A stretch of 64,000 nucleotides of DNA, taken from Candidatus Aminicenantales bacterium. Lineage in GTDB: Bacteria; Acidobacteriota; Aminicenantia; Aminicenantales; UBA4085. Position numbers and translations under genes: made by a program. Positions within the stretch are counted from its first letter, which is position 1, and each line of letters opens with the position of its first letter. Positions 1 to 64,000 of this stretch are shown piece after piece. The notes beneath the pieces are model-generated. The model did not search any database, was not told where the DNA came from, and saw nothing but the letters and a program-made list of their open reading frames with translations. The DNA lies in NCBI GenBank assembly GCA_049515535.1, contig JBEKTZ010000002.1, positions 273,467-337,466 on the forward strand, in the 5' to 3' direction.

Positions 1-1238
1 AGGGGAAACGACATCGTCGGAGGATGGACGCCGAGGTCGATCAATCTTTTGGCGATATCGAGATTCGAGACGCCGTATTCCTTTTGATATTTGTCGGAGA
101 AGACGCATTCATGAAGGGTCGGCGTCGTATATTTGAGATGGTAGTCCTTGTCCAGGCTCTTGCGGATGTAGTTGGCGTTGAGCACGGCGATCTCGGCGAT
201 TTCTTTGATCCCGTCCGGGCCGAGGGCCAGGATGTACGCCAGGGCCTTGACGACGACGAGAAAATTGCCAAAAAAACTGCGCACCCGGCCGATGGATTCG
301 GGAAGGTTGGTGTTCAACGCCCATTTTCCGCCGCGTTTCTCCACGCGAGGGATGGGGAGATATGGCTCCAGGGCTTTTATCACGCCCACGGGACCGGAGC
401 CGGGACCTCCCCCGCCGTGCGGCGTCGCGAAGGTCTTATGAAGGTTGATGTGGATGACATCCACGCCCATATCCCCCGGCCGGCAAATGCCGGTCAGGGC
501 GTTCATGTTGGCCCCGTCCATATAAAGAAAGCCGCCTTTGGCGTGGACGATCTCCGCGATCTTACGGATGTCGTATTCGAAAACGCCCAGCGTATTCGGA
601 TTCGTCACCATGAGCGCCGCGACGTCTTCGTTCATGCGCTTGGCCAGGTCTTCGAGGTCCACGGTTCCGTTCTCGTTGGACTTGATCTCCTGGACGGTAT
701 AGCCGCATAGGTGCGCGCTCGAGGGGTTGGTTCCATGCGCGGAATCGGGAATCAGGACATATTTCCTCGCCTTGCCCCTCGCTTCGAGGCTGGCCCGGAT
801 GAGCATCATGCCCGTCAGTTCGCCTTGGGCGCCCGCGGAGGGCTGGAGCGTGAAGGCGTCCAGACCGGAGATCTCGCAGAGATAGTCTTCGACAAGCTTG
901 ATGATTTCGAGGTTGCCCTGGACCATATCCTCGGGGGCGAAGGGATGGGACAGCGCGAATTCGCGGAGCGCCGCCACCTTCTCGTTGATCTTGGGGTTAT
1001 ATTTCATCGTGCAGGAGCCGAGGGGATAGAATCCGATATCCACGCAGTAATTCTGTTGGGAGAGCCGGGTGAAATGGCGCACGATTTCGATTTCGGAGAC
1101 CTGGGGGAAACCCGGGATTTCGTCCCTCACCGGAAGCCCCCGGAGGATGTCTTTCTTCCCGGGCACGTCGAGCTTGGGAAGGGCGAACGCCCGCTTGCCT
1201 TTATCGCTGATCTCGAAGATCAAGGATTCGCGGATCAT
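1..1238 (-). CDS. gcvPB: Glycine dehydrogenase (decarboxylating) subunit 2; 3' end lies outside the window
   Basis: Not in the ORF track because it runs off the window. Manual translation from the ATG at 1238 (ATGA overlap with the gcvPA stop) gives MIRESLIFEIS...VRHFTRLSQQNY...YPLGSCTMKYNPKINE...LNLHKTFATPHGGGGPGSGP. Confidence 0.95.
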   Translation of the reverse strand, partial: MIRESLIFEISDKGKRAFALPKLDVPGKKDILRGLPVRDEIPGFPQVSEIEIVRHFTRLSQQNYCVDIGFYPLGSCTMKYNPKINEKVAALREFALSHPFAPEDMVQGNLEIIKLVEDYLCEISGLDAFTLQPSAGAQGELTGMMLIRASLEARGKARKYVLIPDSAHGTNPSSAHLCGYTVQEIKSNENGTVDLEDLAKRMNEDVAALMVTNPNTLGVFEYDIRKIAEIVHAKGGFLYMDGANMNALTGICRPGDMGVDVIHINLHKTFATPHGGGGPGSGPVGVIKALEPYLPIPRVEKRGGKWALNTNLPESIGRVRSFFGNFLVVVKALAYILALGPDGIKEIAEIAVLNANYIRKSLDKDYHLKYTTPTLHECVFSDKYQKEYGVSNLDIAKRLIDLGVHPPTMSFP

Positions 1239-2581
1239 CGGAGCACCTCCTCGAGAGCGCCGGCCAGCCTGTCGATTTCGTCCTTAGTGTACACTTCCGT
1301 CACGCAGAACAGAACGCAGTTCCCGAGCTCGGGATAAAAGGTCTTGAGACTCAGGCCACCGACGATGCCCTTCGTTCTCAGGGCGTCGTTGATCTTTTGG
1401 CCGTCTTTGCGAAACTCGAGGACGAACTCGTTGAAGAACCGGCCGCTGAAATGCCGCTTGATCCCCTTGATCCCGGAGAGCCTTTCGGCCGCGTAATCCG
1501 ATTTTTGGATGTTTTGAACGGCCATTTCCCTTAAACCGTCATGTCCGAGCGTTTCGAGGAACATGGTCGCCCGCAGCGCGCACCAAGCCTGGTTCGTGCA
1601 GATATTGGACGTGGCCTTTTCGCGGCGGATGTGCTGCTCGCGGGTGGACAAGGTCAGGACGAATCCGCGTCGTCCGTCGACGTCCTTCGTCTGTCCCGCG
1701 ATTCGGCCGGGAAGCTGTCGTAAATGCTCTTTTTTGCAGCCCATGAAGCCCAGGTGGGGACCGCCGAAGCTCGGAGCGAGGCCGAACGACTGCGCTTCGC
1801 CGCAGACGATGTCCGCGCCGAACGCGCCGGGCGCTTCGAGGACTCCGAGCGAAGCCGCTTCCGCGACCGCGACGATGAACAGCGCCTGATGGCCGTGGGC
1901 CAGGTCGCTGAATGTCTTGAGATCTTCGACGACGCCGAAGAAGTTGGGCGATTGGAGGAGAACCGCGCTCGTGTCTTTGTCCAGCTTATTCATGAGATCG
2001 TCCGTCTTGATCCCGCCGCAGTCGCCGACCTCGATCTCTTCGATGCGGACGCCCAGGTTCTTGATATATGTCCGGATCGTTTCGCGATACTGGGGATGGA
2101 GCGAACGGGCGACGAGGATCTTGGGCTTGTTGTTCAGACGATTGGCCATCAGGACGGCCTCGGCAGCCGCCATCGCGCCGTCGTAGAGCGAGGCGTTCGA
2201 GATGTCCATACCGGTGAGCTGACAGACGAGCGTTTGATATTCGAAGATGATCTGGAGCGTTCCCTGGCTGACTTCGGGCTGGTAAGGGGTGTAGGGGGTG
2301 AGGAATTCGCCGCGGGCGCTCAAAGCGTCCACGACCGAAGGAATGAAATGGCGATAGACGCCAGCGCCGAGGAACGCCAGGTGATCGGCATAAGTATTCT
2401 TCGCGGCCAGCGTCTCGAAATGGCGGAGAAGCTCGGGCTCGGACAAGGCTTCGGGCAGGTTCAGCCGCCGCTTGAGTTTGATCTCTTCCGGAAGGCAGCC
2501 GTAGAGCTCGCCGATAGACTTGATCCCGATCCTCGCCAGCATCTCCTTTTTGTCTTGGTCGCTTAAGGAGATATAGCTCAT
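1235..2581 (-). CDS. gcvPA: Glycine dehydrogenase (decarboxylating) subunit 1
   Basis: Motifs FLGAG, YTPYQPEVSQG, NASLYDG, TREQHIRREKATSNICTNQA; gcv operon context. Confidence 0.96.
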   Translation of the reverse strand: MSYISLSDQDKKEMLARIGIKSIGELYGCLPEEIKLKRRLNLPEALSEPELLRHFETLAAKNTYADHLAFLGAGVYRHFIPSVVDALSARGEFLTPYTPYQPEVSQGTLQIIFEYQTLVCQLTGMDISNASLYDGAMAAAEAVLMANRLNNKPKILVARSLHPQYRETIRTYIKNLGVRIEEIEVGDCGGIKTDDLMNKLDKDTSAVLLQSPNFFGVVEDLKTFSDLAHGHQALFIVAVAEAASLGVLEAPGAFGADIVCGEAQSFGLAPSFGGPHLGFMGCKKEHLRQLPGRIAGQTKDVDGRRGFVLTLSTREQHIRREKATSNICTNQAWCALRATMFLETLGHDGLREMAVQNIQKSDYAAERLSGIKGIKRHFSGRFFNEFVLEFRKDGQKINDALRTKGIVGGLSLKTFYPELGNCVLFCVTEVYTKDEIDRLAGALEEVLR

Positions 2582-2582
2582 G

Positions 2583-2969
2583 TTATCCTTCGAGGCCTTC
2601 CAGATATTTCTCGTAATCGGCGGCGTTCATCAGCGCGTCGACGTCGCCCTTGTTTTTCATCTTGAGCCGGATGATCCAGCCCTTGCCGTGCGGGTCCTGA
2701 TTGACCGCTTCGGGCGCGTTGTTGAGATCGGCGTTGACTTCGAGGACTTCGCCGGACACCGGAGAAAACACTTCCGAGACGGCCTTGACCGATTCGATCG
2801 ATCCGATCGTCTGGTGGACGTCGAGGTGTTTGCCGAGAGCAGGAAGTTCGACATAGACAACGTCGCCGAGATGGTTCTGGGCGTAATCCGTGATGCCGAC
2901 CGTGGCCGTTTCGCCTTTCACCTCGACCCACTCATGGTCTTTCGTATAATGAAAATGTTTGGGATACAT
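2583..2969 (-). CDS. gcvH: Glycine cleavage system H protein
   Basis: YTKDHEW, GITDYAQ..LGDVV and lipoyl-Lys motif ESVKAVSE. Start moved to MYPK, which follows a GGAGG RBS. Confidence 0.96.
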   Translation of the reverse strand: MYPKHFHYTKDHEWVEVKGETATVGITDYAQNHLGDVVYVELPALGKHLDVHQTIGSIESVKAVSEVFSPVSGEVLEVNADLNNAPEAVNQDPHGKGWIIRLKMKNKGDVDALMNAADYEKYLEGLEG

Positions 2970-3081
2970 GCGCGTTCCTCCTTCATTATTTATCCGGGTC
3001 GGACCGGCTCTCTTCATGATCCTTTCCGCGCTCTTCGGCGCGGCGATTCAGGGAAAGTGCGGGCCCTCCCCTTTCTGAATT

Positions 3082-4170
3082 TTAATAATCTCTCTTATAG
3101 AACGGCGTCGGGACGACCTTGGCCCGGGCGATCTTGTCGCGGATCCCGATCTCGAACTCCGTGCCGATCCCTGTCTTCTCGATCGGAAGATAGACCAGAC
3201 CGATGCTTTTCTTGAAGAGCGGCGAGAAGGTGCCCGAACCAACCTGGCCCGCCGGCGCGCCTTTGATGAAGATGGGATAATGAGGCCGGGCGATCCCCCT
3301 GTCGATGAGCTCGAATCCGACGAGCTTGCGGCGGATGCCTTCTTCGTTTTGCTTGACGAGAACGTCCCGGCCCAGGAAATCGCCTTTCTTGAATTTGATG
3401 ATCCACTTGAAATCGGCCTCGATCGGAGTCGTCGTGTCGTCGATATCGTTGCCGTAGAGAGGGAGCTTGGCCTCGAGGCGGAGCGTGTCCCGGGCGCCGA
3501 GGCCGACGGGCTGAAGTCCCAGCGGCTTTCCGTTTTCCACAAGGGCCTCCCAGATCGGGCCGGGGTCGGGATCGAGCGTGTAAATTTCGTAGCCGTCCTC
3601 TCCCGTGTAACCCGTCCGCGAGACGAGCGCGTTCTTGCCGAGCACCTTGCCGTAGGCCGCATGGAAGGATTTCATGTCGCCGAGATGGATGTCCGTCAGG
3701 GGCTGGAGGATCTCCAGGGCCTTCCGGCCCTGCAAGGCCAGTTGGCTGTAGCGATCCGAGGCGTTCTCGAGATGAACGTCGAAGGAGCCTTTGCGGCTCA
3801 CGATATAGGCGTAATCCTTGTCCGTATTGGCCGCGTTGACGACAAGGAGATAGTGCTCATAGCCGAGACAATAGACCAGCATATCGTCCACGTAGGTGCC
3901 TTTGGGCGTCATGAGGCCCGTATACTGGACCTGCATGGGCGCGAGGCGCGCGGCATCGTTCGGCGAGATATGCTGGACGAAGGCCAGGGCGTCTTTTCCC
4001 GTGAGATAGATTTCCCCCATGTGGCTGACGTCGAAAAGGCCGGCAGCGGCGCGGCAGGCCAGATGTTCGTCGATGATGCCTTTGTACTCAACGGGCATCT
4101 CCCATCCGCAGAATTCGATCATCTTGGCCCCGAGCTTTTTGTGGTGAGCGTTAAAACGGGTGTGTTTCAT
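3082..4170 (-). CDS. gcvT: Glycine cleavage system T protein (aminomethyltransferase)
   Basis: Motifs GWEMPV.Y, FDVSHMG, RTGYTGEDG, GLGARDTLRLEA; start taken at MKHT. Confidence 0.96.
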   Translation of the reverse strand: MKHTRFNAHHKKLGAKMIEFCGWEMPVEYKGIIDEHLACRAAAGLFDVSHMGEIYLTGKDALAFVQHISPNDAARLAPMQVQYTGLMTPKGTYVDDMLVYCLGYEHYLLVVNAANTDKDYAYIVSRKGSFDVHLENASDRYSQLALQGRKALEILQPLTDIHLGDMKSFHAAYGKVLGKNALVSRTGYTGEDGYEIYTLDPDPGPIWEALVENGKPLGLQPVGLGARDTLRLEAKLPLYGNDIDDTTTPIEADFKWIIKFKKGDFLGRDVLVKQNEEGIRRKLVGFELIDRGIARPHYPIFIKGAPAGQVGSGTFSPLFKKSIGLVYLPIEKTGIGTEFEIGIRDKIARAKVVPTPFYKRDY

Positions 4171-4280
4171 GCTGCCATATCCTTTTCTCATCCGGCGATA
4201 TTCGCGGGAGAATCGCCGAATTCATGGAATATGCATCCATTTTTTATCACATCTCGGGCCGGCTGACAAGGGAAAAAAGG

Positions 4281-4306
4281 TCTGACCGCAGTGCACTACG
4301 GTCAGA
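4281..4306. repeat. 26-bp near-perfect palindrome in a divergent promoter region
   Basis: TCTGACCGCAGTGCACTACGGTCAGA has one mismatched pair; a related element lies at 57477-57545. Confidence 0.7.
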
Positions 4307-4367
4307 AAAAAGGCGGCGAAAAACTTATAGAATAAAAAAGGGAGAATGGGTAAAATAAAGGCCGCTC

Positions 4368-5117
4368 ATGACAGACCAAGAACGGCCGGCGCGGGACGTT
4401 TCCGTCATCTTCCCGACCTATAACGAAAAGGACAATATCGGCCCGCTCATCGAGGAAATCCTCAAATATACTCCTTCCAGCACCGAAGTCATCGTCGTCG
4501 ACGACAATTCTCCCGACGGGACCTGGCAGGTCGTCGAGCGCATGCGGAAAGACCTCCCGAACCTCTATTTGTTGCGCCGCATGGATAAAAGAGGGCTGGC
4601 CTCGGCGCTGAGGGAGGGCATCGCTTTTTCCAAAGGAGAAATCATCGTCTGGTCGGACTGTGATTTCTCGATGCCCCCCGAGAAAGTCAAAGATCTGCTC
4701 GAGGGAATCGCCCAAGGACAGGACGTTGTCGTCGGCAGCCGATTCGTCAAGGGCGGCGGCGTCCAAATCGTCACCGGAAGCAACGACACGCTCCTCGCTT
4801 ATCTCATGAGCGTGACCCTGAACGTTTTCATCCAAAGAACGCTGGGGCGCGCGTTCAAGGATTACACAAGCGGATTCATCGCCTTCAGGCGAAAAGTTCT
4901 GGAACACGTTTCTCTTCGCGGCGACTACGGCGAATACTTCATCGATTTCATTTACCGCGCCCAGAAAAGGGGCTACAAGGTCCTCGAAATTCCCTACATG
5001 TGCGTTGAAAGGCGGACGGGCGTCGGAAAGACAGGTCAGCGCTTCTTCGATTATCTGAAGAAAGGCTGGAAATACGTCTGGCTGACCTTGAAATTGCGTC
5101 TCACGAAAATGAAATGA
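4368..5117 (+). CDS. GT2 glycosyltransferase (polyprenol-phosphate mannosyltransferase/DPM1-like)
   Basis: Motifs PTYNEKDNI, VDDNSPDGT, DCD, VVGSRFV.GG, DYTSGF. Confidence 0.88.
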   Translation: MTDQERPARDVSVIFPTYNEKDNIGPLIEEILKYTPSSTEVIVVDDNSPDGTWQVVERMRKDLPNLYLLRRMDKRGLASALREGIAFSKGEIIVWSDCDFSMPPEKVKDLLEGIAQGQDVVVGSRFVKGGGVQIVTGSNDTLLAYLMSVTLNVFIQRTLGRAFKDYTSGFIAFRRKVLEHVSLRGDYGEYFIDFIYRAQKRGYKVLEIPYMCVERRTGVGKTGQRFFDYLKKGWKYVWLTLKLRLTKMK

Positions 5118-5212
5118 AGACGTTCTCTCCAGGGCCGTCTCGGGCGAAGCGCGGAGACCCCAAATCGCGGAAGACGGACGCATGGGCTGGCGCGTTCTGA
5201 CAGGGCATTCCT

Positions 5213-5986
5213 TTGGAAAAGATCGAATACCAAAAGCACTTTGAGCTCGAAGAAAAATTCTGGTGGTTTCGCGGCCGCCGGAAGATTCTCATGAGCATCT
5301 TGCATTCGCGTCTCAAAGCCCAAAAAAACCGATCCGTCCTCGACGCCGGCTGCGGCGCGGGATTCAATCTCAATATGTATGAATCCCTGGGGACGGTTTT
5401 CGGCTGCGATTTTTCCGAAGAGGCGCTCTATTTCTGCAGGAAACGCGGCTTATCCAGGCTGGCCCAAGCCGATCTCAGGGCGCTCCCGTTCAAGTCCGGG
5501 ACATTCGACCTCGTCTCGGTTCTCGATGTCTTGTCCCATGAAAGCATTCGTGACGACGTCGAAGTCCTGAAGGATATCGCCGGCCTGCTCAAAGAGGGCG
5601 GCTTGATCCTCTTGGCCGACAACGCGCTCGAAATGTTACGAAGTCCGCACGACCGCGCTTACCATGTTCGCGAGCGCTATCGGAGAAAAACGCTGAGGCG
5701 AAGAATGGAGGCGGCGGGATTTCGAATCCTCCGGATGAGCTATTTCAACTTTTTCCTTTTTCCCGTCATCTTTTTGATTCGGCTGGCGGAAAGGACCGGC
5801 CGGGCCAAGGCCGAGTCCGTTCAATCTGATCTCAAGGCCGCTCCTCGTCTGCTCAACGCCGTGCTTTGCGGTATCTTCGGCTTCGAAGCCCTGTTATCCA
5901 AAAGGATCGACCTTCCCTGGGGCAGTTCGATCATCGGCCTCGCCGTAAAATCATCGGGCGGAAAAGCGGGCCTTCCCATCTCTTGA
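5213..5986 (+). CDS. Class I SAM-dependent methyltransferase
   Basis: VLDAGCGAG motif I and E..FWWF.GRR N-terminus; TTG start. Confidence 0.85.
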   Translation: MEKIEYQKHFELEEKFWWFRGRRKILMSILHSRLKAQKNRSVLDAGCGAGFNLNMYESLGTVFGCDFSEEALYFCRKRGLSRLAQADLRALPFKSGTFDLVSVLDVLSHESIRDDVEVLKDIAGLLKEGGLILLADNALEMLRSPHDRAYHVRERYRRKTLRRRMEAAGFRILRMSYFNFFLFPVIFLIRLAERTGRAKAESVQSDLKAAPRLLNAVLCGIFGFEALLSKRIDLPWGSSIIGLAVKSSGGKAGLPIS

Positions 5987-6042
5987 AATTTCGGCCGACG
6001 AAGGATGACATCAAAAATATTGTATAATAGGTCGGCTGCAAC

Positions 6043-7980
6043 ATGATGAAAATCAAAGAACCCTTGAAATCGATCATCTTCGAGCGCCTCAAGGACCATT
6101 ATCCGCTGACGCTCAACGACATCGATTTCATTTATCCTCCCCAACAGACCATGGGCGACCTGGCCCTCTCGTTCCCTTTCCAGCTGGCCAAGAAAACCAA
6201 GGTCCCTCCCCGGCAAATCGCCCAGGACATGATGGCGCGGCTTGGCTCTCTTCCCGGCGTCGCGAAAATGGAAGTCGCCGGCGCCGGATATATCAACCTC
6301 TTTCTCGAAAAAAAGAATTTCTTCGCCGCGCAGCTCGCTATTCTGAAGAACCCGTCGCATCACGCCGAAGAGAAAAAAATCGTCGTCGAGCACACGAACA
6401 TCAACCCGAACAAGGCCGCCCACATCGGCCATCTCCGGAACGCCTGCCTGGGCGACACCCTGGTGCGCTGCCTGAGATTCAAGGGCGAGAGCGTCGAGGT
6501 CCAAAACTATATTGACGATACCGGCGTCCAGGTCGTGGACGTCGTCTTCGCCTTCATGGAGCGCGAGAGGAAGTCGCTCGCAGATATCGAGAATCTCAAG
6601 GAAAGATTCGATTATTACTGTTGGGACCTCTATGCCCGGACGACGGCCTATCTCGAGGCCCATCCCGAGGCGCATCCGCGCAAAGCCGAAATCCTCAAAC
6701 ACGTCGAGCACGGACAAGATCCGGAAGCGGGCATGGCCCATTTCGTCTCACGCCGGATCTTGGGGGCCCATTTGGCCACGATGAAACGCATCGGCGCGAC
6801 TTACGACGTCCTTCCCTGCGAGAGCAGCATTCTCGGTCTCAAGTTCTGGGAAAAAGCGTTCACCCTGCTCAAGGATAAAAATGGGATTTATTACGTCGAT
6901 GACGGCCCGAACGCGAACTGCTGGGTCATGAAACTCGAGGACGAGGCGGACAAGGAGAAGATCATCGTCCGCTCGGACGGCACGGTTACGTATGTCGGCA
7001 AAGACATCGCCTACCAGCTCTGGAAGTTCGGCCTCCTGGAAAAAGATTTCGCCTACGAGCCTTTTCTCCGGGACGACGGTCATACGATCTGGATCAGCAC
7101 GGCGGCGCCGCGGCATGGCGGCCCCTCGTTCGGCGGCGCGAGCAAGGTCTATAACGTCATCGATACGCGGCAATCCTATCTCCAAAAAGTCGTCGTCCAG
7201 GGGCTGCGCGCGCTCCAGTATTTCGCCCAAGCCGAGAAGTCCATCCATTTTTCTTATGAAATGGTCGCGCTGTCTCCCGCCAGCCTCAAAGAGCTTCACC
7301 TGGAAACTTCTCTCGAGGACGCCGGCAAGGCGTTCGTGGAAGTCTCCGGGCGTAAGGGATTGGGCGTCAAGGCCGACGACCTGCTCGACCGGATGGAAGA
7401 CAAAGCCCTCGCCGAAATCGAGAAAAGAAATCCCGAGATTCCCTCCGATCAAAAGAAACGGACGGCTGCCGAAATCGCCCGCGGGGCTCTGCGCTACTTC
7501 ATGCTCAAGTATTCGAAGAACTCCCTGATCATTTTCGATTTCGACGACGCCTTGAGCTTCGAAGGCGAGACCGGGCCTTACCTCCAGTATTCGTGCGTCC
7601 GGCTCAACAGCATTTTCCGCAAAATGGAAGAGCGGGAAGGCTGGAAAGCGACCGACATGGAAACGCTGATGGCTCCGGCCAATATCTCCCTCGATGAGCT
7701 TTCCCCCGAAGAAACCGCCGATTTCTGGGACGTCGTTTCCTATGCCGCCAAATTCGAGGAGGAAGTCCTCCATTCGATCCGATCGCTCGAATTCTCGCAT
7801 CTCGCCAAATTCACGTTCAACCTGTGCCAGAAGATCAACGCCTACTACCACAAATATCCCGTCCTGGCGGAAGAAAACGCGGCGATCAAGAGGATTCGGA
7901 TCATGGCCGTTTTCTATGTTCGGGAGATCCTGGCCCGCTCGCTCGACCTCATGGGCATCCCCGTGCCTGAGCGCATGTAG
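6043..7980 (+). CDS. argS: Arginine--tRNA ligase
   Basis: EHTNINPNKAAHIGHLRN (HIGH motif), SGRKG, FEGETGPYLQY, C-terminal PERM. Confidence 0.96.
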   Translation: MMKIKEPLKSIIFERLKDHYPLTLNDIDFIYPPQQTMGDLALSFPFQLAKKTKVPPRQIAQDMMARLGSLPGVAKMEVAGAGYINLFLEKKNFFAAQLAILKNPSHHAEEKKIVVEHTNINPNKAAHIGHLRNACLGDTLVRCLRFKGESVEVQNYIDDTGVQVVDVVFAFMERERKSLADIENLKERFDYYCWDLYARTTAYLEAHPEAHPRKAEILKHVEHGQDPEAGMAHFVSRRILGAHLATMKRIGATYDVLPCESSILGLKFWEKAFTLLKDKNGIYYVDDGPNANCWVMKLEDEADKEKIIVRSDGTVTYVGKDIAYQLWKFGLLEKDFAYEPFLRDDGHTIWISTAAPRHGGPSFGGASKVYNVIDTRQSYLQKVVVQGLRALQYFAQAEKSIHFSYEMVALSPASLKELHLETSLEDAGKAFVEVSGRKGLGVKADDLLDRMEDKALAEIEKRNPEIPSDQKKRTAAEIARGALRYFMLKYSKNSLIIFDFDDALSFEGETGPYLQYSCVRLNSIFRKMEEREGWKATDMETLMAPANISLDELSPEETADFWDVVSYAAKFEEEVLHSIRSLEFSHLAKFTFNLCQKINAYYHKYPVLAEENAAIKRIRIMAVFYVREILARSLDLMGIPVPERM

Positions 7981-7986
7981 AGGGGC

Positions 7987-8014
7987 TTGTCATCCTTCCC
8001 GATTTTTCTATAAT
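7987..8014 (+). promoter_or_regulatory. Putative sigma70 promoter of the ABC operon
   Basis: TTGTCA-N16-TATAAT upstream of an AGGAGG RBS and the ATG at 8053. Confidence 0.55.
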
Positions 8015-8052
8015 AATTGTTCTGATGCGCTATTCTCTAAGGAGGTCATGGC

Positions 8053-8979
8053 ATGATTGCCATTGAACACGTCACCAAAAGATACGGTGATCTGACGGCC
8101 GTTCGCGACCTGAGCTTCAAGGTTGATAAGGGCAAGATCTGGGGGCTCCTCGGTCCCAACGCGGCCGGCAAGACCACCACGATGCGTATCCTGACCGGCT
8201 TCCTTCCCGCCACGGAGGGAAAATCCTCGATCGGGAATTTCGACGTCTTTGAACAGCCCAATGAAGCCAAAAAAATCCTCGGCTATCTTCCCGAGATCCT
8301 GCCGCTCTACCCTGATATGACCGTCACGGAATACCTGAATTTTGTCGCCGCCATCAAAAAGGTCCCGGCGGTCAAACGCCGGGAAGCCGTCGGCAAGGCG
8401 GTCAAGATCACTGGGCTTGAGTCCGTCAAGGGCCGACTTATCGAGAACATTTCCCGGGGCTTTAAACAACGGGTCGGCATCGCCCAGGCCCTCGTCCATG
8501 ATCCGCTCGTTCTCATCCTGGATGAGCCGACGATCGGCCTCGACCCGGCCCAGATCATCGAGATCCGGAGCCTGATCAAGTCTCTCAGGGGCGAACACAC
8601 CATCATCCTTTCGACTCATATCCTTCCGGAAGTGACACAGACCTGCGACGGGGTCGTCATCATCAACGAGGGCCGGCTCATGGCCTCGGGCTCGCTCGAG
8701 GACCTCACTTCCTCGATCCAGCGGAAGGAAGGCGTGATCGTCAATGTTCGTAAAGACGGTCCGGAGGCGGCGGCCGAGATCAAAAAGATCACGGGCGTGG
8801 ACAAAGTCGGAGTCGCGGACGGCGAGCTCAAAGTCGAATGGAACCTGGGGCTCGATCTGCGTGACGACATCGTCCACCTTCTCGTCGAAAAGCGGTTCGG
8901 GCTGCTCGAGATGCGACCCATGGCCATGAACATCGAAGACCTTTATCTCAAGATCATCTCGGGGGGTGGAGATCAATGA
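8053..8979 (+). CDS. ABC transporter ATP-binding protein (GldA-like)
   Basis: Walker A GPNAAGKTT, signature SRGFKQR, Walker B LILDEPT, H-loop STH. Confidence 0.92.
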   Translation: MIAIEHVTKRYGDLTAVRDLSFKVDKGKIWGLLGPNAAGKTTTMRILTGFLPATEGKSSIGNFDVFEQPNEAKKILGYLPEILPLYPDMTVTEYLNFVAAIKKVPAVKRREAVGKAVKITGLESVKGRLIENISRGFKQRVGIAQALVHDPLVLILDEPTIGLDPAQIIEIRSLIKSLRGEHTIILSTHILPEVTQTCDGVVIINEGRLMASGSLEDLTSSIQRKEGVIVNVRKDGPEAAAEIKKITGVDKVGVADGELKVEWNLGLDLRDDIVHLLVEKRFGLLEMRPMAMNIEDLYLKIISGGGDQ

Positions 8980-9743
8980 AAAACGTATGGATCATCGCAC
9001 GCAAAGAACTCCGGACCTACTTCACCGCACCCATCGCCTATGTCGTGATCATCGTTTTCAGCGTCATTATCGGCTTCTTCTTTTGGAGCATCCTCATGTG
9101 GTTCAACAACCAGTCCATGCAGATGGCGCAAAACCAGTATTATTATTCGCAAATCAACATCAACCAGATGGTCTACCAACCGCTCTTCAACAACATGAGC
9201 CTCATCCTGCTCTTCATGCTGCCGGGCCTGACCATGCGGCTTTTCTCAGAGGAGAAGAAAATCGGGACCGAGGAATTGCTCTTCACGTCGCCCATCTCCG
9301 TATGGCAGATCCTCTTCGGCAAGTTCGTCGCTGCCCTGTTCGTGCTCCTGGGTATGCTCGGGTTGACCGCCATTCTTTCCGTCTTTGCCTTCCTCTACGG
9401 CAATCCCGAAGTCGTTCCGATCCTTATCGGTTATTTCGGTCTTTTTCTCATCGGGGCGGCCTTCATCGCCATCGGCATCTTCTTCAGCTCATTGACAAAG
9501 AACCAGACCATCGCGGCCGAATTGACCTTTGGAGCCCTGCTTTTCTTCTGGGTCATCAACTGGGCCTCGAACTTCGCTGAAGGCTTTTGGAAGGATGTTT
9601 TGAATTACCTCTCTTTTTTCCAACATTTCAATAACATGACCCTCGGTATTCTCGATACGATCGACGTCATTTATTACCTGAGTTTCGTCATCCTCGGGCT
9701 CTTCCTGACGCATTGGGTCATCCAATCACGCTGGAGGAGGTAA
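8976..9743 (+). CDS. ABC-2 type permease (GldF-like)
   Basis: About 6 hydrophobic segments; TMRLFSEEKK.GT.ELL.T.P motif. Confidence 0.88.
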   Translation: MKNVWIIARKELRTYFTAPIAYVVIIVFSVIIGFFFWSILMWFNNQSMQMAQNQYYYSQININQMVYQPLFNNMSLILLFMLPGLTMRLFSEEKKIGTEELLFTSPISVWQILFGKFVAALFVLLGMLGLTAILSVFAFLYGNPEVVPILIGYFGLFLIGAAFIAIGIFFSSLTKNQTIAAELTFGALLFFWVINWASNFAEGFWKDVLNYLSFFQHFNNMTLGILDTIDVIYYLSFVILGLFLTHWVIQSRWRR

Positions 9744-9746
9744 AAC

Positions 9747-11312
9747 ATGGAAAAGCTCAAAAGAGAATTTAAATATTATTATTACTACTATATCTATATC
9801 TACCTCGAACTCAGTTTCTTGATGTTTGTCGCGCACGAGCTTTGGCCGCAGAATAAATTCAGCTTCGTTATCGGCAGTATCCGGCTTCTTTTTGCCGCGG
9901 CGGGAGTCGCCGGGATTATTTTCTTGATCGTCACGAACCTGGGACGGATTTTATTCTGGATCAACAAACTACTTGTCGTCCTTCTCGTTTTTGGGATCCT
10001 CGTCCTCGCCAATATTTACTTCTCCAGCCACCACCTGCGCTTAGACTTCACGGAATCCAAGCTCCATTCGCTGTCCGATCAGTCGATCAAAGTCGTCGAA
10101 GCCCTCAAGAATGATGTCCGCATTATGGGCTTCTTCCGCGACGGGAACATAAGCCGAGCCCGGATGGAGGACCTGCTCAAGATCTACGCCTACCACTCGC
10201 CCCGGATCAAGGTCGAGTTCATCGACCCCGACAAGAACCCCGGCCTCCTCAAGCGCTATGAAATCGCCCAGGACGGCACGACCGTCTTCGAATGCGGCGA
10301 CAAGGACAACCGGATCACGACCGCGACCGAGGAAGACATCACCAACGCCATCATCAAGGTGACCCGCGAAAAGAAAAAGGTCATCTACTTCCTCGAAGGG
10401 CACGGCGAAAAAAGCACCGAAGTGACCGACGAGAACGGCTACTCCTTCATCAAGGACGATTTGACGAAGATGGGCTACGATGTCAAGAAGTTGCTGACGG
10501 CCCTCCCGGAATCCTTCCCCAAGGACTGCGCCCTGCTCGTCATCCCGGGCCCGGTCAAAGACTTCTTGGGGAATGAGCTCGACATCATCAAGAATTACCT
10601 CGAGGACGGAGGACGGGTGTTCTTCCTGATCGATCCCGAAACCGTCCCGGGCCTCATTCCAACCTTTGCCAGGTTCGGCTTCAAACTGGAGAATGACATC
10701 ATCATCGACCGTCCGACCATTTACGGCGGGGACTATCTGATGCCGATGATGAGCGCCATCATCTCTCATGAGATCACCAAGAACTTCCGATACGCCACAT
10801 ATTATCCCCTGGCCCGTTCGGTCGACGTGATCGACCCGAAACCGGACGGCGTCGCGACGTCGCAGGTTCTGGGCAAGACTGGCGAAAGCGCGTACACGAA
10901 AAAGAACTTCGTCCTTAAGAAAGGGATGACCGTGAAGGACATCGCCTTCGACGCGAAGAAAGATAAAAGGGGCCCGATTCCTCTGGCCGGCATCGCGACG
11001 TTGAAGCCCAAGACCTCCGGCGAGCCGGGCAATCCTTCGGCGGAAGGACGCCTGGCCCTGTTCGGAGATTCCGATTTCGCCTCGAACCACTATTACGGAG
11101 AAGGCGGCAACAGCAATCTTTTCCTGAATGTGGTCAACTGGCTGACCGAGGAATCCGACCTGATCTCGATCTCACCCAAAACCCAGAATCCACGCGCCAT
11201 CCAGCTCACCCCCACTCAAGGTAAATTCATTTATTTCTTTGCCATCTTTCTCTTATCCTTTCCCGTTCGCGCTCTGGCCGTCTCCATCTGGGTCCGGAGG
11301 AAATCGCTATGA
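9747..11312 (+). CDS. GldG-family ABC auxiliary component
   Basis: LDFT..K.HSLS.QS, YFL.GHGE, GDSDF, N.NLFLN.VNWL; N- and C-terminal TM segments. Confidence 0.85.
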   Translation: MEKLKREFKYYYYYYIYIYLELSFLMFVAHELWPQNKFSFVIGSIRLLFAAAGVAGIIFLIVTNLGRILFWINKLLVVLLVFGILVLANIYFSSHHLRLDFTESKLHSLSDQSIKVVEALKNDVRIMGFFRDGNISRARMEDLLKIYAYHSPRIKVEFIDPDKNPGLLKRYEIAQDGTTVFECGDKDNRITTATEEDITNAIIKVTREKKKVIYFLEGHGEKSTEVTDENGYSFIKDDLTKMGYDVKKLLTALPESFPKDCALLVIPGPVKDFLGNELDIIKNYLEDGGRVFFLIDPETVPGLIPTFARFGFKLENDIIIDRPTIYGGDYLMPMMSAIISHEITKNFRYATYYPLARSVDVIDPKPDGVATSQVLGKTGESAYTKKNFVLKKGMTVKDIAFDAKKDKRGPIPLAGIATLKPKTSGEPGNPSAEGRLALFGDSDFASNHYYGEGGNSNLFLNVVNWLTEESDLISISPKTQNPRAIQLTPTQGKFIYFFAIFLLSFPVRALAVSIWVRRKSL

Positions 11313-12697
11313 AATTCAAGACCACGATCATTCTTTTCGTCGTCTTCGCGATTTTCTTGGTGGTCGTCCTCGTCTTTGACAAAAAAGGCAAAGAGAACAA
11401 GGCCGCGGGCTCCGAAGAAAAGCTGGTGACTCTCGCGGCCGCGGACATCCAGAAGATGACGTTCAAAAAGGACGGCGAGACCCTCACCTTCAAAAAGGAC
11501 GACAAGGGCGGCTGGCTGATCATCGAGCCCATGGAGGTCAAAGCTGACGATAACGAAGTCGGTCCGTTCGCCGACAGTTTCGCGGATCTGAAGATCGAAC
11601 GCGTCGTGGAAAAAGAGAACGCCGATCTGAAAAAATACGAGATCCCGAGAAAAGAGATCTGGCTTTGGCTCAAGGGCCAGGAAACGCCGGCCAAAGTCCT
11701 GATCGGCATGGAAAACCCGCTCGACAACACGTTCTTCGCCCAGAAAGAGGGCGACAAGCGCGTCGTCCTGATCGCGAGCTCGTTGAAAACGATGCTCGAG
11801 AAAAAGCTATTCGATTTCCGGCAAAAAGACATCTTCAAATTCGAGACGGGTGACGTGAAAAGCATCCACCTCGTCGCCAAGGACATGAAATGGGAGGCCC
11901 GGAAGGACGATGAGGAGTGGTTCATCCAATCGCCGTTCAAAGCGCGGGCCAAAGACGGCAAGATTTCGAACCTCCTCGATTCCTTATCCAATCAAAGAGC
12001 CAAGGAATTCGTCGCGGAGAATAAAAAACCCGAAGATCTCAAAAAAAGCGGTTTGGATAAGCCGGAATATCACATCACGCTGGCTCTTCCAAAATCCAAT
12101 ACAGAGCTGACGTTCGCCTTCCATAAGGATAACGATAAGACCTATGTCACGACGTCCCAGTCGACGAAGATCATCGTCCCGGAGATCGAATTGTTGAACG
12201 ACCTCGAAAAAAAGGCCGAGGAATTGAGGGAAAACAAGGTCGTCGGCTTCAACGCCTGGCAGGCGAGCAAGGTCGTCCTTAAAAAGGGCGTCATAAGTCT
12301 GACCTTAGCCAAGGCGCAAAATGATAAGTGGTATTTCGATGCCGAGCAAAAACAAGAGGCCGACGCGTCTAAGGTGGACACGTTCCTCCGCAAGATCGAA
12401 AGCCTCGAGACGACTGAGTATATCGACGCCCCAAAGAGCCTGGCCGAATACGGCCTGGACCGGCCGCAGGCCGAGGTGACGGTCTGGACCAAAGAAACGG
12501 GAGAAAAAGCGGTCGAAAAATCCTTTGGCGTTCTCATCGGCAAGAGCGACAAGGACAAGAAACAGGTCGTGGTGAAAAACGTCCGGCTGGATTACCTGTT
12601 CAAGGTCGACAACGCGTTCCTCGACGAATTCCCGAAGGAAGCGAAAGACTGGAAAGCCCCGGAACCGGAGAAGAAAGAGCCGGAGAAAAAGAAATAG
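11309..12697 (+). CDS. DUF4340-like periplasmic protein
   Basis: N-terminal TM anchor; three internal repeats ending in L..YGLD.P-like motifs; usual partner of GldAFG-like systems. Confidence 0.75.
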   Translation: MKFKTTIILFVVFAIFLVVVLVFDKKGKENKAAGSEEKLVTLAAADIQKMTFKKDGETLTFKKDDKGGWLIIEPMEVKADDNEVGPFADSFADLKIERVVEKENADLKKYEIPRKEIWLWLKGQETPAKVLIGMENPLDNTFFAQKEGDKRVVLIASSLKTMLEKKLFDFRQKDIFKFETGDVKSIHLVAKDMKWEARKDDEEWFIQSPFKARAKDGKISNLLDSLSNQRAKEFVAENKKPEDLKKSGLDKPEYHITLALPKSNTELTFAFHKDNDKTYVTTSQSTKIIVPEIELLNDLEKKAEELRENKVVGFNAWQASKVVLKKGVISLTLAKAQNDKWYFDAEQKQEADASKVDTFLRKIESLETTEYIDAPKSLAEYGLDRPQAEVTVWTKETGEKAVEKSFGVLIGKSDKDKKQVVVKNVRLDYLFKVDNAFLDEFPKEAKDWKAPEPEKKEPEKKK

Positions 12698-12704
12698 AAC
12701 CGCC

Positions 12705-13769
12705 TTGTCGAACCCTCTGGGACCGGATTTCGCCCAAGCCTTGCTCCGCTGGTACCGCGTTCATAAGCGGAGCCTGCCATGGCGGAAGACGCGCGATCCC
12801 TACAGGATATGGATCTCGGAGATCATGCTCCAGCAGACCACGGTCAGCGCCGTCATCCCCTATTACCTGCGCTGGCTGAAGGCGTTCCCGGACGTCACCT
12901 CTTTGGCCCGAGCGCGCCTCCAAGAGGTTCTCAAGACATGGCAAGGGCTCGGCTATTACCAAAGAGCGCGGAATCTCCATGCCGCCGCCGGAATCTTCGC
13001 CAAGGAATTCCGGGGGAAGATCCCCAGGGATTTCGAAACGTTGATCAAGATTCCCGGTTTCGGTCCCTATACGACGGCGGCTGTCCTCAGCCTGGCCTAT
13101 AACGAACCCCATCCGGTTCTGGACGCGAACGTCAGGCGGGTCATGATGAGGCTCTCCGCTCTCCGCGGCCAAGCGAACGGCCGTCGGGATGGCCGGATCC
13201 TCGCCGAGCTTCGGGCCATCATTCCGAAAAAATCCGCGGGGTCCTTCAATCAGGCCATGATGGAATTGGGCGCGCTCGTCTGTAAATCGCGGAGTCCGGA
13301 GTGTCTTGGCTGTCCGGTCTTGGCCTTTTGTCTGGCCTTCGAACTCGGTGAACAGGAGGTCATCCCTCTTCCGCGCAAGCGGAGCTTTCGCCGCATCTCA
13401 GCTGTCGTCGGGATCATCGAAAAGGACGGGCGCTATTTCATTCAAAAAAGACCGTCCAACGGGCTTCTCGCCGGGCTGTGGGAGTTTCCAGGAGGGAAAG
13501 TCAGACCCGGAGAGAGTTTCATCAAAGCGCTCGCCCGCGAAATCAAGGAAGAGCTCGGCGCTGAGGTCGCCAAGGCGGATTTTCTGATCAAGGTCGAGCA
13601 TTTCTACACGACAAATCACGTAATGCTGCGGGCCTACCGAAGCCGATTGAAGGGCCGGCCCCGGATGACGCGCGGGATTCATAAATGGGTCGCGCTCGGG
13701 AATTTCCATAAATATCCATTTCCGTCCGGAAGCGCTAAAATCGTCCGCTTCCTTGAAAATAAATCCTAA
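12705..13769 (+). CDS. mutY: A/G-specific adenine glycosylase MutY with a C-terminal Nudix (MutT-like) domain
   Basis: LPWR, SEIMLQQT, W.GLGYY.RARNL, HhH PGFG.YT, 4Fe-4S motif C-X6-C-X2-C-X5-C, complete Nudix box. Confidence 0.93.
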   Translation: MSNPLGPDFAQALLRWYRVHKRSLPWRKTRDPYRIWISEIMLQQTTVSAVIPYYLRWLKAFPDVTSLARARLQEVLKTWQGLGYYQRARNLHAAAGIFAKEFRGKIPRDFETLIKIPGFGPYTTAAVLSLAYNEPHPVLDANVRRVMMRLSALRGQANGRRDGRILAELRAIIPKKSAGSFNQAMMELGALVCKSRSPECLGCPVLAFCLAFELGEQEVIPLPRKRSFRRISAVVGIIEKDGRYFIQKRPSNGLLAGLWEFPGGKVRPGESFIKALAREIKEELGAEVAKADFLIKVEHFYTTNHVMLRAYRSRLKGRPRMTRGIHKWVALGNFHKYPFPSGSAKIVRFLENKS

Positions 13770-13805
13770 GAGGGACACAATACGAGGAAGGCGGAGTGAC
13801 CCCCC

Positions 13806-14873
13806 ATGAATCTCTCTTTCAAATTCGTCGATTACGGCACTCGTCTCGAGCCCGAGCCCGGCGCCATCGTCCTCGACGTAGGGATGAAAACCGTTCCCGG
13901 GGTCATCGACCATCATCATCCCGGAGCCGAGCCGGAATGCGCGGCGTCGCTCGTGGTCAAGCACCCGGGACTCGTCCTGGATCATATCCGGCCCGGCGGC
14001 AAAAACCTGAATGCGCCGCTCCCCGATCCTCTGACATTCATCACCCACAAGCTCCCTGACTTCGATTCCCTGGCTTCGATCTTTCTCGCCATGAAACTCC
14101 TTGAAACAAACCGCGTGGATCCGTCCATGGCGAAAATCGCCGCCTACGCTAAGCTCGCGGATTCAGCCAGGCTCTCGAAACAGATCGAACTTTCGCGAAC
14201 GCCCTATGCCGTCCTTCGGGCGCTTTTTTCCGGCTCCAAAAGAAGCGAGGAAGACATCAACAAGGAAAGGATCGAGGAAGGCCTGAAATTCATGCGCTTT
14301 CTCTACGCCAAATCCGAGGAGGGCCAGGATATCGTCGAAAACCGGAAGCTCTTCGCCGGCATCGACCGCTATGAGCGCGCCGCGCGAAAAATCGAGGAGG
14401 ACGATACCCATTATCTGGCGGATCTCGGCCGGGGACGAATCCTGCGTCTCGATCTTCCGACCCTCGATCGAACATCCCGCAAGAGCGTCGACGGTCTGGC
14501 CGTCTCCAATCCACGAAGCTTCTTGCTCAAAGAATGGGCCTGGCGGGACAAGGACAACTCTCCGTCCGGCACGGGCTTCGGCTTCCTGATGATGTCTTTC
14601 GGGAGCTCGCGATTTATTCTCGGCGTTGACCCCGACCGCGGCGTGAATCTCAGGGGGCTCGGACCGCTTCTCGATCAAAAGGAACGCGAAAAACGGAACG
14701 CCGAGGAGAGGGCCGCCGGTCCTCCCTGGTATGAAGGCGACTGTCCCTTTTTCGATTTCCGCATCGTCGATTCTCCGCAGGACGGAACGTCGCTGGGCCT
14801 CAAAGAGGTCCTCGAGGCCGTTTTGGCGCACGGCAACGGCCATGTCCTCGAATCCATAAAGGAGCGTTCATGA
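13806..14873 (+). CDS. Hypothetical protein with DHH phosphoesterase-like motifs in permuted order
   Basis: VLDVG...IDHHH followed by THKLPDFDS; codon usage like neighbouring genes; ATGA-coupled to the next gene. Confidence 0.6.
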   Translation: MNLSFKFVDYGTRLEPEPGAIVLDVGMKTVPGVIDHHHPGAEPECAASLVVKHPGLVLDHIRPGGKNLNAPLPDPLTFITHKLPDFDSLASIFLAMKLLETNRVDPSMAKIAAYAKLADSARLSKQIELSRTPYAVLRALFSGSKRSEEDINKERIEEGLKFMRFLYAKSEEGQDIVENRKLFAGIDRYERAARKIEEDDTHYLADLGRGRILRLDLPTLDRTSRKSVDGLAVSNPRSFLLKEWAWRDKDNSPSGTGFGFLMMSFGSSRFILGVDPDRGVNLRGLGPLLDQKEREKRNAEERAAGPPWYEGDCPFFDFRIVDSPQDGTSLGLKEVLEAVLAHGNGHVLESIKERS

Positions 14874-15376
14874 AAAAAGCCGTATTCGCGATTTCCTTTT
14901 TGCTCATCGCCGCCGGAATCCTCGCCGCCCAAAACGATGCGGATAAAATCAAATCCGAAATCGACGCCCTCATGACATCGTGGCATAGGGCGGCGGCCAC
15001 GGCGGACGCCAAGACCTATTTCGGCTTGATGGCGCCGGGCGCGATTTTCCTGGGAACGGACGCCTCCGAACGCTGGACCAAGGATGAATTCCAAAAATAC
15101 GCAGCGCCGAGCTTCAGGCGGGAATCGGCCTGGATCTATGTCGCGACCCGGCGGAACGTCTTTTTGTCTGCGGACCAAACCTTCGCCTGGCTCGATGAGG
15201 AGCTGGCTTCGAAATCCTATTGGACCTGCCGGGGCACGGCCGTGCTCGAAAAGATCGACGGGCAATGGAAGATCCGGCACTATAATTTGATGTTCACGGT
15301 CCCCAATTCCGCGGTGAAAGACGTCAAGCCGATCGTCGAGCGAGAGTTGGCCAAAAAACCGCCCATCGATAAATGA
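14870..15376 (+). CDS. Secreted NTF2/SnoaL-like protein
   Basis: Signal peptide; WH.AAA.AD...YF, FLGTDASERW, RGTAVL, WKI.HYNL. Confidence 0.8.
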   Translation: MKKAVFAISFLLIAAGILAAQNDADKIKSEIDALMTSWHRAAATADAKTYFGLMAPGAIFLGTDASERWTKDEFQKYAAPSFRRESAWIYVATRRNVFLSADQTFAWLDEELASKSYWTCRGTAVLEKIDGQWKIRHYNLMFTVPNSAVKDVKPIVERELAKKPPIDK

Positions 15377-15514
15377 GAGGGAAAAAAGCTGGCGGCGGAG
15401 CTCGGATTATCCTTATAGTGCTGCCGGCCCTCTTGATCGGACCCGCCGTCGACACGGTCAACGCCACCGACGTCATTTGGGATTTTTTCAAAAAATATTA
15501 GCCGGACCGGCGCG

Positions 15515-16624
15515 TCAGGCCTGGAAAGCTTCGCGACGCACGGTCACGCGCTCCAACTTGTCCGCGAGGACCTTAACCCCGATCCCCGGCCCGGTCGGCA
15601 CGCTCAAAGTCGAATCGGAATTGAGAACGAATTCGGGGTCGACGATGTCTTCTTTATAATATCGCCGGCTCGCGGAAATGTCCCCGGGGAGGGTGAAATT
15701 GGGCAGCGAAGCCAGCGCGACGTTGCCGGCGCGTCCGATGCCCGACTCCAGCATCCCGCCGTGCCAAACCGGGACCTGGTTCAAAGCGCAATAATCATGG
15801 ATGGCCATCGATTCCGAGAAGCCGCCGACCCGCCCCGGCTTGATGTTGATCACGCGGCAGCTTTTCAATTCCAACGCCGCGCGAGCGTCGGCCGGCGAAT
15901 GAATGCTTTCGTCAAGACAGATGGGCGTTTTGAGTTCGCGCTGCAATTTGGAATGATCATAGATGTCCTCATGGCTCAGCGGTTGCTCGATCAGCAACAG
16001 GCCGGCGTCGTCCATGGCCCGAAAAACGCCGATGTCGTCCAGGCTAAAAGCGGAATTGGCATCCACTTGAAGAAGGATGGCGGGAAACGCCCTGCGGACG
16101 GCCCTCACCAAATCGATATCCCGTCCCGGCGCGATCTTGATTTTGATCCGCCGGTATCCTTCCTCCAAATACCGCGCGATTTTTTTGACGAGCGCCTCCG
16201 GCGTTGCCTGCAGGCCGATACTGACGCCCACGCTGACACGTTCGCGCGTGCCGCCCAGCATTTTGGAGAGGGACACGCCCCGGGCCTTGGCCAGGATATC
16301 CCAAAGGGCCGATTCCAGCCCGGCCTTGGCCATTCTATGGCCGCGAACACGGCGGGCCGGAGCCATGGCCTCCTCAATCCCGTCGATGTCACGGCCTAAA
16401 ACCGCCGGGATCAAAAAATCGCGCAGGACGTGCCAGGCGGTCTGGATGGTTTCGTACGAATAGAAAGGAGCCGCCGCGACGACGCATTCTCCCCAACCCG
16501 TGACGCCCTCGCCGTCCACTCGGACCATGATATGTTCTTCATGGGTCTCGACGCCCATGGACGTCTCGAACGCGGACACCAATTCCATTTTCGTATGCCG
16601 GATCTCGATCCGTTCGATGCGCAT
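15515..16624 (-). CDS. menC: o-succinylbenzoate synthase / N-acylamino acid racemase (enolase superfamily)
   Basis: KIKI, VDAN, IEQPL, LDES, INIK.GRVGG, GGMLESGIGR, PGDISAS. No men operon nearby, so a racemase role is equally possible. Confidence 0.8.
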   Translation of the reverse strand: MRIERIEIRHTKMELVSAFETSMGVETHEEHIMVRVDGEGVTGWGECVVAAAPFYSYETIQTAWHVLRDFLIPAVLGRDIDGIEEAMAPARRVRGHRMAKAGLESALWDILAKARGVSLSKMLGGTRERVSVGVSIGLQATPEALVKKIARYLEEGYRRIKIKIAPGRDIDLVRAVRRAFPAILLQVDANSAFSLDDIGVFRAMDDAGLLLIEQPLSHEDIYDHSKLQRELKTPICLDESIHSPADARAALELKSCRVINIKPGRVGGFSESMAIHDYCALNQVPVWHGGMLESGIGRAGNVALASLPNFTLPGDISASRRYYKEDIVDPEFVLNSDSTLSVPTGPGIGVKVLADKLERVTVRREAFQA

Positions 16625-16678
16625 GGAAGCCTCCTCATTGAACGCTGCTTCAATGTCCAAAAAAAGAATACCATACTC

Positions 16679-16781
16679 GTCAAGGGACGAGCCTTCGGCT
16701 CGCCACTCGCCCGTGGCTTATATCCACGGGCGAGTACGGCGGAAGTGGACCCCCGGGTAAAGCCCGGGGCCCCGGCCGCCG
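16679..16781. repeat. Dispersed structured intergenic element, copy 1
   Basis: Shares GTCAAGGGACGAGCCTTCG and AGTGGACCCCCGGG.AAAGCCCGGG.CCCCGGCCGCCG with 45559-45623; carries an extra 12-bp hairpin at 16705-16735. Confidence 0.8.
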
Positions 16782-16855
16782 TCGAAAAAATACCGGGAAA
16801 TGAGTTTTCCGCCGGAGGACGAGCGGAACCGGTCTGGGTCTGGCTTGGTTTCCGG

Positions 16856-18034
16856 TTATTTCAAGCCGAGTTCTCGATGTTTTCCGGCGATCGTCTCGGC
16901 CAGGCTGTCGATGGCCGCGAAATCCGTTTCGCGCGGCAGTCCCCGGCAGATGACCGGGGCCAGAACCTCGGCCTTGAGATTGGGGATCATGGCCGCGATC
17001 TGTTCCACGATCTTGTTTCCCCAGCCGTAGGAGCCGATGATCGCGGCGAACTTCAGCTTGGGCCGCAAGGCGTTGGCCAGAAACGCCGCGTATGCGATTT
17101 TGGGATGGGGCCCGATATGGACGGCCGGCGTTCCGAGAACGACCGTCGCCGCGTCGACGAGGGCCGCGGCCAGCTTCCCGATGTCGCTATCGGCCAGATT
17201 GAATTGACAAACCGACACGCCCCGCGCGTCCAAAGCGCTGACCAAACGGCTCACCATTTTTTCGGTGCTGCCGTGCATGGAGACATAAGCCACGACCGCG
17301 ACGTTTTTCGGCTGATCGGAGATCCAGTCCCGGTAGGCGTCCAGGATGAATTTCGGCCGCCCGTAAACCGGACCATGGCTCGGCGCGATGATCTTGATAT
17401 CGTGGTCTTTGAGCCGTTCCATGTTCTTCTGGATCGCGGTCCGGAAGGGCATCATGATCTCGGCGAAATACCGCTTGGCCGCTTCATAAACGCGGTCCTC
17501 ATCCGTTACGTAGAGCTCGGACTGGGCCAAATGCGAGCCGAAGAAATCGCAAGTGAAAAGGATTTTTTCTTCCTTAACGTAGGTGACCATGGTCTCGGGC
17601 CAATGGACCCACGGCGTATGGATGAATTCAAGCGTCAGGTGGCCGAGGGAAAGGGTCTCCCCGTCCCCGACCGTGATGAATTTCTCTTCTGGAACGGCCA
17701 GAAGATCCATGAGGATGCCCTTGGCTTTGGGCGAACAGACAACCCGGGCTTTGGGATATTTGTCGAGGACCGCGGGAATCGACCCCGAATGGTCCTGTTC
17801 GCCGTGATGGGCGACCACGTAATCGACGGCGTCGACAGGACGAAGATTCTCGAAAAGAACATCGCGCTGCGTGGGATCGACGGTGTCGATCAGGGCCGTT
17901 TTCCGGTCGCCCCGGACGAGATAGGAGTTATAGCTCGTGCCGTCCGGGAGCGGGATCAGCCCGTCGAAAAGCCGGCGGTCCCAATCGATCGCGCCGACGG
18001 CGTCGATGGCGGCGGCGAGGATTCTGGATCTCAT
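16856..18034 (-). CDS. fprA: Flavodiiron protein (FprA family)
   Basis: GTSYNSYL, H.E.DH, HWPET, TCDFFG, PSHG and a C-terminal flavodoxin domain (YVSMHGST, GSYGWG). Confidence 0.92.
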   Translation of the reverse strand: MRSRILAAAIDAVGAIDWDRRLFDGLIPLPDGTSYNSYLVRGDRKTALIDTVDPTQRDVLFENLRPVDAVDYVVAHHGEQDHSGSIPAVLDKYPKARVVCSPKAKGILMDLLAVPEEKFITVGDGETLSLGHLTLEFIHTPWVHWPETMVTYVKEEKILFTCDFFGSHLAQSELYVTDEDRVYEAAKRYFAEIMMPFRTAIQKNMERLKDHDIKIIAPSHGPVYGRPKFILDAYRDWISDQPKNVAVVAYVSMHGSTEKMVSRLVSALDARGVSVCQFNLADSDIGKLAAALVDAATVVLGTPAVHIGPHPKIAYAAFLANALRPKLKFAAIIGSYGWGNKIVEQIAAMIPNLKAEVLAPVICRGLPRETDFAAIDSLAETIAGKHRELGLK

Positions 18035-18117
18035 GGTTTTTCCTTTCGACCGTTTTCGATATCCATTCCTATATAATATATCGGAATATGTCCCTTGAAT
18101 CAAGGGGCGGCCATTGT

Positions 18118-18603
18118 TCATCGGCCGGCCTTGCCCGTCATCTCGTCGATGTCCAAGCGCAATATCGCCGCGCGCGCATAAGCCTGGTCGTCTTTGAGCG
18201 ATCGTTTTTTGACGGCGTCAGGATTTTCTTCAAGATGGCGAAGCATCACGTCCATTCCGTGTTTCTTCTCGTCAAGACCTTCGACCTCAAGGAGCTTTCC
18301 GTAAAGAACGACCGATCGATAGCCGTGAGCGCATTCGCCCATGATGTATCCGCGGTCCTCGATCACCGTGGCGCAGACGTTTGGATTCGCCCGCAGATAG
18401 TCGAGTTTCACTCCCCGGTGGGCCGTATGGAAATAGAGCGCTTTTCGGTCGGCGTCATAGCCGTAGCTCAGGGTCACGATATAGGGAAGGTCGCTGCTGC
18501 TGAGGGCTATGACCGCGTATTTTCCTTGCTTGAGGATCTCTTCCATGACGGCCGGGTCCGCGATTTCTCGCTCCACCTTGTTCATATGATATCGCCTCAT
18601 CAC
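18118..18603 (-). CDS. Pyridoxamine 5'-phosphate oxidase-like flavin-binding protein (NimA-like)
   Basis: PYIV.LSYG, LYFHTA..G.K, NP.VC, YRSVV..G, MTGK. Confidence 0.82.
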   Translation of the reverse strand: MMRRYHMNKVEREIADPAVMEEILKQGKYAVIALSSSDLPYIVTLSYGYDADRKALYFHTAHRGVKLDYLRANPNVCATVIEDRGYIMGECAHGYRSVVLYGKLLEVEGLDEKKHGMDVMLRHLEENPDAVKKRSLKDDQAYARAAILRLDIDEMTGKAGR

Positions 18604-18618
18604 GAATCTCCTCTCCTT

Positions 18619-19998
18619 TCACCTCATTTTTCCCCGCTTGAGCGAGGCAAAAACTCCGACCAGGCAAAGCGCCGCGAAAAACAGGAAGGCGGTGCGCAGG
18701 GCGGTCAGGAACTGGGGAAAAACCTCCGGAGTGATTCGGGCCGTACCGAGATAAAGGGCGAAAATCAACATGGCCGCGCCCATGCTCAGCATCTGGCCGG
18801 TCATTCGCATCGTTCCCAAGGTGGCCGAAGCGAGTCCGAAAAAGCTCTTCTCGACCGAGCTCATGACGGCGTTCGTGTTGGGCGATGAGAAAAGGGCGAA
18901 ACCCAAGCCCAGAACCACCAGGGACATGCCGACAAATCCGAGAGAGGTCGTCCGGGCGAGAAACGCCAAGAGCCCAAGCCCGGCCGCCGATACCGCCATT
19001 CCCGCCGACGCGAGCAGGCGCGGTTCATGCCGGTCCGAGAGGCGTCCGGCCAGGGGCGAAAATATCGCCATCACGGCAGGCTGGGCGACGAGAATCAGAC
19101 CGGCGTTCTGCGGACTCATGCCTTTGATGAATTGGAGATAAAAACTGAGGAGGAATCCCACGGCGAACGTGGCGCAGTAATTGATCAAGGCCGCCAGGTT
19201 GGAATAAGCGAAGACGGGGTTGCCTTGGAAAAGGCGCATATCCAGCACGGGATTCCTGACCGTCTTTTCCAGAAGGATGAAACCAGCGATGCCCGCCAGC
19301 CCGGCCAGAACCAGGAGGACGGCCGTCGTTTGGGGAAGCCGGGATAAACCCAGCATGAGAGAGACGAGCGCCAGGCCGAGGACGATCGATCCGGCCGCGT
19401 CGAATTTCCCCTTCCGCGCTTCGGCCCGTTCTTCTTTGAGAAACGCGGCGGAAAGAGCGAAAACAAAGAGGCCGAGAAACGCGTTGATCCAAAAGATGCT
19501 GCGCCAACCTAGATAATGCGTCAAGAATCCGCCCAAAACGGGACCGAGCGAAAGCCCGAGGTACGTGGAGGAGACGTTGATGCCGAGGACGCGGCCGCGC
19601 TCCCCCTGCGGATAAGCCGAGGTGAGCATGGCGACCCCCGTGCCCAGGATCATGGCCGCGCCCAATCCTTGGACAACGCGGGACGCCAACAGAACGAAAA
19701 CGGAAAACGATCCGGCGGACAGACTGGATCCCAGGGCATAGATCAGGCTTCCCCAGCCGAAAATTTTTTTTCGTCCCCGCTGGTCGGCGAGCTTGCCGAA
19801 GGGGATGAGAAAGACCGCGACCGCGAGAATATAGGACGTCGCCACCCAGCCCTGGACGACGGCGGATATCTTGAACTCATCGCCGACCGCGGGCAGAGCA
19901 AGATTGAGCGACGAAGACATGAAGGGGGTCAGAAACGCCGCCGCGGTCGAGACGATCAGGACGATGGTCCTGTTCGATGTTTGACGACCGCTTTTCAT
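18619..19998 (-). CDS. MFS transporter (DHA2/EmrB-like)
   Basis: Many TM segments; GKLADQRGRKK motif A, SRVVQGLG, GP.LGG.L...GWRSIFWIN. Confidence 0.9.
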   Translation of the reverse strand: MKSGRQTSNRTIVLIVSTAAAFLTPFMSSSLNLALPAVGDEFKISAVVQGWVATSYILAVAVFLIPFGKLADQRGRKKIFGWGSLIYALGSSLSAGSFSVFVLLASRVVQGLGAAMILGTGVAMLTSAYPQGERGRVLGINVSSTYLGLSLGPVLGGFLTHYLGWRSIFWINAFLGLFVFALSAAFLKEERAEARKGKFDAAGSIVLGLALVSLMLGLSRLPQTTAVLLVLAGLAGIAGFILLEKTVRNPVLDMRLFQGNPVFAYSNLAALINYCATFAVGFLLSFYLQFIKGMSPQNAGLILVAQPAVMAIFSPLAGRLSDRHEPRLLASAGMAVSAAGLGLLAFLARTTSLGFVGMSLVVLGLGFALFSSPNTNAVMSSVEKSFFGLASATLGTMRMTGQMLSMGAAMLIFALYLGTARITPEVFPQFLTALRTAFLFFAALCLVGVFASLKRGKMR

Positions 19999-20089
19999 GG
20001 AGGATTGTGATTATGGCATAAAAATAGACGGGAACGGAAGGGCCGAAAATCACGATCGCTAAAAAAAACCCGGTCTTATGTCCTGAAAA

Positions 20090-20809
20090 TCATCTCACGG
20101 GAACCGCGCCCGGACGGGAGCCCGCCTCGTTCATGGCTTTGCACATGCGGAGGCCCTGGCTGAAGAATATTATCGAAAGAATGAAACTGACGAATCCCGT
20201 GAGATAGCCGACGAAAGGAATGATGCCGCACAAGTCCAGAATGGGAATGGCCATCCCCAGGTCATTGGACATTGTTTCCGTGAGCCCTCGCACCCTGGCC
20301 AGGGCGTTGAGGTCTTTCGGCAATTTGCCGTAGGCGATGAATATCCAATAAAAATTATAAAAAGGGATGAAACAATAGCCGATCGCCTGGCCGGGAGTGG
20401 CGATCGACGTCGGCAGGCCCGCCTGCCGGGATTCAAAGATGACGTACTTCCAGATCTGATAAAAGAGGACGAACATGTAGATCCCGCCGGCGATGAGGGC
20501 GCCGCACCCGATAAACATGAACATCACAGCGGGAGCCACCATTGATTGTTCACGCTCGCCGGCGGCGATGAACACGACGCCGAGCATCAGGGCGATGAAC
20601 CCTCCCACCAACAAGCCGACACACAGCCCGATCTTGCCGAAATTGTATGCGGCGCCCGAACCTTGGGACAGAACCGGCCTGCCGGATATCGCGCTCCCTG
20701 GCGTTGACCCCTGAATCCAGCTGCCGCAATGCCGGCATTTAAGCGCGACCGCCATGATCGTTTCCCCGCAGAACGGACAATGTTTCTGATCCGAGGACGG
20801 TGTATCCAT
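20090..20809 (-). CDS. Membrane protein with N-terminal zinc ribbon (DUF4328-like region)
   Basis: CPFCGE.I...A.KC.HCG; PG.AIG..FIPFYNFYW; about 4 TM segments. Confidence 0.65.
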   Translation of the reverse strand: MDTPSSDQKHCPFCGETIMAVALKCRHCGSWIQGSTPGSAISGRPVLSQGSGAAYNFGKIGLCVGLLVGGFIALMLGVVFIAAGEREQSMVAPAVMFMFIGCGALIAGGIYMFVLFYQIWKYVIFESRQAGLPTSIATPGQAIGYCFIPFYNFYWIFIAYGKLPKDLNALARVRGLTETMSNDLGMAIPILDLCGIIPFVGYLTGFVSFILSIIFFSQGLRMCKAMNEAGSRPGAVPVR

Positions 20810-20924
20810 GAGTTTCCCTCCTTTCCGAAGCTCTTAAAGCGCGATTATGGCCGTTCCCTGGGCATCTGTCAATATCAAAACATACTGATGCCTCTTTGGC
20901 CTCGGAGAGCGCCGAATTCCCGCT

Positions 20925-22943
20925 CTAAAGGACGGCTTCAACCCGGAGATCGCGCCCGGGATAGGCAATGAGAATTTCCCCGGGCCCGGATCGAATCACA
21001 TAGCTGTCGCTCCGGAATTTTGGGGGCGCGCCTTTCTTGGATTTTCCAATTCGCAATTCCAAGCGGCCCTTCTGGAAGGGAAATGAGGCCTGGATCCTTT
21101 TCAACCCGGGAAGAATTCGAGGCCGTATGCAAAGGCCGATCTCCTGAGGCTGTACGCCGAGGATATGATGGACGAAGAGGATGACCATCTCGGCCCAATT
21201 CCAGGGAACGATTCCCACTGGGGGAAACGGCGGGGCCGATCTTTTACCGTAAAATTCGAACCAGGTTCCGGCGCGGGCTCCGGGCATCTCGTTGAGCCAA
21301 TCGAGAATGCGCCAGACGTTCGTATATTGCCCCAGCTCGGCGCTCGCCCTGGCTACGAATAAAGACGGGAACGGCCAGGAGCCGGGCGAATCGGGTTCGG
21401 AACTCGCGTGATAGCGGCCGTAGCCTCCGTGCCGCCACGTCTGGTTCCAGAGCGTCTCCAGCGAGGCGAGAGTCAGGCGGCAAAGAGGCAAATCCGGAGG
21501 AACGAAACCCAAGGCGATTGGCAGCGCGGCGGAGGTGTCGGGGTTGAGAAAATGGTCTCCCGATTTGGCCAGCGGCGACGCGAGGGGGAGGCCGGAATCC
21601 GGCCGGGCGACGATTTTTTCCTGAACGGCGCCATCTATCCCCCGGCGCTTGATAAATCCCCGGTTGTCGGCCAGCCGGAAGCGGGGGTCCTCGAGCATGG
21701 CATTACGGAGACGGAGAGATTCTCCCTCCCAGCGGACGGCCTGTTGCAAATGCCCCAACATGCGCGCCAGAACAGCCGCCGCGCCGAGGCCGAACGACGT
21801 GTAAAGCTGATGGACGAGCTCAATGCCCGGCTCGATGCCGTGCGCCCTGTGCCTCTCCCAGAATTCCCGCCGGTTCGTCAGAAGGCCGCTCGGCCGATGA
21901 CGGAAGATCTCTTTCAGCGGAAATTCGGCTGTGACTACGATCTTGTTCCAATATTTTCGAGCCAGAGCCAGGTCGCCCGTCCAAAGCACATAGTCCTTCA
22001 AGGTATAAAGAAGAAATCCATTCTGGTCGAGCTCGACCTCGTCGGGGTCCCGTTTTTCGCTCGAATCGATCGTGTCGCCGTCGCCGGTCACGAATTTATC
22101 CAGAAGCCGAGTGAACATCGTCCGGGCCAGGGCGTGTTCGCCGGTCATGGTCAAAGCCAGGGCGATCATGGCCTGGTCCCGCAGCCACTCCCGGTTATAT
22201 TGCCAGATACCGCCGTCTAGCCGCCCTTTACGCGAGATCACGGCCGGAAGCTGGAATTTCGAGGCCTGAAAATAATGATCGAGCAAGGGATGTCCGAACG
22301 AAATCTGGGACATATCCGCCCAATAGGCGGCCGCGCCGGAATCGCCGGCCGGCTTTCGGGTGAAGGAGGCCGTGACCTCATCCTTTGCCGCATCGAGGGA
22401 ATACCGGATAAAAAGCCTTTTTTCCGCGCCGGCTTCCAAGACGATTTCCTTAGCCAATGACGACGGCGTCGCTCCGGTTTGAAGTCCAGCCTTCATCCGG
22501 CGCCGTCCCCGATTTTTCACCCTGATTTCGCGGAGAACGGCCGGCTCATCCCGGTCAGGGCAGGAGAAATATTCTTCGACTTCGACGGTTCGGCTTTTCC
22601 AGCGGACGCGGACCGTCGGGATCCGGAGCTCCGGCGACCAAGCCGCTTCGATGCCTCCCGGCTCCGGCTTGTGCAGGACCGGTCCGTCCGCGATCCGGAT
22701 CATTGTGTCCTCCAGGCCGGTCCGCACGTCCATGGTCAGGGCTTCTCTTTTTTTCCGGAGACGTTCGGGATTCATGATGAGCAGCCCGACGGGCGTTCCG
22801 TCTCCGGCCGGGGCCGCTTGGACCGCGGCCTGGATCAGGCCGTTGCCGAGAAAAAAGTAATCGACGTTTTTGAGCTCGGTGCGGACGTCCGGATGTCCCA
22901 CCCGCGGGTCATCGTCATAAATATGTTCTTTGACATCGATCAT
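20925..22943 (-). CDS. Six-hairpin glycosidase (GH15-like)
   Basis: Y..EW.RD, ELDQNG, EFWER, GRY....E.....WP motifs of (alpha/alpha)6 glycosidases. Confidence 0.65.
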   Translation of the reverse strand: MIDVKEHIYDDDPRVGHPDVRTELKNVDYFFLGNGLIQAAVQAAPAGDGTPVGLLIMNPERLRKKREALTMDVRTGLEDTMIRIADGPVLHKPEPGGIEAAWSPELRIPTVRVRWKSRTVEVEEYFSCPDRDEPAVLREIRVKNRGRRRMKAGLQTGATPSSLAKEIVLEAGAEKRLFIRYSLDAAKDEVTASFTRKPAGDSGAAAYWADMSQISFGHPLLDHYFQASKFQLPAVISRKGRLDGGIWQYNREWLRDQAMIALALTMTGEHALARTMFTRLLDKFVTGDGDTIDSSEKRDPDEVELDQNGFLLYTLKDYVLWTGDLALARKYWNKIVVTAEFPLKEIFRHRPSGLLTNRREFWERHRAHGIEPGIELVHQLYTSFGLGAAAVLARMLGHLQQAVRWEGESLRLRNAMLEDPRFRLADNRGFIKRRGIDGAVQEKIVARPDSGLPLASPLAKSGDHFLNPDTSAALPIALGFVPPDLPLCRLTLASLETLWNQTWRHGGYGRYHASSEPDSPGSWPFPSLFVARASAELGQYTNVWRILDWLNEMPGARAGTWFEFYGKRSAPPFPPVGIVPWNWAEMVILFVHHILGVQPQEIGLCIRPRILPGLKRIQASFPFQKGRLELRIGKSKKGAPPKFRSDSYVIRSGPGEILIAYPGRDLRVEAVL

Positions 22944-22961
22944 GAGCTCGCTCCGGTAGCG

Positions 22962-23594
22962 TCATCGAATGAAAACGATGAGAACGGCCAGGAACAATAT
23001 CGTCGTCAGAAGGCCGATCGGGATCGCCCTCCTCCACTTCATCTTCTGGCTGACGCCGACCGCGATCGTGATCAACAAAAAGATCCAAACCGCCGCGACG
23101 ATCTGATAGAAGAGGGCGAAAGTCTGCAGAAATCCGGGTTTGGTCCAAAGGTCCATGAATTCTTCTTGCCTCATGCCCAGGTGAAGGAGGACGGCGAACG
23201 CCGTTTCGGGAATCCACGTCAATAAAAAGGGCACCGTCACCGCGAAGCCAAGGGCCGCCAATGTGCCTTCGAAGGTCCCGCTTCCCTTCCCCCATCGGCT
23301 CAGGAACTGGACAAAACCCGCCGCGAGGATCCAGGCCAAGACCATGACCGGCAGAGCGAAGAACATCTCGCAGAAATAATAATTCTCCGGCGACAGGGCG
23401 AGAAAGGCCGGTGCCGTGATTAGGGCCCCGGCCGCGGCCAGCATGACCACGGTGATGGTATACAAAACCCCAATCAGGAGGATCGCTTTGAAACTTTTCG
23501 AAACCCGCTTCGGATCGGCCTGAAGCGCATGAAACGTGGCCTTGGGCCTGAGCGCCGTCCCGCCGAGATAACGACAAAAATTCTTCATGACCAT
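22962..23594 (-). CDS. YIP1-family membrane protein
   Basis: L.PK.TF N-terminus, G.G.GTFE.TL, five TM segments. Confidence 0.7.
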   Translation of the reverse strand: MVMKNFCRYLGGTALRPKATFHALQADPKRVSKSFKAILLIGVLYTITVVMLAAAGALITAPAFLALSPENYYFCEMFFALPVMVLAWILAAGFVQFLSRWGKGSGTFEGTLAALGFAVTVPFLLTWIPETAFAVLLHLGMRQEEFMDLWTKPGFLQTFALFYQIVAAVWIFLLITIAVGVSQKMKWRRAIPIGLLTTILFLAVLIVFIR

Positions 23595-23627
23595 AGTCCT
23601 CCACCCTAGAGAGTCAATCTCCGGCGT

Positions 23628-26600
23628 TCAATCGGTGGTCCATCCCCTGATCAGCTTGAAATCTCCGAACAACCCGTATCCGACAACGCTGTATGCCGAG
23701 CCGGGCGGTCGCCCCCCCTTAGCGCCCTGTTGGAATGACCCCGGCCAGGCCCGGCCGAGCGCGGGATTGTTGTGAAAGGGTCCGAGCGTATTTTTCAGAG
23801 TGCCGTACACCACGACCGCGATAGCGTTCGTCCCCGGGGCGAGAAAGTTCGTGACGTCGAGCCGGAACGGGGCAAAAGCGATGAATCCGGCCGATTTTCC
23901 ATTGACCAGGACCTCCGTCACGGCGCCCTTCCATGCCCCGAGTTCCACGAACAAATGATACTCTTGAAAATCGAGCGGGCGAAGGACAAACGTTCCCGTA
24001 TAAGCCACGGCGCCCGAATACAGAGGTAAGCCCTGGCCACTCCATGTCCCCATTTTCAGAGGCCGGGGAAGAACCAGCTTGAATCCCTTGGCCGAGCTTT
24101 CGAGCCCGAAATCTCCGAGAATATAGACCGGCTCGAGCTCGGAATGAATCGTGAACGGCGAAGCCCTGAGGATAAGCCGATTGTCTCCCTCCTTCGCATG
24201 GGAGCCGATGTCGAAAACGCCGAAAGCCTTGTCGAGCCACCATTGATCCTTGAGCGGCGAGATCTTCCGGCCGTTGATGGAAACTTGGAAGAGCTCCGGC
24301 CTTTCGACGACTGCCCGGAGAGACTTCAGCGGAACTCCCTCGGCGACCGTAAACCCGAACGTCGCTTCGAACCCGGAATCCGGCGCGAATTTATCTTTGT
24401 CCAGAATATTGGTTTTATATTGCACGGCGCTGTCCCAAGGGTTTCTGTCGAGCCCGTGAAATTTGAATGTTTTGAGCTGGGCATCGTAGAAGTAAAGGTC
24501 ATTTTCGGTTTTTCCCCCAAGGGTCAGATCGCAATAGTCGAGCGTCAGGATATTCGGAGATGCTCTTTGAACGGTCAGGGGTTTTGCGGCTTTGAGCGCT
24601 TCGTCGTTCGATTTCGTTTCCCTTCCCGGCCGGCTGTTTACGGGCCGCCAGCAGAGCAACAAGCTTCCTCCGGGCGGAACGTCAAATCCGGCGGTTAACT
24701 GGCCGTTCTTCAGCTCGAAAGGATACGCCGTCACATCGCCCGTGAAGGGATCCCATTTTTCGCAGGATTCGCCCGGCGCCATCATCGTGCCGGCGGCGGA
24801 GTTCTCGACGCTCGTGTTGGCCAGAAAAACAAGCTCGCCGTCATTGAGGGTCCGGCGATGATGGAAAAGCCAATTCGGCCCGCCGTTTTTCGCGCGGTCG
24901 ACGTGGAACACGAATCCCGGAGCCGAGAGCTTCGTTATTTCGTCGGGTTCGGTTTCTCCTTTCGTCTGGACCCAGTTCTCCGAATGCGCCGCGGCGATTT
25001 GCGCGGGCCGGCCGTCCGCTCTTCCGTCGACAAAGGCCGGGGCCGGCGGCCAAGATAATATTTTCCCGCCCTTGGCCGCGTAGGCGCTCAGTAGCCCGAC
25101 GGTCGCTTCGTTCAAGTTCTCGAGCCCCGGGGGAAGGATCACGAGCCGATACGCCCGTTCGCCGACGATCAGTCTCCCTCCCTCGGCCCGGCCGAAATTC
25201 TTCAGGATGAACTCGCTGCCCAGGTCGTATTCGACTTGGCCGTCTTCCAGCCGATTGACAAAATTCTGGAAATCCCGGCCGATGGCTTTGATCTTGTCCG
25301 AATCCCCGCCCGGCGCGTGGTACATCCAGGCCGTGCTGGTAGGCTCGATGACGAGGATCTCGTTGACTTGGTTCCCGGCGGAGAGCGCCGTCGACAGGCG
25401 GCCGTAGTAATCCCCCAGGATCCTGTACGCGGGCCACCAGGGTTCATGATATGAAAAAGACTGAGGGTGATCGCGTTTGCGCGCGCCTTTAATCGTCACG
25501 TACGAAAGATGCTGGACCATGAAGTTTACGCCGAGCGCGTATTCCCAATCCGCGATCCGTTTCTGATCGAAGAACGTCAGATCCCAGCCGCCCGCGCCGA
25601 ACGTCTCCGACAGGGTCCGTTTTTTCCCGAGCTGGTTCGCTGCGCTGCGGATCTCTTTGACCCCGCGGGCGTTGCCGAACTGGGCGTGAGTGTCCGTCTG
25701 AAAATCGTTCATGAGGATATCGACTCCGGGCATATGGGCATAAGCGGCGAAGGCCATGTTGTCCGGGTTGACGACCGGCCGCGGCCATTCGTGCTCCCAG
25801 TAATGTCCCGTGAAAATCAAATGGTTTCGCGTGCAATACGCGTTATAGGGTTTGGCCCAATTGTCGATGAAAAGCTCGAGGAGCGTCGCGTAGAAATTAT
25901 GGCGCACGCGCGCATAATCGCCAATGTCTTCATAAAGGGCCGGCAGATGGAGCTTCAGATCGTAGCCCCACAGCGCCTTGAACGTATCGAAAAGGGCCGG
26001 CGTATAATTGACCACGACCATGTTGGGCCCGCCGGCCGGATTGATCTCGGCCTCGTCCTGGAAGACGCCGGGGACCGTGCCCCCGAATTCCTCCCCGAAG
26101 GCGCGCTTGTAGGCGTCGAGCGTGACTTCCAGAAATTTCTCGGTGACGTCTTTGCGCATGAGATCGACATAAGTGAATCCGCCATACCACGGGTTCGGCT
26201 TCTGGCGGTTGAGGTCGAACACGTAATAATCGCCAGCGCCCAGAGCGTTCCCCTTGGCCCGCGCCGCCGCCGTGACGTCCTCGAATCCCGAAGCCCCAGT
26301 CCGGAGGACGACGAGCGGCGCGACCTCGAAGGTTCCCGGCAGTTCCTTCATCCTGGTCAGGCGCAACCCCGTCCGCGCCGCGTCCGGCATTTGGGCGGGG
26401 ACATGGCCGCCCGCGAATCCCGACGGATAGGAATTCTCGTCGTAGATCCAGATCTTCATCCCCAGTTTTTTCCCGACGTCCACGGCCTGTCGCCAGAGGT
26501 CGAGCCATTCGTCGGACAGGTACGGCGTGATGAGGCCGGGGCGGGGATGAACGAAAACGCCGCCGATCCCGTGGGCCTTGAAGTCGGCGAGCTGCTCTTC

Positions 26601-26792
26601 AATCTGCGACCTCGTGAGGCGGTCGTTCCAAACCCAGAGCGGAGCGCTGCGGAACTCGGCGGACGGGTTTTGAAACGCAGCGAGGACTTCAGCATAGGAG
26701 TCCGAACGGGCGGGTTTCGGATTCTCTTTCGCGCAGGCGGCCGCGATCGACACAAAAATCAAGAGGACCCAAAAAACGGTTTTGTTTTTCAT
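23628..26792 (-). CDS. Glycoside hydrolase lipoprotein (GH106-like)
   Basis: Lipobox AAAC; F.NP..EFR..P.W.WN, G.GGVF.H.R.GL, WIYDE.SYPSGFAGG, SETFGA.GW. Confidence 0.72.
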   Translation of the reverse strand: MKNKTVFWVLLIFVSIAAACAKENPKPARSDSYAEVLAAFQNPSAEFRSAPLWVWNDRLTRSQIEEQLADFKAHGIGGVFVHPRPGLITPYLSDEWLDLWRQAVDVGKKLGMKIWIYDENSYPSGFAGGHVPAQMPDAARTGLRLTRMKELPGTFEVAPLVVLRTGASGFEDVTAAARAKGNALGAGDYYVFDLNRQKPNPWYGGFTYVDLMRKDVTEKFLEVTLDAYKRAFGEEFGGTVPGVFQDEAEINPAGGPNMVVVNYTPALFDTFKALWGYDLKLHLPALYEDIGDYARVRHNFYATLLELFIDNWAKPYNAYCTRNHLIFTGHYWEHEWPRPVVNPDNMAFAAYAHMPGVDILMNDFQTDTHAQFGNARGVKEIRSAANQLGKKRTLSETFGAGGWDLTFFDQKRIADWEYALGVNFMVQHLSYVTIKGARKRDHPQSFSYHEPWWPAYRILGDYYGRLSTALSAGNQVNEILVIEPTSTAWMYHAPGGDSDKIKAIGRDFQNFVNRLEDGQVEYDLGSEFILKNFGRAEGGRLIVGERAYRLVILPPGLENLNEATVGLLSAYAAKGGKILSWPPAPAFVDGRADGRPAQIAAAHSENWVQTKGETEPDEITKLSAPGFVFHVDRAKNGGPNWLFHHRRTLNDGELVFLANTSVENSAAGTMMAPGESCEKWDPFTGDVTAYPFELKNGQLTAGFDVPPGGSLLLCWRPVNSRPGRETKSNDEALKAAKPLTVQRASPNILTLDYCDLTLGGKTENDLYFYDAQLKTFKFHGLDRNPWDSAVQYKTNILDKDKFAPDSGFEATFGFTVAEGVPLKSLRAVVERPELFQVSINGRKISPLKDQWWLDKAFGVFDIGSHAKEGDNRLILRASPFTIHSELEPVYILGDFGLESSAKGFKLVLPRPLKMGTWSGQGLPLYSGAVAYTGTFVLRPLDFQEYHLFVELGAWKGAVTEVLVNGKSAGFIAFAPFRLDVTNFLAPGTNAIAVVVYGTLKNTLGPFHNNPALGRAWPGSFQQGAKGGRPPGSAYSVVGYGLFGDFKLIRGWTTD

Positions 26793-26930
26793 CCGGCGTC
26801 TCTCCTCCTTGAAGCGTTTCCGGCCAGGAGCTTTCATTTTATATTAATACCGGCCGGAAATATTCAATAGAATTTTGAGGGCGAGGAAACAAGGGGGGAC
26901 TGATGGTTAGCGTCTTCGGAGCATGAGGCA

Positions 26931-27021
26931 CGGAGAGGGCGGGATTCGAACCCGCGGTCCCGGTTTGAGCCGAGACAAGCGCTTAGCAGGCGCTCCTGAT
27001 CGACCACTCCAGCACCTCTCC
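26931..27021 (-). tRNA. tRNA-Ser(GCT), CCA not encoded
   Basis: GGAGAGG acceptor stem, anticodon arm AGCGC-CTGCTAA-GCGCT, long variable arm, GGTTCGAATCC T-loop. Confidence 0.95.
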
Positions 27022-27230
27022 GTATCTGGAAGGCGGCGCTATTCTACCATTTTTTATTTCCAAATCAAAGGACCCGAAAATGGCCGCGAAAGAGGCCGGC
27101 GGATCGGATCAGCGGGCGGGACAACCATAAAATCGTTCGCTCAATCCTTGAGCGGGAGAGAGCGTCTGAGCCCGCGATGGAATGCGGATCACATCCTTGT
27201 TATGATAAGATCCTATTCAAGGAGGATTCC

Positions 27231-27533
27231 ATGTCTGAACATCCCTTGGCGACCATGATCAAGCTCGACCCCGAATTCATGAAATTCCTGGAGGGCGGCC
27301 ATCATCTCATTTACGGTGATGGTGCCCTGCCGTCAAAGTTCAAACTGTTGATGGCCCTGGCCTTCGACGCCGCTCACGGCGCGCGCGACGGCGTGCGCGC
27401 TTTGGCCCTCCAGGCGATGAAGGCGGGCGCGACTAAGGCAGAAATCGCCGAAACGATCCGCGTCACCTTCCAACTGAACGGCATTGGGTCGGTTTATACG
27501 GCATCCCAAGCCTTGAAGGACATGATCGACTGA
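27231..27533 (+). CDS. Carboxymuconolactone decarboxylase/AhpD-family protein
   Basis: DGALP.KFK.L.ALA, A.KAGAT..EI.E; AGGAGG RBS; no CxxC. Confidence 0.82.
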   Translation: MSEHPLATMIKLDPEFMKFLEGGHHLIYGDGALPSKFKLLMALAFDAAHGARDGVRALALQAMKAGATKAEIAETIRVTFQLNGIGSVYTASQALKDMID

Positions 27534-27571
27534 TCCGCATCCGCGGTTATGCGCCGTTCGAGGCGAAGATC

Positions 27572-27988
27572 TCAGGCCGATTTCTTGATCTGGGCGGCCT
27601 TGGCTTTAGCCCGAAGGAAAACGGGCCCCCACAAAGGGTGCCCTTCCTCGGATTGGTCTAAGGTAAACTGGGGATTTAAAGCCAAGACTTTGCCGAATTC
27701 GACTTCGCCCAATCCGGCCCTGTTCGAAACGCAATAGACGAAAGCCAGATATTTATGGACCCGGATCAGATCGGCTTTGCCGGCCAACCCCGCCCCCAGC
27801 GCCTGCATGAGATATTTTTCCGCGTTGCCGTATTCCCCGTCTTCGAAGCTCTTGATTCCCCCCAGAAGAAGCGGCTTTCCCGCGTTTGGATCCGCCACCC
27901 GCTGCGGTACTGTCGTCTGCTGGGTCGCACAACCGGCCAAAACCAGGATCAGCACAAGGGCTGAACTCCGACCGCGAAAGAACGTCAT
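27572..27988 (-). CDS. TssQ-like TPR lipoprotein
   Basis: Lipobox LAGC; HKYLAF.YC...R, F..L.LNP.F.L...E.GHP.WGPVF, as I recall for the T6SS-associated TssQ family. Confidence 0.72.
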   Translation of the reverse strand: MTFFRGRSSALVLILVLAGCATQQTTVPQRVADPNAGKPLLLGGIKSFEDGEYGNAEKYLMQALGAGLAGKADLIRVHKYLAFVYCVSNRAGLGEVEFGKVLALNPQFTLDQSEEGHPLWGPVFLRAKAKAAQIKKSA

Positions 27989-28002
27989 ATTCGCTCCTCC
28001 CC

Positions 28003-29187
28003 TCAACGGAATGTATGCGTGATTTTTATTTTTTCGTTGACTTTCAGATTTACGTCTTCGACATAGGAATGAAAAGACGCGTTCTTGATTTCGATCCGGT
28101 GTTTTCCCGGCGGCAGCGAGAGATTGTTCAAGGGCGGAGTGGGTCCCTTATCCTGACCATCGGCATAAACCTCGCCCCACGGCGTGATGGCGAATTGAAC
28201 GACTCCCGCGGGCGCTTCCACGGCCAGCGCGCCGGATTCGCCGGCTTTGGCTCCCGTCTTCGCCGGCGGCGCGTCTTTCGGATGCTCGTCCAGGGCCGAT
28301 GGGACGGCATCGGCCTTATCGAGAGCCGTCGCCTCGGTCTGGTCGTTCTTTGGAGAACGGAGGACGAGGAAAAGAACGACGATGAGACCAAAAGCAATGG
28401 GAATCGCAGGATAGAGCCAGTTCTTTTTAAGCCAGCTAAGCCAGTTATGCCAGAACGGCCGGTCCTGAGAAGGAACCGTCGGCGGCTTCGGTTTTTCATC
28501 CGGGCAGGAAACCGGCGCAGGCGGCTGCTGAATGGACTCGGCCGGAGCCGCCTTTAATACTTCGGTCTTCTCTTGATCGACGGCATCCTCTTGTTGATCG
28601 TGTTGTTGATCATGCTCGGCCGGCTCCTCGACGACAGGTTCTTTGGCCGTCTCCTCCACGGAATAGAGTTCATGTTCCCGGACGTGCTTATCGGCCCGCA
28701 TTCCTAGATAGTGGAACAGCTTGGCGTATTCCTGAGAAAGGCAAGATACGACTTCAAAATAGGATCGGGAAACCAGGACCTGGCCCGGCGCGGCGAAACT
28801 CATGACGCGTTGGGCCACGTTGATGCCGTCGCCGATGAGATTTTGTCTCTTGTTGATATCCTTGACGAGCTTCACCGGCCCCAGGTTGATCCCGATTCGA
28901 ATGGACAAAGGCATTCCCGGATCCTGCTGGTCGCCGACGACCGCGTCACGGAGGCTCAGGGCGCAAAAAAGAGCGTCTTCGGGGTCCCCGAGAAAACAGA
29001 TGGCCGCGCCGTCTCCAGAATCGAGGATGAGGCGGTCGTTGACGGCGACGTCCTTGATCGCCTCGGCGACGTGCTTATTGAGATGTTCTTTGATCTTGAT
29101 CTGTATTTCGACGGGCTTCATCGAATAATCGACGATGTCGAGAAAAACGACGCTGCAGATAGAAGTCTTGTTTTGGCGGGCGATCAC
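28003..29187 (-). CDS. Class III nucleotidyl cyclase + linker + TM + PEGA-like domain
   Basis: FLDIVDYS, GDG, RIGINLGPV, GDGINVAQRV; acidic/Pro linker; TM helix; I.PWGEVYADG...G.TPP....L.PG.H.IEI. Confidence 0.8.
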   Translation of the reverse strand: MIARQNKTSICSVVFLDIVDYSMKPVEIQIKIKEHLNKHVAEAIKDVAVNDRLILDSGDGAAICFLGDPEDALFCALSLRDAVVGDQQDPGMPLSIRIGINLGPVKLVKDINKRQNLIGDGINVAQRVMSFAAPGQVLVSRSYFEVVSCLSQEYAKLFHYLGMRADKHVREHELYSVEETAKEPVVEEPAEHDQQHDQQEDAVDQEKTEVLKAAPAESIQQPPAPVSCPDEKPKPPTVPSQDRPFWHNWLSWLKKNWLYPAIPIAFGLIVVLFLVLRSPKNDQTEATALDKADAVPSALDEHPKDAPPAKTGAKAGESGALAVEAPAGVVQFAITPWGEVYADGQDKGPTPPLNNLSLPPGKHRIEIKNASFHSYVEDVNLKVNEKIKITHTFR

Positions 29188-29262
29188 CGGCGACCCTCAA
29201 TCATCATGGCCGTCTCCTGTTAAAAAATCATATTACTTTAGACCGGGGCTGTCAATGAAACA

Positions 29263-29578
29263 CGTTGGAGGGAAACCCCATCAAGGGTTTTCCTCCAAGA
29301 GTATCCGGCTGGGGCGCCCGGCTTTTTAAATAAGATCTGACCGCAAAAATGCGTTCACGAGATGCTCCAGGGAAGGGTGGCAGGGAGCGAAGCTCCCGTT
29401 GGAGGGAAACCCCATCAAGGGTTTTCCTCCAAGAGTGTCCGGCCGGGGCGCCCTGCTTTTTAAATAGGATCTGACCGCAAAAATGCGTTCACGAGATGCT
29501 CCAGGGAAGGGTGGCAGGGAGCGAAGCTCCCGTTGGAGGGAAACCCCATCAAGGGTTTTCCTCCAAGAGTGTCCGGCC
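29263..29578. repeat. 134-bp tandem repeat (about 2.4 copies) with REP-like hairpins
   Basis: Units start at 29263, 29397 and 29531; each has TTGGAGGGAAACCCC-ATCA-AGGGTTTTCCTCCAA; the intervening segments are near identical. Confidence 0.92.
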
Positions 29579-29648
29579 AGATTGCGGGGAAGGGCCCGTC
29601 TGATATATAGTGCCGTTATATTTTCAAGGCTGAAGCAAGGAGGAGATC

Positions 29649-31067
29649 ATGAGAAGACGACCATGGTCTGTGCTTCCGGCTCTGATCGTCCTTTTAGCCG
29701 GGGCCGTATCGACTTCGTGCGGGAAAAGCGAGGATCCCCGCCTCAGGAATTCCTCGCGCGCGGACAAGAACGGCTGGATCTACGTCCATCTCCAAGGGGC
29801 GCCCCGCACGATCGGCTTTCAGCACGGCTGGCTCCTCGCCGCGGAGATCGAAGACGCGCTGGCGATGTTCCCCGGCTACCTGGAGAATTCCACGAAAAGG
29901 AACTGGGCCTTCTACCGCGAAGCGGCCGAGCGCATGCTCTGGCCGAAGCTCGACCAGGAATGCCGGGAAGAGATCGAAGGGATCGCCGAAGGATTGAACG
30001 CGCGCCGGCCGGGCAAGAACTACGACAAGATCGACATCACGATCGTCAACGGCTGGATCGAACTCGCCCAGTATTATGTCCCCTTTCTCGACGACAAAAT
30101 CAAGCCCGGGACGGGCGACAAAAAGGCCCCCGGCTATTGCAGCGCCTTCATCGCCGCCGGCAGCTACACGGAGGACGGCCGGATCGTCATCGGCCACAAT
30201 AATTGGTGCGAATACATCGTCGGCGAGCGTTGGAACATCATCGAGGACATCGTCCCGGAAAAAGGATACCGCATTTTAATGGACGCGATGCCCGGCTACA
30301 TTCACAGCGGCGACGACTTCGTCGTCAACGGCGCCGGCCTCGTTTATACTGAAACGACCATCTCCCAATTCAAGGGCTTCAACGAAGGCGGATCGCCGGA
30401 ATTCATGAGGGCCAGGAAAGCCGCCCAATATGCCGCCTCCATCGACGACTTCATCCAGATCATGTCCACCGACAACAACGGCGGATACGCCAACGACTGG
30501 CTCGTCGGCGATCTTAAAACGAACGAGATCGCCCGGCTCGAACTTGGGCTGAAAAGCCGGCCCGTATGGCGGACGAAGGATGGTTACTTCATCGGATCAA
30601 ATTTCCCGGTCGACCCCAAGTTCACGGCCGAGGAAACGACATTCGATCCCAGGAACACCGCCCAGTCGGTGCTTGTCCGTAAAGCGCGCTGGGAAACGCT
30701 GATGCAGGAATATAAAGGGAAAATCAACGCCGAAACGGGAAAACTCTTCGAGGCCGATCATGTCGACGCGGCGACGGGCAAGCCCGGGGCCAACGCCAAT
30801 ACGCTCTGCGGGCACGTGGACAGAGACCCGAAAGGATGCCCGGAATTTTCATGGAAACCGTTCTGGCCCGGCGGCTCGGTCCAGGGCAAGGTCACGACCG
30901 CGGCCCTCGCCGGGGAAATGAAGATGTGGGCGCGGATGGGCCATCCCTGCGGGGAAGATTTCATCGCCGGGACGTTCCTCGCCGCCCACCCGGAGTTCGC
31001 TTGGCAAGCCGGGTTCCTCAGGGATATGAAAGCTCAATCCTGGACTCTCTTTGAAGGGAAAAAATAG
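29649..31067 (+). CDS. Ntn-hydrolase lipoprotein (phospholipase B-like / peptidase C45)
   Basis: Signal peptide with a Cys; G...IGFQHG; nucleophile motif CSAF...G..T.DG....GHN; ETTI; N.GGYANDW. Confidence 0.78.
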   Translation: MRRRPWSVLPALIVLLAGAVSTSCGKSEDPRLRNSSRADKNGWIYVHLQGAPRTIGFQHGWLLAAEIEDALAMFPGYLENSTKRNWAFYREAAERMLWPKLDQECREEIEGIAEGLNARRPGKNYDKIDITIVNGWIELAQYYVPFLDDKIKPGTGDKKAPGYCSAFIAAGSYTEDGRIVIGHNNWCEYIVGERWNIIEDIVPEKGYRILMDAMPGYIHSGDDFVVNGAGLVYTETTISQFKGFNEGGSPEFMRARKAAQYAASIDDFIQIMSTDNNGGYANDWLVGDLKTNEIARLELGLKSRPVWRTKDGYFIGSNFPVDPKFTAEETTFDPRNTAQSVLVRKARWETLMQEYKGKINAETGKLFEADHVDAATGKPGANANTLCGHVDRDPKGCPEFSWKPFWPGGSVQGKVTTAALAGEMKMWARMGHPCGEDFIAGTFLAAHPEFAWQAGFLRDMKAQSWTLFEGKK

Positions 31068-31138
31068 CGCCGGGGCAGGCTTCCAAATTCTTTTTTATTT
31101 GAGCGCGCGTTTTTTTGTTAAAATGAGTTCGACCCCGC

Positions 31139-31226
31139 GGAGGGATGGCCGAGTGGTTTAAGGCGGCGGTCTTGAAAACCGCTTTCCAGGTTTTCTGGAA
31201 CGGGGGTTCGAATCCCCCTCCCTCCG
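31139..31226 (+). tRNA. tRNA-Ser(TGA), CCA not encoded
   Basis: GGAGGGA acceptor stem, GCGGT-CTTGAAA-ACCGC anticodon arm, long variable arm, GGTTCGAATCC. Confidence 0.95.
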
Positions 31227-31233
31227 TTCCGCT

Positions 31234-31714
31234 GTCGAGGGGCGCCTTCCTGCACCCTCCCCTAGTCATAGGGGAGGTAGGTAGAGTAGATATCTTAGAT
31301 TAGAGTCCTAAAGGCGCCCCGATCTTAAAGCGGAACGCTGACGAATCCCCCCTTATTCTAAGGGGGGGAGGGGGGATAAGATCACTAAAGAAAGTCGGAA
31401 GCGTTTCGGGCATATTTCGCGGATTGCAATCGAGGGACGCTTTCCGGCCTCCTCCCCTAGTCATAGGGGAGGCAGGAGGGATAGAGATCTAAAATCAGAG
31501 TCCTAAAGGCGCCCCGATCTTAAAGCGGAACGCTGACGAATCCCCCCTTATTCTAAGGGGGGGAGGGGGGATAAGATCACTAAAGAAAGTCGGAAGCGTT
31601 TCGGGCATATTTTGCGGATTGCAGTCGAGGGACGCTTTCCGGCCTCCTCCCCTAGTCATAGGGGAGGTAGGAGGAGTAGAGCGATAAAAATAAAATCTTA
31701 AAAGCGTCCCGATC
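31234..31714. repeat. 195-bp tandem repeat (about 2.4 copies) of paired REP-like palindromes (BIME-like)
   Basis: CCTCCCCTAGTCATAGGGGAGG at 31256, 31451 and 31646 alternates with TCCCCCCTTATTCTAAGGGGGGGA. Confidence 0.92.
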
Positions 31715-31728
31715 GCCGATGCCCGGCT

Positions 31729-33000
31729 TCATGAGATTATCTCGAGACCGTCCATGAAAGAACGCAGGCCCGGGGGGACGACAACCGAGCCGTCCGGCTG
31801 CTGATAATTCTCGAGAATGGCGCTAACGGTCCGGCCGACGGCGAGCCCCGAGCCGTTGAGCGTATGGGCGAACTCAGGCTTGGCTTTGGGCTCTTTCCGG
31901 AAGCGGATATTGGCCCGGCGCGCCTGGAAATCGCCGCAATTCGAACACGACGAGATCTCCATGTAGCCTTTCTTCGAAGGCATCCAGACTTCGAGGTCAT
32001 AGGTTTTCTGGCTGGCGAATCCCATGTCGCCCGCGCATAGCGCGACGACGCGGTGGGCCAATCCGAGTCTTTTGAGAACTTCTTCGGCGCCCGCGGTCAT
32101 CCATTCAAGCTCGTCGAAAGATCCGTCGGGCTGCGAAAAGATCATCATCTCGACCTTGTTGAACTGGTGCTGGCGGATGAGGCCGCGAATGTCCTTGCCA
32201 TAGGAACCGGCCTCGCTCCTGAAGCAGGGCGTATAGGCCACGAACCGCTGGGGCAGGATCGCGCCGTCGATGATCTCGTCCCGATAAAAGTTCGTCAGCG
32301 GCACTTCGGCCGTCGGGATGAGGTACCAGGGAAACCGCTCGAGCTTGAAGAGGTCATCGGCGAATTTTGGCAGATTTCCCGTCCCCGTCAGGCTTACGTC
32401 GTTGGCGATGAAAGGCGGGATGACTTCTTTGAATCCCCGCTCCCGCGTATGGAGGTCAAGCATGAAATTGATGAGCGCCCGTTCCAGCCTCGCCCCCGCG
32501 CCGAGATAGACCGCGAATCGCGACCCGGTGATCTTCGCCGCCCGGTCGAAATCCAGGATGCCGAGCTTTGTGCCGATGTCCCAATGGGCCTGGGGTTGGA
32601 AATCGAACGACGGAGGTTCGCCCCAAGTCCGGACGACGACGTTGTCGGACGCGTTCTTCCCGGTGGGAACGGAGGGGTGGGGAAGGTTGGGAATATTGAG
32701 AAGGATCAGACGGATCTTCTCATCGGTTTGCCGGAGCTCATCATCCAGCCTCTGGATCTCGTCGCCGACCTTCTTCATCTCGGCAATCAAACCCGCGGCG
32801 TCCTGCTGTTCGCGCTTGAATCGGGCGATTTGCTCAGAGGCTTTGTTGCGCTCGGCTCTCAGGTCCTCGGATCTTTTCAGAACGGTCTTTTTTCCCTCGG
32901 ACAGGCGGACGAACTCATCGAGGTCGAGCGTCAAGCCTCTGGCCGAGATCCGCTGAACCACGAAATCCCTGTTATCGAGAACGAATTTGGGATCCAACAT
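31729..33000 (-). CDS. serS: Serine--tRNA ligase
   Basis: MLDPK start, [15 protein letters not shown]...[39 protein letters not shown]. Confidence 0.97.
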
Positions 33001-33132
33001 CGGAACGATTATAGCACAAGCTTCCGATCGCGGAAACGTCCATTTCGGGAAACGCCGGCCAGCGGCTCCAGGGAAACAGATCTTTCTTTCCGGGTTGACT
33101 CCCCTTCCGTATTCCAATATAGTTTTTATCCC

Positions 33133-33681
33133 ATGTCACCCAAGAAAAAGCTCCCCGCATTCAAAGGATTTATTCAAGTCTATACGGGGACGGGCAAGGG
33201 AAAGACGACCGCCGCTTTGGGTTTGGCCTTCCGGGCGGCGGGATACGGTTACAAAACCTATATCGGCCAATTCTTGAAGGGCCGGAAATATGGAGAGCTC
33301 GCCGCCGCCAAAAAGTTCTCCCCTCTCATCTCGATCGAACAGTTCGGCGGCAAGGGATTCATCCATATCACGGAGAAATCCGATGAGGAGGACGTCCGAA
33401 GGGCTCGGACGGGCCTGGAGAGGTGCCGGAAAGCCATGCTCTCCGGAAAATTCAGGATCATCGTCCTCGACGAGATCAACGTGGCCCTCTATTTCAAGCT
33501 CCTCGACGGGAAGGACATTCACGCGTTTCTGGACCGGAAACCGGAAGACGTCGAAGTGGTCCTGACCGGACGATACGCGCCGGCGTCCCTGATCCGCCGG
33601 GCGGACCTGGTCACGGACATGAAAGAAAATAAACACTATTACCGGAAAGGCGTCGCCGCCCGGTTGGGAATTGAGAAATAG
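33133..33681 (+). CDS. btuR: Cob(I)yrinic acid a,c-diamide adenosyltransferase (CobO/BtuR family)
   Basis: [33 protein letters not shown]...KH; true start at MSPKK inside the longer called ORF. Confidence 0.9.
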
Positions 33682-33689
33682 CCGGGACC

Positions 33690-34085
33690 ATGGAACGGGA
33701 AGCCTTCGAGAAACTGGTGGAGGCGGCGATGGAGTCCCTTCCCTCCAAATTCAAGAAGCTGATCCACAACGTCGCCGTGATCGTCGAGGATTACCCCGCG
33801 GCGGATACCCAGCGAAGAGTCGGCGCTCCCGCCAGAAGCCATATCCTCGGTCTCTATCACGGCGTTCCCTTTCAACACCGCGGCCCCTTTTACGGAAACC
33901 TCCCCCCGGATGTCATCGTCATTTATCAGAAGCCCATCGAAGACATCTGCTCCACCGAAGAAGAAATCCAAGAACAGGTCCAGGACACCGTCATTCACGA
34001 AGTCGGACATTATTTCGGCTTCAGCGATCGGGAACTTCGGGAGATCGAAAACCGGAGCCGGAGCCGGCAAAGACCGAGACCCTAG
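33690..34085 (+). CDS. Zincin-like metallopeptidase (minimal, Zincin_1-like)
   Basis: LGLY.GVP, PD.I..Y..PI, HEVGHYFG. Confidence 0.85.
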   Translation: MEREAFEKLVEAAMESLPSKFKKLIHNVAVIVEDYPAADTQRRVGAPARSHILGLYHGVPFQHRGPFYGNLPPDVIVIYQKPIEDICSTEEEIQEQVQDTVIHEVGHYFGFSDRELREIENRSRSRQRPRP

Positions 34086-34099
34086 CAAGGAGATCTAGC

Positions 34100-34990
34100 A
34101 TGGCCAAAAAATTCAAAGGCATCTACGCCGCGCTGCCGACGCCCTTCTCCGGCCCGGATGTCTCGCCCGAAAAGCTCCGGGATAATATCCACGCGTTTAA
34201 CGCGCATGATCTGGCCGGATACCTTGTCTTGGGCTCGACGGGAGAATGCGTCTCGCTCTCGGATGACGAGTCGGCGCGGCTGGTCGAGGCGGCCCGCCGG
34301 GCAGCATCCAAAGGGAAGATCGTGATCGCCGGGACCGCCCGCGAATCCACTCCATGGACGATCGCGTTCACGAACAGGATGGCGGACCTCGGCGTCGACG
34401 CGGCTCTTGTGCGGCCTCCGAGCTACTTCAAATCCAAGATGACCAAAGACGTCCTGAAGCGGCACTTCCTCGCGGTCGCCGATGAATCCAGGATTCCCAT
34501 CATCGTTTACAACATTCCCCAAAACACCGGCCTTTCGCTCGAAAGCCAGCTGATCGTCGAGCTCGCGGAGCATCCCAACATCGTCGGCCTCAAGGAAAGC
34601 TCGGGGACAATCGCGCTCCTCGGGGAATTGATCCGGCGGCTTCCCGCGGATTTCAGCTATCTCCTGGGCCACGGCAGCGCGTTCCTTCCGGCGCTCGTCA
34701 TGGGCGCGAGCGGGGCGATCCTGGCGGTGGCGAACGCGGCGCCGGCGATGTGCACGAAGATCTATGCCCTGTTCATGGAGGGAAAGATCGAAGAGGCCGC
34801 CGCGCTCCAGCTCGACCTGATCCCGCTCAATAAAATCGTCATGGAAACGCACGGCATCGCCGGCTTGAAATATGCGCTCGACCTCCAGGGCCTGTATGGA
34901 GGACCCGTGCGGCCGCCGCTTCCGGAAATGGAAGAAAAGGGGAAATCGGATCTTCAAGCGCTTCTGAAAAAATTCCGATTGATCGCTTGA
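34100..34990 (+). CDS. Dihydrodipicolinate synthase family aldolase
   Basis: GSTGE, YNIPQNTG, Schiff-base motif GLKESSG; start at MAKK after an AGGAG RBS. Confidence 0.88.
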   Translation: MAKKFKGIYAALPTPFSGPDVSPEKLRDNIHAFNAHDLAGYLVLGSTGECVSLSDDESARLVEAARRAASKGKIVIAGTARESTPWTIAFTNRMADLGVDAALVRPPSYFKSKMTKDVLKRHFLAVADESRIPIIVYNIPQNTGLSLESQLIVELAEHPNIVGLKESSGTIALLGELIRRLPADFSYLLGHGSAFLPALVMGASGAILAVANAAPAMCTKIYALFMEGKIEEAAALQLDLIPLNKIVMETHGIAGLKYALDLQGLYGGPVRPPLPEMEEKGKSDLQALLKKFRLIA

Positions 34991-35001
34991 TCTATTTCTA
35001 A

Positions 35002-38244
<3,243 letters not shown>

Positions 38245-38265
38245 GGCGCGAGCCGAAAAAAAAAA

Positions 38266-38537
38266 GACCGTGCACCCCGCTTCGACCGTTCTTTCCCTGC
38301 GGGAATCGCACCGCTTGGCTCCGGCGAGGATGACTGAAACACAAGAGGCCAACCTGCTGCCGCTGCTACCTTCCGGTCCTGACGGGATTCACAGGAGGCT
38401 CATTGCTCAGGGCCCCGGCCTTCGACGCCGCGCATGCGGCCCCGGACCAAAAAAAGCCCGGCCTCGGCGGGGGATTCGACCCCACTATAGCGGGTTGTGG
38501 GCGACAGGGCACCGCTAGTTCCCCGTCTAGCACGGTC
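38266..38537 (-). ncRNA. ffs: Large bacterial SRP RNA (Alu + S domain)
   Basis: Helix 8 motif GTCAGGACCGGAAGGTAGCAGC; 5' end GACCGTGCTAGACGGGGAACTAGCGGTGCCCTGT resembles Bacillus scRNA; 5' and 3' termini pair; TATAAT upstream and a T10 tract downstream. Confidence 0.92.
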
Positions 38538-38648
38538 AAATAACGATTATATACCAATTGCCGGCCGGATGAGAATATAAAGGGGTCGAAGAGATGATTG
38601 CGCGATGGAACCAGGACGTCCGCATCCGCGGCGCCCGCATCCTCCGGA

Positions 38649-39983
38649 TCAGAATCGATAAGCCAATCCGCCCCGGAGGATGAGCCCGTCCCAGAATCCG
38701 GCCTCGCCGAGAAGATAAAGGCCCTTATAAAGCTGGGCCTTGATGCCGAATTGGAGCTGGAGGATGACGATGAAAGTGGGGATTTTGAAGTCGATGTCAT
38801 TGGAGAAATCCGTCAACGTCTTCTCTTGACTGTCGCTGATGGTTTGAGAGAGGTCTCCTTTTTGATAGGTCCCGGAATAGGTGAAACTGAACGTCCCGCT
38901 CAAGGGAGCGAACCCGAACCCGGCGACGAAATACGGCGTGATCCGGGCGTTCGATCCGACTTCCCAGCGGAAATTGATGTGCGTCGTAAAAGGCGCCGCT
39001 TGGATCTTGGCCTCGACGTCGGTCGACGCGCTTCCCCCATTGGTGAAATCCTGCCGTGCCGTTCCTTTCAAAGAAAGCAGAATATCCGTTTTTTCAAAGG
39101 CCAAGCCGAGGCTGAACGTCCCGGCCCGGCCCGCGGAAAAATAGCGGATCTCCAGCCCGTAATTCGAACCCTGGGAATCGAACGCCAGGTTTTGGACAAA
39201 ATTCAATTTCTGAAGGCCGGCCTGGATGGTTCCGCATTTTTCGACGATCTTGCCCTGAACCTCCTCGGCCGCTTTCTGGGCCAGGCTGTCTTCGAACAAC
39301 GTCTTGATGAAGTTGATGCCCCACGAGGAATAATGAGCGCTGATCTCCCAATTCCCGCCCTTTGCTTCTTCCGGCACCTCATAACCTTGGAGCTGGGGCG
39401 CCGGCACATCGGAAGGCGGCGCCGTCTTCACGGGCGGCGGATTCTTTTTCTCTTCTTCCTTCGGCTTTTCCGCGTTCTGCGCTTCCGCTTCTTTCCGGGC
39501 CTCCTCGGTTTTCTTTTCGTCTTTCACCGGCTTCTGGGCGGCCTCGGTTTTGTCGGGAACCGGATTCTGGATCGTGACTTGTTCCGTGGTCATTTGTTTC
39601 TTGTCGACGATGTCTTTCCGGATCTGGCCGAAGAGCTGAACAAAACCCCGCGGATAGAAAAGCTCGGAGATCTCCTTGTTGGGATCCACCTCGATGTCTT
39701 TGCGGATATATTTAGCCGCATTGGCCGTATCGCGAAGATTGAAATATGAAATCGACAGGCCGAAGTAAGCCTGGGAGAGATTCAGCCGATTCTGGGTGAG
39801 AGCGGAAGCCTCCAGATAACAGCCGATGGCCAGTTTGTAATCGCCTTTTTCGAAATAGGTCTTTGCCTGGCCCAGTAATTTCTCGACATCGCTTTCTTTG
39901 GACAGCGCCTTCTGGCCGGCAAATACGATGGAGACGGTCAAAACAAGCCAGAGGCCGATGACGGCACATAAAACCGGCTTCAT
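38649..39983 (-). CDS. Secreted TPR protein with a C-terminal outer-membrane beta-barrel-like domain
   Basis: Signal peptide, TPR-like helices, Lys/Glu/Pro linker, alternating beta-strands, terminal GGLAYRF. The start could be 40004. Confidence 0.6.
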   Translation of the reverse strand: MKPVLCAVIGLWLVLTVSIVFAGQKALSKESDVEKLLGQAKTYFEKGDYKLAIGCYLEASALTQNRLNLSQAYFGLSISYFNLRDTANAAKYIRKDIEVDPNKEISELFYPRGFVQLFGQIRKDIVDKKQMTTEQVTIQNPVPDKTEAAQKPVKDEKKTEEARKEAEAQNAEKPKEEEKKNPPPVKTAPPSDVPAPQLQGYEVPEEAKGGNWEISAHYSSWGINFIKTLFEDSLAQKAAEEVQGKIVEKCGTIQAGLQKLNFVQNLAFDSQGSNYGLEIRYFSAGRAGTFSLGLAFEKTDILLSLKGTARQDFTNGGSASTDVEAKIQAAPFTTHINFRWEVGSNARITPYFVAGFGFAPLSGTFSFTYSGTYQKGDLSQTISDSQEKTLTDFSNDIDFKIPTFIVILQLQFGIKAQLYKGLYLLGEAGFWDGLILRGGLAYRF

Positions 39984-40172
39984 CCGCGTGCCTTTTCTGA
40001 TCATTCCGTCTTCCTGTTCCCCTCATACTACTGGAGCATGTTCGATTTGTCAATCTGGCCACGGACGCCGGGGCCGGCTTCCGATCCGCGCCATGATTTT
40101 GGAGTTCCTCTTGCTTCCTGGACGAACAAATGTGATAAAATCTGGCTGAATCAAAAAGCCGAGGAGTCCGCG

Positions 40173-41999
40173 ATGAGATCTTATTCCGTCCGCGTATCCG
40201 TCTTCGCTTGGATCGCGCTATCGATTCTGACCGGCGCCTTGCACGCCCAATCGTTCCGTTTCGACGGCCGGGATTTCTCGCTCAACGGAAAACCGTTCCA
40301 ATTCATCGCCGGAGAGCTCCACTTCCAGCGCATCCCCAAGGAATACTGGAAAGACCGGCTCGTCAAAGCCCGGGCCATGGGTCTGAATACCATCGCGACG
40401 TATGTCTTCTGGAACGCCCTCGAGCCGGAACCCGGCCAGTGGAATTTCACCGGAAACAACGACCTGGCCGCTTTCATCCGAACGGCCCAGGAAGTCGGCC
40501 TCTACGTGATCGTGCGACCCGGGCCCTATGCCTGCGCGGAATGGGATTTCGGCGGCCTGCCCGTCTGGCTCCTGCGCACGCCCGATATCAAGATCCGTTG
40601 CATGGACAGCCGTTATATGGCCGCTTGCGACGCTTACGTCAAAAAGCTCGCCGAATGCCTCCGACCTCTTCTCGTCGCCAACGGCGGCCCTATCCTCATG
40701 ATCCAGATCGAGAATGAGTATGGGAGCTATGGAAACGACCGGTCCTACATCCTGGCCCTCAAGAAAATGTGGGAGACCTCCGGCGTTTCCGGACCCTTCT
40801 GCACGGCCGACGGCGCCACGCTTCCCATGCTCGAAGCCGGATCCATCCCGGGGGCGGCCATCGGCCTTGATCCGGGGACGGCGGATACGCATTACGCCGA
40901 GGCCGCCAAGCTCAACCGCAACGTGCCCGTCTTCTGCGCCGAGCTCTATCCCGGCTGGCTGACGCATTGGGGCGAAAAATGGGCCTCCGTGAGGACGGAG
41001 GATCTGCTCCCCGAAGTCCAATGGCTTCTCGACCACAAGAAATCCTTCAGCTTTTACATGTTTCACGGCGGGACGAATTTCGGGTTCACGGCGGGCGCCA
41101 ATTTCGGCGACCGCTACCAACCCGACGTGACAAGCTACGACTATGACGCGCCCCTCGATGAACGGGGACAACCGACGCCGAAATATGCGGCTTTGCGGGA
41201 ACTTCTCGGAAAATATCAGCCCGCGGGAGCGACGCTCCCGGACGTCCCCGATCCCCTTCCCATGATCGAGATCCCCGATATTTTTCTCGCCCAGAGCACG
41301 TCCGTGTTCGACAACCTGCCCCAGCCCTTCTCGAGCCCGCAGCCCAAGCCCATGGAATATTTCAATCAGAACAGCGGCCTCATCCTCTACCGGACCAAAC
41401 TTGTCGGACATCACGGCGGCAAGCTGACCCTGACCGAGCTCCACGACTACGCCAATATCTATGTCGACGGGAAATACATCGGGACGCTCGACCGGGCCAA
41501 GAATGAGACGACAATCGATATCCCCAGGTCCGATCCGCCCGCCCAGAGGCTGGACATCCTCGTGGAAGGCATGGGCCGGATCAATTACGGCCAGCACATG
41601 ATCGATCGCAAGGGCATCACCGACCGGGTGACGCTCAACGGAATGACCTTGATGGATTGGGACGTCTTCAAGCTTCCGATGGAAAGCCGGAACCTGGCTT
41701 CTCTCAAGTTCACCTCGAAGAATCCGTCCGAAACCCCCGGCCAGTTCTTCCGCGGCACATTCGATCTGTCGGACCTCGGCGATACGTATCTGGACATGAG
41801 CCAATGGAAAAAGGGAATCGTCTGGGTCAACGGCCGTAATCTGGGAAGGTACTGGGAGATCGGCCCCCAAATAAGGCTGTTTCTGCCCGCGCCGTTTCTA
41901 AAAAAAGGAAAGAACGAGATCGTCATCTTCGATCTGCATCAAACCGTTCCGGCTCCGGTCAAAGGCGTGACGACGCTCAAAGACGAAACCGCCCAATAA
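40173..41999 (+). CDS. GH35 beta-galactosidase
   Basis: GELHFQR, GLN.I.TYVFWN, RPGPY.CAEW..GG.P, QIENEYG, ELYPGW, YMFHGGTNFG, TSYDYDAP. Confidence 0.93.
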   Translation: MRSYSVRVSVFAWIALSILTGALHAQSFRFDGRDFSLNGKPFQFIAGELHFQRIPKEYWKDRLVKARAMGLNTIATYVFWNALEPEPGQWNFTGNNDLAAFIRTAQEVGLYVIVRPGPYACAEWDFGGLPVWLLRTPDIKIRCMDSRYMAACDAYVKKLAECLRPLLVANGGPILMIQIENEYGSYGNDRSYILALKKMWETSGVSGPFCTADGATLPMLEAGSIPGAAIGLDPGTADTHYAEAAKLNRNVPVFCAELYPGWLTHWGEKWASVRTEDLLPEVQWLLDHKKSFSFYMFHGGTNFGFTAGANFGDRYQPDVTSYDYDAPLDERGQPTPKYAALRELLGKYQPAGATLPDVPDPLPMIEIPDIFLAQSTSVFDNLPQPFSSPQPKPMEYFNQNSGLILYRTKLVGHHGGKLTLTELHDYANIYVDGKYIGTLDRAKNETTIDIPRSDPPAQRLDILVEGMGRINYGQHMIDRKGITDRVTLNGMTLMDWDVFKLPMESRNLASLKFTSKNPSETPGQFFRGTFDLSDLGDTYLDMSQWKKGIVWVNGRNLGRYWEIGPQIRLFLPAPFLKKGKNEIVIFDLHQTVPAPVKGVTTLKDETAQ

Positions 42000-42077
42000 A
42001 ATGATTCTGCCGAACGGAAGGGCCATGCCGGACGCTTGATCATGGATATTGTCAATATTAAGTCAGGAGGTTTACCG

Positions 42078-43241
42078 ATGAAGAAAAATCTGATGAGGAT
42101 TTCCGTGATCCTCATGGCCGCCCTGGTTCTCTCCGCGGCTGAGGACAAAAAGGCATCCAACGGCCTCTTTCTCGATCTTGGAAGCCTCAGCCGTCTCTCC
42201 CATGCCCAGACCCGCTCGGTCAGCCCCGAGAATTTCACGGGAGAAAAAGGGAAGGCCGGCATGTCCGCGAACGGCCCGGCGCTCAAGGCCGCGCGCGACC
42301 TGGGACAGGGCTGGAAGGTCTCGCCCTTTGTCGTCATTAAGCCTAAGGAGACATTTGTCCTTGCCGACGTCCCGGGCATGGGCGCCATTCAGCAGATCTG
42401 GATGACACCGAGCGGCACCTGGCGCTCCGCCATCCTTCGGTTCTATTGGGACGGAGAAAAAGAGCCCTCGGTCGAGGCCCCGATTGGAGACTTCTTCGCT
42501 TGCGGCTGGCAGAGGTACGCCCAGATCAGCTCGCTTCCGGTGTGTGTCAACCCCGGCAGCGCGCTGAATTGCTACTGGCCGATGCCGTTCCGCAAATCCT
42601 TCAAGATCACCGTCGAAAATCTCGACGAGGAAAAGAATTTCACTCTTTACTATCAGATCAATTACACGCTGACCGAAGTTCCCGAAGACGCCGCCTATTT
42701 CCATGCCCAGTTCCGCCGGGTCAATCCCTTGCCGTATAAGGACGTCTACACCATCCTCGACGGCGTCCAGGGCTGGGGCCACTACGTCGGCACCTACCTG
42801 GCCTGGGGCGTCAACAACAACGGCTGGTGGGGAGAAGGCGAAATCAAGTTTTATCTCGACGGCGACACGGATTTCCCGACCATTTGCGGAACCGGGACGG
42901 AGGATTACTTCTGCGGTTCCTACGATTTCGACTCCAAAGGTCCTGACGGCGTCGTCCGCTATACGGAGTTCAGTACACCTTACAGCGGTCTGGCCCAGGT
43001 CATCCGGGGAGACGGACATTATGACGTCCAGCAGCGTTTCGGCCTCTACCGCTGGCATATCATGGATCCGGTCCGCTTCGAGAAGAACCTGAAGGTGACG
43101 ATCCAGGCCCTCGGCTGGCGCTCGGGCGGCCGCTATCTCCCGCTCCAGGATGATATCGCCTCCACGGCCTTCTGGTACCAGGTCGAGCCCCATGCCCCGT
43201 TCCCGAAGCTGCCGGGAAAGGACGCACTGGAAATCATTTGA
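42078..43241 (+). CDS. DUF2961 / GH172-family glycoside hydrolase
   Basis: SPENFTGEKG, G.IQQIW.T, N.YWPMPF, WWGEGE.KFY.DGD, GTGTEDYF. Confidence 0.88.
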   Translation: MKKNLMRISVILMAALVLSAAEDKKASNGLFLDLGSLSRLSHAQTRSVSPENFTGEKGKAGMSANGPALKAARDLGQGWKVSPFVVIKPKETFVLADVPGMGAIQQIWMTPSGTWRSAILRFYWDGEKEPSVEAPIGDFFACGWQRYAQISSLPVCVNPGSALNCYWPMPFRKSFKITVENLDEEKNFTLYYQINYTLTEVPEDAAYFHAQFRRVNPLPYKDVYTILDGVQGWGHYVGTYLAWGVNNNGWWGEGEIKFYLDGDTDFPTICGTGTEDYFCGSYDFDSKGPDGVVRYTEFSTPYSGLAQVIRGDGHYDVQQRFGLYRWHIMDPVRFEKNLKVTIQALGWRSGGRYLPLQDDIASTAFWYQVEPHAPFPKLPGKDALEII

Positions 43242-43297
43242 CGGTTTGCCTATAATCCGCCGCGATAAAGATTTTAAGGATAAAGGAGAATATGGAA

Positions 43298-43546
43298 ATG
43301 AAAAGAATCATCGTCACCGGACTCGCCGTCCTTCTGTTCCTCGTATTTATCTATGCCGCGCCCAAGACATATCAAGTCACGGGACCCGTGCTGAATATCC
43401 AGGACGATATCATCACCGTCCAGAAAAGCGAAGAGAAATGGGAGATTCTCAAGACGGCCGACACGCAGGTCGCCGGCCGGCTTGACGTCGGAGCGAAAGT
43501 CAAAATCGAGTACAGGATGGTGGCAACGAAAATCACCGTCCAATAA
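43298..43546 (+). CDS. Small exported OB-fold-like protein
   Basis: Signal peptide; KTYQVTG.V...G.KV.IEY. The start could be 43292. Confidence 0.6.
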   Translation: MKRIIVTGLAVLLFLVFIYAAPKTYQVTGPVLNIQDDIITVQKSEEKWEILKTADTQVAGRLDVGAKVKIEYRMVATKITVQ

Positions 43547-43555
43547 GGACGAGAA

Positions 43556-44149
43556 TCAAGAAGCGGGTTCTTTCCCCACGTTGCTATCAGCCGGTAGGGA
43601 CGGATCGGGAGATCCCAAAAGCTCTCTGATCTTTCCCAGTGCGGCCATTTCCCGGGACGCGTCAATATCCGAATTTTCCTGGAGGATATCGCTTTCCGGA
43701 ATTCTCGTTTCAAGGCCGTACAGCTTTTCCAGGTGGCCGATCAATGACTTCACCTGGTCATTCGCCTCGAATCGGAGTTCCTGGAATTTTCGATCCAAGG
43801 CTTTGACCGCCGACCATTCCGTGTTCAGTGATTCCGTCAGTTTCCAAATGCTATTCTTGTATTGCGCAGCCTGGTCGGCATGGCCGTGGATCTGATTTTT
43901 AAGTTCCGCGCCGCCCTCTTCAAGTTCGGAGATGATGTTGAATTGCCGTTTCAGCTCGTTCTTTTCTTGATCGATCTCCTCTTTGATCTGTTGGATCTTC
44001 AGGTCGGCTTCCTCCCTAAGACTTCGGATCTTTTCATCGAGTTGTTTTCCCAGATCCTCCTTGCGGCCGGCCAGGGCTTTTTCAAAACGCCCGTCGAGCT
44101 CATCGGCGAATGAGGACAGTTTCTTTTTCGTTTCGTCTTTAATTATCAT
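43556..44149 (-). CDS. Hypothetical coiled-coil protein (paralog A)
   Basis: GAGGGAG RBS before MIIKDE; charged heptad pattern; collinear similarity to 44452-45090. Confidence 0.8.
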   Translation of the reverse strand: MIIKDETKKKLSSFADELDGRFEKALAGRKEDLGKQLDEKIRSLREEADLKIQQIKEEIDQEKNELKRQFNIISELEEGGAELKNQIHGHADQAAQYKNSIWKLTESLNTEWSAVKALDRKFQELRFEANDQVKSLIGHLEKLYGLETRIPESDILQENSDIDASREMAALGKIRELLGSPDPSLPADSNVGKEPAS

Positions 44150-44381
44150 TTTCTCCCTCAAACCATGGTTTGTTTTCATATGGTAATCAAATGAATGTAA
44201 AAAGTCCAGACATCGCAAAAATATTTTTATTCTTTCGCTCGCGAAATATCATCATAGAGAAAAAACGAAAATCGTCAGCCGAGAAATGCACCGGCCATCA
44301 TGATATTTGACATTTTTGGGCATGATATTTCGAGATTAATCGACAATTTTTGTCAATCTGTAAAACGACGCAGAAAATCGC

Positions 44382-44413
44382 TTGACAATGAAAATATATG
44401 ATTATAATTATCA
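44382..44413 (+). promoter_or_regulatory. Putative promoter with an overlapping Fur-family 7-1-7 box
   Basis: TTGACA (44382) and TATAAT (44403) with a short 15-nt spacer; TGATTAT-A-ATTATCA at 44399-44413. Confidence 0.5.
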
Positions 44414-44451
44414 TACGTACTTAAATCTCAACGGGCGCTAAGGAAATCAAA

Positions 44452-45090
44452 GTGTTTACAAAAAAGGACGAATCAAAAAGACGATTCCAATTGGTCTCGA
44501 ACGAAATCGAAGATCAGTTGGACAAGCTCCTCGTGGACCGGAAGCTCGAAATTGTAAAGGTCCTGGAAGGGAGAGTCAAGTTCCTCAAAGAAGAAGCCGA
44601 GAAGAAGATCGAACAGACAAGAGACGATATCTATCAAGAAAAAAAGGAGCTTAAACATTATTTCGGGCTCATCGCCGAACAAGAGAATTTGGGAGACGAG
44701 ATCCGCGGCAAAATCGCCGCCCATGCCGGTCAAGTGACCCAATATAAAAAGGAAATCCTGAAATTGGCGGATGCGGTGCAGCACGAAATGCTCGCGACAG
44801 ACGAACTGGGTCAACAGCTCGATCATCTCCAAAAGGACGCTCTTGAAAAAGCGACTTCGCTGAAGAATCAGCTGCAGGTCAAATACGGCATCGAAACGAA
44901 ACTCCCGGATAGCGATATCCTTAAGGAAAAGGCCAATTCGGACGTGGCTGGTGAGCTGGAAAAAATCGGAAAAATCAAAAGGCTCATCGAGCCGGCTGAA
45001 TTCCCGTCGCTTGCGGAAAAGGCCGCGGAAAAGGAATCTTCTTATCGACCGATCGAAAAGAAAAATCTCGAAACCGCTTTCCCGAGCTGA
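44452..45090 (+). CDS. Hypothetical coiled-coil protein (paralog B)
   Basis: GTG start after AAGGA; similar to paralog A (YGIETKLPDSDILKE versus YGLETRIPESDILQE). Confidence 0.8.
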   Translation: MFTKKDESKRRFQLVSNEIEDQLDKLLVDRKLEIVKVLEGRVKFLKEEAEKKIEQTRDDIYQEKKELKHYFGLIAEQENLGDEIRGKIAAHAGQVTQYKKEILKLADAVQHEMLATDELGQQLDHLQKDALEKATSLKNQLQVKYGIETKLPDSDILKEKANSDVAGELEKIGKIKRLIEPAEFPSLAEKAAEKESSYRPIEKKNLETAFPS

Positions 45091-45112
45091 ATCGCCGGCT
45101 CGAGCGGCTATC

Positions 45113-45496
45113 ATGGCCATCCTTTGCCCGAATTGTCATAAACAGTTTGACGTAACCCTTTTTCAGTTCGGGCGCGAAGTGGAATGCGATTGCGGCACGG
45201 CGTTCAATCCTTTTGCCGCGGTGCCCTTCGAGATTCCCATCGACGGAGTCCTGGACCTGCATACGTTCCGGCCTTCCGAGGTCAAAGACCTGGTTCCGGA
45301 ATATCTTCACGCCTGCCTCGAGAAAAAGATTCTCCGAATCAGGATCATCCATGGCAAAGGAACAGGGACGCTGCTGAAGACTATTCACGCGATCCTCAAG
45401 AACATGTCCGACGTCGAAGCTTTCGATTTAGCCGGAGAGAATGAAGGCGGCTGGGGCGCGACCATCGTCCGGCTCAAAGAACCGCCGGAACATTAG
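45113..45496 (+). CDS. Smr-domain protein with N-terminal zinc ribbon
   Basis: CPNC...CDCG; LDLHTF, IIHGKGTG.L, GGWGAT.V.L. Confidence 0.88.
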   Translation: MAILCPNCHKQFDVTLFQFGREVECDCGTAFNPFAAVPFEIPIDGVLDLHTFRPSEVKDLVPEYLHACLEKKILRIRIIHGKGTGTLLKTIHAILKNMSDVEAFDLAGENEGGWGATIVRLKEPPEH

Positions 45497-45558
45497 GCGC
45501 CGGTCTTCCCATCATGGCCGCGCCGTCAAGAGGCGAAAAGGCTATCGGGAAGTTCGGG

Positions 45559-45623
45559 GTCAAGGGACGAGCCTTCGCGGCAGAAGAGTGGACCCCCGGG
45601 CAAAGCCCGGGCCCCGGCCGCCG
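45559..45623. repeat. Dispersed structured intergenic element, copy 2
   Basis: Matches both ends of 16679-16781 but lacks the internal hairpin. Confidence 0.8.
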
Positions 45624-45630
45624 GGGAGAT

Positions 45631-45708
45631 TGGCGCGCCTGGCCGGACTCGAACCAGCGACCAACAGTTTAGGAAACTGCTGCTCTATCCATACTGAGCT
45701 ACAGGCGC
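45631..45708 (-). tRNA. tRNA-Arg(CCT)
   Basis: GCGCCTG acceptor stem, anticodon loop TTCCTAA, GGTTCGAGTCC, CCA encoded. Confidence 0.95.
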
Positions 45709-45785
45709 GCTGGTCGCCCTGCAAATATAGCTTAACTTTCCTCTTTTTTCAAACCGGAGGGCCATATCCATCCGGAGCCGGTCAA

Positions 45786-45960
45786 CTTGGAGGGGGAATC
45801 CGCTTCGCGTTTCCCCCTTCCAACGGGCACCGGGAAGACCCGGTCGCCCTGCCTCCCCTTCTCGCCCTATGCTCCGCATAGGACTGCGACCAAGGGGGCG
45901 ACTCCCCCTTGGATCCCCCTACGAGCGGTTTCCCGCGGCTTGCCGCGAAAAACCACTCGT
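45786..45960. repeat. Five consecutive GC-rich hairpins; the first part is related to the 134-bp repeat
   Basis: Reverse complement AAGGGGAGGCAGGG[hairpin]CCCGTTGGAAGGGGGAAAC...TTCCCCCTCCAAG parallels AAGGGTGGCAGGG[hairpin]CCCGTTGGAGGGAAAC...TTTTCCTCCAAG. Confidence 0.75.
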
Positions 45961-47462
45961 CATCTTGTGAGGCTATGCACGAACTTTCTGAGATATTCCA
46001 GGATAGTCTTTTTGTTCGTGCCGTCCTGAATATCCTTATCGGATAGTTCCTTGATTTTTTTGAGGAATTCCCTGTTCTGCTCGTTGCGGGCGCTGACGAT
46101 CTCGGCGATCGTCTCGGCCAGGGCGGGATTGCGATTGAGAAGGACGGCGAAATCATCCGCCTGGATCTCTAGAAGCTCGGATTCCTCGGCGACGATCCCC
46201 GTCGCTGTCCGCGGCATTCCCGTGAAAAGCGACATCTCGCCGATGATTCCTCCGGGTTCGAGCGTGAACTCGGACAGAAATTTTTTTCCGCTTTCTTCAT
46301 ACGCGATCTGCCCGCGGATCTTCCCTTTGGCCACGACGAAACAACTTCTCCCCTTCTCGCCCTGCCGGAAAAGGATCTCGCCCTTGGCGTAAGAAGAACG
46401 GCGGACCTGGTTCGCCATGGTTTTAATATCCTCGTCCGAAATGATCATCCGGCCGGAGGAATCGCCTTGGGGATGGCGGAGAAAAGACGAACGCCGTAAA
46501 TCTTGAAAATTCCCTTCGCTGTCCGCCGCTGGGGCGCTCCCGCCTTCGCGGGACGAGGAGCTTTTCATCGCCTGAACGATGTCCCCGACCTTTTCGCCCA
46601 GGGGCACTGCGATATCGATCTTCGCCCGGCGCAGCTTATACCAGGCCAACCGCCCGACATCTCCCATGATCGGGTTTTTCCGGGCGAAATCGGTGATCCA
46701 GAATTTGCAAAGATAGGAAACGCCGAACTCGTCATAGCTCGTGATGTACGCCTCGGGCGCGGGAGCGTCGAGGACGTCGGAAGCATCGTTCGCCGCCTCG
46801 AGCAGCGCCTTGAGGACATCGGCGGCGGGAGCGTCATAGCTGATTTTGAAGGTCATCGTCAACGCCGCGATCGGATCGGGCCTGGAAAAATTCGTGATCC
46901 GCTCCGTGGCCACGGTGTTATTGGGCAGGATGATGATGTTGGAATAACGGTCGAGGATCCGCGTCTCCCGCCAGTTCGTATCCATGACGATGCCTTCGTA
47001 CGGCCCGATCTCCACCCAGTCTCCGCGGCTGAACGCTTTCGTGAAATGGAGCGATATTCCGGAGAAGACGTTGCTCAGGACGCCTTGAAAGGCGAGGCCG
47101 ATGACGGCCGTGAGAATCGCCGATCCGGTCAAATAGGGTTTGATATCCACTTGGAGCTTGTGGAGGATGATGAGAACGAGGATGACGTACAGAACGGCCA
47201 GGATCAGGCCGCGGAGAACATCGGGCAGCGGGTAAGGCTTGCGGCGCCGCATGTACCAAACGAGCAAGGCCGCGTCCAAGAGGCGGATGACAAGAAACAC
47301 CCCGAAAAATACGAGTCCGGCGGCCAAGATGGAGCGGATCGCCTCGCCGAGAGTCACGGTTTCTTGAACGATGAGGATGACCAAGATGACAGCGGCGGGA
47401 AAGCCGAGTCGGGAGAGGAAAATCTTCAAGCTTTTTCCTTTGGAGATCGAAGTGTGCGTCAT
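45960..47462 (-). CDS. MscS-family channel with C-terminal cyclic-nucleotide-binding domain (bCNG-like)
   Basis: GLAFQ..L.N..SG, F..GDW.EI, G.V...NWR.T, PN; cNMP cassette FRQGE.G...GEMSLFTG.PRTAT. Confidence 0.92.
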   Translation of the reverse strand: MTHTSISKGKSLKIFLSRLGFPAAVILVILIVQETVTLGEAIRSILAAGLVFFGVFLVIRLLDAALLVWYMRRRKPYPLPDVLRGLILAVLYVILVLIILHKLQVDIKPYLTGSAILTAVIGLAFQGVLSNVFSGISLHFTKAFSRGDWVEIGPYEGIVMDTNWRETRILDRYSNIIILPNNTVATERITNFSRPDPIAALTMTFKISYDAPAADVLKALLEAANDASDVLDAPAPEAYITSYDEFGVSYLCKFWITDFARKNPIMGDVGRLAWYKLRRAKIDIAVPLGEKVGDIVQAMKSSSSREGGSAPAADSEGNFQDLRRSSFLRHPQGDSSGRMIISDEDIKTMANQVRRSSYAKGEILFRQGEKGRSCFVVAKGKIRGQIAYEESGKKFLSEFTLEPGGIIGEMSLFTGMPRTATGIVAEESELLEIQADDFAVLLNRNPALAETIAEIVSARNEQNREFLKKIKELSDKDIQDGTNKKTILEYLRKFVHSLTR

Positions 47463-47503
47463 GGCCTCCTCGCCTTCACAAATCATTCGAAAAGAACGCC
47501 TCG

Positions 47504-48322
47504 TCAGAAGCGGTGAACCCCGCCCTCACGGGCGCATTCCGCATTCGGAAACATCTTCCGCGCCAGGCGTTCGATCGCGCGGAGGTCCCGATCGGAATAA
47601 TCGGGATTCAGATGAGCGAGAACGAGCCGCCGCGCGCCGCAGGCCCGGGCCGTTTTCACCCCATCGAGCCACGTGCTGTGACCCCACCCTTTTTTAGCGG
47701 ACGCGTATTCCTCGGGCTTGAACATCGCGTCATAGATCAGGCTGTCCGCGCCTTTGGCGAATGCGGCCAGCCGCTCGTCCAGCTTTTGTTCCGGAGGTTC
47801 CGTATCCGTGGCGAAAACGACGGCCGCGCCCTTTTCTTCGAGCCGATAAGCGACCGATCCCTGGGGATGATGGAGAGGGCAAGTCGATATCCGCACGTCC
47901 CCGATCGAAATTCCCTCCGCGCCGATCGTGCCGAAAAGCTTTTTCGCCGGAGTCTGCTCAAACGGCGCCGGAAAGAACGGGGGGCCGATCAAAAGCCCGA
48001 GATACCGCTGCGCGGCATCGGGCTCGACGGGAGTATAAACGGCGATTTCGGTCTCGGGCGAAAACAGCGGCTTGAAAAACGGCAAGCCGGAAATATGATC
48101 GAGATGGAAATGGGTGAGCAGAAGCGTCAGGCGGAGAGGCGTCTGTCGCGCTTTTGAAGCCAGTTCATTTCCGAGCGCTTGTATTCCCGTCCCCGCATCG
48201 ATGATGAATATTTCTCCGCTTCCGGACGTGACCGTCGCGCATGGCGTGTTCCGGCCGTATTCGGACGCCTTCTTTCCCAGAGCGGGAAAAGTCCCTCGCA
48301 CTCCCCAGAATCGAAGCTCCAT
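47504..48322 (-). CDS. MBL-fold metallo-hydrolase (RNase Z/phosphodiesterase-like)
   Basis: FWGVRG, IDAGTG, THFHLDH, HP.G, TDTE, GWGHST. Confidence 0.88.
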   Translation of the reverse strand: MELRFWGVRGTFPALGKKASEYGRNTPCATVTSGSGEIFIIDAGTGIQALGNELASKARQTPLRLTLLLTHFHLDHISGLPFFKPLFSPETEIAVYTPVEPDAAQRYLGLLIGPPFFPAPFEQTPAKKLFGTIGAEGISIGDVRISTCPLHHPQGSVAYRLEEKGAAVVFATDTEPPEQKLDERLAAFAKGADSLIYDAMFKPEEYASAKKGWGHSTWLDGVKTARACGARRLVLAHLNPDYSDRDLRAIERLARKMFPNAECAREGGVHRF

Positions 48323-48336
48323 GCCGCTCCTCTCTT

Positions 48337-50433
48337 TCACTTCGTCGTCAAATCGGCCACCCGGTCCCAATCGGCGGGCGGCCGATTCTGTTCAAAGCGC
48401 AGACACCGATCCAAATATAGTCCAGCCAGGGGATCTCCGGCAAGCGTTTTGAAACCCTCGATCGCCGCGTCCCATCGCCGGTCTCTGTAGCTTTGCAGGG
48501 CGCGATGATAGATTTCGATCGCCCGGATCCCGTCCGGAGAAACTTGACTCTTCTCGCCGACGAGCTCGTAGATCCTGACCGGCCGCGTCTTCCCGGAAAC
48601 TCGGACCAGATCCACTTCTCGCCCGACGATTTCGTCCTTGACCCGGGCGAACGTGCTTTCCCCGGCCAGGAGCGGGACGCGATAGAACTTGCAGGCGCTC
48701 TCCAGCCTCGCCGCCAGGTTCACGGTATCGCCCATGGCCGTGTAATCGAATCGCCGGCTCGAGCCCATGTTCCCCACGACGGCCGGTCCCGTGTTCAAAC
48801 CGATGCGCGCCCGAAGGACATGGCCGAACCTGCGCTCGAATTGCGCGGCGCTGTGGCCCAACTTCGTTTGGCAGGCCAGCGCGGCCCGGCACGCCTTCAA
48901 GACATGTCCGGGATCATCGAGCGGGGCGTTCCAAAAGGCGACGATCGCGTCTCCCTCATATTTGTCGAGCGTCCCGCCGGCGGTCAGGATGATGTCCGTC
49001 ATTTCCGAGAGATACGCGTTCAACAGGCCGACGAGCTCGTGAGGCGAGAGTTTTTCCGCGACGGTCGTGAAGCCCGCCACATCGGAAAAGAAAGACGTGA
49101 TCTCCCTCTCCTCTCCCCCGAGCCGAAGGAGCTCCGGAGTTTCGATGATGCGTTCGATGACGGCCGGACTCAAATAATGATGCAGGACGTTTTTGATGAA
49201 ACGGCGCTGCCGGCCTTCGACGCTGTAGTTTAAAACCGACGCGCCGATGAGCGTCAGGACCACGGCGACCATCGGAAAAACGACATCGAGCCAGACGCCC
49301 GCGGTCAAGGCCAAGACGGCGGCGGCCGCAGGAACGGCCGGAAAGACGAGAAACGTACCGGCGATGAGCCAAGCCTTCCGCAGAATCGACGCCGCGACCC
49401 CGACCAGAAGAGCCCAGAGAAATGTCAAAGCGGACAACGCCATCGGAGACGCGGGGCGGATGAAAGGTCCATGCAAAAGCGTGTCGAGGGCGGCGGCGTG
49501 GATCTCGACGCCCGGAATGACCGCGCTTAAGGGGCTGGATTTGAGGTCATGGAGGCCGACGGCGCTGAGTCCGACGAGGACGATCTTGCCCGCGAATTCC
49601 CGCGCCGGGATCTGCGGCTTCCGGCCGTCCTGCATTTGCGCCCAGGAATTGATGAGGGTCGCGATCGGATAGGCGCGGTAGGTCCCCGCCGGGCCCCAAA
49701 AGCGGATGATCATCCGGCCCGCTTCATCCTTGGGTATCAAGGACAAGTCCACGGTTCCCCGGACGAAGTTCGCCAGGGCCAAAGGAACGGAAGGCAGAGT
49801 CAGGTCGCGAAAGCCGAATGCGAGCGGCAGGCGTCGATAGATGCCGTCTCCGTCGGGATTGACCCCGACGTTGCCGACTCCTCGGGCGGCTTCGAGAAAA
49901 ATCCCCAGCGGCGCCGCGACGGACGTCAACCCCGTAACCGCCGGCGGACCGACCGGCGTCTTCGAAGAGAACCGGCCGAGGCGTTTGACTGCGGCCTCGT
50001 CGCTTTCCATCTCCTCCGCGCTGAGGGCAATGGGGACGAAAACGTTTCCCACATCGGCCATGGCGCGCGCCAGGATCGCATCGTCTTCCGCTTTATAAAC
50101 GGACGTTTCGGACATGGCCATATCCAAAAAACAGGCCGCCGCGCCGCCCGCTTTCAAATACCGGAGCAGATAGGCGTAGATCTCTCGCGGCCACGGCCAG
50201 GAAAGGCCCTGCTCTTTCCTATAGACGTCGAGGCTGTATTGGTCCACGAGGATGAGAACAATGTCTTTCCCGGCGCGTTCCGGATTGGCCATAAGCCGCA
50301 ATCTCGCGTCCCAGGATTTCCATTCGAGCGCCCGGAACAGATGAAGCGTTTGAAGGGCGAAAGCGATCAAAAACGCGGCGGCGCCGACGAGGATGCCACG
50401 CTCTATTTTCTTTTTCACTTCAGAGAGCCGCAA
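48337..50433 (-). CDS. CHASE2-domain membrane adenylate cyclase (class III)
   Basis: WPWPR, D.DG..RR, PGVEIHA (CHASE2); TM helices; FSDVAGFT, DKYEGD, DYTAMGDTVNLAARLES. The real start may be the GTG at 50418. Confidence 0.92.
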   Translation of the reverse strand: MRLSEVKKKIERGILVGAAAFLIAFALQTLHLFRALEWKSWDARLRLMANPERAGKDIVLILVDQYSLDVYRKEQGLSWPWPREIYAYLLRYLKAGGAAACFLDMAMSETSVYKAEDDAILARAMADVGNVFVPIALSAEEMESDEAAVKRLGRFSSKTPVGPPAVTGLTSVAAPLGIFLEAARGVGNVGVNPDGDGIYRRLPLAFGFRDLTLPSVPLALANFVRGTVDLSLIPKDEAGRMIIRFWGPAGTYRAYPIATLINSWAQMQDGRKPQIPAREFAGKIVLVGLSAVGLHDLKSSPLSAVIPGVEIHAAALDTLLHGPFIRPASPMALSALTFLWALLVGVAASILRKAWLIAGTFLVFPAVPAAAAVLALTAGVWLDVVFPMVAVVLTLIGASVLNYSVEGRQRRFIKNVLHHYLSPAVIERIIETPELLRLGGEEREITSFFSDVAGFTTVAEKLSPHELVGLLNAYLSEMTDIILTAGGTLDKYEGDAIVAFWNAPLDDPGHVLKACRAALACQTKLGHSAAQFERRFGHVLRARIGLNTGPAVVGNMGSSRRFDYTAMGDTVNLAARLESACKFYRVPLLAGESTFARVKDEIVGREVDLVRVSGKTRPVRIYELVGEKSQVSPDGIRAIEIYHRALQSYRDRRWDAAIEGFKTLAGDPLAGLYLDRCLRFEQNRPPADWDRVADLTTK

Positions 50434-51329
50434 TACTGCCGGAACCGCCGGGTCCGGACCTCTTCGATCCGGGGGGGCGTCCCCAAGCCCGCGATCCCCT
50501 TGTTGATAAGGGCGATCCTCTGCTCCGGCGTGGGATGCGTCTTGAACCAGCCCCTGCCCGCGGCGGCCGATCGATCGCCGACCATGGTCATGAGAAAACG
50601 GACGATGCCGTCGGGGGCGAAACCCGTCCGGGCCCCGAACTTGACGGCCAAGCCGTCGGCGTCATATTCGAATTGGCGGTCATAGCCGCGCTCGATGAGT
50701 TGCCCCACGATGTCGCTCAGCACACCTTCGAAAATGGTCGTCAATTGCGCCAGATCCTGCGGGCCGAACCGTTGGACGGCCTGCGCGCCGAGGAAGGCAA
50801 AGGCGTCCATGAGTCGCGATTTCTTGATGGCTTGAAGCCCATGTTTCGCGGCGACGTGGCCGATCTCGTGGGCCAGGATCAAGGCCAGCATTTCCTCGTC
50901 CTGACATCGCCGTAAGAGCCCTTTCGTCACGAAGATCATCCCGCCCGGCGCGGCGAGGGCGTTGATCTCGTCCGTATCGAGGACCAGGAAGTGATATCCG
51001 GCGTAAATCTCCGGCCGGTCGGAAAAAACGGCCACGGAGTTTCCGACGAGATTGACGTAGCGCGTGAGGCCGTCGTCTTGATAAACGGGATATTTGCCGA
51101 GAATCAGGGCGGCCACCGACCGCCCGATGTAATACTCCTCCTCTTCGGTGATATCGGCGAAAGAGCTCCGCAGTTTTTGGCCGGCTTCGATGACCGTCTT
51201 CGCGTCGTTGGCCGTCGACATCGCGGAATTCAAGACTCCGGTCGCCTGCTGGATCGCCGAACACGCCACGAGAAGCGCCGCGAAACCCAAGGCCGCCAGA
51301 GACACGGTTCCGATGCGCGCGGCCTTCAT
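50415..51329 (-). CDS. M48-family zinc metallopeptidase lipoprotein
   Basis: Lipobox LVAC; NALAAPGG.I.V..GL, HEIGH, EYDAD, THP.P..R. Confidence 0.9.
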   Translation of the reverse strand: MKAARIGTVSLAALGFAALLVACSAIQQATGVLNSAMSTANDAKTVIEAGQKLRSSFADITEEEEYYIGRSVAALILGKYPVYQDDGLTRYVNLVGNSVAVFSDRPEIYAGYHFLVLDTDEINALAAPGGMIFVTKGLLRRCQDEEMLALILAHEIGHVAAKHGLQAIKKSRLMDAFAFLGAQAVQRFGPQDLAQLTTIFEGVLSDIVGQLIERGYDRQFEYDADGLAVKFGARTGFAPDGIVRFLMTMVGDRSAAAGRGWFKTHPTPEQRIALINKGIAGLGTPPRIEEVRTRRFRQYCGSLK

Positions 51330-51811
51330 TTCGCGCCTCCGAATGCGCCGAGCTTGCCCTTCTTGAGAAAATCCTCCACTTGGGCAAGATCGACCTTGAT
51401 CCGAAGCATAGCCTCAACGCCGGCGAAGTTCGCTTCGCCGTGTTTGGCCCTGTAACTGTCTTCGACTTGACTGTTGAAGCCCTTGCCGGCCAGGGCGACC
51501 TCGCCGGCCGAGGCCTGCGTCTTCATATTCTTATTCATCGCCTGAAGGCTGAACTTGGAGATCTCCACGGCGCTCGAATGGACCCAGCCGACCGCCCCGG
51601 AGGCGGCCTTCACTTGGATCCAGCCGTTCGCCTCGCTCACTTTTTCGAGCTTCTCCCCGGCTTTCAGCGTCGCGATCGACGCGGCGAAAAACTGCGGGCT
51701 CTTCCGGATCTGCGTCGTCTGAACACTGACGACGAGGAGGTCGGCCGCGGCCGTCGCCAGGGACAAGGTCATGGCGACGAGAAGAATGACGAAGGACCTG
51801 GGTTTTCTCAT
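51326..51811 (-). CDS. Secreted SH3b-domain protein
   Basis: Signal peptide; IR.SP, GW.QV....G..GWVH; C-terminal EVALAGKGF motif. An alternative start at 51832 overlaps the recD2 stop. Confidence 0.8.
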   Translation of the reverse strand: MRKPRSFVILLVAMTLSLATAAADLLVVSVQTTQIRKSPQFFAASIATLKAGEKLEKVSEANGWIQVKAASGAVGWVHSSAVEISKFSLQAMNKNMKTQASAGEVALAGKGFNSQVEDSYRAKHGEANFAGVEAMLRIKVDLAQVEDFLKKGKLGAFGGAK

Positions 51812-51828
51812 AAGGGTTTCTCTCCGCT

Positions 51829-54018
51829 TCATCGTAAATCAAACCCGCTTCCCGCCTCAAGGAGCTTTTCCTTGATCAGGCTGTTACGCTTGACGGGTTT
51901 GTCGTTCTTGATGGCGATGTAAAGGGCCTTGTATGACCCGATGATGATGCTCAATTTTTTGGCCCTGGTGAGCGCCGTGTAAAAGAGATTCCTCTGGAGC
52001 ATGATGAAATGCTGGGTCAGGAGCGGCATGACCACAGCCTGGTATTCGCTGCCCTGCGCTTTGTGCACGGAAACGGCATAGGCCAGGGTGATGTCGTCCA
52101 GGTCGTCCTTTTCATAGAACACGGGGCGGCCTTCGAAATGGACAATGACCCGGTATTTCGCCTTGTCGATATGGACGACGGTGCCGATGTCGCCGTTGAA
52201 GACGTCCTTCTCATAGTCGTTCCGGATCTGCATGACTTTATCGTGGAGCTTGATCTCGCGGCTCCCGACCCGGATGCCGTCCGCGGCGCCGTTGAGCCTT
52301 TTCTGGAGTTCCGCGTTCAGCCGATCCACGCCGACAAATCCTTTATACATCGGGCTGATGACTTGAATCTGGGGTGAGAGAGGGGGAAGGTTGAGCTTCT
52401 TCGGAATGCTGTAGCCGCAGAGGTTGAGGATCGTTTTGGAAACCTTCTGCTCGTCTTCCTGGTGGATGAAATAGAAATCCGAGTCCTTGTCCTCGCGGGG
52501 CGGGTAAAGGATGGACTGTCCCTGGTTGATCCGATGGGCGTTCTGGATGATGAGGCTGTTGCGCTCCTGGCGGAAGATCTCGTCGAGCCGGACGACGCTG
52601 ACTTGTCCCGATTCGATGAGGTCGCGGAGGAGGGTCCCGGGTCCGAGGGCCGGCAGCTGGTCCTTGTCGCCGACGATAATCAGGCGCATCGAGGCCGGCA
52701 CGGCCTTGATCAGCGAGGACATGAGCGAGAGATCAACCATGGAAAATTCGTCGATGATGATCGCGTCGCCGGTCAGCGGATGCCGATCGTTCCGGCGGAA
52801 GCCGTTGAGCCTCGGGTTGAATTCGAGCGTCCGGTGAATGGTCTTGGCCTCTTTGCCGGTGGTCTCCGAGAGCCGCTTGGCCGCCCGGCCCGTCGGAGCG
52901 GCGAGCAGGATCTTCTTTCCCCATTTGTCGAAGACGGCGGTCACGGCCTTGATGATCGTCGTTTTTCCCGTGCCCGGCCCGCCCGTGATGACCAGGATTT
53001 TTTTCTGGAAGCTTTCCCGGATCGCCGTCTTCTGGGTTTCCGAAAAAGCGATGGCGAGGTCCTTTTCGACGTCGGCGATCACCAGATCGATGTCAAACGG
53101 GGGCTGGAAAAACGGGGCGCGGGCCAGGGTGTGAATCGACCGGACGACGTCGGTCTGCGCCTGAAAAAAGAAGGGCCGGTAGACCGCCGTATCCGTGGCG
53201 AGCTTTTCGGCGACGACGAGCTTCTCGGCTTTCAAGTTTTCGAGCGCGGCCCGGATCATCTCGTCGTCGAGACCGATCTCTTCCCGGCAGCGGCTCATGA
53301 GCTCGCTTTCGAACGAAAAGACATGCCCCTGCTCATTGTCTTTTTCGAGGAGATAAAGAATGAACGCCTTGAGGCGCTGCGGGGACGCGGGGTCGATGCC
53401 AAGTTTCAGGGCGATCTGATCGGCGGTCTTGAAACCGATGCCCACGATATCGAGGCAGAGCTGGTAAGGATTCGTTTTCAGGACATGATAGGACTTTTGC
53501 CCGTAATGGCGATAGATCCTCGTCGCCAGGTTCGTCGAAACGTTGTGTTCCTGAAGGAAGATGATGAGGTCCCGGATGTCCTGATGTTCCGCCCAGGATT
53601 TCTTGATCTCGCGGAGCTTGACGGCGCCGACGCCGTCCACGTCTTTCATCCGGTCGGGATGACGGGAGAGGATGTCGAGCGTCTCTTCCCCGAATTTCTT
53701 GACGATGCGCTTGGCCAAGACCGGTCCGATGCCCTTGATGAGGCCGCAGGACAGAAATTTTTCGATCCCTTTGGCGCTCGACGGCAGGACAGGGACGAAG
53801 CTTTCCGCCTTGAACTGGGGGCCGAACTTCGGATTCAGCTCCCATTGTCCCGAGATTTTCAGACGTTCGCCGGGAGAGAGGGGCGGGAAGCTGCCGACGA
53901 CCACTTTCGTTTCGCCGTCGTCGATGGAAAATTTAAGGACCGAATAGCCATTCTCAGGGTTGAAGAAGAGGATCTGTTCGATCGTCCCTTCGAGCTGTTC
54001 CGCCATTTTTTCTATCAT
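51829..54018 (-). CDS. recD2: ATP-dependent RecD-like DNA helicase
   Basis: N-terminal HhH motif (IKGIGP), TGGPGTGKTT, APTGRAAKRL, DEFSM, GDKDQL, YAVSVHKAQGSEY, YTALTRAK. Confidence 0.94.
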   Translation of the reverse strand: MIEKMAEQLEGTIEQILFFNPENGYSVLKFSIDDGETKVVVGSFPPLSPGERLKISGQWELNPKFGPQFKAESFVPVLPSSAKGIEKFLSCGLIKGIGPVLAKRIVKKFGEETLDILSRHPDRMKDVDGVGAVKLREIKKSWAEHQDIRDLIIFLQEHNVSTNLATRIYRHYGQKSYHVLKTNPYQLCLDIVGIGFKTADQIALKLGIDPASPQRLKAFILYLLEKDNEQGHVFSFESELMSRCREEIGLDDEMIRAALENLKAEKLVVAEKLATDTAVYRPFFFQAQTDVVRSIHTLARAPFFQPPFDIDLVIADVEKDLAIAFSETQKTAIRESFQKKILVITGGPGTGKTTIIKAVTAVFDKWGKKILLAAPTGRAAKRLSETTGKEAKTIHRTLEFNPRLNGFRRNDRHPLTGDAIIIDEFSMVDLSLMSSLIKAVPASMRLIIVGDKDQLPALGPGTLLRDLIESGQVSVVRLDEIFRQERNSLIIQNAHRINQGQSILYPPREDKDSDFYFIHQEDEQKVSKTILNLCGYSIPKKLNLPPLSPQIQVISPMYKGFVGVDRLNAELQKRLNGAADGIRVGSREIKLHDKVMQIRNDYEKDVFNGDIGTVVHIDKAKYRVIVHFEGRPVFYEKDDLDDITLAYAVSVHKAQGSEYQAVVMPLLTQHFIMLQRNLFYTALTRAKKLSIIIGSYKALYIAIKNDKPVKRNSLIKEKLLEAGSGFDLR

Positions 54019-54125
54019 ATGTGATTCAACGGCGGGGGTCAAATACGGCGTAACATCGGGCTGGAGGATCGCCGGCGACGCGCGGAATGCATCCTAAAAC
54101 GGTCCCATATGTATCTTTATTTATC

Positions 54126-55172
54126 TTAATGAACATACCCCATCGCCAGGGCCAACTCTGCGTTGAGGACGGCCGCCCCGGCCGCGCCGCGAACGAGGTT
54201 GTTCACCAGGAGCGTGAATCGGAGATCGAAGATAGGGTCGGCCCGCAGCCGTCCGATGGTCACGGTCATCCCCGCTCCTCGGCCCGCGTCGAGAACCGGC
54301 TGGGGACGATCCGCGCCCTTATGCAGAAAAAGGGGGTGCTCGGGGGCCGTCGGCAAACGCCAGTCACGGAAGGGAGCGAACGAGGATATCGCCGCCGCGG
54401 CGTCTTCGAGCGAAGGCTTCTCACCGAACTCGACGGCCACGGTCATGAGATGGCCCTCGGTCGTCGCCACGCGGTTGCATTGCGCGCTGATCCGGATGTC
54501 CGCCGGAGACATCCCGTCTCCCAGGATCTTGCGCGGCTCCGCTTCGATCTTCTCTTCCTCGCCCGGAATATTCGGAAGGACGTTCCCGGCGATGTCGAGC
54601 GAGGGCACGCCCGGGTATCCGGCCCCGGACAGGGCTTGCATCGTCGTGACGAACACGCGCCTCGCGGCGAAACGCCGGTGGAGCGGGGCCAGGGCCAGGA
54701 CGAGCCCGGCCGTCGAACAGTTCGGATTCGTCACGATCCCGCCCGGCGCGAACGCCTGCCGTTCGATGAGGCGGAGGTGCTCGGCGTTCACTTCGGGAAT
54801 GACGAGCGGCACCGATTCCGCCATGCGGTGATTCTTCGCGTTGGAAAAAACGAGAGATCCGGACCGGGCGAATTCCTCTTCAACCGGACCGGCTATCGCG
54901 GCGTCGAGGGCGCTGAAGACGAGGCGCGCCTCCGGGTCCGGGCGACATTCGCGCACGATCATGTCCCGAACGCCCGCAGGGACGTCGCCCGGAACGCGCC
55001 AGCGGCCTTTCACCGCTTCCTCGAACGGCAGGCCCGCGCTCTCCCCCGACGCGCAAAGCGCCCCGATCTCGAACCAGGGATGGTTCTCGAGCCGGACGAC
55101 GATGCGTTGGCCGACAATTCCCGTCGCGCCCAGGATCGAAACTCGAATTTTCTTCATTCGGTCCTCCGTCAT
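54126..55172 (-). CDS. asd: Aspartate-semialdehyde dehydrogenase (archaeal/eukaryote-like subtype)
   Basis: GATG.VGQ, PEVN..H, NPNCST, QALSGAG, EEEK, NN..RGAAG.A.LNAE. Confidence 0.9.
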   Translation of the reverse strand: MTEDRMKKIRVSILGATGIVGQRIVVRLENHPWFEIGALCASGESAGLPFEEAVKGRWRVPGDVPAGVRDMIVRECRPDPEARLVFSALDAAIAGPVEEEFARSGSLVFSNAKNHRMAESVPLVIPEVNAEHLRLIERQAFAPGGIVTNPNCSTAGLVLALAPLHRRFAARRVFVTTMQALSGAGYPGVPSLDIAGNVLPNIPGEEEKIEAEPRKILGDGMSPADIRISAQCNRVATTEGHLMTVAVEFGEKPSLEDAAAAISSFAPFRDWRLPTAPEHPLFLHKGADRPQPVLDAGRGAGMTVTIGRLRADPIFDLRFTLLVNNLVRGAAGAAVLNAELALAMGYVH

Positions 55173-55990
55173 CACGCCGTCTTGGCCCGGCGGACCAGGG
55201 TCCCCCGGCTCCCGACCGCGCTCCCGGTCACGCGGAAGTCGCAGGCGATGATATCCAGCACGCGCGGATCGAGGATTTTTTCCGGGCACGCCGCGCGGAG
55301 CCGATCGACATCGGTCATCCGGATCAGCCGCTGTTTGTCTGTCTGAAAACAGGAGAAGATCCCCCCGACATCCTTCAGAAAAATGGTCAGGTCGACCTTA
55401 TCGTCGAGGGCCGAGAGGATGGCCGCCACATAATCCGAAGCGTTCCGTCCGAGCAGCGCCGGTTCGTCGCGCCCGTTGACCGCGCCGAAACCGGAAAGGA
55501 TGAGGACCCGCTCGTCGCGATAGATCCGCTCGAAGACGACGAACCGCCGGCGCGATGCGGCGAGGTCGAGGTTCGAGCGGAGATATGCGCCCGTGACGAC
55601 GATGGGAAAAAGTCCGAGTTGCGTCACGATCTTTGCCCGGACGCCTTCTTCCAAAAGCGCCTCGGAGAGAATGTGCGCGGCTTCAATCTCGCCCCAGAGG
55701 AGGGCCAACGAATACCGGGGCCGGTTCCATTTCACGTCCGGCAAGAATGCGCCCGCGTCCCATTCCAGCAGACGCCGCAGCCCGCTCTTGGCCTCAGGGT
55801 CGGGGGCGAGCCGGTCGATCGCCCGGTCGGTCGCGCCCTTCATCGCCGAAACGACGATATAAAGCCTTTCGATGCCGCTTTCAGCGCGGAGAAAATCGGC
55901 GATGTGGGCGGCCACGGAGGGGAAGGACGCTTCGTCGGGGAGAACCGATCCTCCGATCTTGAGGACGACTCTTCTTTTTTCGGCGTTCAT
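55172..55990 (-). CDS. Aspartokinase-like amino-acid kinase, catalytic domain only
   Basis: VLKIGGS, VVSAMKG.TD, GE, GF, LGR.ASDY.A, KDVGG; no ACT domains. Confidence 0.75.
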   Translation of the reverse strand: MNAEKRRVVLKIGGSVLPDEASFPSVAAHIADFLRAESGIERLYIVVSAMKGATDRAIDRLAPDPEAKSGLRRLLEWDAGAFLPDVKWNRPRYSLALLWGEIEAAHILSEALLEEGVRAKIVTQLGLFPIVVTGAYLRSNLDLAASRRRFVVFERIYRDERVLILSGFGAVNGRDEPALLGRNASDYVAAILSALDDKVDLTIFLKDVGGIFSCFQTDKQRLIRMTDVDRLRAACPEKILDPRVLDIIACDFRVTGSAVGSRGTLVRRAKTA

Positions 55991-57213
55991 AGGCCGCCAC
56001 CGGGGTCGACTCGAACATCGATTCTATCATTCTCGCGGCGCGCCTCTTCCCTGGATAACGGGATCGTCCGGTCCAGGGCCTGGGCGAGGTCGTCGATCAA
56101 ATCGGCCGAGTCTTCGATTCCGACGCTCAGACGGATGAGGCCGTCCGAAATGCCGTTCCGCCGCCGCACCTCGGGTTCGACGCTGGCATGGGTCATGGTT
56201 GGGGGGTGGCAGAGAAGGGATTTCACCGAGCCGAGCGATTCGGCCAGGGTGAAGATCCGCGTCCGAGAGGCGAACTTCTTCGCTTCCTCAACGTCGGCCG
56301 CGAGCTCGAAGGAGACCATCGCCCCGAACAGCTTCTGCTGCCGCTTCGCGACTTCGTGCCCCGGATGTCCCGGCAGGCCCGGGAAGTAGACCCGGGCTAT
56401 TTTCGGGTGTCCCTCCAGGAATTCGGCGACGTTTGCCGCGTTGGCGCAATGGCGCTCCATCCGAACGCCGAGGGTCTTGATGCCGCGCAGCGTCAGGAAG
56501 CAGTCCTGGGGTCCGGGGACGGCGCCGACCGCGTTCTGGCAGAAGCGCAACTCGCCGGCCAGGCCGGGGTCCCGGGTGACGAGAGCCCCGCCGATCACGT
56601 CGGAGTGGCCGCTTAAATATTTCGTCGTGGAGTGGAGGACGATGTCGGCGCCGAGGTCCAACGGCCGTTGGAGGTAGGGAGAGGCGAATGTGTTATCGAC
56701 GATGAGCCGGAGGCCCGGCCGTCTCTTCGCTATACGCGCCACCGCGGCGATATCCGTGATCCGGAGGAGCGGGTTCGAGGGCGATTCCAGCCAAAGAAGC
56801 TTTGTCGACGGCCGCAGCGCCGTTTCGACCCGGGCCGGATTTGTCATATCGATAAACTCGAATTCCAGTCCGAACTTGGCATAAACCTTGGTGAACAGAC
56901 GGTAAACGCCGCCATAGAGATCCCGGGCGGCCACGATGTGGTCGCCGCTCCGGAGCAGGTTCAAACAGGCGCTCGCCGCGGCGAGGCCGCTGCCGAAGGC
57001 GATGCCGGACCCGCCGCCTTCGAGGGCGGCGAGGTTCTCCTCGAGGGCCCGCCGGGTGGGATTATCCGTACGCGAGTAGCTGAACCCCTTTGTGACCCCG
57101 GGTTCAGCCTGTCCATATGTCGAAGTCTGGTAGATGGGAAAAGCGACCGCGCCGGTCCGTTCGTCGTTCGGTTGTCCGGCATGGATCGCCAGAGTGTCGA
57201 ATCCGTAGCTCAT
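55987..57213 (-). CDS. Cystathionine gamma-synthase/gamma-lyase family PLP enzyme
   Basis: PIYQTST, YSR..NPT, ESPSNP, DNTFASP, HSTTKYLSGHSD, AESLG, RLSVGIE. Confidence 0.92.
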   Translation of the reverse strand: MSYGFDTLAIHAGQPNDERTGAVAFPIYQTSTYGQAEPGVTKGFSYSRTDNPTRRALEENLAALEGGGSGIAFGSGLAAASACLNLLRSGDHIVAARDLYGGVYRLFTKVYAKFGLEFEFIDMTNPARVETALRPSTKLLWLESPSNPLLRITDIAAVARIAKRRPGLRLIVDNTFASPYLQRPLDLGADIVLHSTTKYLSGHSDVIGGALVTRDPGLAGELRFCQNAVGAVPGPQDCFLTLRGIKTLGVRMERHCANAANVAEFLEGHPKIARVYFPGLPGHPGHEVAKRQQKLFGAMVSFELAADVEEAKKFASRTRIFTLAESLGSVKSLLCHPPTMTHASVEPEVRRRNGISDGLIRLSVGIEDSADLIDDLAQALDRTIPLSREEARRENDRIDVRVDPGGGL

Positions 57214-57330
57214 TTTTTTCTCCTTGCCTGGTCAATGGGTGAAGAACGAAAAAGCCAGGGTGTGTTGTCGGTCAGCCCAAGCAGGGAGTCGATGGGATAT
57301 GGAGGGGGATCGAATCGAAGTCGCGAGCGA

Positions 57331-57423
57331 CTATCGGATCGCCCGGCACAGGCCCATCGGCCCCGTGCTCGGGCCAGGCATCGCCATGAAGCCTGTTAGG
57401 TCGGTCCGAAAATCGCTTAGCAT
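57331..57423 (-). CDS. Candidate leaderless leader peptide (30 aa)
   Basis: MLSDFRTDLTGFMAMPGPSTGPMGLCRAIR*; the ATG lies at the predicted transcription start. Confidence 0.4.
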   Translation of the reverse strand: MLSDFRTDLTGFMAMPGPSTGPMGLCRAIR

Positions 57424-57430
57424 GGCCGTC

Positions 57431-57458
57431 ATTATACGGGAGTCCGCGGCGTTGTCAA
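57431..57458 (-). promoter_or_regulatory. Consensus sigma70 promoter of the CGS-AK-asd operon
   Basis: TTGACA-N16-TATAAT on the minus strand. Confidence 0.75.
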
Positions 57459-57476
57459 GTCAATCCCGCTGAATCT

Positions 57477-57545
57477 CTGACCGGAGTGCAGTTTCGGGGA
57501 CATGATTCCCTGTACGCCTCGTCTTGGAAACTGGACTACGGTCAG
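57477..57545. repeat. Long imperfect inverted repeat related to 4281-4306
   Basis: CTGACCGGAGTGCAGTTTC ... GAAACTGGACTACGGTCAG. Confidence 0.65.
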
Positions 57546-57593
57546 CGTTGAATCGGCATTGACCGCTTCTCTATTTCATGTTACTTTTTTCCC

Positions 57594-59240
57594 ATGAAAT
57601 TCCTCCGCATCCTGACGAACGCGCTCATCAGCGGGCTCTTCTTTTCCCTGCTGCTTGCCATCCTTCTCGCGGACCTCAATATTAACCTCCCTTTCAAGCC
57701 GCTGATTTTGATCAAGCTCACTTTTTATCTCATGCTTACGTACGGGCTTCTCGCCGCCCTTCTCTGCCTTCTCGCGACCTACATCCATCGTTTCTTCACG
57801 ACTGTCCAGTCGCCGATGGATTTCGTATCGCCCTCGTTTCTGACCTTGAGTTTTTCGCTGTTGATCCTTCTTTTCCTCGTTGTTTTCCGCGAAAATTACG
57901 CTTACTTTTTATCTTTCTTCGGTCCCGGCCTCCAGTCCGCCCTGCGCCTCCAGATTATGGCCTTTTTCATCCTGGCCGTCGCCGGCCTCGTTCTCCATTA
58001 TCGCCATCATCATCAGAAGCCCAGGCCCCGGAACTTCACGTTCTTTTTCGCGGCCCTCGGGGTCGTCCTCATTTTCGCTTTCTGGCAGAGATCGAACTAT
58101 CCCCCTCCGCAGAAAGCCTATAAGCTGTCCACCCTCGAACCCAAAACGATCGAAAAAAAAGTGACCATCCTTTGTCTGGAAGGGATCAGCCTGGATTTTG
58201 TCCTGCGGCTGGCGAACGAACGGAAGCTCCCCAATTTCTCCTGGCTCATGGACGGAGGCTGCTGGGGAAGTCTCGAGGGATTCACGCCCAGCGATCCCTT
58301 CGTTCTCAATCAATCATTCAATACGGGCAAATGGCCGGGCAAACACCGGCTCGTCTCCGAAGCCCGATATGAGATCCCCGGGATGCGGGAGAATCTCGAA
58401 GTCGTGCCGAGATTCATCCTCTTCCGGCAATTGAGAAGGATCGGCCTTTTGAAGATCCTGCGGAACGAAGCCCCTCCGGTCACGAAGGACATTTGGAAAA
58501 TCCTCGAAGATTTCGGGGCCGGGACATTGAAAATGGACCGGCCCGCGCCGGCACCAGCCTTGGACAAGCCGAACCCGAAAGCGGACAAGTTGTTCGCCAC
58601 GTTTTTCAAGGATTTTCAGTACGAGACGTCCTGGGCCTTCAACCAGGTCAAACAAGCGTTTTTCCGCGACGCGGAGGCGGAGGAACGCGCGTTTCAATCG
58701 AGGTCGAGCGCCCAGCCCCAGCTGTTCTCGCTTCTGCTGGACGGCGCGAACATCGCCGAGATGTATTTCTATAAATACAATGTGCCCGGCGCCTTCGGCG
58801 ACATCCGCCAGGAGGAAATCCAGAAATACGGATCGGTCATCGAGAAATATTATCAATTCTACGATCAGATCGTCGGGAAGTATCTCGCTTCCCTGAAAGA
58901 GGACGAACTGTTCATCGTCTATTCGTCCTTCGGCGCCGAGCCTCTGCCCTTCTGGAAAAGGTTCGTCGAATGGATCCTGGGAAACGCCGCCGTCTCGTCC
59001 TATCATGAAGAGGCCCCGGACGGCGTCATCTTCATCAAGGGGAAAGGGATCGTCCACGGCAAGAACATCGACCAGATCCGGCTCGTGGATATCGCCCCCA
59101 CGATCCTGTATTACTTTGGTCTCCCCGTGGGGAAAGACATGGATGGGATCGTCCGCGGCTCGCTCTTCGACCGGGAATTCGCCGACGAGAATCCCATCTT
59201 CAAAATCTCGTCGTATGAGGATGTGGCCGTCAAGAAATAG
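57594..59240 (+). CDS. Membrane-anchored alkaline phosphatase/nucleotide pyrophosphatase superfamily protein
   Basis: Five N-terminal TM segments; LPNF..L...G..G.L, TGK.P.KH, DIAPTILY..G.P....MDG. Metal ligands look degenerate (LEG, SSFG). Confidence 0.7.
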   Translation: MKFLRILTNALISGLFFSLLLAILLADLNINLPFKPLILIKLTFYLMLTYGLLAALLCLLATYIHRFFTTVQSPMDFVSPSFLTLSFSLLILLFLVVFRENYAYFLSFFGPGLQSALRLQIMAFFILAVAGLVLHYRHHHQKPRPRNFTFFFAALGVVLIFAFWQRSNYPPPQKAYKLSTLEPKTIEKKVTILCLEGISLDFVLRLANERKLPNFSWLMDGGCWGSLEGFTPSDPFVLNQSFNTGKWPGKHRLVSEARYEIPGMRENLEVVPRFILFRQLRRIGLLKILRNEAPPVTKDIWKILEDFGAGTLKMDRPAPAPALDKPNPKADKLFATFFKDFQYETSWAFNQVKQAFFRDAEAEERAFQSRSSAQPQLFSLLLDGANIAEMYFYKYNVPGAFGDIRQEEIQKYGSVIEKYYQFYDQIVGKYLASLKEDELFIVYSSFGAEPLPFWKRFVEWILGNAAVSSYHEEAPDGVIFIKGKGIVHGKNIDQIRLVDIAPTILYYFGLPVGKDMDGIVRGSLFDREFADENPIFKISSYEDVAVKK

Positions 59241-59252
59241 CGGGACCGCCGC

Positions 59253-59999
59253 TCAGCGGATGATTTTGAACATCCGGCCCAGCCGGGCCTTGGTGATGAA
59301 GCTGAAAAACCGCCGCATCCTGGCCTTGATGCTGGGATCCAGGATCGTGTTCGTATCCGCATCATAGGAAAAGTAAATGACCCATGGCCGGCCTTTGACG
59401 CTGGTCAACGGGACGAGCGCCCAATAGCGGCTGTCATAGCTGTTATCCCGGTTATCTCCCATAACGAAAATATCGTCCGGCGGAACGTGGATCGGGCCGA
59501 AATTATCCCTGTAATCGACCGGCGCGTTGGCGCTGGTCCTGTAGCGGCCCTGCCGCCAATCCGCTTCGCTGAAATTCATGGCATAAATCGTGTTGCTGTC
59601 GATATGGCGCTTGTAGTTTTCATCGAGCGGCTTATCGTTGATAAAAACCTGCTTGTTGATGATTTCCAGCTTATCGCCGGGGAGGCCGATGACTCTTTTC
59701 ACGAAATCCTTGTTCGGTTCCTCGGGATATTTGAAGACGACGATGTCCTGTCGCCGGATGGCTTTCCGGGGCAGGATCTTTTCCTCGAAGGACGAGATCG
59801 TATGGGCGTAAACGAGCTTGTTGACGAGAAGAAAATCGCCGACCCGGAGCGTCGTTTCCATCGAGCCCGTGGGGATCTGGAAGGCCTGGACGACGAATGT
59901 CATGACGAAAAAAACGAAGACGGCGGTTTCCACGATGAGCTCGAAATATTCCCGGAAGACGCTCTTCTCGCGTTTCTTGCCGATCTTAGCTTCAATCAT
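59253..59999 (-). CDS. lepB: Signal peptidase I
   Basis: IPTGSM..TL..GD, FVKRVIGLPGD, MGDNRDNSYDSRYW. Confidence 0.95.
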   Translation of the reverse strand: MIEAKIGKKREKSVFREYFELIVETAVFVFFVMTFVVQAFQIPTGSMETTLRVGDFLLVNKLVYAHTISSFEEKILPRKAIRRQDIVVFKYPEEPNKDFVKRVIGLPGDKLEIINKQVFINDKPLDENYKRHIDSNTIYAMNFSEADWRQGRYRTSANAPVDYRDNFGPIHVPPDDIFVMGDNRDNSYDSRYWALVPLTSVKGRPWVIYFSYDADTNTILDPSIKARMRRFFSFITKARLGRMFKIIR

Positions 60000-60073
60000 T
60001 TGACACCTTGATAATGGCGATTAATATATCTTAAATCTTTACCAACTTCAATATTATTGCTAAAATTCGGAGC

Positions 60074-62630
<2,557 letters not shown>

Positions 62631-62661
62631 CTTCCCGCATTTTACCGGATAAGGGCTAACC

Positions 62662-64000
62662 ATGAAAAAAGGACTCAGTTGGAAAATTCCCCTCACGGCC
62701 GCCATCATCGTCATTTCCATCGCCCTGTTCTTCTTTAATAAGATCCATTTGGGCCTGGACCTGAAGGGCGGTATTCACCTGGTCATGCAGATCATGACCG
62801 ACGACGCCGTGACGATGAACACGGATCAGGAGATCCTTCGCCTGCAGGACGTCTTCAAGAAGAAATCCATCACCTTCGCCTCCATGCTGAGGGAAAGCTC
62901 CGGAAAATTCACGATCCAGGGTCTCAATGCGGACCAGGAGGGTCTGGCCAGGGACCAGATGGACCAGTATCTTCGGGAATGGGACGTCGTTTTCACCGGA
63001 GCGTCGGCGACCGCCACCATGAAGCCCGTGGCTCTTCAAACCCTGAAGGACCAGGCCGTCGATCAATCGGTCGAGACGATCCGCAACAGAATCGACATAT
63101 TCGGCGTCGCCGAACCGATCATCCAGCGCTACGGAAAAGAGCAGCTCATCGTCGAGTTGCCCGGCGTGGACAACCCGGAACATGTCCAGAGCATCATCAA
63201 GACCGCCGCCGTCCTCGAATGGAAGCTCGTCAAAGGGGGCCCGGCCCCCGATGAGGAAACGCTGCTCAAGGATTTCGGCGGCAAACTCCCCGACGATATG
63301 GAGATCGTCAAAGGCGATCCCAAGCGCGAAGGCGAAGGATTCTATCTGGTCAACAAAGTGGCCGCCGTCACCGGCAAGGATCTTCGTCTTGTCCGGAGAG
63401 GTCAGGACGAATACGGCAGCCCCGCCGTCTCCTTCCAGCTCAAACCGGACGGCGCCGCGCGCTTCGAAACCGTGACCGGAGAAAACATCGGAAAACGCCT
63501 GGCCATCATCCTCGACAAAAAGATCCAATCGGCCCCGAACATCAATGCCCGCATCTCCGACCAGGGCATTATCCAGGGCCATTTCACTGTCGAAACGGCG
63601 GACGATCTGGTGCTCGTCCTCAAAGCCGGCGCCCTTCCCGCGGGCATCAAGACCCTCGAAAACCGGACGATCGGGCCCTCGCTCGGCGCGGATTCGATCC
63701 GGGCGGGCTTTCTAGCCGCCATGATCGCCCTCGTCTCGATCATGACCTTCATGATCGTCTATTACAAGATCTCCGGCATCAACGCCATCGTCGCCCTTTT
63801 CCTCAACCAGATCCTTTTGTTCGGCAGCCTGGCGTATTTCAAGGCCACGCTGACCCTGCCCGGCATCGCCGGAATCATCCTGGGCATCGGCATGGCCGTC
63901 GATTGCAACGTGCTGGTCTTCGAGCGCATCCGCGAGGAACACGCCTTGGGCAAAAGCGTCCTGAATTCCATCTCCCTTGGCTTTTCCAGGGCGTTCCGGA
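62662..64000 (+). CDS. secD: Protein translocase subunit SecD; 3' end lies outside the window
   Basis: Manual translation: MKKGLSWK...LGLDLKGG...RNRIDIFGVAEP...IVELPGV...GPSLGADSI...TLTLPGIAG.ILGIGMAVD.NVL.FERIREE. Confidence 0.95.
   Translation, partial: MKKGLSWKIPLTAAIIVISIALFFFNKIHLGLDLKGGIHLVMQIMTDDAVTMNTDQEILRLQDVFKKKSITFASMLRESSGKFTIQGLNADQEGLARDQMDQYLREWDVVFTGASATATMKPVALQTLKDQAVDQSVETIRNRIDIFGVAEPIIQRYGKEQLIVELPGVDNPEHVQSIIKTAAVLEWKLVKGGPAPDEETLLKDFGGKLPDDMEIVKGDPKREGEGFYLVNKVAAVTGKDLRLVRRGQDEYGSPAVSFQLKPDGAARFETVTGENIGKRLAIILDKKIQSAPNINARISDQGIIQGHFTVETADDLVLVLKAGALPAGIKTLENRTIGPSLGADSIRAGFLAAMIALVSIMTFMIVYYKISGINAIVALFLNQILLFGSLAYFKATLTLPGIAGIILGIGMAVDCNVLVFERIREEHALGKSVLNSISLGFSRAFR

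Follow-up and report, generated by a model that had tools for sequence, protein, structure and literature searches.

The window analysed here, a 64,000-nucleotide stretch of the genome of a bacterium from the uncultured order Aminicenantales, contains five open reading frames, all on the minus strand, that encode an SH3b protein, an M48 lipoprotein, a CHASE2 cyclase, an MBL-fold hydrolase (MBL), and an MscS channel with a cNMP-binding domain (Table 1). The ORF coordinates and Pfam assignments bear out the first-pass annotation, which had described co-oriented genes with tight junctions. The SH3b and M48 genes share an ATGA overlap and the M48 and cyclase genes a GTGA overlap; 14 bp separate the cyclase from the MBL gene, and 41 bp separate the MBL gene from the MscS gene, or 17 bp if the first ATG of the latter is used. 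The motifs listed in that annotation (DKYEGD, DYTAMG, and N567/R571 in the cyclase, HEIGH and E221 in the M48 protein, HxHxDH in the MBL protein, and GE...PRTAT in the channel) were likewise found in the ORFs and are conserved across orthologues. A promoter and terminator scan gave no convincing site inside the gene block, with a terminator count at the level of shuffled sequence.

Table 1. Features of the locus, with coordinates in the window
Feature	Coordinates	Strand	Assignment or remark
recD2 helicase	51829..54042	-	TIGR01448 above cut-off; upstream neighbour, outside module
SH3b gene	51832-51326 (likelier start 51811)	-	Pfam SH3_3
M48 lipoprotein gene	51329-50415	-	PF01435 (Peptidase_M48)
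CHASE2 cyclase gene	50418-48337, GTG start	-	PF05226 (CHASE2) + PF00211 (Guanylate_cyc)
MBL hydrolase gene	48322-47504, ATG start	-	PF12706 (Lactamase_B_2)
MscS-cNMP channel gene	47462 (or 47486)-45960	-	PF00924 + PF21082 (MS_channel_2nd/3rd) + PF00027 (cNMP_binding)
Multi-hairpin genomic repeat, ~180 bp	45781..45962		Overlaps MscS stop codon; outside module
tRNA-Arg(CCT)	45708-45631	-	Conserved downstream neighbour

Contrary to what had been proposed, the block is not self-contained: recD2 abuts the SH3b gene on one side and the tRNA-Arg(CCT) gene comes after MscS on the other. The recD2/SH3b junction is an ATGA overlap from the first SH3b ATG and 17 bp from the likelier start; most SH3b homologues are ~161 aa long. 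recD2 is present in 29/32 SH3-bearing Aminicenantales loci, is retained in genomes without the module, and is a conserved upstream neighbour only within Aminicenantales, and the tRNA gene was found in 23/36 orthologous loci. The ~180-bp repeat has 37 matches in the genome, 28 of them of at least 100 bp, a folding z of -5.8, and no match in the orthologous loci; an Rfam scan of 45400-46100 returned nothing besides the tRNA.

The cyclase has the architecture of a CHASE2 receptor, with a transmembrane segment, a periplasmic CHASE2 domain (PF05226, 172 bits), three transmembrane segments, and the cyclase domain; the hydrophobic segments lie at residues 4-23 and, for the three others, within 323-401. 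Its best PDB match is CyaB (3R5G), with which it shares the DK..GD and DYT motifs, and D446, D490, K486, T560, N567, and R571 align with that structure as in class III adenylate cyclases of the Lys/Thr type, labelled IIIb. D446 is kept in 99/99 orthologues, K486 and D490 each in 98/99, T560 in 94/99, and N567 and R571 in 95/99, the misses being mostly gaps. Judged by its sequence, the enzyme is likely to make cAMP. Two more class III cyclase-like genes in the host genome count against the circuit proposed below. For the CHASE2 domain, we found no sequence relative with a solved structure.

The M48 protein carries an LVAC lipobox, HEIGH, E221, and THP, with no TPR domains, and the HExxH site, the third ligand Glu, and a PF01435 score above cut-off place it in peptidase family M48. 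H154, E155, H158, E221, and H265 are each present in 111/111 orthologues, and the lipobox pattern is present in 86/113 homologues. The nearest solved structures are 3C37 and the BepA protease domain; these and LoiP are likewise exported and have the same HExxH...E...HP site. The lipobox is as in LoiP, presumably a lipoprotein to go by its NCBIfam model name. In contrast to BepA and LoiP, the protein is always paired with an SH3b protein, lacks the TPR region, and scores far under the equivalog cut-offs (83/570 bits for BepA and 46/365 for LoiP; 26/369 for HtpX). It has a single N-terminal hydrophobic segment and none of the HtpX-type membrane helices.

The SH3b protein was assigned as exported, with a hydrophobic N-terminus at residues 11-37, and its predicted structure consists of SH3 strands, a low-confidence stretch at residues 65-82 that reads as a disordered linker, and four helices. 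The C-terminus forms a small conserved helical module with the motif EVALAGKGF, in which G118, F119, and A115 are kept in 116/116 orthologues. A fold search covered the SH3b part alone, matching the SH3b domains of dipeptidyl-peptidase VI and endolysin at rmsd 1.2-1.5. The model thus supports an SH3b fold, and a wall peptide is a candidate ligand only, since the fold alone does not reveal the ligand. When M48, CHASE2, and SH3 were predicted as a complex, the SH3 protein as partner scored 0.80, compared to 0.00 for controls in which SH3 was replaced and 0.82 for the control in which CHASE2 was replaced; these scores are taken neither for nor against a contact. We discounted two apparent SH3-M48 fusions (P0380 and P0298), which are probably read-throughs of frameshifts: the signal peptide of M48 is still present internally, and P0298 also has out-of-frame stretches. 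As a lead only, the M48 protein of locus L220 has an extension resembling the SH3 tail, with the last 18-20 residues aligning; it ranked just 22nd among 18,076 background frames, a model of the ALAGKGF motif gave it no score (291/1000 shuffles as high), a single-sequence comparison gave E 0.0009 (0/1000 shuffles), and hhalign gave 65% (P 5.9e-5).

The MBL protein is cytoplasmic and has a G-R-G N-terminal motif, HxHxDH, H152, D173, H215, and H237; H71, H73, D75, and H76 are each conserved in 43/43 orthologues, and the metal ligands overall are invariant in 42-43/43. The HxHxDH two-metal MBL fold is common to class II and MBL-fold phosphodiesterases (B. subtilis YhfI, Apyc1, and yeast PDE1, as covered in passages of PMC9117128, where MBL-fold cAMP/cGMP phosphodiesterases are documented). 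The MBL protein falls in a separate family, marked by the G-R-G motif and frequently fused to signalling domains; cNMP is the candidate substrate of the protein. Among proteins of known structure, RNase Z and YhfI-like proteins are the closest to it by sequence; profile searches matched RNase Z, BA1088, 6KNS, PhnP, and, weakly, yeast PDE1, the matches to 6KNS, 1ZKP, and 4OJV being weak ones. It had no match to PF02112 or PF23023 at E<=0.01 and scored 36 bits against NF041851 (cut-off 400) and 83.5/293 bits against the RNase Z model TIGR02651. The absent family matches and the low NF041851 score count against a role as cAMP eraser; the protein is a plausible candidate for that role as a putative cNMP phosphodiesterase.

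The channel combines MscS domains with a C-terminal cNMP-binding domain by Pfam, the architecture of bCNG channels (PMC13591265, in part). The cassette GEMSLFTGMPRTAT is conserved in orthologues, and G408, E409, and R418 are found in 32/36 rows, the other 4 being gaps, so that the phosphate-binding cassette is intact. The host genome encodes two PF00027 proteins, and the channel is the only one with an intact cassette, the other being a Crp/Fnr protein without the cassette Arg. In 12/41 genomes nothing but the channel matches PF00027. Channels linked to the SH3-M48-cyclase trio form one clade by FastTree, the only tree method used, with Aminicenantales rows thinned to every third locus. Channels outside this clade or in other layouts adjoin cyclases (L132, L190, L220, and L191, the last with a PF02112 class II phosphodiesterase). 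Because it is the sole intact-cassette protein here and the sole match in those 12 genomes, and because other MscS-cNMP genes adjoin other cyclases, the channel is still a good candidate for the cAMP reader; in many Aminicenantales it seems to be the only one.

All five genes occur in the same order in 26/26 informative Aminicenantales loci, and with identical order throughout, the linkage is not due to chance. An orthologue of the cyclase is present in 36/41 genomes and, with few exceptions, occupies a single site following recD2. Two relatives (G035 and G037) are without the entire module: searches of both gave no cyclase, MBL, M48 orthologue, cNMP-channel, or any PF00027 match, and in G037 recD2 lies only ~130 bp from tRNA-Arg. 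In other phyla, what stays constant is the SH3-M48-CHASE2 cyclase trio. Across 79 such loci, M48 follows SH3 in 75 and the cyclase is within the locus in 68; where the SH3-M48 set stands apart, the cognate CHASE2 cyclase was elsewhere in the genome in 5/5 cases tested. The trio also persists in a reordered form, cyclase-SH3-M48, in 10/12 loci. In a 251-genome phylum sample, this CHASE2 type (E<=1e-73) occurred in 22/23 SH3 genomes, and SH3 in 21/22 genomes with top-scoring CHASE2 (E<=1e-77, a threshold chosen after the list was seen); among 301 Acidobacteriota, both occur in an identical set of 11 genomes. With at least 575 confirmed SH3-motif matches in GTDB genomes, the trio is widespread. 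MlaE/MlaD genes lie upstream of the module in Kiritimatiellia-type loci.

The refuting condition set at the outset, MBL and MscS genes unlinked to the trio in other genomes, does not hold in Aminicenantales (linked in 26/26) or in 6/52 informative loci of other phyla. In these 52 loci the MBL gene follows 13 times and the channel gene 8 times, counts that include the 6 loci with both; 37 have neither, and further loci from the Desulfobacterota sample had either gene in 0/12. Outside Aminicenantales the two are accessory to the trio. A full channel+cNMP gene anywhere in the genome was found in only 20/55 trio genomes, with no match in 35/55 (these MAGs are incomplete), and neighbour clustering with Pfam of 31 co-oriented downstream genes revealed no substitute cNMP reader or phosphodiesterase. 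Of the writer, eraser, and reader operon suggested at the outset, a conserved module with an intact writer, a candidate eraser, and a candidate reader survives, and the obligate unit is the trio.

What is observed comprises the genes, their intact catalytic and binding residues, the topology, co-inheritance of the trio, accessory MBL and channel genes, and few other cNMP readers. From these we infer, as a reading about evenly poised between right and wrong, a housekeeping module with an SH3b/M48/CHASE2 core, in which the periplasmic SH3b and M48 pair likely controls the CHASE2 cyclase, the predicted cAMP product is likely removed by MBL, and the channel likely reads it. The C-terminal module of the SH3 protein may cooperate with M48, and together the two proteins may relay envelope state to CHASE2, possibly via proteolysis; the cue could be a wall peptide that SH3b binds or a substrate of the M48 protease. 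Envelope or wall sensing is part of this inferred scheme. In its weakest step, cAMP would adjust the opening of the channel, letting out ions or osmolytes and lowering turgor under envelope stress. A complete reflex, in which M48 together with the SH3 C-terminal module acts as a protease-gated peptide signal to CHASE2, cAMP opens the channel to drop turgor on wall damage, and MBL resets the system and founds a new cAMP phosphodiesterase family, seems to us rather unlikely as a whole. If true, it would mean that a bCNG channel has for the first time been matched with a writer and an eraser of its own, and that a protease lipoprotein can feed into CHASE2.

Each arm of the housekeeping circuit has its own alternative. 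With a real trio and channel-as-reader, MBL may be an RNase Z/PhnP-like phosphodiesterase on another substrate, such as a cyclic phosphate or 2',3'-cyclic nucleotides, having entered the operon a single time and been passed on with it. RNase Z and PhnP among its best relatives with structures and the missing PF02112 match fit this, as do the 17/20 unlinked homologues without a cyclase or cNMP-channel within ~10 kb and the presence of the family in 48/55 trio genomes irrespective of linkage; family fusions to kinases and HD domains and support of only 86 (FastTree) for the linked-MBL clade count against the main reading. Nevertheless, we give it only a minor chance, since a 51% orthologue in the trio-less genome G029 stays in a cNMP-binding/AI-2E/MBL run beside a different, FHA-GAF cyclase, a homologue (P0245) is fused to REC+cyclase, G035 and G037 lack MBL and cyclase alike, and the L191 phosphodiesterase occupies the same slot as MBL. 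It is improbable that the channel is tension-gated and MscS-like, with a cNMP domain that merely modulates or stabilises and with trio cAMP acting mainly elsewhere. Most trio loci have no channel, and gating by cNMP is left open in PMC13591265 (in part), yet 12/41 genomes have no other PF00027 match, and every sequence aligned at the cassette keeps its Arg and Glu.

On the input side, SH3 and M48 could instead be an envelope-maintenance pair for quality control like that of BepA or LoiP, co-regulated with or downstream of a cyclase whose CHASE2 domain binds its own small ligand. The M48 relatives 3C37 and BepA, the SH3-M48 adjacency kept where the cyclase has moved, sister CHASE2 cyclases without both partners (L213-L219), and the Mla genes before Kiritimatiellia-type modules speak for such a pair. 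We nevertheless consider it unlikely: co-occurrence with one CHASE2 subtype is near one-to-one even when unlinked, a separate lineage has M48 directly upstream of a CHASE2 cyclase in 6/7 loci, and Sinorhizobium meliloti CHASE2 cyclases take input through an envelope protein (PMC13001267, in part).

A likeness to cyclase-plus-membrane-effector defence had also been drawn. Pycsar systems pair a pyrimidine cyclase with a TIR or transmembrane effector and are patchy, in defence islands or mobile locations. An anti-phage role of this kind, with infection triggering the cyclase and the channel depolarising or killing the cell, has resemblance in its favour at the domain level only, through matches of the cyclase domain to PycC models (best E 6e-29) and of the cNMP domain to PycTIR models. 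Against it, the cyclase has purine-type Lys/Thr residues and the fixed core site after recD2, and the GC of the five-gene block resembles the rest of the window. PADLOC matched 5/137 flanking genes (two of these, also Pfam-scanned, are a DEAD helicase and a methyltransferase), no SH3 relative was found in viral contigs, and plasmids gave no M48 match at E<=1e-25. With purine-type residues in the cyclase and neither a patchy nor a defence-island or mobile location, the likeness is unsupported; a defence role is unlikely, and a Pycsar-like one very much so. Both systems have a class III cyclase and a cNMP-binding or membrane effector (partly PMC9117128), whereas the module has a receptor-type cyclase, a core chromosomal site, and a candidate off-switch in the operon.

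The module is a new form of CHASE2 receptor-cyclase signalling. The first-pass annotation knew of no characterised five-gene system, and our literature search, which covered sources outside subscription journals and supplements, agrees: it returned no paper on the set, nothing relevant on CHASE2 cyclases with M48, SH3, a lipoprotein-peptidase operon, or a mechanosensitive channel, and nothing on gene neighbourhoods of MscS/cNMP with adenylate cyclases. For bCNG channels, mostly cyanobacterial (Caldwell 2010 and Malcolm 2012, via PMC13591265), passages of that 2026 review call the role poorly explored, the physiological role and structure not known, and cyclic-nucleotide involvement in gating unresolved, and its reference list includes a tension-gated bCNG. 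These passages name no cognate cyclase or eraser, whereas here candidates for both are adjacent. The module brings together a cyclase cognate to the channel, a candidate phosphodiesterase, and two proteins that may provide the input. It offers candidates for two open questions, the role and driver of bCNG and signal reception by CHASE2, and a way to test what activates this poorly understood group of bacterial channels.

Two further known systems come close. In S. meliloti, the CHASE2 class III cyclases CyaD1/CyaD2/CyaK are signalled via a separate envelope protein, NsrA, with Clr downstream, and thus share with the module an envelope-protein input and a cNMP-binding reader (PMC13001267, in part). 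In that pathway a beta-barrel of the outer membrane supplies the input and a Crp-family regulator does the reading, whereas the module has a candidate SH3b and M48 lipoprotein input and a candidate channel reader, all in one operon. The mtxA cluster of magnetotactic bacteria encodes an Ig-like/TPR accessory protein, with no protease, MBL, or channel mentioned in passages of PMC4439547; as here, an exported accessory gene sits immediately upstream of a conserved CHASE2 adenylate cyclase gene.

The five genes of the module, encoding the SH3, M48, CHASE2 cyclase, MBL, and MscS-cNMP channel proteins, lie on the minus strand, and the co-oriented arrangement, junctions, and motifs described in the first-pass annotation are all present in the sequence. 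The proteins match Pfam families SH3_3, Peptidase_M48, CHASE2 plus Guanylate_cyc, Lactamase_B_2, and MscS plus cNMP_binding, respectively, and the cyclase starts with a GTG codon overlapping the M48 stop. The annotation had also called the system self-contained, but the locus does not stand alone: recD2 abuts the SH3 gene, and a tRNA-Arg(CCT) gene follows the block. Module GC content (0.57 to 0.63) is similar to that of most of the window.

Coordinates of the module and of associated features in the window and at compared gene loci (L-numbers)
Feature	Location	Strand	Remarks
Five-gene module	window:45960-51832	minus	
Class III cyclase-like gene, 394 aa, second in window	window:28003-29187 (= L003:766-1950)	minus	PF00211 (Guanylate_cyc) just above cut-off
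Stand-alone class III cyclase-like gene, 223 aa	L002:1420-2091		directly before radical-SAM-like gene
Two divergent coiled-coil genes, ~215 aa each	window:43556-44218 and 44452-45090		seeming paralogs
Multi-hairpin repeat, ~180 bp	window:45781-45962		overlaps MscS stop
Candidate alternative cAMP module, genome G029	L200:4666-8951		FHA-GAF adenylate cyclase divergent from cNMP-binding protein, AI-2E transporter, MBL ortholog
MlaE/MlaD-type genes	L143:6352-9880 and related Kiritimatiellia-type loci		just upstream of module
MscS-cNMP protein, ~1100-1160 aa	L190:793-4269		also L192, L193
M48 protein with C-terminal extension	L220:6568-7716		also L221-L227

The module is core within the order Aminicenantales, the group indicated for the host by the names attached to its homologs. 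An orthologous cyclase (E<1e-100) was found in 36 of 41 genomes; all 32 SH3-bearing loci also carry M48 and the cyclase, and all 26 of those with room downstream carry MBL and the channel. The location is recurrent, with recD2 upstream in 29/32 loci and tRNA-Arg downstream in 23/36. Five genomes have no orthologous cyclase, among them G003 and G011, which seem unassembled at the site. Genomes G035 and G037 contain no cyclase, M48 ortholog, MBL, cNMP-channel, or PF00027 (cNMP-binding domain) match, and in G037 the site is empty, recD2 and the tRNA gene being ~130 bp apart. Genome G029 is without the trio of SH3, M48, and cyclase; its MBL ortholog is retained in a gene run with a cNMP-binding protein and an AI-2E transporter, next to an FHA-GAF cyclase.

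The trio is a unit conserved across phyla. At least 575 matches to the SH3 tail motif were confirmed. The best 80 of them, ranked by likeness to one query and hence a biased sample, were used; they belong to Desulfobacterota, Verrucomicrobiota/Kiritimatiellia, Spirochaetota, Fibrobacterota, Krumholzibacteriota, and others. After removal of one duplicate, M48 is next at 75 of these 79 other-phylum loci and the cyclase is present at 68; the 52 loci with at least 2.6 kb downstream have MBL in 13 cases, the channel in 8, both in 6, and neither in 37. Where the SH3-M48 pair is detached, the cognate CHASE2 cyclase was found elsewhere in the genome (five of five genomes). An even sample of 251 genomes from one of these phyla has SH3 in 23 and the top CHASE2 subtype in 22, with an overlap of 21, at a post hoc threshold, with two genomes in the training alignment and kin that are not independent; one further SH3 genome of this sample has an adjacent CHASE2 at 1e-73. 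In Acidobacteriota (n=301), SH3 and the CHASE2 type occur in the identical 11 genomes. Twelve further loci, 10 of them in the order cyclase-SH3-M48, all lack MBL and the channel. Sister CHASE2 cyclases have neither an SH3 nor an M48 partner at their loci; among these (L213-L219), an RsmE-type RNA methyltransferase gene is next in all five loci that were scanned, and an RDD gene follows in four of them.

The cyclase has a TM-CHASE2-3TM topology, its nearest solved structure is CyaB (3R5G), and residues D446, K486, D490, T560, N567, and R571 are kept in 94 to 99 of 99 orthologs, most misses being gaps. M48 residues H154, E155, H158, E221, and H265 are kept in all 111 homologs compared, the nearest relatives being 3C37 and the BepA protease domain. 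A lipobox pattern is present in 86/113 M48 homologs. In 23/113 (L082, L086, L089, and others), a twin-arginine-like motif precedes it, which suggests Tat export of M48 in some Desulfobacterota. The predicted SH3 protein model (pLDDT 74, pTM 0.43) comprises an SH3b domain, to which structure matches are restricted, a linker modeled as disordered, and a set of four small helices. Its tail motif, ALAGKGF, ranks with the most strongly conserved stretches of the protein. In one Acidobacteriota lineage, with M48 directly before a CHASE2 cyclase in 6/7 loci, the M48 C-terminal extension weakly resembles the SH3 tail, a weak lead with mixed statistics.

The MBL protein has a complete metal site and a profile closest to RNase Z, BA1088/6KNS, and PhnP, with weak similarity to yeast PDE1. 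The phosphate-binding cassette of the channel is intact. Its pore helix reads AILTAVIGLAFQG, compared to GAAGLAIGLALQG in MscS 7DLU, and therefore departs from the canonical Gly/Ala pattern. The host genome encodes two PF00027 proteins; the second, a Crp/Fnr regulator with a 4Fe-4S gene next to it, has a cassette that lacks the Arg. By coordinates, 12 of the 41 genomes (60 to 97% complete) have no PF00027 match other than the operon channel. At its N terminus, the large MscS-cNMP protein of L190 carries a periplasmic binding domain (Peripla_BP_6/ANF_receptor), which suggests a channel under the control of two ligands.

As the most likely scheme, we infer that the SH3 and M48 proteins contact CHASE2 as its periplasmic input, that the cyclase would then produce cAMP, that MBL would remove it by hydrolysis, and that the channel would be gated in response; the gene content, residues, and co-inheritance are direct observations. 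We favor envelope stress as the signal solely because of three features: the fold of the SH3b domain, the likeness of the protease to BepA, and the MlaE/MlaD neighbors in one lineage. The cAMP source in the host is not unique, because the genome has two further cyclase-like genes. The 394-aa product has a cyclase domain followed by an apparent TM segment and a C-terminal domain; the 223-aa gene lies in a stretch that looks AT-richer and is possibly mobile, and the radical-SAM-like call for its neighbor is based on a CxxxCxxC motif.

In unrooted FastTree trees, which do not settle the order of events, cyclases of the five-gene form fall into two separate clades. Its channels (14 rows, one of them from the relocated MBL-channel pair L177) group together with support 100, and the linked MBLs cluster weakly (support 86). 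This pattern fits one old five-gene operon with losses. Independent MscS-cNMP/cyclase pairings occur at L132, L190, L191, which includes a PF02112 (class II cNMP phosphodiesterase) gene, and L220, where an M48-CHASE2 cyclase pair has a convergent channel gene. Against a general rule of pairing, a full channel-plus-cNMP match is found in only 20/55 trio genomes; the MBL family is found in 48/55, and where the MBL is unlinked, no cyclase or cNMP-channel lies nearby in 17 of 20 loci. The resemblance to defense systems noted in the annotation is not supported. PADLOC matches of the module involve shared domains alone. A defense role is unlikely because few flanking genes match PADLOC (5/137 at 1e-15), no SH3 relatives were found in viral contigs nor M48 matches in plasmids at 1e-25, and the module has a fixed core position.

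Earlier reports describe the role and gating of bCNG channels as unsettled (PMC13591265), CHASE2 cyclases signaling via NsrA to Clr (PMC13001267), mtxA preceding a CHASE2 cyclase (PMC4439547), and MBL cNMP phosphodiesterases (PMC9117128). No description of the five-gene set was found in the main texts of the open-access literature searched. The module is real and apparently an undescribed variant of CHASE2 receptor-cyclase signaling built from known families. What the present analysis contributes is the count of core versus accessory genes, the joint absence of the genes together with an empty site, the finding of the channel as sole reader, and the test of detached pairs.

The coiled-coil gene pair near the module lies where GC content drops, to 0.435 at 44000-44999, and matched no family above cut-off in a Pfam scan. 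The ~180-bp repeat was not found in orthologous loci and has 37 matches in the genome, 28 of them ≥100 bp; many begin with GTCAA and end with GTCA(A). We take it to resemble a non-autonomous IS200/IS605-type element, and it may also serve as a terminator.
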